Source: Eledone cirrhosa (lineage: Eukaryota). From it: 64,000 bases of DNA. The translations under genes and the position numbers were made by a program. Positions 1-64,000 of the stretch are shown here, in pieces. Each line of letters starts with the position of its first letter. Position 1 is the stretch's first letter. Under the pieces are notes generated by a model. The model did not search any database. It was not told the DNA's origin and saw only the letters and a list, made by a program, of their open reading frames with translations. Location of the stretch: NCBI GenBank assembly GCA_964016885.1, contig OZ024742.1, positions 323,082,001-323,146,000 on the forward strand, given 5' to 3'.

Positions 1-122
1 CGAGTCTCACAGATAACCATTACATTTATACTACATGACCTGAGGTCATTTAGAAGCTTTGCTTGCTTCCAAGTTGAGCCCAGGCCACGTGCATTCAAAC
101 ATCCTACTCTTAACACATCCAT
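1..122 (-). CDS. LINE ORF2 N-terminus (APE-type endonuclease), truncated by window edge
   Basis: Reverse translation MDVLRVGCLNARGLGSTWKQAKLLNDLRSCSINVMVICET: the N-x-x-G and E motifs of AP endonucleases; matches 21157 onward. Confidence 0.85.
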   Translation of the reverse strand, partial: MDVLRVGCLNARGLGSTWKQAKLLNDLRSCSINVMVICET

Positions 123-155
123 GTGGGCGGAAGAGCCAAAGGAGAGTGTAGAGAC

Positions 156-2043
156 CTACCTTTCCGCTTCCCGGGGTTCGGGTTGCACGACTTCCATGGG
201 GTCGGGGGTGTTGGGTGAAGGGGTGTCTTGTGGTGGTGTGGGGTCGTCAGTGTGGTGTGGTGGGGTTGGGGTGTTTGGAGTTGTGTTGGGGAGGGGAAGG
301 GGAGGGGGAAAGCTTTTTAGTAGGACGCGGTTTATGGGTTTGACAGAGGGTGGTCCTACGTCCTCCTTAAAATCCTTTTTTAGTTTTTGGTAGAGGTTCA
401 TTGGGATCTTTATTAATTTTAAATGTGGGTAGTTTTCTGACGAAACAAAGTTTACACCTTCGGTTTGTACCGAAGGATTATTGTATATGAGTTCATTTAA
501 TTTATTATTGTTTCTGTTGATGTAAGTATAGTGTAATGTCTTTTTTTCCGATGGTGTGAGTGTTTCGAAGAGGGGAGGGGCAGGTTTGGTTTTGTTTGTT
601 GCTGGAGGGGTGTTTTCTGTTTTGTTGGATTGTGTTGAGATTTGGGTGGGGGTTGTTTGTCCTTGTGTGTTTTGCACATGTTTTCTTTTTTTCCTTTTAA
701 TCTGTCTGAAGGACTCCGTTTCTTCCTCCGAATTCAGTGTTGGAGGGAAGAGGTATGTTTGCTGGTAATGTTTCCGTGTTGGTTTTCTTTGTGGGGGAGA
801 TAGATGTCACTATGTTAGACTGTGTTGTGTGTTGTGTCTGCGGTGGTTGTGTTGTTTTATTGAGTGAGAGGTTGGGTGGGCCTGTATTTTGTTTTGGGGT
901 AATGTGTTGTGACTGTTTGTGTTGTGGTGGTGTTGTGGTTTTACTGAGGGACGGGTTGGGTGGGACTGAGTTTTGTTGTTTGTTTATCTGTTGTGGTGGT
1001 GGTGGTGGAGCTGGTGTTGGTAGCAGGGTTTTCTTTTTGTTGAGTTGGGGACAAGCGGCCTTCAGGTGCCCTCTGCCTGCACAGATATGGCAGGACGGCC
1101 TTCTCCCCTCCACGCTAATGTTTATATACCCGTGGTCCTCTAATAGGATTCTGTCGGGTATTTGGGCGACGCGTTCAGGCTTCATTTGCACTACCAGCTC
1201 TATACCTGTTCCACTGAACGCATTTCCTGTGGTTTTCCCAATGGAAATCACGTTGTCATTCAGTGGATCGATGAAGCCAGCTATGAGCCAGCAGTAGTCC
1301 ACATCTGGCATCATTGCATCCAGCCATATGCGTTGAGTTCTTTTCCCCATATAAGATGGATAAAAGGTGAAATTTTTCGAACGAATCGGTGACAAAGCAC
1401 ATTTTTTTGCCGCCGATTCGTTCTTCATGATAATTGCTAGGCTTCCATACAGTCTGTCTTTTCTTATGAAAGTGGTTTCATTAAGAACTTCTGTGAGTAC
1501 TGTTTTGATATCTGCTTGAGAAGGCTGTTCAGGTTTTTTTGTACTGTTGTTGATGGTCCGAAACTTGACTGTTCGGCTTTCAATGTCTTTCGTGAATTCT
1601 TGAGGCATTTTTACCGATAAAATACCATTCTCTCCTTCACTTATGTATTGTTTGGCGTCCGTGATCCTTCGTACCACATCTGAAATGTTTTCCGCTATAT
1701 AAGTCAAAGATTTCTTTGTTTTCTGTGCAAATGAAATCTTGTCGTCTGCTTTGCTTTCTGATATAGTGTTATTTTCAAATGTTATTTTTGTGTTTGTTGT
1801 GTCTTTGTTTGTGTTATTAGTATTGTCATGCAATTTTTCAAATTTTTTTTTTCGCTGTTGGAATCCATGTCCAGATTTGTGTTTTCGTCATTTTTTTTTT
1901 CCCGCAGATTCGTCTGTTTTTATTTTAATTTTTCCTTCCTTCTCTATGACGTTAGTTGGGAAGGAAGGGGGGACTAAAGCGTGCGAGCTTACAACTCTTA
2001 CCGCTGTCCCCCCACCACTATTTCCGTTCGCTGCGTTTAACAT
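156..2043 (-). pseudogene. LINE ORF1 (gag-like nucleic-acid-binding protein, single CX2CX4HX4C zinc knuckle), frameshifted
   Basis: ORF pieces 697-1833 and 156-677 plus an upstream ATG at 2043; breaks fall in or near T homopolymers (about 1891-1900, 1842-1852, 683-693). Confidence 0.8.
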
Positions 2044-2274
2044 TTCTGTTAGACGATTGAAATTTTTTACACAAAATTTTTTAAAACAGGTTTTTCACCT
2101 CTAGGAGGGGTAAAGATGAGCTGACCCACCGCCTGACAGTTCAGACGGAGGGTCAAGCTACACAATTGTATCAAAATTAAGTTTGAACTCACAAAATTTT
2201 CTCAATAAATTTGAACAAAACTTCTGTGCGAAGTGAATGACATCCACACTGTAGAACAGACGACAGCTAGAATC

Positions 2275-2439
<165 letters not shown>

Positions 2440-2551
2440 ATTAGATTGGTAGATAGATAGGTTGACAGAACTTGCCATTGCTGAAGAACTGACTTCAAGG
2501 TTATGGTGAATTACATCGATCCCAGTATATAACAAGTATATATTTTTAGCT

Positions 2552-2957
2552 CTTCCATTTGAATTTAAGAGGCTTCAGTTTCCAGTCAAACTAAGTTTTG
2601 TTATTTCAATTAACAAATCTCAGGGTCAATCCCTCAAGGTAGTTGGTCTTGATCTCTCAACTACATGTTTCTCCCACGGTCAACTCTATGTTGGTTGCTC
2701 ACGAATTGGAAGCAGCAGTAATTTATTCATTTTAACACCAACAAAAAATTATACAATGAATATTGTTTACCCTGAGGGGCTTCAAGATTCACAGATTTTC
2801 ATTTCTAAATTCTATTATCATTACAATTTTGATATTTCTTTATAAAATATAGATATTTTGAAATAATTATGAGAAAAAATATATATCTTCATATTTATTG
2901 TTTACTAATCTGAATAAGAAGAGCGGTAACCCAGGCAACGCCAGGTCATTCAGCTAG
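2552..2957 (+). mobile_element. Helitron 3' fragment: PIF1-helicase C-terminus plus terminal hairpin and CTAG
   Basis: Frame from 2552 reads LPFEFKRLQFPVKLSFVISINKSQGQSLKVVGLDLSTTCFSHGQLYVGCSR (PIF1 motifs V/VI); ends CCCAGGCAACGCCAGG..CTAG|T. Confidence 0.9.
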
Positions 2958-3279
2958 TACATATATATAACCAACATAGTTATAGTATAACATTCGAAAA
3001 TATCTCTGCAAAATTTCGTTTAAAAAATATGCATTATTAAGAACATTTATGAGGAAACTAAATCAATAGTAGTGGTGGTAGTGGGAGCACAAGCTTGCAG
3101 TTATGTCCCCTTCTCTTGCGGCATATCAACCAGATCAGCGTTAGTATTGGCTGTGATATTTTGTAGCACAGCTGTCTATCTTACTAAGCAACTAACTCAC
3201 TAACCTATTTCTTGGTCATTCTCTTAAATCTGATGTAATCAAGATACAGATGGTGACATGACCTTACATCACTACGACT

Positions 3280-3690
3280 GCTGGGCTTCTGTGATTTGAT
3301 TTCCAGTTGTTCGAAACAACGGAACAGCCCGCTTGTTTAAATTAATGTGTAAGTGGTTAAGGATTACATCGAACACAATTCTCAGGAAGATTCAGCGTGA
3401 CATGGTTGGAATTTCATATTCACTTGAGCGTTCCACAGACACGTGTAACCTAAAAGTATTTCTCAGAAACAGTGCGCGACATGGTTGTTGAGCATTCCAC
3501 ACGTAACATAGTTCTCAGGGAGATTCAGCGTGACACAGTTCTTTGAATTACAGGTACAACTAATTTTTGTCAGCTGAGTGGTGGTACTGCGTGTCACAGC
3601 TGATAGATTCTCTGTCAGTTTCGACGATGAGCATTCAGTTATTCGATCAACTGAATATCCAACTCGTGAATTAACCTAGCTGAAAAAGCC
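3280..3690 (-). repeat. Degenerate SINE remnant with internal tandem duplications (TTCTCAGGGGAGATTCAGCGTGACA-like units)
   Basis: Repeated motif at about 3378, 3460 and 3512; related sequence at 17300-17430 and 43540-43815. Confidence 0.5.
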
Positions 3691-3789
3691 CCCAGACTAG
3701 ATGGTCATGGTAGGGATTCCTTATAATCACCTGTTCTGTTGTCCCTTTCCTTTATTTGATCGGTATGTAACAAAAATATGTGATTTAGA

Positions 3790-4033
3790 CTAGCTTCTGG
3801 TGTCTCAGGTTGATGGTCATTGGTGACGGGTCCTCCGTTGTGCAGCCCGTGTCCATGATGGCTCGTGACGGCATCCCGCCACCAGAACTTCCACTACGGC
3901 CAGAACCTCCACTTCCTTCATCGTTTGTTGATCGCTGTCAACTGCCATGGGCTTCTGTCGCTGCTAGCACTGCAACATTCGGCTCAGCGCTTGAGTCACT
4001 ACGCGGGCCTGTGCGAATAGCTCGCTGATGTTC
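3790..4033 (-). pseudogene. Possible LTR-retrotransposon aspartic protease remnant
   Basis: GC-rich island; reverse strand with one frameshift reads VVEVLV-GMPSRAIMDTGCT (D-T-G catalytic motif context). Confidence 0.35.
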
Positions 4034-4276
4034 ATATATATATATATATATATACAGTATTTACGTATCGAGAGAGAGAGAGAGAAAAAGGGGAGGATAG
4101 GTGATACATATAGTTATTTGCCAAGTAACGTATGCCAAAGGTGCTCGATACTAGTTCCGGCAGTATTAAATATTCGAAGTGTTAATATTTAGTGGGCTAG
4201 AGAGTTAGCAGAGCGTAAGCATGTGGGAAAGTAAGAAATCGGAGAATAGACCGTTAAAACATATTTATTTAAAACA

Positions 4277-4316
4277 GCACCTACGCACGTTTCGCCCAGT
4301 TGGGATTCTCAAGGGC
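4277..4316 (-). ncRNA. Minimal type I hammerhead-like motif (U3-A8 variant) in PLE 3' region
   Basis: Minus strand GCCC-TTGAGAA-TCCCAACTGGGC-GAAAC-GTGC-GTA-GGTGC. Confidence 0.5.
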
Positions 4317-4685
4317 ATAACTAGTCAAAAGTGCTCCTTACATTGTTCGGAAAGAGTTTTGGAGGTTAAATCCACGTCAAGGTTCATTGCTCGCAAAAAT
4401 AGCTTGTTTTGATTTTGCAGCAGGTCAAGGGAGGTAACTCTGGCCGGTGTTAGGGCAGTCTTTCCCGGACAAATTTTTTTATCTGCTACGAGATGAAGTT
4501 TCAACCTTACCATTGTCGATACGCATGTAATCAACGCTTATTTTGAGAGTTTTTTTTGCCGCATCTGTTTGTCTGAGTCGTTTGAGGCTGGGTCTGGTAT
4601 GCAAGGATAGTTTCCTGGGTGTTGTTTTGCAGCGCCTGCCCGCCGGAGTGTTAAGACTTGTTGCAGGGAGATCCGGTGCACGGTT

Positions 4686-5081
4686 TCACTCCTCATCCTT
4701 AACCCATCTGAAGAAGGATATTTTTAAGCGATGTGTACAACTTATCGCTGTTTCAGCTCTGATGTTGATGAGCTCGTGGGGTGCAGTTATGATGTGGTAT
4801 AGCTCCATGAGGCAAAGATCGCATTTCCTCTTGAAGTTGTACGGTGCGGCCCTGCCGACAATATCCCAGTGCGTGGAGAAGCTGATGTTTAAGTCCTTTA
4901 GTGATGTGATGTAGTCCGCGAGCGAAGTGGAGTGTCTTAGTTTTTTATTTGTGAAAGAGTGTAGATGTGTTCGAAACCTAATTTTGAACGGGCCGGAGGT
5001 AGCCCCTATATAATGTTTAACGCTATTGTTGCTAGTTATAGTGCATCTATATATAACCCTATCAGTCAAGCAGTATCCTCT
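4686..5081 (-). pseudogene. GIY-YIG endonuclease C-terminal domain of PLE
   Basis: CLTDRVIYRCTITSNNSVKHYIGATSGPFKIRFRTH...KCDLCLMELYHI...INIRAE. Confidence 0.85.
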
Positions 5082-5542
5082 ACACATCTCCACTCTTTCA
5101 CAAATAAAAAACTAAGACACTCCACTTCGCTCGCGGACTACATCACATCACTAAAGGACTTAAACATCAGCTTCTCCACGCACTGGGATATTGTCGGCAG
5201 GTCTGCACCGTACAACTTCAAGAGGAAATGCGATCTTTGCCTCATGGAGCTATACCACATCATAACTGCACACCACGAGCTCATCAACAGCAGAGCTGAA
5301 ACAGCGATAAGTTGTACACATCGCTTAAAAATATCCTTCTTCAGATGGGTTAAGGATGAGGAGTGAAACCATGCACCGAATCTCCCTGCAACAAGTCTTA
5401 ACACCCCGACGGGCAGGCGCTGCAAAACAACACCCAGGAAACTATCCTTGCATACCAGACTCAGCTTCAAACGACTCAAACAAACAGATGCGGCAAAAAA
5501 AACCTCTCAAAATAAGGGTTGATTACATGCGTATCGACAATG

Positions 5543-6379
5543 GTGAAACTAATTGTTGACAGTTACGTACGTCATTATTTTCAATTTGGGTTGTGAATTT
5601 GTTTGTTTTTTTACAACAGGTCTCAATAGTGAAAGTGAATAATAATAACGGTTTATGATTTAAGCACAAGGCCAACAATTTTCGGGGAGGGGAAAGTCGA
5701 TTAAATCGATCAGAGTAGTTACTGGTACTTTATTTTATCGATTCCGTAAGGATGAAAGGTAAAGCTAACCTCAGCGAGATTTCAGCGTAAATAACAATGA
5801 TGATAATAATAATTGTTTCTACTTTTGGCACAAGGCCAGCAATTACCCAGTGCATTACTGGTACTTTATTTATCGACCCCGTAAGGATGAAAGGTAAAGT
5901 TAACCTCGGCGGGATTTGAACTCAGATCATACAGCGAGGTAACTCTATGCTTCAAAGCATGGCGTCCGACCCTCAACCGATATAATAATAATAATGTTCA
6001 TCCTTACGGGGTTGATAAAATAAAGCACCAGTAATGCATTGGAGTCGATTTAATCGGCTTTCCCCCTCCCTCTAAATTGCTGGTCTTGTGCCTAATTCAG
6101 AAAACATTATTATTATTATCATCATTGTTATTTACGCTGAAATCTCGCTGAGGTTAGCTTTACCTTTCATCCTTACGGAATCGATAAAATAAAGTACCAG
6201 TAACTACTATGATCGATTTAATCGACTTTCCCCTCCTCGGAAATTGTTGGCCTTGTGCTTAAATCATAAACCGTTATTATTATTCACTTTCACTATTGAG
6301 ACCTGTTGTAAAAAAACAAACAAATTCACAATCCAAATTGAAAATAATGACGTACGTAACTGTCAAAAATTAGTTTCAC
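5543..6379. repeat. Inverted duplication, about 270-bp arms (5543-5813 / 6108-6379)
   Basis: Arms are near-exact reverse complements containing unique flank plus an older SINE; spacer holds two more SINE pieces. Confidence 0.9.
5811..5982 (-). mobile_element. tRNA-derived SINE (young family)
   Basis: Shared body TTTGCCTTTCATCCTTACGGGGTCGATAAAATAAAGTACCAGT; B-box GAGTTCAAATCC; (TTA)n end. Confidence 0.85.
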
Positions 6380-6951
6380 TTTTGCGACCGGCCGTTTTAA
6401 CGTATGCCTATATATATATATATAGAGAGAGAAAGATAGAGGGGGGGGGGGGGGTTCAGGTGATGAGAAGCGAACAAAGGAGAGAACTCTTATAACCTTG
6501 GCTGATCCAAAGCGAGTCTGTGGGCATGGTTCTTGACTATACGTCAACTTGGTAAAAGCAACAGACATGTTTTTATGTTATTCGATCTTTTTAGCGAAGC
6601 ATATTTACTTAGCACGTTGACTAGACTTAGAATACGACCAAATATATAAGAAAGGGAAAAGAACTTATGCGGTGGTTAAACGGCAGGTTTCCACAGAGTT
6701 TCCGCCTATCAAATTTCACTGTCAAAGTTTTTATCAACTCGAGGGTATAGTAGCTGACACATTCCCTAAGTGCCACGCAATGGGACTGAACGTGAAACCA
6801 TGTGATTGTGAAGCCAAATCCTTAACCACATAACAAGAAACTCTGCGTAGCGACTCACAAAAACTCACCTTTGAATAAACATTTATCTTCTAGTGTTGAG
6901 TATTTTTTAACCACTGTGCATTTTCTGTGAGAGAGAGAGAGAGAGAGAGAG

Positions 6952-6988
<37 letters not shown>

Positions 6989-7520
6989 TGTGTACATGGT
7001 TTGTATTAGAGAGAGTGGGGGGGGGGGGGGTGAATATGTGTAAATGTTAGCGAGGTGTATGTGTGGGCCATCTTGCTAATCTAACATATTTATTAGGACT
7101 ATTTCTACTAAATTCATCCACTTCTTTGTGGGGACGTGATAAAACCTTTTCACCTCACACGTACCAACATTAATTGCCCCCGTTCTTCGCCGGGTAATTC
7201 TGAATCTTCCTCAATTAGTCTCTTTAATGTCTTAAGAGTTTTTTCGCGTTTGCGTTTTACATTAGTCGGCTCTCATAGTAAAAGTTTTGTGACAGGTTCG
7301 TTGCCTCTCGTGACATGATCTGCAAGCTGAAAACGCTTGATACGGATGGTATGGCTAATGGGGAGGTTGCAGTCGAGAATTTTGTTTGTTACATCATATT
7401 TATAATCTCATTAATTATCGTTAAAAGCAGCCAGCTTATAGCAAGCTTCATTATCTGATTAATTATAAAGGTTTCGGGGTTTTAGATATATAAAATAATA
7501 TTACTAATAGCTAAAGAAAT

Positions 7521-7707
7521 AATTGTGTCTACTTTTGGCACGAGGCCAGCAAATACCCAGTGCATTACTGGTACTTTATTTTATCGACCCCGTAAGGATG
7601 AAAGGCAAAGTCAACCTCGGCGGGATTTGAACTCAGATCGTAAAGGGACGTAACTATACTGCAAAGCATGGCCTCCGACCCTCCACCGATACTGCCAATC
7701 CACCGCC
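7521..7707 (-). mobile_element. tRNA-derived SINE, full length, TSD AAAGAAATAAT
   Basis: A-box TGGCAGTATCGG and B-box on minus strand; flanking direct repeat. Confidence 0.9.
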
Positions 7708-7953
7708 AATCCACAAAGAAATAATGATATTTAAAATCCCTGTAAATTAAAAATATAAAAATAAAAGTTTAATAACGATTCAAGTGAACGTTTTAGTGAT
7801 TATGATAATGATGCTGATGCTGATGGTGGTGGTGGTTGTACTAATAGCAGCGATGATGGCAACACAGCTGATTCATTTCATGTCAGTTTTGACCAAGCAA
7901 ACCTATGATCATAGGCGTTCCAAGCATGACCAGCTAGTCGCTCACACAGTAGT

Positions 7954-8124
7954 AATTGTTTCTACTTTTGGCACAAGGCCAGCAATTACTGGTACTTTAT
8001 TTTATCGACCCCGTAAGAATGTAAGGCAAAGTTAACCTCGGCGGGATTTGAACTCAGACTATAAAGGGCCGTAACTCTTTGCTGTAAAGCATGGCGTCCG
8101 ACCCTCTACTGCCAATCCACCGCC
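7954..8124 (-). mobile_element. tRNA-derived SINE with CACACAGTA.TAAT target duplication
   Basis: Same family consensus; flanking direct repeat. Confidence 0.85.
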
Positions 8125-9840
8125 CTTAGCCAATCCACCACACAGTAATAATACGTTTAGGACTATATCATACAATGTAATAAATGTATAATAAATATAC
8201 ATCATTCTGAATCACGCTGTATTGATGCTAGAGCTAATTATACATACAATTTGTTGATTCAGGGCGTAATTTGGCTATATTTCAACAAGTCTTTTTTATT
8301 AAGCAAAAAATGTTTCCTTTCAGTTTTCCACTAACAAATTGCCTTTCTGCTGACATTTTACACATATTATTAAATGATAATTGTAAATTCAAACAAATGA
8401 ATAAATGTAGAAGGGTTGGAAGCAATTGTACAAAACAAAGCGACTGGCATGCCAAACTTAAAACAGTTTTTTTTTACTAGGATTTTTTCAATACGCTGAC
8501 GAGTATGTGCATATGTATGCGTGTGTATGTATATGTATATGCATACATTTATATGTATGAGTATATAAATATAAACGTGCAAACACTGACACAAAAATAC
8601 ACACTCAGATTTACATTCACACAAACACATACGCAGCTTAACAAATGGAACGCCAGCCGCTATTTTGTTATAGTTTTTTCACTACCCGCTTCTTTCCTTT
8701 TACACACACATACATTCACGCAGGTAGCAGATGTAAAGAGAGAGGAGTAGTATGAGGTTGTCAAACTCTCCCCCCTCTTTACGTGTTGTGACAGAATCGA
8801 AGAAAATTATATAGAGATTTGGGCAATTTTCAGTTACTTGTTCAGTGATTTTGTAAAACTCTCAGCCACTTACAAGTTAATTCCTCGAGCAACACTTATT
8901 GTCAAAATACAACTGACTGGGTGATCACTCCTTTGTTTATAGATCTCGATCAGGACCGGCTTGGAATTAAACAACATCCCAAAGTGGGGTTTGCCTGCTA
9001 TTTCTAACCCGTTGTAAACTCATATAGAGTGACTCCCTCATTCACGTGGCTGTACTTTAAGTAATATATAGTACAGCTGGTGTGGCTATATTAGTTAAAA
9101 GTACTACAGGCATTGAATGGGTTTTCAATGAACGACAGCACGACTTTAAAACAGAAACCAGCCAATAATAAGGCCACGCGTTTAATGTTGTACAAACGGA
9201 TATGTGGAAGTAGTGTATGTGTGTGTCTAAGTGACTTTGTGATGAATGTGTAACTGTATGTGTGTACCTAAAAGTGTGTATGTCTGTAGGAGTACTTTTG
9301 AGTGCGTGTGTGCGTGTGTATGGAAGTTTGTGTATCTACGTGTGTGTCCATGTATATACACATGTATGTATATACACATGTATGTATCTACGGGTTAAGT
9401 GTGTCTTTGTGTGAGTATGTACGTGTCTGTGTATGTGCAAGTATGTCTGCGTATGTATGTGTCTATGTGGGTAAGTCGTGTGTAGGTGTGCATAAGTATA
9501 TATATGAAAGGGGTGTGTGAGTGCATATGTACGTGTGTATGTATATGTGTTTGCGTGTGAGTATATTAAAATTCCACTCAGATCAATCCACGTGGTAAGT
9601 ATGAGCGGTTGTTCTAGAATAGGATTGACCTGTCCAATTCATAAACTTTTCAATAGTTCACTTATCTCTCTCTCACTCACTCCGTCATATCTATTCATCT
9701 CTCTTTCTTTCCTCGCTCTTTCACTCACTCCCTCTCATCTGTTCTCTTTCTTTTGTGGATATCTCAATCACAATAAACATATCTGTTAACCCGCTTATCT
9801 ATTCTATCTATCTCTGAGGGAGATACATCATACAATTACA

Positions 9841-9842
9841 CA

Positions 9843-9941
<99 letters not shown>
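9841..9941. repeat. (CA)n-(TA)n compound microsatellite (representative of many in window)
   Basis: Direct observation. Confidence 0.95.
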
Positions 9942-10203
9942 GCGTGTGCGTTGATAAATGAAACAAAACAAACAGCGATGCCAAAATCCAGTCATTAGAG
10001 TAAAGTAGGCGCTGGCATAGTTGATGTAGAAATATTAGTAATTAAAATTAAACCTTTAGCGATATGAACAATTACTTTCTAAATGTCAGTAATTCTGGCA
10101 AAAGAAAAAGACCCCCCCCCCCCCCAAAAAAAAAGTCAGGAAGAGACAACTCCAAAATATTAGTTAAATGGAATCTGATATTTAGCAGTAACATTGACTA
10201 CAT

Positions 10204-10840
10204 TCTTCTTCTTCTTCTTCTCCCCCCTCCCACTCCTCCTCCTCCTCCTCCTGAGAATGTCGTCTTTCTTGAGTCATTCTAACTACATGCTCATGGTATC
10301 GGAGCTGTAATCTCTAAAGACTCTTCGGAGGAACCCTATTTCGGCCGCTTGCATTCGCGATCGTATTCTTTCGGTCTTCACCCAAGATTTATGACCATAT
10401 GTAAGAGTTGGCACGAATACCGAATTGAAGATAGTGAGTTTGGATTTTACGCCTACTACCCTTCTTCTGATTATTGGATGCTCATTTCTACACCAGCTCC
10501 TGCAATTCTTGTACTTAATTCAGCCTTCTGCCTTCCATCACTCATGAACACAGCCCCGAGATACTTGAACTTCTCTATCTGCTTCAGTGGAACTCCATTT
10601 ACATGTAGAGTGCACTGCGCAGGTTTCCTTGAGAGGACGAATGTCTCAGTTTTCGCATCACTGGTTTTCATTCCGGCCATGCAGCACTCGGCATCAAACC
10701 TATTGAGTGCAAGTCGGATTCACCTTCTGTTGAGTTAAGTAACACCATGTCCTCTGCAAATTCCAGCCGACTTATCTAACACCCGCCAGTTATGATAGCA
10801 CTTCCAACCTGGCTGCGCATGTCAATTCTGTTCATGTAAA
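10204..10840 (-). mobile_element. RTE-type LINE 3' fragment
   Basis: ORF 10471-10680 GMKTSDAKTE...LKQIEKFKYLG (RT motif 7); degenerate FA-D-like motif upstream; (AAG)n/(AGG)n tail. Confidence 0.75.
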
Positions 10841-11039
10841 TAATTGTTTCTACTTTTGGCACAAGGCCAGCAATAATGAACAGGAGAGGTGACAGTACGC
10901 ACCCTTAACAATAAAAAAAAAAAAAAAAATCAATAACCGACCTCTGTCCCCGATTTCCACTATACCGCGTATACTTATGAGTGTTTTTGTGCTAGAAAAA
11001 AAGTGTTCATAATAGATAGCCCATTACTATAGCAGAAGT

Positions 11040-11585
11040 CTTTCTTCTTCATTTCTCATCCTCATTACTGGGAGTCGAGGAACATGGACAATTGCGTCAA
11101 TGTTCTCTCTGACGAGTCCCTGCTGTCATCATAGCGTCTATTTGATCTTCCGCCATCGATGTGTGTCCCTCCCTGATGATATCGCCAAAGTATTGTAGCT
11201 TTCGCTTCTTTATGGTCGCGACCATCTGCTTCTCTGTTCCCATCTCCTTCAGGACGGACTCGTTAATGTTGTGGTCTATCCAGCTGACGTGCAGTGCTCC
11301 TCTGTAACACATCTCGAACAACATCAGTTTGTTAACATCGGTGGTTTTCAGTGTAAGGTTTCGCAACCATTCAGTGCTACTAGCCGCACTAAGATCTTCA
11401 GAAGATTCAACTTGATACTCTTGTAGAGAGTCCAGTCTTTCCACGGGGTGCCGAGGGACCTAATGGAGATCTTGCTATCCCCAGCCGAACCCTGATCTCA
11501 TGACTACAACTCTCTGTTCGGATTATAATCGGGGTAGTCGTTCCTTCCAATCACTCCTTTTACTATCAGGTGATCAGTACCAATA
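11040..11585 (-). mobile_element. RTE-type LINE 3' fragment
   Basis: FEMCYRGALHVSWIDHNINESVL...IKKRKLQYFG-I thumb/C-terminal motif typical of RTE. Confidence 0.8.
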
Positions 11586-11654
11586 TGTGCTTGAAGTCTC
11601 CCAATGACACAGTCTTAATGCTGCAGCAACTTCATTAAGGAAGGATCAGTAATC

Positions 11655-11708
11655 AGATTCCGTTTTGGCGAATGTTTTGGTCTTATTAGACCTCCTCAGC
11701 GAATCATT
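11655..11708 (-). ncRNA. Degenerate hammerhead-like motif
   Basis: Minus: GATTCG-CTGAGGA-GGTCT AATA AGACC-AAAAC (G12 mutated)...GGAATC. Confidence 0.3.
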
Positions 11709-11914
11709 ACCTAACTGTGGCTGTAGATTTTATAATGACTGAAGAGAGAGGTATAGGATTCTTTTGTGAATGAACACAGCGTCGTGGCGTTATATTACTT
11801 AAAAGAATGATTAGAAGGAAAAGTAACCCAGAGACATCGATTGCACAACTGGAACACTCATTGTCGAAACCGACGGAAGTCCATTGACCTAAGCCAGAAA
11901 ATTGGTATTAATTT

Positions 11915-12010
11915 GTTAACTTTGCCTTTCATCCTTACGGGGTCGATAAAATAAAGTACCAGTAATGTACTGGGTTATTGCTGGCCTTGTGCCAAAAGTA
12001 GAAACAATTA
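11915..12010 (+). mobile_element. tRNA-SINE 3' half
   Basis: Family body and 3' end. Confidence 0.8.
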
Positions 12011-12741
12011 ATTTGTGACGAGAACAAATCATATTCTAAACAAGTAAATCTGGTAAGAAAAAACGAAGGGAGATAACCAACCACATGTTCGGAGTTACCA
12101 CCACTCCTTATTACAGTCCATGTTTACGTAATTCATTCTAATGGCTGTTTATTAAAGAGTTTTCTTCGCAGCCATGTGGCTTCGTGTTCAGTCCCACTAC
12201 ATGGCACATTAGGCGAGTGTCTTCTGCTTTAGACTCAGATTGACCAATGTCTTGAGTGAAATTTAGTCGACGGAAACTGTGTATGTGTGTGCGCGCGCGC
12301 GGCATAAATTAGCGTTTCGACAAACAAACAAAAAAAAAATCTATAAAATAAGTACCAAACTGGAGGAAAATATAAATATTGAGTATCGATATCATTGATT
12401 AACACTCTTCAAGGCTGTACCCCGCATTGAAACAAGTATAATAGAGTAACTTTAGTGAAAATAAACAGGGTGAGATAACGAACCACACGTTCGAAGTCAC
12501 TACAGCACTAGACTCACTCTAAACTACATTTTATGTCTAATGAATTTTAATCAATTTAAATATCTTGGTTCACTACATCAATGTATTTTATGTTAGTGAT
12601 CACTCTACTATTCAAGTTTGCGCATTGCTTTCTGTATTGAGTACTTTTTCTTCATGTTTATATACTCAAACTTAGAGACACACATAAATATAAGTAAATA
12701 TTCATATATATTATATACACATATTTATTAGAATGCTGTTG

Positions 12742-12771
12742 AAGTGTGTATACATTTTTTGGGACACCCTG
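12742..12771 (-). mobile_element. Solo Tc1/mariner-type terminus
   Basis: TA|CAGGGTGTCCCAAAAAATGTATACACACT on minus strand; partner end not found. Confidence 0.45.
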
Positions 12772-12799
12772 TATATATATGAGAGTGTGTGTATATATG

Positions 12800-12882
<83 letters not shown>

Positions 12883-14335
12883 ATATACACACACGCACAC
12901 ACATATACATAGAGAGAGAGAGAGAGAAAGAGAGACTGGTAGATAGATAGATAGAAATGTGAGTATGTGATTTTAATCTTTAGTATTTTATCCTAACTCC
13001 GTCTTCTACAACCGTATAAAACGACTGACGTGTCCATAAATATGACGACGTTGTCATGTTTTGTGTTGTCTTGACATTATCAAGTCAGCAGTTTATATAT
13101 GTGTATAGTATATACATATATGTGTGTGTGTGTGCGTGTGCGCGCGCGCGGCGCGTGTGTGCATGTATGTATATATGTGTGCGTGTGTATATATGTGTGA
13201 GGGTGTGTAGTAGTGATGTTTATACCGAGAAGAGGAAGGAGAGAAGGAAGAAAAGGAAAGTGTGGTCAAGCGATTACGGCATTTGTCTTGATCATAAGGT
13301 TGTGGGTTCGATTGTAGGACCTGGTGGCATATTGTTTTATTGATCTAGACATTTCATTTCATGAAGCTTTTCGTGATCGGTCTGTTCCCCCCACCGCATC
13401 ATTAAAACATCGAAGAAAGCGAATATTTGATGCAATCTAGTAAAAGACCAACTAAATCAACGTATATGTGAACCTAACGTTGGTTTCGATGATGAGCCTT
13501 GTAATAGACCCAGGCCTGGTGTTAAATGTAAGCCCCACCAAAGCTGGCAAATGTGAGAGCATGAGTGTGCGAAAAAACGGACGAATATCATCATTCCCAT
13601 TACCACTACCTTCATCATCATCGTGTTACGTCTGCTTTCCATACTGACATGTGTTGGATAGGTCGTCATGCTCTGGACCAGTTCTTATTCGGCGTTATTA
13701 CCTTCCAAGACGGGTCATTGACCACTTCACGTTTGTACGTTCCAAATTTTGGCATGGTTTCTAAGAATTGATACCTTTCCTAACATTAAACATTTTACTG
13801 GGCGCATTTTATCGTGGCATCAACATCATAGAGGTTGTCCTGTCCTTGGCAAGACTGAAGAGTTCTCTCTAACCCTTTTTTGCCATGGTTTCTACGATGG
13901 ATACCCTTTCTAACACTAACCACTTTACAAAGTAGATTTTATTGTGGTACCAGCAGTAAACGGTTTGTCTTGCCCCAAATAAGACCTGTGGGTGACATAA
14001 TGAACGAGATAACGAAAGGGAGAGCGATTGAAGGGTGGGGGCAATAAAAAGTGAATGTAGATAAATATAAACAAGAAAAAGTAGAGACGGAGAACGAGAG
14101 AGAAATAAATGTAAAAGAAAAGATGAAGGAAAATGAAAGCGGAGTGGGAGGAAGAGTAAATGAAGAAAAGTGTGTGTGTGGGGGGGGGGGAATAAGAGAA
14201 GAAGAATAGGAATGATATGGAGAGGGAGGCGGGGGAGAAACGAATGTTAATTGACATAGACGCATTATAGAAAATATTGATATTTTTAAAGTATACATAC
14301 AACGGTCAATGTGTGTGTATCTGGTATATTTATAC

Positions 14336-14423
<88 letters not shown>

Positions 14424-14607
14424 ACATTTATATATATAATCCATTGTTAGTTTCCTTTCATATTAACACCTGTTCATTACACATACACGTGTCTGTAAAC
14501 ACGTAAATATAATATATGAAGGATGGCAGCTGACAAATCTAGCGACTAAGCCCGACTATTGGCCGATGCGTTGAAAGCTCGAATTCTGCCACCAGCACTT
14601 GTATTTT

Positions 14608-14790
14608 AATAATTGTTTCTACTTTTGGCACAAGGCCAGCAATTACCCAGTACATTACTGGTACTTTATTTTATCGACCCCGTAAGGATGAAAGGCAAAG
14701 TTAACCTCGGCGGGATTTGAACTCAGAATGGCAAGGGCCGTAACTATGCGTCAAAGTATGGCGTCCGAACCTATACCGATACTGCCAATC
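14608..14790 (-). mobile_element. tRNA-SINE whose head is abutted by a Helitron
   Basis: Family consensus up to ACTGCCAATC. Confidence 0.85.
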
Positions 14791-14792
14791 AA

Positions 14793-15633
14793 CTAGCAGA
14801 ATGGCCCGGCGTTGCTCGGGATTCTAAACATATATTGGCATGTTTATCCCTCCTTTCCGAAACAGTACAGAGAAGTACGGAATACCTCGGCCTGGGGATG
14901 GTGTCTACATTTTATGCTTATAAAAAAAAATCGTCGTAGATTACCAGGGGTTTAACTTAATTGGGTGCCTGAGAGTAACACGTTCAACCCACGAAAGCCA
15001 AGACGATAGGGTTAAGTAAAAAGGCATTCGACAAACCGAACATGTATTTGTCGTGCTATGGTACAATGAAAGCAATAGTTACAGAGCAGTAAGCATGTGG
15101 GACTGCAGTGGTGGAGAGCATGAAGGAATTTAGTTGGATACTTTTAAGGTTACAGGCCTTAACGCAACCAAAATACTAAACAATGCGGTCCCCGGGCAAA
15201 AATTTGAAATCTTTTTTAGTCAAGAAAATTTGTGAAACATAAGTAATGCATATGCAAAGTTTAAAAAAAATCGGTTGGGTATTTCTCGAGTTACAGGCCC
15301 TAACGCAACCAAAATGCTTTAAAAAATCGGTTTCTCGCCTAATGCGGTCCCTGGGTCAAAAAATGAGAAAATCTTTTTTGCTCAAAAGACTTTAAACGAT
15401 ATAAGTAATGCAAATTTTGAAGAAATCGCCTGGATTATTATTCCGTTATGCCTCAAAAGAAGCCTTTAAAGCCTAAAATATGAGGTTTTTCGCCTAATGC
15501 AGTCCCTAGGGCATTGAAAATTTGAAATATTTTTTGCTCAAAACACTCACACGATAATAAGTATTACATGTGTAAAGTTTGAAAAAAATCGGTTGGGTGG
15601 TTCTCGAGTTTTAGGGAGTGAGACAGACAGACA
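14793..15633 (-). mobile_element. Non-autonomous Helitron (Lep1-like architecture)
   Basis: Minus-strand 3' end CCCGAGCAACGCCGGG..CTAG|T; (CTGT)n near 5' end; internal CGCCTAATGCGGTCCC subrepeats. Confidence 0.75.
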
Positions 15634-15637
15634 TTAT

Positions 15638-15783
15638 CTAGCAGAATGGCCCGGCGTTGCTCAGGATTTGCTCTAGGGTTCTTATATATTTGATACATAT
15701 TTATCCTTATCGAGCCTCGTGAAATAAATACGTTTGTTTATATTTTGTTATTGTGTGTGCAAAAATATCTGTACACTAATATA

Positions 15784-15851
<68 letters not shown>

Positions 15852-16474
15852 TAACAGATTAAAGTTTAAGCAAAGAATCATTGCTTTCACCCTGAACGGG
15901 ATCTTCTGAAACTAAAAAATCAATCTGTGAACGCAGAAGTAAATATTTCGAAAAACGTTACACTATATATATATATATATATAGTGTGTGTATACTCCTC
16001 CTCCGTCATCCTTATTTTCTTTCTTCCTCTTCCTTACCCGCCCCCCCCCCCCTCCTTTTTTTTTCCCATATATCTCATATATCCATCTTACTTTATTTTT
16101 CATATGTTGATTTAACACTTCACTGCTCGCAAGTGTTTTTTAAGTTTCATATCATGTCTCCCTATTTTATCTGATGAGAACGCAAATATCATCCCATGAT
16201 GATATTTGTTTTTGAAATGACGTAATGTAGACAGCCAGACATACAGACAGATAGTATAAGGGCGCAACGTTATATCTATGTATCTATCTAAAAAGAAAGA
16301 CTAAGAATTATAGAGAGAGATTGCTAAATCGCCTAATGCGGTCTGTAGGGCATTGAAAATTCGGAATTTCTTTGCTCAAAACACTCACAGGGCCATAAGT
16401 ATTACACGTGTAAAGTTTGAAAACAATCGGTTGGGTGGTTCTCGAGTATTAGGGAGTCTGACAGACAGACAGAT
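15638..16474 (-). mobile_element. Second non-autonomous Helitron, head-to-tail with the previous one
   Basis: Same CTAGCAGAATGGCCCGGCGTTGCTC terminus at 15638; 16330-16470 matches 15490-15630. Confidence 0.7.
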
Positions 16475-16559
16475 AAAGAAATTATTGTGTACAGTGCTCA
16501 GGTGCACTACAATTTATCAAAGATGCATGTATAGTACATAGAATAATGTACAAATGTTA

Positions 16560-17226
16560 GGAAAGTGAACAGTGTATGAGTCGTGATATACATGTGCGCG
16601 TGTGTATGGAGGGGATATCACGTGTAGTGTTAACGAATTTCAGCAAGCATGGAGGTTTTAAAGGGTGCAGTGTCTTGGCAGCTAACAACTGATGCAGGTA
16701 GTTTGTTCCATGCTTCAGCAACTCTGAGCATGAAAAAATGTTTCCGAAAGTCATGGGAGCTGTGCTGTTTTCTGACTTAGTAGGCATGCCCACGTGTGTT
16801 AAACATGAAATTCAAAAAGGTGCTCAGGGTTGTTGTTGGCAAGATGGTTAATAATGTTGTGGGTGTTTACCAAGTCAATTGCCAGATGTCGGAGCTTCAA
16901 TGCATCCATTCCCAGGGAAGCAAGGCATTCAGAGTGTGGTAGATCCAAGCCAGTTTGGGCGTTGTAGCTCGGTGCAGTAAGAGTTCCAGTCTGCTTTATT
17001 CCAGTCAAAAGCGAGTAGTTTGGCGATGGCTGTGGTTTTTGTTACTGCCCATTAAGGGACAGATTGGCATAATCAGCATGAGCACTAGCTCAAGTAAATC
17101 ATTTGCACTTTGCGGCCAACGAAAGGTTTCCCAATCAATCTCAGGGTGATTGAAGTCGCCTGCAATAAAAACATAAGTGGCTGTTTTCCTGGCGGCAGCT
17201 CTGAGGATATAACAGGTCCATGGCAC
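16560..17226 (-). mobile_element. CR1/L2-type LINE remnant with large internal deletion
   Basis: APE motif VFIAGDFNHPEIDW (17005-17226) joined to CR1-like C-terminus SECLASLGMDALKLRHLAIDLV (16799-17008). Confidence 0.7.
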
Positions 17227-18079
17227 ATATCCTACTCAAAACAATCTATGGTGCTTTATACATATAAAAGGTCGATCCTCCGTCGGTGTCGACGAAAAGC
17301 CTTTAGTCGTTTGATCAACTGAACGTCTGATTCGAAAATTAACGAGTAAGCGGCTGAGTACTCCTAAGACACATGCATCCCTAACACAGAATCAGCGTGA
17401 CTTAATGTGACCTATGAATTGAGCTACAATCCCTCTGATGGACTTACACGCGAACACACATACGCACATACGCACACATACACACACGCAACTCCCTTAC
17501 CACCTCCTCTCCCCATATGGACATGCATTGGCCTGTGTGTATGCACGTGAGACTGTGTACGGATGTGCATGTGCGTGAATATATATGTATATGCAGATGT
17601 TTGTACACGACCGTGTATATATGCGTATACACAGGTATGTGAATGTGCATGTATGTGTGTGTGTATACAGGGACAGTGGAAGTATTTCTGAATTGGGGTG
17701 GGGGATGATCAATTTAGTTGTTGTGATTAGTTTAGCTCTTTGCACTCTAAAATGGTCAGAAAATGCAACTTGAGTTCAAGCAGGTCATATTACATTTATT
17801 GCTTTCAATAATTATAAAGTGTTTATAGCAAAATGACCTACGAAATCTGTCTCTGAATACACATACTAGCAATTAGTAAAAAATGATATGAGGAGAAAAA
17901 GTTATGACATGACAAAAAAAAATTACTATGAAGGTTAACATAATATTACACTGTTATTATCAAATATCAACCAAACATAAAAAACTTCGATATGCATTAA
18001 ACATAAAATGTACATAAATTGTAGCGCATATACAAATAGATGTCTTTCATCAGAAGATAGAATAGGAAATATATATATA

Positions 18080-18802
18080 TTAGCTTCGAGGTGTTATATT
18101 TTTTCACCCTATCTCCCCATTGCCTTAGGTCAACCAAGCTCCATATTTCCATACTGTGTCACTGAAGCTCCCCAGTTCCATAGTGTCCCACCCTAGCTCT
18201 GCAGTGCCATAGTGCGGCACCTTAGCTACAAAGTACCGTATTTTACTACACTATCTCCCCATTGCCATACTGCGACATCCTAGTTCCATATTTCCAAACT
18301 GTGTCACTCTAGCTTCCCAGTGTCATAGTGTGTCACCCTAACTCCGCAGTGTCATACTGCGGCACCCTAACTTCAAAGTGGCTTATTTTTCCACATTACC
18401 TCCGCGGTGCCATAGGGGGTCACCCTAGCTCCATATTTCCATACTATGTGCCTCCCTAGCTCCGTATTGCCATAGTGCGGCACTCTAGTTCTGAAGTGCC
18501 GTATTTTACCACCCTATTTCCTCATAGCCATACTGCGACATCCTAGTCCCATACTGCGTCACACAAGCTCCGCAGTGCCATAGTGCAGCACCCTAGCTCT
18601 GAAGTGCCTTATTTTTCCACCCTATGTCGCCCTTGCTCCATATTTCCATATTGTGTCACTCAAGCTTCCCAATGCCATACTGTGCCACCCTAGATCCACG
18701 GTGTCACAGTGCGGCATCCTATCTTCGAAGTGCCATATTTTACATCCCTATCTCCCCATTGCTATATTTTACAATCCTATATACCCAGTGCCATACTGTC
18801 CC
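18080..18802. repeat. 29-bp minisatellite with 5-monomer (about 145 bp) higher-order structure
   Basis: Monomers such as CCCTAGCTCCGCAGTGCCATAGTGCGGCA recur as ordered variants A-E. Confidence 0.85.
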
Positions 18803-19283
18803 TTAATAAAATCTTAAGATGATGATAATGATGCTGATGCTGATGGCGAAGATGATGGTGATGGTGATGATGAAGGTGATGATGAAGGTGATGATTATGG
18901 TGATGATGATGATGATGAGCATAGTTTTGTTACACTATCCACCTTTTCCCTTTTACACACCGTAGAATTTTCACCATCCCCTTCCTTCCTTTTAACTCAT
19001 TCATCTCACGAGCAGACTGACACACGGACGGACACGATTCGACATATATCTATCTATCTATCTATTTATCTGGGATGGACACGTGTTAAACTTGCTCGGT
19101 AAGTTTTGTTTAAATTTCCTTAGAAATTCGTCATTGTGAACTTTTAATTTTATACCAATTTGTAGAGGGACTGACAGGTCAAATTTTGATCTGGTCAGTC
19201 CTCCAAAATATCGTGCCCCTCAGGGCAAAAACATCCAAAATATCTTCGAAAATATTTTTGCAAAACAGTACATTTTTTTTTAA

Positions 19284-21132
19284 ATGGCCGAAGCACCTAC
19301 TTCTTTGCCAAAACAAGAAGATGGGAAGGGAAAGCCATGCCTACTTGACCAGCAGGTAGTAGCAGACATGGACAAAGAAAGGCCAACATCGCCTCAACAT
19401 CTAGCTGCTTGTAAGCAACTTAACACGCCTGACGTCACAAACGTCACATGTATCCACACACAGAAAGATATATATGTAGAAAACACTTCCTTTCGTAAAG
19501 AAATGGAAATTCATACAACAAAAAATGAAAATAACAGCCCACAACAGACACCAAAAAATACAGAAAATGAAAACTATCTATCTATCTATCCATCTACCAC
19601 CACACCAAACGAGAAAGACAACAACAATAAAAATGAAAACAACTCAAATGACGAGAAACAAATCAATACAAACACCAACAACGAAAACAAAATATCTTTT
19701 GCACAGACTTCTAAAATATCAGTCACATATGTGCTTGAAGATATATCAAATGCAAAAGAAATGCTTGAAAAGGCAAAAAAAATGTATCCTTTGGCGAAAA
19801 TGGATCGTTTTCTATCAATTCGCCCCCAGAACTAAAAAAACAGACGGAATTACGAACTGTTGTATTCCGTACAATTGACAACAAAACAAAAAAACCAGCA
19901 CAACCATCTCAAGCTGAAATTCAGTTAGTCCTGAAAGAGGCTATGAAAGACATTATTTTCATACAAAAGGATAAACTCTATGGGAGTTTATCCATATTGA
20001 TGAAAGACGAATTGGCGGCGAAAAAATACTCTGTGTCGCCAATTCGTTCCAGACATTACACATTTTTCCCCACCTACATGGGTCAAAAAACCCCAAAGAA
20101 TATGGATAACCACCATCACCCCAAACATAAACTACTAGTGGTTACTAACCGGTTTCCTCAACTTAGACGAGGACAACCTCATATCAATAGGGAAGGCACC
20201 CGGCGACGCGTTCAGTGGAACGAGCATTGAAGTTCTGACCCAAATAAGGCCAGAACGTATCGTCCAAATCCCTGAGCGCGTCATGCTGGATGACCGTACC
20301 CACCTCAACATTATTGTGGAGGGTAGGCGTCCCTCCTGTTACCTGTGTGGCAATAGAGGTCACTTGATGGCTGCCTGTCCCCATCTCACACAGAAAAAAA
20401 CATTGCTACCAACACCCCAACAACCAACACCAACACCAAAAACAACCACAACAACAACAACAAAAACCAACAACACCACCACAACAACAACATCAAACAC
20501 GTGAAAAAACAACACAGAACACTGTCCCCCCCTCCACACCGCAAACACTACCAGAAAACATACCCCTCCCACCCAACAAGGAAGACGAACCCCTTTCGTC
20601 GCAAGACGAAAAAGATCCCTTCCAAACAGTAAAAAGAAAGAAGAGGAGGCGCACCACAGACACACTTGTTAACATTAACCCTCCCCAAGAGAACACAAAC
20701 TATATACAAACCATCCCTCCCCGTCACACAACACTAACTGCTACGCAATATACATACATGAACACAGACAACAAAGAACTAATGAACACAATTTCGTCAA
20801 ACCCTTCGGTCCAAACTGAAGGGCCTAACTTTATAACTGCTGTGGGACTACCTCATTTACAAATGATTAAAGTCCCAATGAACTTATATAAAACGTTGAA
20901 AATAAATTTCACAGAGGACGTGCCCCCCCCCCCCCCCTGCGCTAAGCCAATCAACCGCGTCCTCCTAAAAAATGTCCCCACCCCCCACCCAGTCACCCAC
21001 TCAACCACAAACACCCTAACCCCACAACACACTGATGCCCCTACACTTCCACAAACCACCACCCCACCCAACAACCCATCCCCAACCAGCATGGAAATTG
21101 AGCGGCCCGTTTCCCGGGACGCAGAGAGGTAA
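19284..21132 (+). pseudogene. LINE ORF1 (frameshifted)
   Basis: ORF pieces 19284-19835, 19943-20230, 20283-20504 (CYLCGNRGHLMAAC), 20758-21132, colinear with copy 1 ORF1. Confidence 0.85.
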
Positions 21133-21156
21133 GTGCCTTTTCTCCTTACCACCAAC

Positions 21157-24100
21157 ATGGCTGTGCTGAGAGTAGGGTGTCTAAATGCGCGTGGCCTGGG
21201 CTCATCTTGGAAGCAAGCAATGCTTCTAAATGACCTCAAGTCACGATCTATAAATGTGATGGTTATCTGCGAGGCCCGGATCAACAGCATGCGACAGCTA
21301 GCCCCCACCTTTGACGACTTTGAGATGCACGCATCTCTCTGTCAGCCCGGAGGTGGGGGTGGGGTTGTCGTTCTGCTGCAAAAACATCTGGGTCTTGCCA
21401 CACAGATAGTTCACTTGGACCCAGGGGGTCGACTGGTGGTGCTAGGCCTTGGCAGTGTTGAAGGTGGAGCCTTTAGGCTGGTAGCCGCATATGCCCCTTT
21501 TGGGACAGAGCGGCCCGACTTTTTCCAGCGTCTGGAGTCTTTTCTAGGGACGTCCCGTTCCCTGCTTCTAGTGGGGTACTGGAATGGTATCCTGGATGCA
21601 CGTTGGGACTATGCAGGGGCATGTCTCGATAGAGAGGGGTGCAACAGCCTCAAGGGGTTACTCGGCCGATTTGACCTGGCCGATAGATTTCGACTAGATT
21701 TTCCGACGGTGCCAACCTGGTCTTGATCAAATCGCAGCGGATCATCTAGGTCGTACCTAGATAGGTTTTTAGTTGGAAATAAGGACGGACTTTTTAAGTT
21801 GTCCAGTAATGCTCATGGTTGGCTATTCAGACCACAAGTTGGTGACCTGCATGGTCAACCTTGATAGAACGCATAGACAGGGCCCCGGTTACTGGAAGCT
21901 GAACTTGTCCTTACCGGCAAGTAAAGCTTACAGGGACCGGATTAGTACGTTAGTTAAGGAGCGGTTGACTGGAGCGATCGTCAACAGCAGGTGGTGGGTA
22001 TCTCTAAAGAGAGAGATTAGATTAGTCTCGATAGAATTTAGTAAGGTTCTAGCTGCGGATAGGAATAGGAAGGAAAGGGAGCTGATAGATAGAGTAGAAG
22101 AGGCAATTAGAAGCGGCGACGTGGTCAGAGTGCTAGCGTCGAGAACGGCTTTGAGCCAGTTTTTCGACGTGAAGCACGAAGGCTGCGTTGTCCGAAGTAA
22201 AATACGTGCTCTAGGGAACGAGGGGACCAAAGCTGTTAGCTGGGCCCGCGTGACAGAAGCCAAGAGTGGAACTAAATCCACCATCCGGTCTTTGCGAGAC
22301 CAGGATGGACGGGCGATCCTTGAACCTAAGCAGATGTGTGAGGCCTTTCAAAAGCACTTTGCCCGATTGTTCGGAAGGGGCGGGGAGCCGGTTGGGATGT
22401 GGACTTCGGCCCATACCTCGACGGCCTGCCGCGTCTCTCGGACAGGGAGGCGAAGTTCTGCGAGGAGCCGATTTCAGCCGCTGAGATAGAGGACGTGCTG
22501 AGCCAATGCGGCAAACGCAAATCCCCGAGTCTCGATGATCTTCCATACGAACTATATCTAGCTATGCCGGACTTGTTCCCCGATCTCCTCGAGGCGGTCT
22601 ACTGGAACTGGCAACAGAACGGGAGAATTCCCTGTGCTGTGACCAAGGGCGTAGTCACGCTAGTGAGGAAGGACGAGAACAAGGGGGACGAAATAAGTAA
22701 CTTCAGGCCCATAACTCTGCTAAATACAGAGTTACAGATTTTGGCCAAGGTGCTAGCAAAGAGGTTGGCGCTTGTCGTGGGCAACTTGGTGGGAGATGCA
22801 CAGACATGTGCTATGCCGTCCAGGTCCATCCATGACAACCTCCACCTCATGCGATACATCATAGAGAGGGTTGGGAACGAACCCGGCTTTGGTGGGGCTC
22901 TGATCAACTTGGATCAATCTAAGGTGTTCGATAGAGTCGACCATGGTTACCTGGATGCGGTGCTAGCGGCGGCAGGCTTCGGACCCGTTTTCAGGGGCTG
23001 GATCACTGCTATGCACAGCAGCCGCATCTGCTCTAGAGTCAAGGTGAACGGCTACCTCTCGGAGCCGTTCGAAATCGCGCCGTCCATCCGACAAGGGTGC
23101 CCTCTCTCCTCCCTTCTGTATGTATTGACTCTCGAGCCACTACTGCGGAAGTTGGAGTTGTTGTAGGGCATCCCTTTGGAACCGGGATTGCGGAAAGCGG
23201 TGTCGGCCTACGCCGATGACGTGACAGTAATGGTGTCGACGGCCTCCGAAATCGGGGCGATCGACACCTTACTGGAGGAGTACGAAAGGTTCACAGGGGC
23301 TAAGCTGAACCGGGACAAGTCGATCGGTTTGCAACTCGGCACGTGGAGGGGCAAACCGATGTCCTCCGATGGCGTCGTCGGACGCTGGACGGAGGGCCCG
23401 GTGAAGTTGCTCGGAGTCTGGTTCGGACCAGACCTCCAGGTGGAGAAGAACTGGGCGGAGGTTACGAACAGGGTGTTTGCACTGACCCAGAAGTGGGCCA
23501 GTTGCAAACTATCCCTGAAAGGTCGGGTGGAGGTGGCGAACACCTATATAGCGTCCGTCATCTACTACCGCCTGACCGTCGTGCCTTGCCCAAGGGAAAC
23601 CCTCGCCAAGATGGAGCGCGCGCTCTTCCAATTCCTTTGGAAGAGGCGGGCTCCTTTGGTGAGGAGATCCATCTGCTGTCAACACCCTTCGAAAGGAGGG
23701 CTGGGGATGCCGTGGCTAATGATGCGTAAACACGCATTAAGGCTACGGCACCTCCACGTATTCCTCACCGGTCAACCGGTGTGGGCCTCGCTTGTGAGAC
23801 GAACCTTTCCCAGACTCGTCTCACTCACCGAGCTGCAATCCTGGGTCAAGCAAAGACCGAGAAAACTGGGCGCCTGGCACACTGAGTGTGCCCAGGCGCT
23901 CACCGTCCTCTGGCAGGCGGATCCGGTTATCAGTGGAGACTCCACCGCAACATTCTATAGAGGGCTGGTACGCAGCAGGTGCGACGACGCCCTCGGAGAA
24001 GCCCTAGACATGGAGGAAGACGAACTGGCCAGCCTGTTCGGTAGGACATTCAGCCCGGGACCTATGGACAACTTCCAGAAGTCCCTGGCCTGGCAGTGCT

Positions 24101-24591
24101 ACCGAGGGGCTCTACCCGTTCGAGAAAAGCTCTACAGACACGGGCACCCGGGTAGGGACCCCGCCAAAAAGATCTGTCCCAGATGCGTGTGCGACGAGGA
24201 AACCGTTGCACACGCATTGGTACACTGCTCGGGCGTAGCCGATCTGTGGGGCTATGTCGAACAACTGCTGTCAAGGGTGGGACCGATCCGGTTGACTACC
24301 GAGTCTATTGTAACGATCAAGCCGCCTCCCCCCTTCAAAAATGAAGGAGAGGCGGTTTTTCTGTGCGTAATAGCCATGGTGAAAGAGGTTGTATGGTGGA
24401 CGCGTCTGAAAGGACTGAGGTCAGGCACCTTTCTCTCTGGCCAACAACTGGTCCGTTTCTTCCGATATCATTTCGGAAGAAGGATCAGGATGGAAAGAGA
24501 GGTGCTCCACCCCAGTCGTTTTTATGAAAGGTGGGTGAAAGTGGCGAGAATGGCCCGTGTGAATGGGCCTTCTCTTTACATAAGCCTGTAG
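21157..24591 (+). pseudogene. LINE ORF2: APE endonuclease + reverse transcriptase + C-terminal CCHC, disrupted by two stops and about two frameshifts
   Basis: CLNARGL, YLDR, SDH (APE); FRPITLLN, LDQSKVFDRVDH, RQGCPLS, YADD (RT); CPRC...HALVHC. Confidence 0.93.
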
Positions 24592-24847
24592 GTGGAAAGG
24601 AGGAAGGAACGAGGGAGCACCCTCTCTCTGTGCTCCTGGGGAGAAGGGGTTGCACACTTTTTTCGGGGGGGTGTGTGTGACCCTCCCCCAACGCCCCCTC
24701 CCTATTGAGGACTTATTGTTAAGTCTATTGTTAATTTTATATTTGTTATTTATTTTCTTTACTCGCCTTTTCATGTAAACGCCCCCCATTGTACTTGTCC
24801 CACTTTTTGATGCCCTGGTGGCAAATAAAAAGAAACATATCTATTTC

Positions 24848-25044
24848 GTACTCCTGGAGATGAGGGTTGCACATTTTTTTCGGGGGTATGTGTTACCCAT
24901 ATAAACTGTCTCCCCCTATTGGGGAAAATCGACTAACTTTTTAAATTGCATTTGTGATAACATTTTACACGTTTTTATTGTATGTAAACTTCCCCCTTTG
25001 TATTTGTCCCCTTCTTTTGTGCCCCTGTGGCTAATAAAGAAACA

Positions 25045-25087
<43 letters not shown>

Positions 25088-25095
25088 ATCTATAT
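24848..25095 (+). mobile_element. Second, diverged Tx1-family 3'UTR with (TATC)n tail
   Basis: Repeats 24630-24837 (CTCCTGG..GGGTTGCACA..GTGGC.AATAAA.GAAACA). Confidence 0.85.
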
Positions 25096-26477
25096 ATTTT
25101 TTTACATATTCCTTTGTTATATTCCAATACCTGATGATATCACCGGATTCATATGGAACCCGGTCATTGAAATGATCATAGTATAATAAACCTTTCAAGG
25201 ATTTACACCAGTCTAGCCTCCTGTTATTTTATTTCATTTAAAATTAACTCCGTATTCGCACCACCAACTACACAAACGAAGACGGGTGAACTGCACTGCG
25301 TTGAGTACTTTTCACAATATTACACCAGGATTGACCATACGGAATGACCAGTTCTATCCAGTGGTGAACCAACAAACCTAAAGAAATGATGCTCCTATAA
25401 TGTTGAGCACTTCAAAATGTAATATTGAACAGCGGCACTGACTTCAGTGTACAGCTATTGCCAGCATGGGATTAACTGATCTACTTACCATTCGGATTTT
25501 GGCTGCTCTGCGCCTTATCAACCGCCACCTGATACTACTTCCTTGTCGGGATGAATCCGATTCCGACAAAACTCTACGTATTATACTAAAACATGTATTG
25601 TATTGACTGAATTCTCTACTCTATACCTCAGGACTTTTTGTGACTCGCACTGAATTCGGAGACCCGAACTTTACACTAGGTACAACCTGTTACCATTCCA
25701 TCTCCTCCATCCTCTATATCTATATCTATATGTACAATTTGTATTATCTTACTACAACTTGATCTATATTGATTCTGATTTACCTTTATTAATTTTTTTA
25801 TTATTTCATAATATATTTTTTTATTATTTTACTATTTTATTATTTTTTTTATTATTTTATTAATGTATTTTTATCAATGTATTCTATCTTTATATCGGTA
25901 TTTTATCTTTGTATGCTGCTTTTATTTTTTTTTTTTGTAACTTTTCCTTACTCGGGTCATTATGCACCTTTCATAGCCCCCTACCCACCTAAGAACCACA
26001 CTACTTATAACTCAGACTAACTGGGACTTTAAAATAATTTTGGTCTATTTGCACTTTTCATTGGGTTGCTACCTTCGACTTGTGTGATGGCTTTTCCCGG
26101 CTGCGCCTTGGGCACTCGGAAAGTTCAGCCTTCTTTGACAGCATTTAGTTGGTGTTAACGATAATCGTACGAAACCATTTTGCTGGTTTGAGAGCTGATG
26201 GGGGTGAAGATGTGTGTGTGTGTCTGTGTAAACTTGTCTTCTACATCGCCTCTCTTTAATTCTTTCTTCCAGTCACTTCTGTGCGCCAACACATCTCCTT
26301 GTCCTCATCCTCTTTCAATCTTTTCTATATTTCATTTGCCTGTCAGCCACCTTGTGGATTGTTTCTTTGTTGAGCACTGGCTGCTGGTTTCTGTCCTCTC
26401 AGGCATTTCCCCCGTCGCTATCTTAGACAGCATTTAGCTGTTTTAACGGCTGTTCTAGCGATGAATTTTCTCATATA

Positions 26478-26920
26478 TATCATCATCATCATCATCATTT
26501 TACGCCCGCTGTTCCTTGCTTGCAAGGGTGGGACGGGTCCTATTCAGCACAGCATCTCTCCACTTGTCACGGTCCTTCTTCATCTCCTCCGTGAGTTTCA
26601 GCGATCTGAGGTCTGCTCTTACCACCTCCGTCCATGTTTTTCGTGGTCTTCCTCTACTGTGTCTTCCTTCTACTGGGATTTCTTGGCACTTCTTTACCCA
26701 GCGGTCATCCTCCATGCGCATCACATGTCCATACCATCTCAGTCTTCTCTCCTGCAACTTACTCCTCTTATACCCAGTTTCTTTCTCAACTCGTCTATGC
26801 TTGGTCATTCGCGCATATCAGAGGATATGCGACGGCTGGAGAGAAATAAAGCAAGCATGCTGCGTTGGATGTACAATGTCAATGTGCGTGAACGACCAAG
26901 CATAGACGAGTTGAGAAAGA
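26478..26920 (-). mobile_element. RTE LINE 3' end with (GAT)n tail and inverted 5' segment
   Basis: ERRLRWYGHVMRM...RGRPRKTW on minus; EDMRRLERNKASMLRWM on plus. Confidence 0.85.
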
Positions 26921-26929
26921 TTATACACA

Positions 26930-26977
<48 letters not shown>

Positions 26978-27147
26978 CACACACATATATATATATACAC
27001 CCATATATATACACACAAACACACACGCATATATAAATATGTATACATACACACATATACATACAAACATACACAAAAGTCTCTATACATACACGCACGT
27101 ATATATACATACATATATATATATATATAATCTTTATTTTATCATAT

Positions 27148-27432
27148 AAAGCAGTGGTACCCGGCGTTGCACGGGGTAAGGTATTTTGGACCGTGGGCCG
27201 CCAACAGACCTAATCGTGGAAAAACTGAATGCCTGGACAATATGTAAAGAAAATAAACCGAATACTCTGATGGCTGGATAATCTTTAAGATTTTCCTCGA
27301 TGAAGCAGGAAAAATGCAGGTTTTCACCTAATGCGGGCCCTAGGGCACCAAGAAAATGAATTTTCTTGGTGCCCTAGGATTCAAACTCACACACACACAC
27401 AGACAGACACCCTCAGTTTTATATATATTGAT
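27148..27432 (-). mobile_element. Non-autonomous Helitron remnant
   Basis: CCCGGCGTTGCACGGG hairpin, CCTAATGCGG subrepeat, ACAGACAGAC..TTTTATATATAT end. Confidence 0.55.
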
Positions 27433-27437
27433 TACTA

Positions 27438-27548
27438 TAGAAACTACTTCTACGGGACTAGAACTGTTGCATTCGTAAGAAATCATGAGGATTTTTCTGC
27501 TGATTTATTACGAATGAAACAGTTCTAGTCTCGTAGAAGTCATTTCTA
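27438..27548. other. About 110-bp imperfect palindrome/hairpin
   Basis: TAGAAACTACTTCTACGGGACTAGAACTGTTGCATTCGTAAGAAATCA / TGATTTATTACGAATGAAACAGTTCTAGTCTCGTAGAAGTCATTTCTA. Confidence 0.85.
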
Positions 27549-28650
27549 TGATAATATAATAATGTTTATACTCTACTTGGGAGCCTTTAATAAAAACAGT
27601 GGTCAACTTCCGATATACATAGGAAATCCACCTATTAATATACACTCACACACATACACACACAACGCACACATACACGCACACACATACACACACAAAC
27701 ACACGGTTTAGTGCCCCCTCCCTCCTACATGACTTCATTTCCTCGTAATTTCTTACTAATCCATATTTCATAGAAACACATTTTCCAAGGTGTGCATTAT
27801 GCTTATGGTTATATTTAGTTTTACTAATTTGTCATTCATTCATTCACAGAAGGCATCGGATGTTGTTTGTAATCTTAACACGAAGGATTACCCAACAACA
27901 ACAACAACAACAACAAGAGAATGAATAAAACAGCAATAATAACATCAATAATGGCAACAGCAACTAGCATCAACAACAATGACAATAGCAACAAGACCAA
28001 CAGTAACGTAGTACAGCTATGGTAACAAATACAGTAAGGTGACATACAGTAAACACGAAAATAACAACATTTGTAACCCTAGTGACAAACAGAAACAACT
28101 ATTACGACGTCAACAACAGCAACAACTACTACGATGACGACAACAATACCAAGGTAACCATGGCGGCAACGTCGACAACAACAACAATAACAACTATCAA
28201 CAATAATTAAAATCCAATCGACATGGTCAGTACTATGGCGACAAACAAAATAAACAGGCGGGATAAATAGAATATAAACAATAACAGTTTTTCCATGCTT
28301 GCATGGGCTGGGAGAAACCCAGAGTTTATCCCGGCGTCATTGTTGTTTAAGCGACTAATGATACAAGACGAGACGCTTGTCTTTTGCGGGGGTTAACCCC
28401 CAAGCTGCACAAAGACACAATACCAGACCTGTGAACTCTGCCCGTCCGGCGGGGAGATCTATCACCCACTTTGGGGTGGGTGAGAGATGTCGTCCCTTGT
28501 GAAAATGGGTATAGCTTTCATTATGTAAAAACTCCCCATTTTGCCATTTCTCCCTGTTTTGGGGCATTTTTTTTTTCGTGGTATTCCCCGATTGGGTTTT
28601 TAGAGGTTGGCAGGTCTGCAATATATCACTCGGAAACGAACTAAATACAT

Positions 28651-28752
28651 AATTGTTTCTACGTTTGGCACAAGGCCAGCAATTACCCAGTGCATTACTG
28701 GTACTTTATTTTATCGACCCCGTAAGGATGAAAGGCAAAGTGAACCTCGGCG
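28651..28752 (-). mobile_element. 5'-truncated tRNA-SINE with 16-bp TSD GAACTAAATACATAAT
   Basis: Direct repeat at 28638-28653 and 28754-28769. Confidence 0.9.
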
Positions 28753-29432
28753 TGAACTAAATACATAATGATCGTATGTTCAACAATCTAACCACAAGTC
28801 CATACGCCTTCATATATCAATATTATGGCTGAGGGAAAACATCCCAGGCGAGGTCTCTACTTATTAACCAAAAATACAGTCTGTAGGTTGAAAGTCTGTC
28901 TCAATCCGAGGAGTTCTTATCCCCGGTTTCCTTGGCGTTAAACAACTGAGGGTACAACACGTCAGTCAACCGAAGGGTTAAATCCTCAGGTACTTGCTGA
29001 TACTCATTTTCAGCTCAGTATACTGTTTTGCTTAAGATCACAACAGATTTTGAACAGGAATCGACCCGACGATATTATGATCATAAGTCTAACACCCTAG
29101 CCACTAGGCCACGTGACTTTACAAACACAGTAAGGTCTCATATATGTAATACAGTGAGTTTCGAAAAATAAAACTTGAATCTACAGATCCGTAGTCAAAA
29201 ACTATTATAATAGTGTTTAAAATCTAAAATAAATAAATAAATAAATAAAAGTAAAAACGGCAAGCAAGGGACATAACTACAATAAGATCAGTTGATTGAA
29301 ATTTCTAGACAATACACTGGAGTGGATTTGGTCTTTAAAGGCTACTGATGAAATCGATGGACATGTTTCACTCTTAAGAGATCTCATCAAAGAAGAGTAT
29401 ATTAACCTCAGTTCGAAAGACTTAGAAATTAT

Positions 29433-29482
<50 letters not shown>

Positions 29483-29701
29483 AATATAAACGTGTTTCAA
29501 ATAATATATTTGTGCAGTGTTGAGATTAATATTTTCCAATAAATTGTCCAGAGCAAGTTATTTCTTTCCCGAACAACGTCAAGTACTACTGCTAGTGTGC
29601 GCGTGTGCGTGTAATTAGTTCAAGATAAATAAGACGAACACAAAGATGCAATAATAAAAACTCTTATCAGTTTCTTGCTTGCTGGAAAAAGAATATGAAT
29701 G

Positions 29702-29737
29702 TTCCAACATATCGGATGTTAGTCCTTCATCAGGAAT
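29702..29737 (-). ncRNA. Decayed minimal hammerhead (same family as 42035-42070)
   Basis: Minus: TTC-CTGATGA-AGGACTAACATCC-GATATGTTG-GAA; GAAAC box mutated. Confidence 0.4.
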
Positions 29738-30710
29738 GAACAAAGTTAAAAGAAGGGAAGGCTACATCATTGGTCAACCACATAGAAATATGTAACTAAT
29801 GGTTTTATAAAGACTACCAAATGTAGAAGCAATAGCGAAATGTAAGTAGCAATTTGCAAATTATGCTGGTGGCTAATTTCAATCTATATTAAATTCTGCA
29901 CTAAGCAACTGTAATTTATGATAAATACATATCTGTACAGATACAGTACAAAATTAACCGAGGCTGCGTAAATGTATGTATAAATATAGACATTGAGTAT
30001 ATAGACAAATACATATGTCATATTTACGTATTTCCCTGTAAATTGAAAAATATATGAATATTCCTAATTGATTTTCGACTTTGGTTGGGGTTTCATCAGT
30101 GGGTAACTTCAGTGTTGATCAACCACAGAGAAACCACAATACATTCCAGTCGGATGTACCTCAGTTCTTGGGACAGTCTTTAACTTTAACAATTCCATCA
30201 CTCCCACCATCAATACCATGGTGTTATTGTTACTAAACAACAATACCATGGTTACTAATACCACCATCACAAATACTATAAATACGTACTGCAACTATCA
30301 CCATTAATACAACCACCAACACTGATGTAAACATCAACAGACTAAAAATAGCGCTCATCAAACACATTATCTTGTTTCTTACAGGCAACACCAAAATTCA
30401 TAAAAAATAAACAGGCACCCAACCAGCTCACCCACCAACCAGCCAGACAGCCAGCTAACCATCCACCCACCCAACATACTCAACAACATAAACATACCAC
30501 ACATTCAGAAAATGAAAATATTAGCAATTATATACAAACACATCCACAACATTCACAGAACATGTAGAAGAATTAGTTTTTAAAAAAAATGTAATGAAGC
30601 GAGGTACAAACATACTTAGAGAGCACTCAATGTGCCAAACCAATGTTGTACAAACACAACAGATCTTGTCATAGTAATTCAGGCCAACAAATCACAACAA
30701 ACCAAATAAT

Positions 30711-30899
30711 AATTGTTTCTACTTTTGGCACAAGGCCAGCAATTATCCAGTGAATTACTGGTACTTTATTTTATCGACCCCGTAAAGATGAAAGGCAAAG
30801 TTAACCGCGGCGGGATTTGAACTCAGAATGGCAAGGGCCGTAACTCTATGCGTCAAAGCATGACGTCCAATCCTCTACCGATACTGCCAATCCACCGCC
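30711..30899 (-). mobile_element. tRNA-SINE, full length
   Basis: Family consensus including head GGCGGTGGATTGGCAGTATCGG. Confidence 0.9.
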
Positions 30900-32645
30900 C
30901 CAAATTATTATTTCTACTAACAATAAAAACACAAATAACGAACGAATTTTGTATCATCACTACAGCTTGCATGTAGAGCAAAGTTACATACCACCTACAT
31001 GCTTGAAATGAAAAATAACTTGCATATACGAATAAAATAACTTGTGTATACGAACAGTACTGTTTATTGTCACAGCAAGCTCCAAACCGCTCAGGGGACG
31101 GGGCGGATTAAGCTTGCATAGGGCTGCCTGGCTGAAAATCTCCTCGGAGCTTTTGCGTAATATTTATAGTAGCAAAATACAAATAAAAATAATAATATTA
31201 ATAATTCCAAACAAACAAACACGGAAACATCAAAACCCACAAATGTAGCAACAGCACCAATAACCTTGTACGCTGTATGATGAGGTGCATATTATCAATA
31301 ACAAGTACAGAAGATACAAAGAAACGCTTTAGCTATGGTCATCATCAGGTCTGCTGACCCAGAGCTATACAATAGCATACACAAGAACAGAATAGTAAGT
31401 GAAGGAAATGAAACACCCTCAGACAATTTGAAAATCGGACGGAGTACTAAATGTTATTCTTAATAAACACTGCATTCAGAAGTACATCATCAGAAGAAAA
31501 TGCAGATGATATAAAAGAACGTTTTGGCAGAGGCCTGCTGACCTAGGACTGCCCAACAACAAACACAAAGGAATAGAATGGACAATAGGAGAAATTAAAC
31601 ACCTTTGAACAATCTGCATGTCGGACAGAGTGCCCAGTGTTGTTATCAACTAGGCATAGCACTTATCTATACGTCTCATCGTGTCCGAGAATACCATACT
31701 ATTATGTTCCTTTGCCAAATCTGGAAGATGGAATCTTGCATGAAGAAAGGGCCCTGTGATGATGTGAAATGTCCAATGCAACGGATATTACTGACTGTTT
31801 TCCACAACAATGCTTTCGCCATCTTGTCCACGAGGTACAGCTAAGGAAAAGTGAAAATTTTTGCAAGGAAAAAAGGAAAGAAAAACGTCATAATATTGGA
31901 TAGGAAAAAGTCACAATTTGCGTTGGGGAAAATGCCCCAATTCAGGCTTGGAAAATAAAGTCAATTTAGGTTAGGAAAATGTCAAAGGAAAAAACAACCG
32001 CACATTTCGTTTAGATACTAGAGTAATTAAACAAAGATATTTTAACACCAACAAGAAACAATCGTTCTTGTTTGTAAGTCTATTGCGCATGCATGTAAGT
32101 TTGCTTATATCATTATGTGTTTATCAAGCAATGTATGAGTGTATTTATCTGAAAGGGACTCTTGTGTGTGTGTGTGTGTGTGTATCTGTGTGAATGTGTG
32201 TGTGTAAATTTAATTGTTTATGCTGTTATTTTCCTGTACCATTGTGTATGTGTTGTAATCTTTGTGTATGTTTGTTTTACTGTTCCACGCATGTGTGCAT
32301 AGATATGTCATTAATATGTGTCTGTAAATGTACGCGAGTGATATTGTATGTGCGAGTATGTGAATGATACGATGGACGGGTTCCAAGTGAACCTTAAAGA
32401 TAAGGGAGTTAAGGTAATTTGATATACGGAATTTTAAAAGAATGGCTTAAGGTTTATATAAGACATCTCCCTCTCTCTTTCTCTTCCTTTCTTTCACATT
32501 TTGTGCGTATACAATGTTAGGACATAAGTACTATGTATGTATGTATGTATGTATGTATGTATGTATGTATGTATGTATGCATGCATGTATGTATGTATGT
32601 ATGTATGTATGTATGTATGTATGTATGTATGTATGTATGTATGCA

Positions 32646-33488
32646 TGTTATCTCATTCTCTTAATTTTGAGTATATTTTTTTGACCAGCCACCTTCCTGG
32701 TGGCAAGGTTGTAAAAGAAAAGAAATTGTCATCCCTTGAATCGCAAGAATGTTTTACAAATTTTGAAGGTGCCAGCTATCGCAGCCATTTGTAGACTATG
32801 AATTAGGGAGCTGCGCTCTTTGCCCGCAAATCCAAGTTCAGTCATACTTTGGTCCAAGCGGGTTGGTATATAACCCGTAGCTCCAATAATGATGGGTATG
32901 AAGCTAAAGGTGTATCTTGGATACTGGATTTGTAAACTCCTCTTCAATGGTCCGTAGATGTCCTCCTTCTCCTGTATTTTTCTGACAACGTTTACATCAA
33001 GAGGGTAGCTGATCTCCACAACAGAACACGTTTTCAATGTGTGGTCCCAAACAACAATATCAGGCCGGTTGTGCTTTAATTTGGTGGCAGTTTTTATTTT
33101 CAGGTTTCACCAGTATTCCTTAGTGCCATCTGTCTCAATATATTCTTCCTCGTTTGTTTTTAATTTTGTTTGTGCGTTCCAGATGGTTCTAGCTATCCCA
33201 TCGTGTCTCGTGGGGAGGTAGTAGCGAGATGACATTCTTTCGCAGCCGGCAACAATGTGGCTTACATCATCGATCTTTGTTTCACATAGCCTGCATTTAT
33301 TGTCAGCTGATGGCCCTCCTCTTTTGTGCAGCAGATATTTGGTAGGGAGTTCTTGGTCCTGTATTGCATAGAGATATCCCTCAAGGTGTGATGTCATAAA
33401 CTTGTCGGAACTCCATGCCAGGCTTTTTGAGTGGTTTATCCCCTCAATGGTCTGTGTTTTACGTCTCAAGTATCCATGCACAACTTTT
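32646..33488 (-). mobile_element. R4/Dong-like RLE retrotransposon copy A (5'-truncated)
   Basis: HGY, IQDQEL.TK, CRLC...SHIVAGC, RHD, PDI, VEISYP, IGATG restriction-like endonuclease motifs; flanked by (TATG)n. Confidence 0.85.
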
Positions 33489-33543
33489 ATGTATGTATGT
33501 ATGTATGTATGTATGTATGTATGTATGTATGTATGTATGTATG

Positions 33544-33970
33544 TTCTTTCGGTTTTATAATTTCACAAATTTTTGCCAATAGAGAGAGAGAGTCGGTTTC
33601 TAACATAGTTACAAGACTCTCTCATTGGAATTTATACAACATCAACTAGATATATATATATGCATGTCTGCATGCATGCATGTGTAGGTATGGATGTTAT
33701 TGTATGTGTGGATATGTATGTTTTGATTTGTATGTGTGCATGTGCATACGCTTTGTATCTGTACATATATATATGAAGTTATTAGATGCAAAATTTTTGG
33801 AGTGTTTTACATATTTTTACTGTTCCATTAATGGATTGTACTTGTAATTTCCTAACTAGTTGTGTTCTTTCTGTTCCTGTGAAGCCCAGCTTCTCAAGAT
33901 TTGTATTGAGGCAGTTACTAACATGTCCCAGTGCCCCAATAATCACTGGAATAAATCTGAAGGTATAATG
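33544..33970 (-). mobile_element. R4/Dong-like copy B (3' end, second family)
   Basis: Near-identical to 33986-34390; (TATG)n flanks. Confidence 0.85.
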
Positions 33971-33985
33971 AATGTATGTATGTAT

Positions 33986-34991
33986 ATTCTTCTGGTTTTA
34001 TAATTTCACATTTTTTTCCCCAATAAAGAGAGAGTCGGTTTCTAACATAGACACAAGACTCTCTCATTGGAATTTACACAACATCAACTAGATATATATA
34101 TATGCATGTCTGCATGCATGCATGTGTAGATATGGATGTTATTGTATGTGTGGATGTGTATGTTTTGAGTTGTATGTGTGCATGTGTATATGCAGTTATT
34201 AGATGCAAAATCTTTGGAATGTTTTACATATTTTTACTGTTCCATTAATGGATTGTACTTGTAATTTCCTAACTAGTTGTGTTCTTTCTGTTCCTGTGAA
34301 GCCTAGCTTCTCAAGATTTGTATTGAGGCAGTTACTAACATACCCCAGTGCCCCAATAATCACAGGCATAAATCTGAAGCTGTAATCAGGGTGGAGTATC
34401 TGCAGATTTCTTATCAGTTCTGCATAAATATTCACCTTTTCGCTAATCTTTGATATTATATTGGCATCTGCTGGGCAGCTAATTTCCACTACTGTGCATG
34501 CTTTCTTCACTCTGTCCCATATTATAATATCTGGTCTGTTATCCCTGCATTTTATTGTAGTTTTTACTGGAACATTCCACCAGTACTCTTTCATATTATG
34601 TACATGGATGTCTTCCACATTGCTGTAGCTTTTAATGTGTTTATTATCGGGGCTATCTTTTTATATGAACTGCATTGTACAGTGTTTTGGCCACTACATC
34701 ATGCCTCATAGGTAGATAGTACGCGATGACATCTTTGGACGGCTGCTGATGACATGGGTGATATCCTCGATGTTAGTTCTGCAGAGTCTGCACTTGTTAT
34801 CACATCTAGGTGTTTTGCCTGCATCCCTGTCTCTTTTGTGAATCAGGTATTTCGTGTTAATCTCCTGTTCTTGGATTGCAAAAGCGTATCCTTCAAAGTG
34901 GGAGCCAATATAGCGGTTGTTGGTCCTTATCTATATTACTCTCACTCTGGAGCTTCCTGGCAACATATCCATGCATGATTTTTTGCTGATA

Positions 34992-34992
<1 letters not shown>
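33986..34992 (-). mobile_element. R4/Dong-like copy C
   Basis: EYWWN..NRPDII.WD....VVEISCP...EK...Y RLE domain; CRLC...H upstream; (TATG)n flanks. Confidence 0.88.
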
Positions 34993-35022
<30 letters not shown>

Positions 35023-35092
35023 TGTATGTATGTATGTATGTATGTATGTATGTATGTATGTATGTATGTATGTATGTATGTATGTATGTATG

Positions 35093-36235
35093 TTCTGGTT
35101 TTTATAAATGTTTACCAATAGAGAGAGAGCCGGTTTCTAACGTAGACACAAGACTCTTTCAATGGAATGTAGACACCAACTAGGTAAATATGTATGTATG
35201 TCTGCATGTGCGCAAGCGCAGATATGGGTGTTATTGCATGTGTGGATCTGTATGTTTTGAGTTATATCTGTACACGTGCATATGTTTTGCATCTATACAT
35301 TTGTATATGCAGTTATTACATGCAGAATTTTGGGAATGTTTTACATATTTTTATAGTTCCATTATAGATTGTACATGTAACTTCGTAACTAGTCGTGCTC
35401 TTTCTGGTTCTATGAACCCAAGCATCTCAAGATTTGTACTGAAGCAGTTACTAACATATCCCAGAGCCCCAATGATCGCAGGTATAAATCCGAAGGCATA
35501 ATCTTTAATATTATAATCGCATCTGCTAGGCAGCTGATCTCAACTACTGTCCATGCCTTCTTCTCCCTGTCCCATATCATTATATCTGGTCTGTTAAGCT
35601 TGCATTTTACTGGGGTTTTCACTGGAACATTCCACCAGTACTCTTTCATATTATATATATATGTCTTCCACATTGCTGTAACTTTTACGGATTGCACCGT
35701 ACAGTGTTTTGACCACTATATCATGCCTCATGGGTAGATAGTACCGTGATTACATCTTTGGACAGCTGCTTATGATCTGGATGACATCTTCGATGTTAAT
35801 TTTGCAGAGTCTGCATTTGTTGTCACATCTAAGTGTTTTGCATGCATCCCTATCTCTTTTGTGAATCAGGTATTTTGTATTAATTTCCCGTTCTTGGATT
35901 TCAAAAGCATATCCTTCATAATTGGGAGCCAATATAGTGGTTATTGGTCCAAGGTAGACTATTTTGCTTATCTATATTACTCTCACTTTGGAACCTCCTG
36001 GCAACATATCCATACATGATTTTTTGCTAAGCATGCAGCTTTTCATCCAAGGATTCACTGCGGTACTGCAGTGCAATTTCCTTGGGTGTGAGTTTTTGAT
36101 TATCATGCAGGGAGTATTTCTCAAGGGCTCCTTCCCAACTCTCACGTAGACAGACTTGCTCAATATGTGGGCTCCAATGTTTGGTGGTTCGTAGATGTTG
36201 TCAGAGGGGTATGATGCGACACTCAAATGCTGTCT
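35093..36235 (-). mobile_element. R4/Dong-like copy D (more diverged)
   Basis: KCRLCKINIEDV.QIISSC, NRPDIMIWD; same 3'UTR. Confidence 0.85.
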
Positions 36236-36492
36236 TCAAGGAAACGCTGCTTAAATACGCGATTCGATCGCTGTCCTCATGAATTCGTTCGGAAAAAATG
36301 GTCTATTAATTTAATTTAATTCTTTTTTTCGACTTTTCATTTAACCCTTGACTCCCTGTGAAACACAAGTTGCCTACCTGTTTTTTTTATAGTTACCTCC
36401 CTTTTCATTTACAATATTTAAGGTATTTGTCTAATTGTAGGATAATTTCGGGATTACATATATATATCTATATATTTAGAGAGAGAGGGGGG

Positions 36493-36602
<110 letters not shown>

Positions 36603-36649
36603 CATGAAGGTCGTCTGCTCCATACAAAGCTTGACCACTTCTTGTACTT

Positions 36650-37580
36650 TATGAATGTGCCTTCCTGGTATGAGATCTCCAATAAGTTTTGAGTCCTGAA
36701 AGACTGTGAAAGACCCGTCCACAAATAATACAATGAGGTCTCATTTCGCTCTTGTTTCCACTGGGTTCGCTTATTGTATATGTTTAGATGTCACTTCAAT
36801 CCACCACCAGATTTGCAAATATTTTGACAAACATGGCACTAGAAGTGATTCCCTGCAACGAAGTCTAAATAGTCAACTTGGACTTTACTATCATGTGCTT
36901 GTTGGTGTGACTTCAAGCCAGCGTTCGAAAGGCATATCCTAGGGCACACATGGCATTTAAAAACCAACACTAGATAATATTCATCATTATTATTGTGGAT
37001 TGGCAGTATCGGTAGAGGGTCAGACGCCATGCTTTCCAGCATAGTTACGTCCCTTTACGATCTGAGTTCAAATCCCGCCGAGGTTGACTTTGCCTTTCAT
37101 CCTTACGGGGTCGATAAAATAAAGTACCAGTAATGCACTGGGTAATTGCTGGCCTTGTGCCTAAAGTAGAAACAATTATTATTGTTGGTCTCATTCTTCC
37201 GCACTTTTCAGTTCTGCATGTTTTACCCTCTCTATTCAAGACATTTCTACAGGCCACTCTATCTGCTGCACATGATTCAAGATTTTTGTAGGATATGTTA
37301 AGGTATTTTAAGTTCGCTTTGAGAGAGTCTCTGTATGTCCTCCTTGGCTGTATTTAACCTTTTACCCAGCTTGAGTTCGCCATAAAACATTTTCATGGGG
37401 ATGCGTCCGTCGCCCATACCAATCAAGTGACCTGTCCATCATAAATGATTCCTAATAAGCATAGCTTGAGTAGATGTAACTTTTGCCCAAGAAAGAATCT
37501 TAGTGTCTGGAATGAATATGATCCAGCTTATTTTGAGTATATGCTGGATGCATTTTTTGTGAAATTGCTCTAACATTTAT
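36650..37580 (-). mobile_element. RTE-type LINE 3' fragment with terminal C2H2 finger, interrupted by a SINE
   Basis: WTGHLIGMGDGRIP..MFYGEL at about 37370-37445; FKCHVCPRICLSNAGLKSHQQAH. Confidence 0.7.
36994..37177 (+). mobile_element. tRNA-SINE, plus orientation
   Basis: A-box, B-box, body, (TTA) end. Confidence 0.9.
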
Positions 37581-37890
37581 GCCGTGTGTACAACATGCCA
37601 CGTGTACAACGTCCATGTCCCAGATGAATATCCCTACATACATCCATACATACATATCTTATATATCTACTTTGTAAAGTTGAAGAACTCAGTAAACATA
37701 AAATGGTTGGCGTCAGGAAGGGCAACCAGCTGTAGAAACCATGCCAAACTAGACCATTTGAGCAAGATGTGATCATCTGAGATGTCTAGTCTCAGAACGT
37801 TGATATCTGGCCAGCGTAGAACACGTGCGTAAATCGATGATGATATTGATGAAATGTGTGTATGTACATAAATATATATATGTTTGTATG

Positions 37891-38015
<125 letters not shown>

Positions 38016-38069
38016 GCACACACATATATACGCACACATACACACACTAGTGTACTTGTGTCTTCCAAT

Positions 38070-38253
38070 AATTGTTTCTACTTTTGGCACAAGGCCAGCA
38101 ATAATCCCAGTGTATTACTGGTACTTTATTTTATCGACCCCGTAAGGATGAAAGGCAAAGTTAACCTCAGCTGGATTTGAACTCAGACCATAAAGGCCCA
38201 TAACTCTTTGCTGCAAAGCATGGGGCTCGACTCTCTGCCGATAATGCCAATCC
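38070..38253 (-). mobile_element. tRNA-SINE
   Basis: Family consensus. Confidence 0.85.
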
Positions 38254-38593
38254 AGCAAATATGTCTTATTTAAATCTATTTGAAGCCAGAATTTACAGGT
38301 TGTTATAGTCAATGAGAGCCCACATTCCAGAACCTATTGGAAGCGAGCCTTAGTATCGTAAAGTACAAGGTCAAATACAATATAGGTTTTTACATTTACA
38401 TCTAATCGACTGTCAGCATAAATGACTTGTATAAAGTTTTTCCCTGTAACTACTGAAGTTAGATCTGGTAAGTGTGCTAATGAAAGGTGCATTCCAGAAA
38501 TAATTGCAAATAATTGCAAAGAGTAATTAATTGAGAGCATAATCTGTTTGTTGTAGCTTTTAAGACCTGACGTGAAATTGAAATTACCACATT

Positions 38594-38699
<106 letters not shown>

Positions 38700-39424
38700 G
38701 CGCGTGCACGTGCACACAAATGGATATAGTAAGGGAGATAACTGCAATCTTATTAGAATTAACTCATTTTGCATGACACGAAATATATAAATACACAATG
38801 CATTTATTATTATAGTGACTGTCCAAGCCATTAAAGATTTCACTATTGATGTACATTGCTTTATTCGCTTACTAGTTTCAGTCGTTAGACTGCAGCTCTG
38901 TTCAACCCTTCATAACATACATGAAATAAGAATGAATGAATATATATATATATATATTGCTGGTGACGCGATAAAACTCAGCCAGTACACTCTGTAAAGT
39001 GTTTGGTGATAGGAAGGGTATCCAGCTGTAAAAACACTTGTCAAACAAAGGGTCGAGAAGACTCTTCATTTGTGTCAAGGGCATGACAACCGCTCTAATG
39101 ATGGTGAGGTGATAAAACCCACCCTGTGCTCACTATGAAGTGGTTGGTGATAGGAAGGGCACTCAGCCGTAGAAAACTAATTATCTAAAGGATCGAGAGG
39201 ACTCTTCAGGTGTACTGAAGACATGACAACCTCTTTAGTACTGGTGCTATGTTAAAATGCACCTAGTATACCCTGTTAAGTGCAGGAACATGTGTAAACA
39301 AGATGTAACCATGGCCCGTCTGGGACATCAGTAATTCCGATTAAGTATTGACTTGGTCTGTGACGATCTGTCCAACCCTTGCGATAAGGGAAAACGGATG
39401 TTAAATGCTACTGCTGCTATTGAT

Positions 39425-39606
39425 AATTGTTTCTACTTTTGGCACAAGGCCAGCAGTTATTCCAGTGTATTACTGGTATTTTATTTTATCGACCCCGTAA
39501 GGATGGAAGGCAAAGTTAAACTCGGCGGGATTTGAACTCAGATCATAAGGGGCCATAACTCTTTGCTGCAAAGCATGGCATCCGACCCTCTACCGATACT
39601 GCCAAT
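39425..39606 (-). mobile_element. tRNA-SINE with ATTGATAAT TSD
   Basis: Family consensus; flanking direct repeat. Confidence 0.85.
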
Positions 39607-39845
39607 TGATAATGATGTATGATATATGATATAGTATTTAAATTTTATATACTATACGATATAGTATTTAAAGACAAGCACCATTCCGTAATATTAACTT
39701 TTCAGTCAAAATAATTGTCTTTGTTGACACGAACGTTTTGGAACAGAAAACTTTAACTACTATATCATCATAAACATATATACCCTGTGTATATATATAT
39801 CAAGTAAGTATGTTTTGAAACAGTGAGCAGGTTTGAAATTAGAAA

Positions 39846-40158
39846 ATATATAGCTTTCACCGTATTTTTGACTAAAGGAATTTTAGCCTGATAATGGGAT
39901 TTAGAACCCTCAGATAAATGGAAAAAGATGAGTATTGACGTACATGGGAGTCGAACCCACATCTTTGGTTATCGCGACCACTGTACTACCATTACAGCAA
40001 CACATGATGTGTTGGTGTAATGGTAGCACAGAGGTCGCGATAAACAAAAATGTGGGTTCGACTCCCATGTACGTCAATACTCATCTTTTTCCATTTATCT
40101 GAGGGTTCTAAATCCCATTATCAGGCTAAAATTCCTTTAGTCAAAAATACGGTGAAAG

Positions 40159-40166
<8 letters not shown>
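39846..40166. repeat. 321-bp near-perfect palindrome of a tRNA-like head (head-to-head, 1-nt centre at 40006)
   Basis: 160-bp arms; each carries A-box-like TGGTGTAATGGTAG (TGCTG in the left arm) and B-box GGTTCGACTCC. Confidence 0.9.
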
Positions 40167-40196
<30 letters not shown>

Positions 40197-40411
40197 ATAT
40201 TTGGGGAGGGTCATATTTGCGTAATATTGCCAGAATTAATAACAGAACACACTCACTGTTTGGTTGGTTTTCGCTTCTCGCTGTCTTTTATATATATATA
40301 TATCTGCGATCTAACTTACTCGGTCCTCAATGTTGCCATTGACTGACCGGCGGTCAAAAATAATACAGATACAATATAGACAAACACATATATATATAGT
40401 TTACATCCAGC

Positions 40412-41218
40412 ATGTGCGACCCAACAGAAATGGAAGGACACATCCAACACTTCATCAACCGCATGCAGTTCTCTGGCTACAACCAAAGAGACAGAGTCAG
40501 AGTATACGAAGGAGCCATGGAAAAGTATAAGACCCTCATAGAACTGGACATGAAAGGAATTTGCCCACTATACAGGAGCAAATCATGGAATAGCTTAGAT
40601 AGGGCTAGACATAAGATGGGGAAGGCCACATCATGGTACGACAACCAGAGATATCAGAGTGTCATGTTTGTGGACGCCACCCCTGGAGGGAAATTAGCTA
40701 ACCAGTGTAGAAAGGCCCTGAGAAAGACCCACTTAAAAATAAAGGTGGTAGAAAAGCCAGGAACCACCATAAAATCCCTGATCAGCAAAACCTACCCTTT
40801 TAAGAAAACCCACTGTACCAATAGGAAATGTATCATATGTAAGGTGAACCCCCGGATAAACTGTAAAACTAGAAACGTAGTCTATAGCATAAGATGTACA
40901 GAGGGTACTTGCAGAAACACGACAACAACATACATAGGTGAGACAGCTCGTAGCATAGGTGAAAGGATAGACCAACACTGGGGGGAACTAAAAGGACGAA
41001 AAAACGGGTCAGTACTATACGAACATGCTAGACAACAACATGACGGTAACATAGACAACATAGAAATTAGAATAATATCTAAACATAGGAATGACCCAGC
41101 AGATAGGCAAATCAGAGAGGCCAGTGAAATAGAAATTAGAAGACCAAAGCTAAACAGAAAGAATGAGTGGAACAACAACAACACCCAAACAAACAACACT
41201 GACCTAAGAGAAGTATAA
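40412..41218 (+). CDS. PLE ORF C-terminal part (RT thumb, Zn linker, GIY-YIG endonuclease)
   Basis: Open 268 aa; strongly similar to 46006-46800 minus. Confidence 0.85.
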   Translation: MCDPTEMEGHIQHFINRMQFSGYNQRDRVRVYEGAMEKYKTLIELDMKGICPLYRSKSWNSLDRARHKMGKATSWYDNQRYQSVMFVDATPGGKLANQCRKALRKTHLKIKVVEKPGTTIKSLISKTYPFKKTHCTNRKCIICKVNPRINCKTRNVVYSIRCTEGTCRNTTTTYIGETARSIGERIDQHWGELKGRKNGSVLYEHARQQHDGNIDNIEIRIISKHRNDPADRQIREASEIEIRRPKLNRKNEWNNNNTQTNNTDLREV

Positions 41219-41486
41219 ATAAATAAGTAAATTAAATAAAATAAAATAAGATAAATAAATACATACACAAGCACATAAACACACACTAGTCACCCAGCAG
41301 ACACAACACTATACACACTAGTCACACATCACACATAACACTATACACACACGCAAACGCATGCGCAAAGAAGACAAAATAAAATAAGATAAACAAACAA
41401 GCAAATAAATAAATAAATATATAGACAGGCTGAACAAAAAAATGGCGTAGACATACAACACAACAGGAGGAACAATGAATATAACA

Positions 41487-41525
41487 CCACTGACGATGTT
41501 GCAGATGTGCAACGAAAGATTTATG
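41487..41525 (+). ncRNA. Minimal hammerhead ribozyme motif in PLE pseudo-LTR
   Basis: CA-CTGACGA-T-GTTGCA GATG TGCAAC-GAAAG AT TTA-TG. Confidence 0.6.
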
Positions 41526-41801
41526 TAAATTATGTAAACTATATATATATGTGTTTGTCTATATTGTATCTGTATTATTTTTGACCGCCGGTCAGTCAAT
41601 GGCAACATTGAGGACCGAGTAAGTTAGATCGCAGATATATATATATAAAAGACAGCGAGAAGCGAAAACCAACCAAACAGTGAGTGTGTTCTGTTATTAA
41701 TTCTGGCAATATTACGCAAATATGACCCTCCCCAAATATAACAATATCTGTTTCGACACACGATTTCATATAAAAAACCTCGCAAAACTAATTCATCGCC
41801 G

Positions 41802-41964
<163 letters not shown>

Positions 41965-42034
41965 TATATAGTGATAAAAACACATGAGGCAATTGTAGTT
42001 ATATTAGGTTCACGCTTGGTGGAAGAGGAGGACG

Positions 42035-42070
42035 TTTCGACGTTTCGGACAGAAGTCCTTCATCAGGAAA
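42035..42070 (-). ncRNA. Minimal hammerhead ribozyme, intact-looking core
   Basis: Minus: TTTC-CTGATGA-A-GGAC TTCT GTCC-GAAAC-GTC-GAAA; stem I TTTC/GAAA, GUC cleavage triplet. Confidence 0.75.
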
Positions 42071-42599
42071 GTTCGGATAGAGGGAGAACAGAAACTCCGA
42101 GGAGTTTATATATAGTTGCGTTACGTTGTAACGACATGAGAAATAAGCCAATCCGAGCGATCCAAAAGCACTTCACGCCAGTAATTTATCCCTGCTAAAA
42201 GTTGGTGATTAAGATTGCCGGAGTATTCATTTACCAAATAAGAGTAGTTAAGACGGTATTACTCGCCATAGTTGTTTTATTGCATGATATATATTTCTGT
42301 TACATGGTTATGCATGTGACTTCATCAAATGCTTATACAATCATAGGTGTAGTTATGCAATCATGGGGATATGTCGCTGGTCATGTATTACCATCCAGTC
42401 GTGATGCCAGCAGCCGAGCCAGCCTTGTTACACACTATGTCAGGTTGAAACCCCATGAGCACTACTACGTTAAAGGTGGCCGTTTCTATGAAATGTTCGG
42501 CAATTCTACAAGTTGACTGTTCTGTTGTTCGCTCAGATGTAATGTTCGTCGCCAGAACCGATAGAGGTCCAAAATTTGTGTGCATACCCTTTGCACACC

Positions 42600-42609
42600 T
42601 CTTTTTCTC

Positions 42610-42669
<60 letters not shown>

Positions 42670-44312
42670 ATTCATATCACACACCCCTATGTTCCTGTTT
42701 GCAACATCTTTCTCTCTAACTGTTATTTCTTCTTTTTATCATCAACTCTCACTCTCACTCTACTCCACTCTAGTTCCCTTCTACTTCAGTTTTTTTTTGT
42801 GATTCTTGCTTTTTGTCCCTCCCCTTCCTCTGTCAATTTTCTGCTTATATATCAACTTTTTTACGTTTTTACCCATTTTCTCCTTTCTCCTACCCTCCTT
42901 CCCTTTCACATTTCTTTCTTTCTTTTAATCCCCCCTTTCGCTCAACACTCTTACTATCTCTTCTCCTCCTTCACACTCTCTTTTCCACTCTCGTTATATT
43001 TACCACTTTACTTTTCCCCTTCTCCTCCTTCTCTATCTCTTTATTAACACTTCTCATCCCCCTCTATACCTCCTTATTCTTCCTACCCTTGTTATATTTC
43101 ACACTACTTTCTTTCTCCCCATTCTCTCACTTTATTAACACTTCCTCTCACACTCTTTCGTTCGTTCTATCTCCTACTCTCGTTGTATTTCACACTACCT
43201 TACCTTTTCTTTTTTTTTTCTCCCCTTCTCCCCTCTCTCCTTCCACTCATTCTTCTAACCTTCCGACATTTCACACTTTACGTTTCTCCTTTCCTCTTAC
43301 TTTGGCTCTTTCCCTCTCACCAGGGCCGGATTAAGACCTTTAGAGGCCTTAAACCCCGACAAGATTGCGCTCCTCCCCTTTATGGTTCAGCTGCAATATT
43401 ACACCATGGGTCATTGTAAATCTTGCTCTGGATTCTTCAATCCTTCTCTTCCTCCCTATTCTCTCTATCGCTATACCTCCGACTCTCTCTCTTCAACCTT
43501 TCACTCCTACTCTCTTTATATATCACATTACATTTAATCCGTGAAGGTGCGGGGCTTAGTGGTAAGGGTGTTTGGCTTATGAACATAAGGTTGCGAATTC
43601 GATTCCCAGCGGTGCCTTGTGTCCTTGAGCAAGACATTTTGTTTTACGTTTCTCCAGTTTACTTAGCTAGTAAAAATGAGCTGTACTTATTCAAAGGGAC
43701 ATCTGAATTTCCCCGAAAATTGTGTTAAAAGGTAAATGTTCCAATTGAATATTCAGCCACTTGTGCGTTCCGTTGTCAGACAACAGGAATACTCGTTGAG
43801 GGAACCGACGCAGGTCCAACACACACACACAATCCTTCTCTCCCCTCCTCATTCTCTTTATCTAATCTCCCACTCCCTCTCTTATTCTCCCTCCTACCCT
43901 TCTTATGTTTCCCTCTTTATTTCGCGCATTCCTTCCCCCTCACTCACTCATTCTCTCCCCTTCTTAAGTATTTCTCGTTTCTCTCGGTCCTCATTATCAA
44001 CACTCACACGCTCATTCTCCCTCCTACCCTCCTATACCATTATTTCACACTACACCGTCGCCATCTCCCCCTTTTCCCTCCCACTCACAATAAACATTCC
44101 CCCGCCACCCTCTATATATTTCACACGACTTTATTTTCTCCCTGTTTCTTTCCTTCCCACTCACACGCTCATTCTCTCTTTTGTCCTTCCCATTCTCCCT
44201 CTCTCTCGCTCTCCCCCTCTCTTTATCAATCCTTCCCTCCCTCTAGTTCTCTCTTTCTGCCTTATATCCTCTCTTTCTTCTATACACCGTACGTACGCAG
44301 CCCCTCCCCCCG
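42600..44312. repeat. About 1.7-kb degenerate polypyrimidine (CT-rich) tract, interrupted by insertions
   Basis: Strong C/T strand bias starting with (CT)n. Confidence 0.85.
43541..43815 (+). mobile_element. tRNA-headed CORE-like SINE
   Basis: GGCTTAGTGGTAAG A-box, GAATTCGATTCC B-box, GTGTCCTTGAGCAAGACA core. Confidence 0.7.
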
Positions 44313-44547
44313 TCTATGTGTTTACATGTGTGAGAAAAAGAAAGATCAACAGTTCTTGGAATTACCAAAATAGATTCAGTAAAGTTGTAATACCTGCTGT
44401 ACAACCAAGGTGTACCAACAAGCTACAAATACACTCTGTAGTAGTAATAGTAGTAGTAGTAGTTGGCTAACTTGCTTTGTAGTCTTCTTGACTCTACCAC
44501 AAACACTGTTGTCGCCAACACTCCATCCCCACCACCAGGATGAGTGC

Positions 44548-44680
44548 TTCTAGTGCTCCTGCTGCTGCTGCTGGTGGTGATGATCGTGGTGGTGGTGGTG
44601 GTGGTGGTGGTGGTGGTGCAGCGGCTACTGTTACTACTGCTGCTGTTGCTGCTTCTGCTGCTGCTTCTGTTGCTGCTGCT

Positions 44681-44730
<50 letters not shown>
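44548..44730. repeat. Compound trinucleotide microsatellite (GCT/GGT/ACT)
   Basis: Direct observation. Confidence 0.9.
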
Positions 44731-44731
<1 letters not shown>

Positions 44732-45287
44732 ATAGCTTTGAGTTAAAAGGCTGTAGACAGTAGTTTCACCAAAACTTAAGGCTCTATTTCAATTAAACAG
44801 TGTTGGTAGCTCTTTCATTTCCTTCATTGTAAATCTTGCTCTGGATTCTTCAATCCAGAACTTTTTATATATAAAGGCATGGCATGGCTGTGTGATTAAG
44901 AAGTTTGCCTCCCAATCAGTTGAGTTCATGTCAGTCCTACTGCATGACACCATGATCAAGTGTCTTCTATCATAACCTTCCATTGACCAATGCCTTACTA
45001 CTTGGTTGACAGAAACTGCAGAAGACTATCACACTGTAAAGTGGTCATGACAAAAAGCACCCAATATTCACTGTAAATGAGGTTGGTGTTAGGAAAGGCA
45101 TCCGGCTATAGAAACCAAGCCAAAATCAGTCTGTATGAGCAAGACAAGGTCACCTGACCTGGGATTGACAGGACAACAAGCTCGACTCTGGAATCAAATG
45201 CTCATCAGACTTCTGTTTGCATTAAGAACGTCACACCTAAATAAAGTTTATAATGATTTGACACCGCGTCTCTACTTATGACGTATA

Positions 45288-45422
45288 GAGTTACGGCCCT
45301 TGCCATTCTGAGTTCAAATCCCGCCGAGGTTAACTTTGCCTTTCATCCTTACGGGGTCGATAAAATAAAGTACCAGTAATGCACTGGGTAATTGCTGCCC
45401 TTGTGCCAAAAAGTAGAAACAA
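45288..45422 (+). mobile_element. tRNA-SINE (5'-truncated)
   Basis: Family consensus. Confidence 0.85.
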
Positions 45423-45760
45423 TGATTACTATTACACTCTGCTTAGTGCAACCCCGAAGTACATACTGGAAAGGATATAACTATGCATTGAGTGCTCAAT
45501 TTGGTGAACCAATAGTAACTTGATGATTACAATCTCTATACTATATATACATATATATATATATATATATTTCGTTTCTGAATTTGTTTAGCAAGATTCT
45601 TTATCTGAAAACGTGTGTTGAAACCGATATTGTTATACTTTGGGAGGGTCATGTTGCCAATAAGAAACACACGCACCAGTTGCTTTCACTTCAATTTATT
45701 ATTAGGAATTTATAAATTTCCGGTTGGTTGGTTCCACAACCAGATGGTTGTTTATATATT

Positions 45761-45803
45761 GTCAAAGTTCTTTCGTCACACATTCTGTGACCTCTTCAGT
45801 GAC
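45761..45803 (-). ncRNA. Minimal hammerhead ribozyme in PLE pseudo-LTR
   Basis: Minus: GTCA-CTGAAGA-G-GTCACA GAATG TGTGAC-GAAAG AA CTT-TGAC; stem I GTCA/TGAC. Confidence 0.75.
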
Positions 45804-46005
45804 TGGGGATTCTTTTCTTTGTTTTTTGTGCCTCTCCTTTGTTCTGTCCTACGCCATCTTGTTTTTGTGTGTGTGGTATGTGCTTAGTTTGCGCATGTGT
45901 TACATCCGGGTGTCTGTGTGTGTTTATGTTCGTTTATTTATTTGTTTATTTACATGTTACTGGTTGGTTGTTTGTTCTATGTGCGTGTGTGTTTTCATTT
46001 TGTCC

Positions 46006-49000
46006 TTAATTGTAAGTTGTGATGTTGCTGTTCCAGTCATGTTTTCTATTTAATTTTGGTTGTAATTCATTTATGTTTATTGCCTCTGTGATTTGTCTAA
46101 ACATTGCGTCTTTTCTGTGTGTAGATTCTATTTTTATTTCTATGTTCTCTAATTTACCCTTATGTTCTATTTTAGCATGTTGGTAGAGTACAGATGATTC
46201 TTTACTATCTTGAAGGTCTCGCCAGTGTTCATTTATCCGTTCCCCTATACTACGAGCTGTCTCACCTATGTACACTATATTTTTATCTCTACATTGTCCT
46301 TCAGTACATCTTATGCTATATACTACATTTCTAGTTTTACAGTTAATATGGGGGCTTAATTTACAGATTATACATTTCTTATCTATACAGGGAGGTCTTT
46401 GAAAAGGGTATGTCTTGCTAATAAGTGTTTTTATGGAGGTACCTGGTCTTTCTACTATCTTAATATTGAGTTTATGTTTATCTAGGGCCCTTCTAAATTT
46501 GTAAGCTAATTCACCTCTAGGGGTTGTATCGATGAACATTACACTCTGGTATGTATTGCTATCATACCATGAGTTTATTCTATTAGCCTTATTCCTAGTT
46601 CTTTCTATTCTATTCCAAAATTTGCTCCTATACAAGGAGCAGGTGCCATTTGTGTCATTATTTCCCATTCTTCCCATTTGGTTCTGGCTCCTCTATACAC
46701 TCTGATTTTAACTCTCTGATTGTAACCAGAGAACTGCATACGGTGGATGAAGTGTTGTATGTGTCTCTCTAGTTCTTCGGGGTTGCACATGCGGGACACG
46801 TTTCTCATCACCCGTACCAAATCCGCACTCAGTATGTTGATTTTGGTATGGTCCGAAACAGCTGAGTTTCGGTGGATCAGATATTTGGAAGTCATGGGTT
46901 TGGTATAATGGGAATGGAGGATTTGTTTTTTGTTATTAATGGTATCTAACCAGAGCTCTGTGTCTAGTACAGGTAATCGATGGTTGGGGTGTTTGCTTGG
47001 GTAGTCTATAGTAACTCTAATACTCTGGTGGATGGAGTTAGCTATTTGCTGGATGCTTTCCATTGTGTTTTTCTCTAATTCCTGACTGTTCTCTAGTGGG
47101 GGTGTTTTAACTACGATGTTTATATCATCAACGTAGCGGGAGTACATTATCAGGGTTAAGGGGTCTTCTAATTGTTCTTTAAGTTTAAGTTTAAGTCTAC
47201 TGTCCCGCCATACCATGAATAGGTTAGCTATGTCGCCTGCAATGCTAACACCAATGGCTGCTCCCTCCTCTTGGGCATATGTTTTTCCATTAAATTTGAA
47301 CATATGTTCCTTAAGGGTTTATTTTATGCTGGCCGTCACCGCATGCAATCATTTTCTTTAGTTCATCGTGGTTTTCGGGGGTCCGTATGGCTCTGGTCCA
47401 CCTGTTCCATCTATCTGTGTGAGTTTTCTTGGCCATTGAGGTAATGGTAGGTGGTCTGCTTCTTGCTGGTCTTATAGGGCACAGGTTGCTAAGGTCATAT
47501 GTGTCTAGATAATTATTACTATAGGTAAGTTTAAGTAGGATTCCCAGCTCACTGGTATCAATCCCACGGAATTCAACATTGCTCTCACTGATCATTTCTA
47601 CGCATTTCTCCACAGCAAAATCCACGTCAATAGATGGATACAGGGACACAACATCCATACTACCTATTATGCAGTTTGTTAGGTCCCTAGATCGGTTACC
47701 CTCGCCGATTCTGCTGAGGAGGTCCTCCGTGCTGTCACATAGATCTGGGGACATTTCAATGATGGGGCGTATGATCAGGGAGAGGAAGTAGGACAGTCTG
47801 TAGTTACTAGCAATGTTAGCTCCACAGACTGGCCGTGTTGGTGGTCCTGTGACAGGGTCACTGCTCGTTTTGTGGTCTTTTCGAAGCCCATACAACGCTG
47901 GCACGTCATTGTTCCAGGTCTGGAAGTTTTTGGCAGTCCTTTTGTTGGGCTGCATTATATTTGTCCACATCATCATATGGGCATTGAGGGCTTTTTCTCT
48001 ATCCTCATGCTCTTGTGGTGTTACTTCTCTTGTGTTAGTGATGTGGGGTTGCATTGCCTGGATGTAGTTTGGCAGACTGTCATCCGACATTCTGCCAGAC
48101 TTGTCTGTTGGAAAGCATGCTATCTCTCCATTACGCGAGCGCTGCATGAGCTTACGCAAGCCATTTGCAGATTTTTCTCCCAGTTGCTGGGCCTCTATTC
48201 TATTATGTTTCTTGCTATACTGTTCTATAATATTTCTAAGTTTAGATCTAGCTATACTAAATTGTGCTTCTGTTTGTTCATCGACATGCGACGGCAATTG
48301 CGTGCGTTTGTTAAAAGCTAAAGTCGTGGCGTGGACTCGTCGCAGATCGAACGACTTATCGGAGGGATTATAAAAAGTAGAGTTCCAGGCTGCTGCTTTA
48401 TGTGTACTAGTGCTATTGTTATTGTTAGTTGTGTTGTTTCTATTTCTATTTCCACCAACAGCCTCATGGTTGTTTCTATGTCTCTCATTATTACTCCTGT
48501 CTCTTTCCTCTGGCTCATTGTTATTATCTACTCTATTTTGTGTGTCTGTGTGTTCGTCTTGGTTATTTTCTCTGTCCATAGTCTCCCTTCTCCTTTCAAT
48601 CCTATTACCTTCCCTTATTTCTGAGCTACTGTCATTATCTGTTTTCTGTGTCTGTGTGTTTGTTAAGATTGTGGTGGTGAGAAGCATTGAATGTGTGTGT
48701 GTTGTTGTTATTGATGTGTGCTGTTGTTGATGTGTGTTGTTGTTGTTGTCTCCGTGTATGTTATTATTGTTGTTTGTGTCTGCGTGTCTGTTGTTGTTGT
48801 TTCTGAGTATGTTATTATTGTTGATGTGTGTGTTGTTGTTATTGTTGTTTGTGTCTGTGTGTCTGTTGTTGTTGGGATGTGTGTTGTATATGTGTGTGTG
48901 TGTGCGTATGTTGTTACTTTTGTTTTTGTTTTTGAGGCTCCAACGTAATTTTGTAAATGATTTTTATATTTCTGACAAGCATTTAATCATATTTACCTTA

Positions 49001-49440
49001 TTAAATGTGGCATACTTAGGTGGCAGTTGTAATACAGATAATTCCTCAGAGTCGACCGTAGTGTTGCCGTATATATTTGTGTTGTTGTTGTTGAATTCAT
49101 CTATTAATGAGATGTCGGCCATATTTATACCGTCAATTTTGTCGGGATATCTATTGATATTCTCTAAAGTATCTTGATTTAGTTTTATCTGTTTGAGCTA
49201 CTTTAGTTTCTTGTTAAAGTGCTTGTCACATTTTTGAACAATGTACTATTCTTCAGGACATATAAGGTTCATAAATATTAGTTTTTCTCTTGGTGTGGTG
49301 ATCTTAGTTATTTCTTGTATTAGGTTACGCTTATGTTTTTCTTGATGACTTAATTCTCTATAAATCTTCTTTTTTATGTTTAGAATTAGTGTTCGTTTTA
49401 GCCTATCTGCTTGCTTATATATATATAATTTTGCTTCCTG
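46006..49440 (-). pseudogene. PLE RT + GIY-YIG polyprotein (disrupted)
   Basis: ORFs 47311-48687, 46605-47303, 46006-46677 in register; N/T-rich linker 48620-48940. Confidence 0.88.
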
Positions 49441-49475
49441 TGTTTTGTTTCACCTATTAACTATATATATGTATA

Positions 49476-50270
49476 TCATCATCATTTGATTTCTTCTTTC
49501 CCTGCTAACAAGGGTTAGGCAGGTCTACATAGACTAAGTTAGTACTGAAGCAAGGCTACTGATCTCCCAGACAGGCCAAGGGGTCTGTATCCCACTTAAG
49601 TATGGTCATATTAAGTGCAGACAAGTTATCATGTCTTTTGACACAAACTGAAGGATCCTCCTAACCCCTTGTTTGGCAAGCTTTCTATGGCTGAATGCCC
49701 TTCCTAAGACCAACCACTTTACAGTGTGTACTGGGTGCTTTTATCGTATAAATCACCAGCGCTAGATAGGTTGACATGTCCATGACACAACTAAAGGGTC
49801 CCTCCAACCCTTTGTTTGGCAAGCTTTCTACAGCTGGATGCCCTTTCTATCACCAAAAATTGGGGCTGTTTTACTGGGTGGTCCAGTTGTGGGCTGGGTT
49901 ATCGAGTCGGGTTTTTTGTCATTCGTTGTAGCCTCAGAGGTCTCAGTCCTGTGTCATCTCCATTGGGAGGTTCAGGTGAGCCAGGTCGGCCTTTATCGTT
50001 ACATCCCACATCTTCCTAGGTTTTCCTCTTTCAGGGCATCCTTCATGCACATCACATGTCCATACCACTGCAGTCTTCTCCCCTGCACACAGCATTTGAT
50101 TACTTATGTCCAGTTTCATTCACAATTCATTGACATTTTATCATTCACACACACTACTGTTACACATCTATCAGAGCATACAGGCTTCTTTTCTTTCCTA
50201 TCGCCATAGATCCTCAGCATACAGTGCCCATGTATTGCTTCCATGTAACATTGCTGTGCACACACTCTGG
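49476..50270 (-). mobile_element. Degenerate RTE 3' fragment and associated tail repeats
   Basis: Decayed 'WYGHVM' coding at about 50040-50075; GGATGCCCTTCCTAAC-like motifs; (CAT)n end. Confidence 0.6.
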
Positions 50271-50842
50271 TTGGTGCCACTATAAAATGCCCTTCATAAC
50301 ATGATGAAAAACTGTCCACAGTTTTTAAGTCAGTCTCATAGAAACAAGACAATTGGATGTATATATATGTGTGTTTAGATAAGAAGGCAATATAGGTTGA
50401 CACTTACAAACACATCATATATAGATCGTTGTAGTGGTGGTTGTAGTTGTAATATTGACAGTGACAATATGCACACATGGTGCTGTGATGTAACCTTGTA
50501 TATTTATATATGTGTGTATGTGTGTATACATACATAAATATATACATACACACATACATACATACACACACCCATACATACATTCATACACACATACACA
50601 CATATGCACATACATACATGCATACATACATACACACATACATGCATACACACATACATACATACATACACACACACATACATACACACATATGCACATA
50701 CATACATGCATACATGCACACATACATACATACATACACACACACATACATACATACATAGAGTTGGCCATGTTGTACCTTGCAAGGACTATAAATTTGG
50801 CCAGGTATTTTACAGCTGGATGCCCTTCTTAACACCAACCAC

Positions 50843-50905
<63 letters not shown>

Positions 50906-50911
50906 GGAAAT

Positions 50912-50979
<68 letters not shown>

Positions 50980-50980
<1 letters not shown>

Positions 50981-51283
50981 TAGGAAATTACAAGTACAAT
51001 CCATTAATGGAACAGTAAAAATATGTAAAACATTCCAAAAATGTTGCATCTAATAACTGCATATACACATGTACAGATGCAAAGCATATACACATGCACA
51101 CATACAACTCAAAACATACACATCCACACATACAATAACATCCATATCTACATATGCATGCATACATACATTGTTGATGTGTAAATCCCAATGAGAGAGT
51201 CTTGTGTCTATGTTAGAAACCGACTCTCTCTTTATTGGGAAAACATTTGTGAAATTATAAAACCAGAAGAACATACATACATT
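50980..51283 (+). mobile_element. R4/Dong-like 3' fragment copy E ending AAGAA|CATACATAC
   Basis: Reverse complement of the 33544-33853 / 33986-34273 family. Confidence 0.85.
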
Positions 51284-51683
51284 CATATAATAATGAAAGA
51301 ATAAGAAAATACAAGGGTAAATAATTAATTAATCCATTATTTTACGATTACTTCGTGGAGCAAATTTATTGATGAACAGACTAATGGGTGGCAGTTATGT
51401 AACTTTATATCATCAGCCTTGAAAAAACATATTTATTTAGCTGTGTATCCTCATATATATACAAATATCATCATCATCATTATCACCGTTTAGCATCCAT
51501 TTTTCCATGCTTCTATGGGTTAGACAGGTTGTCCACACTAGAAGGCAAGTCTGGTCAGAGTTGGCCATGTTGTACCTTCCAAGGACTATAAATTTGGCCA
51601 GGTATTTTACAGCTGGATGCCCTTCCTAACACCAACCACTATATATATATGTGTGTGTGTGTGTGTTTGTATGTATATATATA

Positions 51684-51810
51684 TATCATCTCATTTCTAC
51701 AGCTGAGTAAACTGGAGCAATGTAAAATAAAGTGTCTTGTGTTGTTTCCTTGAGCAAGACACTTTATTTCACATTGCTCCAGTTTACTCAGCTATATAAA
51801 TGAGATGATA
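51684..51810. repeat. Inverted pair of SINE core segments (about 55-bp arms)
   Basis: 51684-51739 is the reverse complement of 51755-51810. Confidence 0.85.
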
Positions 51811-52989
51811 GGACTGGGGTTCCTATCGTTCCACTGCAACGTGGTCGTGGAGGTGCCACGGCAAAAAAGCACCCAGCCCACACTGTAAAAGTGGACGAGT
51901 AGGCGCCACGGAAAAGAAGCACCCAGCACTCACTGTAAATGAGGTTGGTGTTAGGAAGAGAATCCAGCTGTAGAAATCAAGCAAGAATCAGTTCCCATCC
52001 CACCCTTGCAAGCAGGGAAAAGCGGACGTAAAATGATGATGATGATGATACCAAAGAAAGTGTGGTAAGGAACCAGGTGGACCACAACGCACCAGAGTAC
52101 TCGATACTTAGGGTAGTAGAGTGGGTAATAGGAAAAGAGTCAGGACTCCAAAGGCTGAGCTTCGGCCATTTCGACAGCTAGATCCAAATTAACCCAACAG
52201 GATTGCAGAAGAGTGTTGTTTATCTTAGTTGTTCTGTAGCCTATATAGGATAATTCACAGAGTTTCAGAGGCAAAGATGTACACAAAGAAACACACATAA
52301 AAACGATGTTTGCATCTTCCAGATTCACTTGATCAGACCAAAGTTATAGCAGAAGACACCTGTCCAAAGTACCAGACAGTGGGGGCAAATCTGAAATCAT
52401 ATGCTTCAGAAGCAAACATCTTCACCACACAGCCATGACTGGGAATATATGTAAGTGATAAGCAAGTTCCCAACCCATCTTAGACATCAGTAGCTTTGGG
52501 TAAGTACTGACTTACTCAAAGTTACACACATACACATATATATATCACCTTGGGGAGGATATGGGCTCATCAGGTTTAAAAAGTATGCAAAATATGTCGA
52601 ATGTTACTACGGTGACGCTATGACTCCACCAGGAGTTACGGGTCCACGCACACGCACACAGTATGGTTCATAATATGGCATAGTATGATCCCGTAAATCC
52701 TGATGAAATCATAGGGGTGCCGTAATGGTATACAGCATTTCTTGGGCATTTCAAGCCTGGTGTAGCCCATCCATCTCCAAGTTTGAAGATGGAAGATTTC
52801 TTCCAGAGAAGGATAGAAAGTGAGAAAGAGATATAGAGGAAACAACGACCCCTGTACTAGATTGGTACTTTTCTTTATCGACCTCGAATGGATGAGACCA
52901 GAGAGCTGGAGCAAATACTGCAAAGCATTTTATTTGACATACTAATGACTCTATCAATTCACCGCCTTCGGTTTATAATATATATATAT

Positions 52990-53065
<76 letters not shown>

Positions 53066-53066
<1 letters not shown>

Positions 53067-53260
53067 TAGCGGCGATGAATTAGTTTTGCGAGGTTTTTGA
53101 CCGTCGGTCAGTCAATGGCAACATTGAGGACCGAGTAAGTTAGATTACCGATATAAAAGACACAGAAGCGAGAAGCGAAAACCAACCAAACAGTGAGTGT
53201 GTTCTGTTATTAATTCTGGCAATATTACACAAATATGACCCTCCCCAAGTATAACTATAT
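53066..53260. mobile_element. Rearranged solo PLE pseudo-LTR (inverted tip + direct piece) after (TA)n
   Basis: 53066-53098 = reverse complement of 41773-41805; 53095-53255 matches 41578-41742. Confidence 0.85.
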
Positions 53261-53490
53261 AAATATAAATACAAATATAAATTACCGAGAATCGTATTTT
53301 GGCTATTGGAAATTAGCGAAAAACAACTTCTGAGTTGTGTGGCGAGCGCTCCATAGAAGCTAGTGAACTAGAGCAACAACATAAGTTAAAAGGCCAAACA
53401 CACTGAGACGATGGTTAAACCATTATCCGCACAGCCATAGAAATGACCAAGTAATTCGGGTCAAACAAATAAAATATGATTGAAAATTAT

Positions 53491-53521
<31 letters not shown>

Positions 53522-54846
53522 ATATATATACCAAATATGGCAACACGTGTGGTGAGAAACAGACAGATGTACAATGAGTGAGTAAGGATCAAGATTGGTA
53601 CAAAAGCAACACATAAGTGGTAACACATATGGGACAAACATCTTTCAGGTCATCAGCTGTTAAAATAGACTTATACAGTTTTAACCACCTCTGACAGAAT
53701 TCTGGTCCATTCAGAGTTACAATGTCTAACACTACTCTGGATGATGAGGAACAAGAGAGAAACAGAGTACAGAACACAGGTGAGAATGATGAAATAAACA
53801 AAAATAGAAACACAACTTACCTGAAATTACAGAACAATGAGAAATAAAATACTCAAAACTGCAATATGTAAATCGAACAATGTATAACGAAGAACAGAAA
53901 AATCTGTTAGACCCATAGAGACAAAAATAAAATAAAAGAGTTACAAAGTGTGGATGGTGCAGAGAAGAAATAATAAAATGCTTTTTTGGTAAAAAAAAAT
54001 AATGTGAAGTTGGTAGTCACACCTTTTTTTTCAAGAAAATACAATGCAAAAAACCAGTATGTGACTTATATATTGGATGGATAGATAGATAGATTAATTC
54101 ATTCCTAGATAGAAAGATAGATAGATAGATAAATAGATAGATGGGTGTAGAGACAAACAAATTGACAAACAGATAGATAAACAGACAGGCAGACAGACAG
54201 ATAGATAGATTGATATGCAATGAAAAAGGTAAGTAGACTGCAAGATAAACTTAAATATATAGATCAATAGGTAGATCAATAGAAATGTGTATAAACACCT
54301 GTATAGAGAAATATATTTGAATATATCACATGTATCATATAACTTTTAATAGCCACTTGATCAACACAACACTAATGCTAGTGTGGAAGATGGACATTAA
54401 ACGAAGATGATGATGATGATGATATTGAATTGTTGATATCAAAATATGGTGAATGTGGGTTGACAACTCAATATAGGGAAACACCACACACATACATACA
54501 CACATACACAAACACACACATACACATAATATTCTATATATGAACTTCTTCACATACCCCAAGACTAAATGACATTAACATCATCATATCAAAGCCAGAG
54601 TTGCTTATATATATATTGACAGTCGATCGACTTTTGTCAAATCGGACCGCAACAATGTTTTCGTTGGTCTTTCCAATTGCTAATCCTATCTATTGGTCGC
54701 AACTCCAGGTAGAAGGAGCAACTTGAAATAAAGTGTCTTGCTCAAGGACATAACGCATTGCCCAGGTCCAGGAATCAAACTCACAACCTCACGATTGCAA
54801 ATCCAATTCTCTAACCACTCTGTCATGTGCCTTCACTTATATATAT

Positions 54847-57800
54847 ATCAGCATCATCATTTTAGGCCTGCTGTTCCATGTTTGCATGGGTTGGTCAGGT
54901 CCTTCACATTGCAGCATCTCTCCACTTGTCATCTTCACCATGAGTGTTAACATTTTGATATCAGCTCTCACCACTTCCATGGATGTCTTCCATGGTCTTC
55001 CTCTATTGTGGCCTCCCTCCACTGGGATAACTTGGCACTTCTTCACCCAGAGATTATCATTCATGTACATCACACATCCATACCAACAGTCTCCTCTCCA
55101 CACTGCTTCCGGTACCTCTTATACCCAATTTCTCCCTTAGTTCATCCAATCTTTGTCACTCTCACACATTAACATTGCATATCCATCAACGCATGCTTGC
55201 CTCATTTCTCTCTAGCCTCCACAGATCTTCTGCATTCACGGCTCTTGTCTTACTACCATGCAGCATTGCACTTTGCACACAAGCATCATATAGCTGATCT
55301 TTTGCTTGTAGGGAGAAAACTTTTATTGAGAGCAGGGGTAGCAGTTCATTAAAATTCTTCCATCCTGTCCTTTTTCTAGATACCATGCTCTCTGAGCACC
55401 CTCCTCCAATGCTAATTAAATCACCCAGGTGGTAAAAACTATCAACCACTTCTATGGATCCTTCTTGGGATTGGAAAAAGTTTATATTATTTTATTATTG
55501 GAACCAGTAATGTACTGGGTAATTGCTGGCTTTGTGCCAAAAGTAGAAACAATTATTTTATTATTGGTAATCTTACTATCAATTGACCATGAACATCTAC
55601 TACATAGAAAGTCTTACTTTCCTGTTAGTCTGCCTATTATCCCCCTACTCCTCTTGTATGCCCAAGATTTTCATTATGTACATCGTATGGAGTTTAAGCC
55701 TACACCTTTTCTACATATCAAGCAAGGTCACTTCATTGATGAGATTGGTGTTCCATTTTTCCTACTTATGAACATTTGGGTTTTTGCTAAAATTTTTCTA
55801 ATTTTTTTTTCCACAACTGGAATTTATACTCTAATTCTTTGACACACAGAAAATCCCATAGGCAACCAGTCCTCTGTTTTGGCTTGGAAGACTAGTATAA
55901 ACAGGGGTGAGCTAAGAACTGAACCTTAATGCTCTTCTACTTGTACTTTGAATTCCTCATTAAACTCATTTCCTATTCTCACTTTACTTACAGTTCCTCT
56001 GTACATGACTTGCACTGCTCTTACAAGCTATTCATCTACACCTAGTTCCCTTAATGACCACCAGATGACTGATCAGGGGTACTCTGTCAAAGTTTTTCTC
56101 TAGTTCAATAAAAGTTACATAAAGAGGCTTACTCTTAGCTAAGAACTTCTCTTGTAGTTGTCTTACTAAAATGAGGGCATCTGTGGTGCTCTCCCTAGCA
56201 TGAAACCAAATTGCATCTCATCTAATTTGACTCTTTTCTTAACTAGTTGTGTTAGAATTCTATCTGTCACTTTCATAACTTGTTCCATTAGTTTTATTCC
56301 CCTGTAATTGCTCCTTCCTAGAGCATCAGTTTTTCCCTTATAGCAATTAATAATTATGCTGCTGCACCAGTCATTGGATACGATCCCATCCTGTATTATT
56401 TGATGCTTTCAGCACCTCAGCAACTATCTTAGATGGACCTGCAGCTTTACCTTTTTTCATCACCTTGTATTGCTTCTTTGACACTATAACTTTCAATTTC
56501 AATAGCTGGTCTCTTTCTACTGGATCAGTTAGGAGTAGTTTCCTTTCCTCCCATTCATTCTCTGCGTTCATTAACCTCTCATAGCAGCATTTCCAGGCCT
56601 CTTTCTTTTGAGTATAAGTGATGCTAAGTGTACTAATCTCATTTTGAACTCACTTTTCCCCAACAATATCCTGATTTACACTGATACACTGCCTTGCAAT
56701 TCGGAACACTTTTTGTCTCTCATCTTCATGCTGCAAGACATTGGCAAATCTCCTTATTTCAGCCTCTTTTCATGCTATGTATACATTTTGCCTAGCCTTT
56801 CTTTTAGCTACCAGGTAGCAGTCTCTACTGCCCATGTTTTGCCAGTCTTTCCATGCCTGTGTCCTCCTCCAGATTTTCCAGTGTTTCCTCTTCTGTAATG
56901 AACTTATTTTCATGTTACTAATAATTAACTCATGTTGGACAGTGCATTCTTCTCCAAGGAAAGTTTTAATATCTTTAACCATCTATCTCGTTTTATAACA
57001 AGTAGAAAGTAAATCTGGCTCATGTGTTTGCCTGACTGGTAGGTGATCAAGTGACTGGCCAGTTTCCTGAATTTAGTGTTGCAAATGGTTAAATCATTTG
57101 AATCACAGAATACCAAGAGCCTCATTCTCTCTTCATTTCTTGAGCTATAGCCATAGCAACTGTGTACCCCCAATATATCCATCCTTGTGCTGTCCAACAT
57201 GTCCATTAAAGTCACCTACTGTGATGATAAGGTCTCCATCATCAGTAACTGAGGTTGTTTGTAGAAGACAAAAGCAGTCGTTTTGCTCCTTACTTAGTCC
57301 CACTTTTGGTGCATAGCTAGAGATAATAGTTGTCATTCTATTGCCTATGCCAAGTTTGATAATTCAGTCACTTATTCTAACTACTTTGATTACCTTATCC
57401 ACTCACTTCTCCGCTAGTAGAATACCTACTCCACTTACTCTTTCATTATTACCTACCCAGAAGAGCATGTATCTATGTTGCTTGCCTGTGAGGAATCTTG
57501 CAGAGTTGTCTCACCATCTCACTTCTGAGACACAGCATACATCCACTCTTCGCCTCTCAAGCAACTCCAAAATTTCACCTGATCTACATTTTAGTGTGCC
57601 CACATTGAGTGTAGCAGAGACTAGTTATCTGGTAATGGTGATTTGGTCCAATTGTAGTTCTTTGTATCTGGAAGGGAATAAGGGTGTATAAATGCTTAAT
57701 GATGGTTAAGGGCTTCTCACACATGGTTAACCTAGCCATCCCATTACCATGCACAGCACTAACATGACTTGTATTAGTCCTGTATACGCAATTAGTGAGA

Positions 57801-58150
57801 GATTTATGTGTTGTACTTTGCATAGAGTTCTCTCTACTTTATATCAGTTTTTATTCAGAGTGACTGCGCTCCTAGATGGCTTGCTTTTTCCATGGCTTAC
57901 GGAGCCCATGTTCACCCCATGCAGTTGTATTTTATTCACAGTCACTGCCCTCCTAGATAGGTTGCCTTGTGCATGGCTTATGGAGCCCACATCTGCCCTG
58001 TGCAGCTTTATTTTATTCAAATTACTGCCCTCCTTGATGGACTGCTTTCTGCATGGCTTATGGAGCTCATTTTATTTGGAGTTACTGCCTTCCTAGACAT
58101 GCTGCATTTTGCATGGCTTACAGAGCCCACATCGGCCCCATGCTGATTTA
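54847..58150 (-). mobile_element. Degenerate near full-length RTE LINE
   Basis: APE (SYAP, VGDFNGHVG), RT (KAAGPS, YRGIKL), FYHLGD, WYG..M, RGRPWKT, (GAT)n tail; SINE piece at about 55500-55555. Confidence 0.85.
57848..58150 (-). repeat. Four tandem 60-80-bp units at RTE 5' end
   Basis: TTTATT..ACTGC.CTCCTAGA...CATGGCTTA.GGAGCCCA repeated. Confidence 0.8.
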
Positions 58151-59929
58151 TATTTAAGACCAGAATGTTATGCTCTAAGTGTTCCCCATACTGTGAGGAA
58201 GGGATTTTTAAGTCCCAAAATATTAGGATGTAAAAAAACCCAGATAAGGATAATAAATACCAGGTAACACAAACCTTTTCGTCGCCTTCATTTTACCATC
58301 CATTTTGCATTGTCTTAGCCTTCTTAAACATATCATTTTCTTCATTATATACTATATACAATGCTTCAGGCAAACTACAACATTCTATTATATATATATA
58401 GTATTAAAAAGATTGGAAGCCATAAGCAGTTGATTTAGGTTTATTTATATCTCCATGATACGTATTTTGATGAGGACTACCAATACCAAAGCCTGAGTGA
58501 GCTCTTCAGAAAATTTTTTTTTACAAACTTCCTCAAAAGATCTTTTTTTACAGGAGTTGGCAGAATGTGTTGATGTTGGTATATATGAATAAGATGCTAC
58601 TTATAGGTCTAACAGTGAAAACCGGCATAAATGATGATGATGATTACTGTGTGTATCTGGTTTAAAATAAGAACACTTGGGGCCCTACAAATGGCTTTAA
58701 AATGACTACTACTACTACTACTACTACTACTATTACTACTACTACTACTACTGTCATAGATTTCACACATACACCACAACCGTCACCATCACCTCCCCTT
58801 TTACCCTTGGAATCTATTAATTAAACTTACTGGCTAATTAATTAAGTCCTCAAAAAATAATTATATATATATACATGTATACACACACACACATATACAT
58901 ATATATATATCAGAAGTACGCGGCATCACCTAAGTTAAAGAAAATAATGAAATTTAATTCAAAACTTTTTCTAGGGTATATTTGAAACTTCTAATATAGC
59001 TGTTTCTTTTATGTAACATATCTTATAGTTGCAATGTGATTTCATACTTAGTTTCTTTATTCCTTTCATATTTTGTCTGTGCTTGGGTTTCAAGATAACT
59101 TTGTCTTTCATCCTTTTGGGGTCCATAAAAAAAGTACTAATTCAATGATAGAACATTGACGGAACCACTAAATAATTGGGTGTGATGCTTTGTGTGGTAT
59201 CTGTTGTGGCTCTGTGCTAAGTTCAAATCCTGCCTCCAGACACAGTAAAATCAGTGACTCTCTTTCTAGGATTTACAACCAGCAGATAGTATACTCCTTT
59301 TTCAGCAGGAATATATTTCATAATAATTAAATTTGAACAAAAATGTGTTTCATCGCTATATCTTAATATATAGTTAAAACAGGATGCAGCCACCTAGACA
59401 ATGAAGCTCTGGGCTGCAGCCCACTTTGCCCATAGTTAAATTTGGTACTGGTCTTATTTGACCTTTTGTAGCTGGTCAGCAATTGACTATGAAATATTTA
59501 TTGGTTCAGAGTACAAAGTCCATCATGTCAAAAAGCTTGTTGCTTCATCATGTGAACATTAAAATGTTTACTTTATCTATACTAGTACATCACTCATTAT
59601 TTTACAGATGGAATAGATGGAATTCACTAAACTTTAACAAAGCTATGTGTGTGCATGTATATATATATGTATATACAGTGGGTCCTCGATATACGGTAGT
59701 TCTTTATCCGGTAAATTCACAGATACGGTTTTGGATAATTACTACCATCAATTCTTTTTACGGTAAAAAAAATTCACAAATACGGTTTTTGGTCATGTTT
59801 TGTTTATATTGTACCGTAGCGCCACCTGTAGTAAGCAATAAATTTCCCCTTGAATTCGTGGAAACTGACTGCTATTCGAATTCTAGGAAAATTGTGTTAC
59901 TACTGCTATCGTACTAACTGATCTTACCG

Positions 59930-60080
59930 AGAAACTGGCCAATCACGAGCGAGTTCAGATATCGGTCGATGACGTCATAACTCTTAACTGATCATTTCAT
60001 TTCGGCAAACTAACGTGTCCTCTCAGTGAGAGAATTTTAGCTGAACTGAAGTGATCAGTTAAGAGTTATTACGTCATTCA
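59930..60080 (+). promoter_or_regulatory. Putative transposase promoter: CCAAT box and CRE inside an inverted repeat
   Basis: GGCCAATCA at about 59937; TGACGTCA at 59970; arms 59969-59999 / 60047-60077. Confidence 0.4.
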
Positions 60081-60151
60081 AAGTAAGAGAAAACCCGATG
60101 GCGTGTTTTGGGAGCATAATTATCACGGTATATCTTATAACCCCATATCTC

Positions 60152-62788
60152 ATGGCCCCAAAACGTCCTGTGAATATTGCTGATGCAGATGGTAAGGCCA
60201 AACGCATGAGGAAGAGCCTGACTTTGGAGATAAAGCTGGACATTTTGAAAAGGAAGGAACAGGGGCAAGGTACGTCCACCATAAGTCGTAACTTAGGCCT
60301 AGCGCAGTCTACAGTCTGGACTGTTTTAAAAAATAGTGAGGCTGTCAAAAAGGCTGGGGAGAATGCTACAAGTCTACAGAGTAAATTGTTGACCAAACAT
60401 TGTGAGCCGATTATGGATAGGATGGAAAGGTTGCTCAAAATTTGGATCGACGACCAAAATCGTCAAAATATGCCTGTCTTTAAATGTAATCAGTGAGAAA
60501 GCATTGTCCATTATTGACAGGCTCGGGACTGAAATGGGGGTGGAGGACTTTGTATTCAAGGCAAGCAAAGGCTGGTTTGATAAGTTCAAACGACGTTCGA
60601 GTCTTCACAACATAAATGTTACAGGTGAGGCTGCCAGTTCCGACAAAAAGAGTGCTGAAAAATTCAAGGCAGAGTTAGAGAAATGAATTGCAGAGAAGGG
60701 GTACAGCAAAAAACAGGTTATTAATTATGATGAAACAGGACTTTATTGGAAAAAGATGACCAGTAATAATTATATTGACAAGGAGGAGAAAAGTGCGAAG
60801 GGGTACAAAGCCTCAAAGGACCGCGTTACTCTGTTACTTGGAGGGAATGCAGAAGGAGATTTAAAGCTAAAGCTACTCATTATCTACCATTCTGAAACTC
60901 CAAGAGCACTCAAGGGGTTACTTAAGCAATACCTACCAGTGATATGGAAGTCTAATAAGAAGGCATGGCTGATCACTTCAATTCACCAGGATTTTTTCAC
61001 CTCATATCTGTCACCAACCCTTAAGGAATATACATTAGCTAACAACATTGCCAACCATTTTCTGCTATTAGTGGACAACGCCCCCAGCCACCCACGGGCA
61101 ATGGAAGACTGGTCAGAAAATATTGAGGTTTTGTTTCTCCCCCCAAACACCACAGCTCTCATTCAGCCGATGGATCAAACAGTCATCATCATCATCATCG
61201 TTTAAACGTCCATCTGCCACGCTTGCATGGGTTTGGACGGGAGGTTTCCCACTTGAGGCAAGATTTGTTGTCGTATAGGACTGTATAGGACTGTCTGGCA
61301 GGTTTTCTACGGCTGGATGCCCTTCCTAACACCAACCACGTTTACAGTGTGGACTGGGAGGTTTTTACCGTGTTACCTACACAGCCACATTACAGCGTGT
61401 ATTGTGTGTTTTTTTGTCGTGACACCTACACGACGTCATTTGTTTCAGACTGGATGTTGTGGTACCAACATAACTTCACATTTAAGGGGGTGGTGTGGAT
61501 GGGGTGGGGGTAGTGGGACGGGGGGGGGGTTATTTTGTTAGAGGTGCCTACTGACTGTAGGTTTCGCTTTGTACTTAGGCAAGGCGGGTCTTCTGTATGA
61601 CTGTGTAGCGCCAAAGATCTCGGTCCAGTGACATTGTCTTGGAGAGGTGTAAGTGTGTGAGGTCGGAATTTATCAAGTCGTCCCAGGTTTTTCTGGGTCT
61701 GCCTACTCCGTGGCTACCGTCTATTTTTATCACCCTGCACTTTTTTATACAGCCGTCGTCTTTCATGCGCATCACGTGACCGTACCAACGTAGTCTTCTC
61801 TCGAGTAAACAACATCTGATCCCTCTTATTCCTAATTTCTCCCTTAGTTCGTTTATGCTTTGCCGTTCACGTATATTACTATTACACATCCAGCGGAGCA
61901 TGCAAGCTTCGTTTATCTCCAGTCTGCGTATATCCTCTGCACACAATGCCCAGGTCTCACTGCCATGTAGCATTGCTGTTCGTATGCAAGCATCATACAG
62001 CCTGCCTTTCATTTTTAGAGAGGACCCTTTAGCGGCCAATAGCGGCCAAAACATTTAAGGCATACTACCAGCGGAGAACCATGCAGCAGCTGATAAAGGG
62101 CACAGATGGGCCTGACAAGCCCACGATCAGGGAATGGTGGAAATTGTACAACATCAAGCACGGCTTAGACAACATCAAGGCATCTTGGAAAGAAGTGAAG
62201 CAGTCTGCCATGAACTTGGCCTGGAAGAAATTATGGCCAGCATGTGTGAATGACTTCCAAGGCTTTGCTGAGGACATTGGTGCGATAAAAAAAGATATTG
62301 TAAATCTCTGCCATAGAGCTGGCTTGGATGGTGTTAATGATGATGATGTGCAAGACCTTTTGGAAAGCCACGCTGAACCACTCTCCAATGATGAACTCAT
62401 AGAACTAGACAAAGCGATACAGGAGACAGAAAAAGAAGAAGAGGAGGAAGAAGAACTTGTGCGTGGCTTGGACATAGAAACTCTAAGAGAATGTCTCGGG
62501 AGTATCGAAACAATCTTAGAAACCCTGAAGGAGCGTGACCTCAACCCTGCTAGGAGCAGCAAAGTGGCTCAAGACATTGAGAAAAGCGTCAAGATTTACC
62601 AAGAAATGTATGAAGCCAAAAGAAACACCGTCAAACAGTCCTCCATCTACTCTTTCTTCAAGCCAATCACACCTGCCAACCGTGCTAGAGCTGGCCCTTC
62701 AACATCCACTGCAGTCAACGAGTTTGTTGGTTTTGAGCCTCCCACATCACCCTCATCTTCCCCTACCAACTCAGCCCAAGATGAGTAA
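60152..62788 (+). pseudogene. Tigger transposase (HTH_psq, CENP-B-type HTH, DD32D), one frameshift, one stop, split by RTE insertion
   Basis: MAPKR..RKSLTLEIKLDIL, FKASKGWFDKFKRR, NYDETGLYWK, VDNAPSHP-32aa-PMDQ. Confidence 0.92.
61188..62047 (-). mobile_element. RTE LINE 3' fragment inserted in Tigger transposase
   Basis: ORF 61575-62054 KGRLYDACIRTAMLHGSETW...RRLRWYGHV; (GAT)n tail; removal restores VI|KTFKAYY in frame. Confidence 0.93.
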
Positions 62789-63035
62789 GGGCTGAAACCC
62801 ATACTGTCCCTTAGCCTCAGGAGGGACAAATGAAGAGGCACATCATCTGATGGACTACGCGGCATGTGTAAGGTACAGTAAATAAAATAAAACAATTTCT
62901 TTTCTGTAGGGATGACTTTTTCGATGTGCTGGAACGCATCCCTATCAATTTTATGTTATAATGGGTTCTTTATACGGTAATTCGATATACGGTAAGGGTT
63001 TCAGGAACGCATATGTACCATATATCGAGGACTCA

Positions 63036-63069
<34 letters not shown>

Positions 63070-63070
63070 G

Positions 63071-63103
<33 letters not shown>

Positions 63104-63129
63104 ATAATATATGTATTATGTATATATAT

Positions 63130-63541
63130 GATCTTTGGCACTACGCAGTAATACAGAAAACCCGCCTTGCCTAAGTACAAAGCGAAACCTACAGTCAGTA
63201 GGCACCTCTTAATCAAATATACATCCCTCTCCCACCACCCCTTTCTCTGTAAAGTTATGTTGGTACCACAACATCCAGTCCTAAATAAATGAGGTCATGT
63301 AGGTGTCACAACAAAAAAAAACACAGTCCACGCTGTAATGTGGCCGTGTAGGTAACACAGTAAAAACCTCCCAGTCCACACTGTAAACGTGGTTGGTGTT
63401 AGGAAGGGCATCCAGCCGTAGAAAACCTGCCGGACAGTCCCATACAAGCGAGACGACCAATCTTGCCTCAAGTCGGACAATTCCCGTCTAAACACATGCT
63501 AGCATGGAAGATGGACGTTAAACGATGATGATGATGATGAT
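63130..63541 (+). mobile_element. RTE 3'UTR fragment, same family as 61188-62047, opposite orientation
   Basis: High similarity to the reverse complement of 61188-61620; (GAT)n tail. Confidence 0.85.
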
Positions 63542-64000
63542 ATATATATATATATATATATGTGATGCATATATAGAGATAGATAGAGACAGACAGACAG
63601 ATAGATAGACAAACATAGATAGATAGATAGAGAAGGAGAGAGAGAGAAACAATTGACTTCTGATATGAATGAAAGTATTTTAGAACATTCATTCACTTTA
63701 CCTCACCTCACTTCACCCTACCCTACTTCATCCCTACTCCATCCTTTGCCTTACATTTGTGTTCCATGTATTCTAAAAAAAGTTTTAACTGTTTGATAGA
63801 GTGTAGCATTCATGTGACAGACAAAAAGGCTGTACTGTTATTATAATATAGACTGAATGTTTTCTGGAATTCTTTACCAGTATTTTACCACTTACACCTT
63901 GTTACTATGATATGGTGGTTCTTTATGCCAGAAAAGAACAAATAAATAAATGCAATCTAGCTGCTAAAATGTTAAGATGCTCACTTTATAATGATGATGT

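What the first reader, a model, noticed from the sequence alone, without database searches (positions are those of the whole stretch)
32532..36235. Same-strand stack of R4/Dong-like RLE retrotransposons inserted in phase into a (CATA)n microsatellite
Seen: four 5'-truncated elements from two distinct families (A versus B/C/D) lie head-to-tail on the minus strand, each separated by (TATG)n. Every 3' junction has the same register (..GATAA|CATG CATA, ..AAGAA|CATA, ..AAGAA|TATACATA, ..CAGAA|CATA), as does the dispersed copy at 50980-51283. Known: R4-clade elements carry a restriction-like endonuclease, and some (Dong) are microsatellite-specific. Inference: these are (CATA)n-specific retrotransposons that repeatedly re-target the same tract. 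They would be candidate sequence-specific RLE/RT enzymes with a tetranucleotide target.
Basis: partly seen in the sequence, partly recalled or inferred. Interest (0 to 1): 0.75.

Follow-up and report, generated by a model that had tools for sequence, protein, structure and literature searches.

The report
Retrotransposons that target CATA microsatellites
Four broken copies of R4/Dong-like jumping genes are stacked in one CATA repeat, and across this probably octopus genome their relatives mostly have that repeat on both sides and face the same way, likely because their own enzyme cuts it, which would be a different target from the TAA repeat published for Dong.

Summary
The stack is real: four 5'-truncated non-LTR retrotransposons of two families lie head-to-tail on the minus strand, and all 3' ends share one register. 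CATA is a target, not just a tail. It flanks the 5' junction, on the same strand, of 44 of 50 distinct young truncated family-A copies and 25 of 36 family-C copies. Two control LINE families score 0 of 15 and 0 of 12; background is 2.6%. A copy's two flanks share locus-specific imperfect units (p=0.0005), so tracts pre-existed. Family A is young: 8 of 20 long loci hold a complete ~1169-aa ORF with a Myb-like N-terminus, RT, CCHC and a restriction-like endonuclease, folding like R2. Different ages of the four copies point to serial insertion. Corrections: the outermost copy and the dispersed copy lack 5' CATA, one spacer is only ~4 units, and the fixed 3' register does not prove enzyme specificity. 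Not shown: tree placement against named R4/Dong sequences, empty alleles, cleavage. Published Dong targets are (TAA)n. An RTE and its SINE share the tracts on the opposite strand. This scan reported the same system three times on other DNA of this genome.

The parts
35093..36235 (-). E1: oldest, degraded 5'-truncated family-C element (reference positions 2849 to 3' end); no CATA at its 5' junction
   Evidence: about 12% mismatch to nearest fetched copy
34993..35092 (-). (CATA)25 tract between E1 and E2
33987..34991 (-). E2: 5'-truncated family-C element (reference 3073-4106), CCHC and endonuclease region plus 3' UTR
   Evidence: 3.0-3.4% mismatch to nearest fetched copies
33970..33986 (-). short CATA spacer, about 4 units
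33544..33969 (-). E3: short 5'-truncated family-C element (reference about 3700-4106)
   Evidence: about 7% mismatch to nearest fetched copies
33488..33543 (-). (CATA)14 tract between E3 and E4
32648..33488 (-). E4: 5'-truncated family-A element (reference 3179-4025), CCHC and endonuclease region with a stop codon, plus 3' UTR
   Evidence: 2.6% mismatch to nearest fetched copies
32532..32647 (-). (CATA) tract of about 29 units, slightly imperfect, closing the stack
50979..51287 (+). E5: dispersed family-C 3' end with CATA 3' register but (TA)n(TG)n 5' flank
36230..36460 (-). fragment of an unrelated old dispersed repeat fused to the 5' end of E1

Best explanation
The stack is four separate, 5'-truncated insertions of two R4/Dong-like retrotransposon families that sit in (CATA)n tracts in one orientation, likely because their protein recognises and nicks the TATG strand of a pre-existing tract and primes reverse transcription there. 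Shown: anatomy, same-strand CATA on both flanks, fixed 3' register, free 5' phase with microhomology, different ages, intact ORFs elsewhere. Inferred by analogy with R2: a Myb-like N-terminal domain and the PD-(D/E)xK endonuclease pick the site; the nick lies at TATG^T or one base further; the cDNA joins the upstream repeat through 1-4 nt of microhomology. Each insertion leaves repeat on both sides, so the site stays open to the next element and stacks grow.
For: 5' CATA (2 or more units within 30 nt, same strand): A 44 of 50 and C 25 of 36 distinct young truncated copies; 19 of 23 A copies with no library element upstream. Full-length young copies: A 8 of 8, C 8 of 9; opposite-strand repeat at 1 of 65 young A 5' junctions; background 2.6%. 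Controls: a young RTE family 0 of 15; Tx1 0 of 12. Own-flank sharing of imperfect 8-mers in 65 A copies: 119 against 44+/-13 in 2000 permutations, p=0.0005; in 47 C copies 51 against 23+/-9, p=0.006. 3' end followed directly by CATA in 60 of 69 A and 43 of 49 C copies, but the perfect run is only 0-2 units in 33 of 69 A copies, so there is no fixed tail. 5' junctions use all four phases, with microhomology in 18 of 23 pure-repeat junctions against 30% expected. Protein motifs C980/C983/H992/C997, RH 1009-1010, PD 1059-1060, K1091, Y1095 are 100% conserved in 73 aligned sequences, with no N-terminal CxxC. Model pLDDT 87.9; top seven fold matches are R2 proteins. Raw reads of another sample show a truncated 5' end preceded by CATA (447 reads, probably one locus), and contigs of a second organism show the same 3' register.
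Against: E1 and E5, two of the five copies in the window, lack 5' CATA. Older copies (<90% identity) carry it less often: C 16 of 31, A 2 of 4. 6 of 50 A and 11 of 36 C young truncated copies miss the criterion; on inspection 5 C misses look like internal deletions, 2 A misses have CATA behind a short element-derived piece and 1 has an inverted tract. The C flank test was not significant with 6-mers (p=0.16). The perfect run is longer at A's 5' side than at its 3' side (median 55 vs 22 nt, 42 vs 15 of 60 copies, p=0.00016), which a random nick in a pure tract does not predict. An RTE and a Tx1 family also sit in repeats that match their own tails, so tail-target annealing may contribute. All copies are best-scoring hits, biased to young elements.
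Confidence: 0.8

Rival explanations
1. The endonuclease is relaxed, and specificity comes from a read-through (CAUA)n RNA tail annealing to nicked TATG strands.
For: A fixed 3' register follows from annealing. Three unrelated LINE groups here have flanks matching their tails: Dong-like CATA; an RTE with TATG at 13 of 18 young 5' junctions; Tx1 with CTAT at 8 of 12.
Against: Many A copies leave perfect CATA after 0-2 units (33 of 69). Another young RTE family shows no CATA or TATG at 0 of 15 5' junctions. Sequence-specific integration is the rule for this endonuclease class (PMC4640811, passages).
Confidence: 0.12
2. The element lands at short CATA-like sites and builds most of the upstream tract itself, by slippage or template jumping onto (CAUA)n RNA at the 5' junction.
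For: 5' perfect runs exceed 3' runs and are uncorrelated with them in family A (rho 0.09), while the SINE's two runs are correlated (rho 0.66).
Against: Locus-specific imperfect units are shared by both flanks (for example L054, L080, L162, L188). Family C shows no such asymmetry (12 copies, p=0.31). A nick near the downstream end of a long tract explains the asymmetry too.
Confidence: 0.06
3. CATA is only an element-encoded tail and the stack arose in one template-jumping event or by tandem duplication.
For: Head-to-tail order. Tandem duplicated Dong pairs exist elsewhere (L043-L044).
Against: The four copies differ in age (about 12, 3, 7 and 2.6% mismatch) and E2/E3 are 88% identical. Only 7 of 44 A copies with 5' CATA have a Dong upstream.
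Confidence: 0.02

Closest known systems
Dong (R4 clade): Bombyx Dong, DongAg, snail DongBg, ostracod Dong
   Same: Single ORF with RT and restriction-like endonuclease, no N-terminal zinc finger, diverged Myb/SANT N-terminus, insertion into a microsatellite (PMC7998251, passages; PMC3812793, passages).
   Different: [quoted passage not shown] No HDV-like ribozyme was found by Rfam or a rough descriptor, whereas Bombyx Dong has one (PMC3774820, passages). The families fall in a clade apart from the insect relatives.
Octopus 'Dong-R4' repeat class
   Same: Five recently active Dong-R4 families with 1129 insertions in O. vulgaris (PMC13282606, passages); a full-length Dong in O. bimaculoides (PMC9115989, passages).
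   Different: No target is described: 'CATA' and 'target' occur 0 times in PMC13282606, 'target site' 0 times in PMC9115989, 'CATA' 0 times in PMC8967140. Identity with those families was not tested.
Waldo (ACAY-targeting elements)
   Same: Target class ACAY includes ACAT (PMC3812793, passage).
   Different: APE endonuclease; R1 clade by the title of the cited paper and by recall. A shared target would be convergence.
R2 (Bombyx, Taeniopygia, Platysternon)
   Same: Best sequence and fold matches among solved structures; RH, PD-(D/E) and K..Y motifs as described for R2Bm (PMC4838377, passages).
   Different: R2 has N-terminal zinc fingers and targets 28S rDNA; identity in the fold alignments is only 16-20%.

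Membership tests
RLE-type non-LTR retrotransposon | Single ORF with RT followed by CCHC and PD-(D/E)xK endonuclease, no APE | tested here: met
RLE-type non-LTR retrotransposon | 5'-truncated copies with fixed 3' ends | tested here: met
R4/Dong clade | No N-terminal zinc finger | tested here: met
   no CxxC in residues 1-400
R4/Dong clade | Diverged Myb/SANT domain near the N-terminus | tested here: inconclusive
   Three-helix domain, pLDDT 89. Best matches are mostly Myb-type (TRF1 Z 6.1, rmsd 3.7, 64 aligned; Zeste Z 6.0; NgTRF Z 5.5), but Z is under 8 and Foldseek found nothing at E<=0.001.
R4/Dong clade | RT phylogeny groups with named R4, Dong or Rex6 | tested here: inconclusive
   No named reference among hits. 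In a quick tree of 47 rows, A and C lie in one 27-row clade (SH-aLRT 100) with Argonauta proteins, apart from insect relatives.
Dong | Insertion into a microsatellite with repeat on both flanks | tested here: met
Dong | Target is (TAA)n | tested here: not met
   flanks are (CATA)n
Dong | HDV-like ribozyme at the 5' end | tested here: inconclusive
   No Rfam ribozyme match in L048 or L084; a home-made descriptor without positive control gave 0 hits
Dong | Sequence-specific cleavage by the element's protein | not testable with these tools
   needs biochemistry
Waldo | APE endonuclease | tested here: not met
   C-terminal restriction-like endonuclease instead

The most novel reading that the evidence does not exclude
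An active tetranucleotide-specific R4-type lineage, conserved across two families only 51% identical, both targets and lengthens (CATA)n tracts by adding repeat at its 5' junction. It shares those tracts with an RTE/SINE pair on the opposite strand while a Tx1 family takes (CTAT)n, so retrotransposons would partition and help build the microsatellite load of octopod genomes.
Probability: 0.2. Interest if true: 0.75.

Novelty: new variant of a known kind. Interest (0 to 1): 0.48.

Why it matters
Microsatellite targeting by Dong is known only for (TAA)n in the papers seen. Near-identical, intact natural copies with a 4-nt target give a tractable system to ask how a zinc-finger-less RLE element chooses its site, and whether protein or RNA tail sets specificity. 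It also suggests where the many active 'Dong-R4' insertions of octopus land, and why split-read callers may miss them (inference).

Tried and rejected
In-genome empty-site search by collinear flanks: 40 of 104 copies had matches; those visible in the cut output were other stacks in CATA tracts, uninformative. No RNA holder listed. First 'control' RTE (L034) rejected as a neutral control because it sits in the same repeat on the other strand; a second RTE family was used instead. Ribozyme searches gave nothing. ESM Atlas gave only unnamed RT clusters. A weak Pfam hit of E4 to TcdB_toxin_midC (E 0.047, below cut-off) is taken as chance. The careful tree did not finish; the quick tree was used. 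A target-site duplication length for A was not determined, because pure repeats hide it. The idea that element S is the 5' end of family C or a Dong-dependent SINE was rejected: it shares its 3' end with the RTE when read as reverse complement. Three papers were not held (PMC309301, PMC4400214, PMC3312299).

Full report
Setting. The window is G000:C3:323082001-323146000 in a 3.0-Gb assembly. The microsatellite load and the nearest named relative (Argonauta hians, 65% identity) suggest an octopod; this is inference.

Observation. On the minus strand lie E1 (36235-35093), (CATA)25, E2 (34991-33987), a spacer of about 4 units, E3 (33969-33544), (CATA)14, E4 (33488-32648) and about 29 CATA units. 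E1-E3 and the plus-strand copy at 50979-51287 match one reference (family C, natural copy L037:3683-7788, 4106 bp); E4 matches another (family A, L084:3746-7770, 4025 bp). Mismatch to the nearest fetched copy is about 12% (E1), 3.0-3.4% (E2), 7% (E3) and 2.6% (E4), so these are separate insertions over time. E1's 5' end has no CATA: it fuses through AGACAG to the inside of an old repeat whose remainder is not in the window, most simply a later deletion (inference). The dispersed copy's 5' flank is (TA)n(TG)n.

Copies elsewhere. Own-genome searches gave 2831 (C) and 3172 (A) first-look candidates, 40 scored each; these are not copy numbers. I pooled loci L001-L250, all best-scoring hits and therefore biased to young copies, and kept copies with an intact 3' end and both flanks. 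Criterion: two or more tandem CATA units within 30 nt of the junction. Young A copies: 59 of 65 at the 5' side, 61 of 65 at the 3' side, 1 of 65 in the opposite orientation at the 5' side; young C copies 34 of 47 and 43 of 47; old C copies 16 of 31 at the 5' side; background 2.6%. After keeping one copy per truncation point and per 3' flank, and requiring 200 nt of upstream flank: A 44 of 50, C 25 of 36. Of the 50 A copies, 7 have a Dong upstream, 20 have the RTE or its SINE (18 with CATA), and 23 have no library element (19 with CATA). A young RTE family had CATA or TATG at 0 of 15 visible 5' junctions among 30 loci, and Tx1 copies had CATA at 0 of 12. Since truncation points are scattered along the element, the 5' repeat cannot be element-encoded.

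Did the tract pre-exist? The two flanks of one copy share imperfect 8-mers far more than permuted pairs (A 119 vs 44+/-13, p=0.0005; C 51 vs 23+/-9, p=0.006; with 6-mers A p=0.0005, C p=0.16). Loci such as L054, L080, L162 and L188 show the same compound unit on both sides. Direct empty-site tests were uninformative. One result does not fit a random nick in a pure tract: in 60 A copies of at least 95% identity the perfect run is longer upstream (median 55 nt) than downstream (22 nt), p=0.00016, and the two are uncorrelated; C (12 copies) shows no asymmetry; the SINE's runs are correlated. Either A nicks near the downstream end of long tracts, or it adds repeat at its 5' junction.

Junction geometry. 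The 3' end is followed directly by CATA in 60 of 69 A and 43 of 49 C copies, and the perfect run ranges from 0 to 21 units in A. The terminal A of the element makes the nick ambiguous by one base. Among 54 truncated A junctions refined by exact match, 23 ended in pure repeat; these use all four phases and 18 show 1-4 nt of microhomology, against 30% expected. A fixed 3' and a free 5' register fit target-primed reverse transcription, but the fixed register alone cannot separate enzyme specificity from tail annealing.

Protein. Of 20 long A loci (12 chosen because they extended beyond 1.5 kb), 9 hold stop-free frames of 1160-1175 codons and 8 start at the same methionine (1164-1170 aa); neighbouring pairs are 98.0-99.8% identical. 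Pfam finds RVT_1 (E 9.5e-25) and zf-RVT below cut-off. In an alignment of 73 sequences the CCHC, RH, PD, K1091 and Y1095 residues are invariant and there is no N-terminal CxxC; these are the motifs mapped for R2Bm (PMC4838377, passages). The model (pLDDT 87.9) matches R2 structures best, then human L1. Residues about 20-75 form three helices whose best matches are mostly Myb-type domains at Z 5-6, below a firm threshold. No intact family-C ORF was seen in 20 long loci (longest C-derived frames 662 and 691 aa). In a quick tree, A and C share a supported clade of mostly unnamed proteins, separate from insect relatives; no named R4, Dong or Rex6 was available.

Neighbours. 45 of 61 young A and 37 of 43 young C copies have another library element within 250 bp. 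A 608-bp element, read as reverse complement, shares a 33-nt 3' stem-loop region with an RTE that has a 1232-codon open frame. That RTE has TATG at 13 of 18 young 5' junctions, so it occupies the same repeat in the opposite orientation. The Tx1 family of this window has CTAT at 8 of 12 5' junctions.

Literature. Seen as passages only: PMC7998251 (R4/Dong anatomy; target (TAA)n in most insects, molluscs and cnidarians), PMC3812793 (Dong TAA, Waldo ACAY), PMC4640811, PMC3774820 (Dong ribozyme), PMC3636483, PMC4838377, PMC13282606, PMC8967140 and PMC9115989 (octopus Dong-R4, no target given), PMC3124438 and PMC5389967 (nothing relevant). Seven full-text searches listed no paper whose title, abstract start or read passages report a CATA target for an R4-type element. 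Kojima and Fujiwara 2004, Repbase reports and most subscription papers were not seen, and no supplements were opened, so prior description there is possible.

Earlier scan notes. After my junction analyses, one search returned three unreviewed notes on other pieces of this genome with the same reading. They are not independent support.

Verdict. Real and well supported as orientation-specific insertion into (CATA)n. It works like Dong but is not filed as a plain Dong member, because the (TAA)n target is not met and tree placement is open. New variant of a known kind; interest 0.48.

Noticed in passing
L034:1-4030 and L191-L220: RTE family with a 1232-codon open frame; 13 of 18 young truncated copies have (TATG)n at the 5' junction, the same repeat as the Dong-like elements but on the opposite strand.
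   Followed up: partly
L048:4234-4841 and L131-L160: Young 608-bp non-autonomous element that shares its 3' end with that RTE when read as reverse complement; it sits in CATA/TA-rich tracts and some copies show short apparent target duplications.
   Followed up: partly
window about 19100-24844 (+) and L221-L250: L1/Tx1-like element with a (CTAT)n tail; 8 of 12 copies also have (CTAT)n at the 5' junction, suggesting a further microsatellite-targeting family.
   Followed up: partly
family A copies, L051-L100 and L161-L190: Perfect CATA run is longer upstream (median 55 nt) than downstream (22 nt) of the element; unexplained.
   Followed up: partly
L043-L044 (G000:C28:61.40-61.41 Mb): Tandem array of a repeated C+A unit, which looks like a local duplication of a stack.
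   Followed up: no
window 40400-41218 (+) and 46006-48963 (-): Two related Penelope-like RT/GIY-YIG-type fragments (weak RVT_1 hit; class assignment from recall).
   Followed up: no
window 60050-62788 (+): Tigger/pogo-like DDE_1 transposase fragments interrupted by a young RTE at about 61.2-62.05 kb.
   Followed up: no
window 2510-2845 (+): Helitron-like helicase C-terminal fragment (weak UvrD_C_2 hit).
   Followed up: no
window 50900-50990 (+): The first 14 or so bases of the dispersed copy appear twice, separated by (TA)n(TG)n.
   Followed up: no
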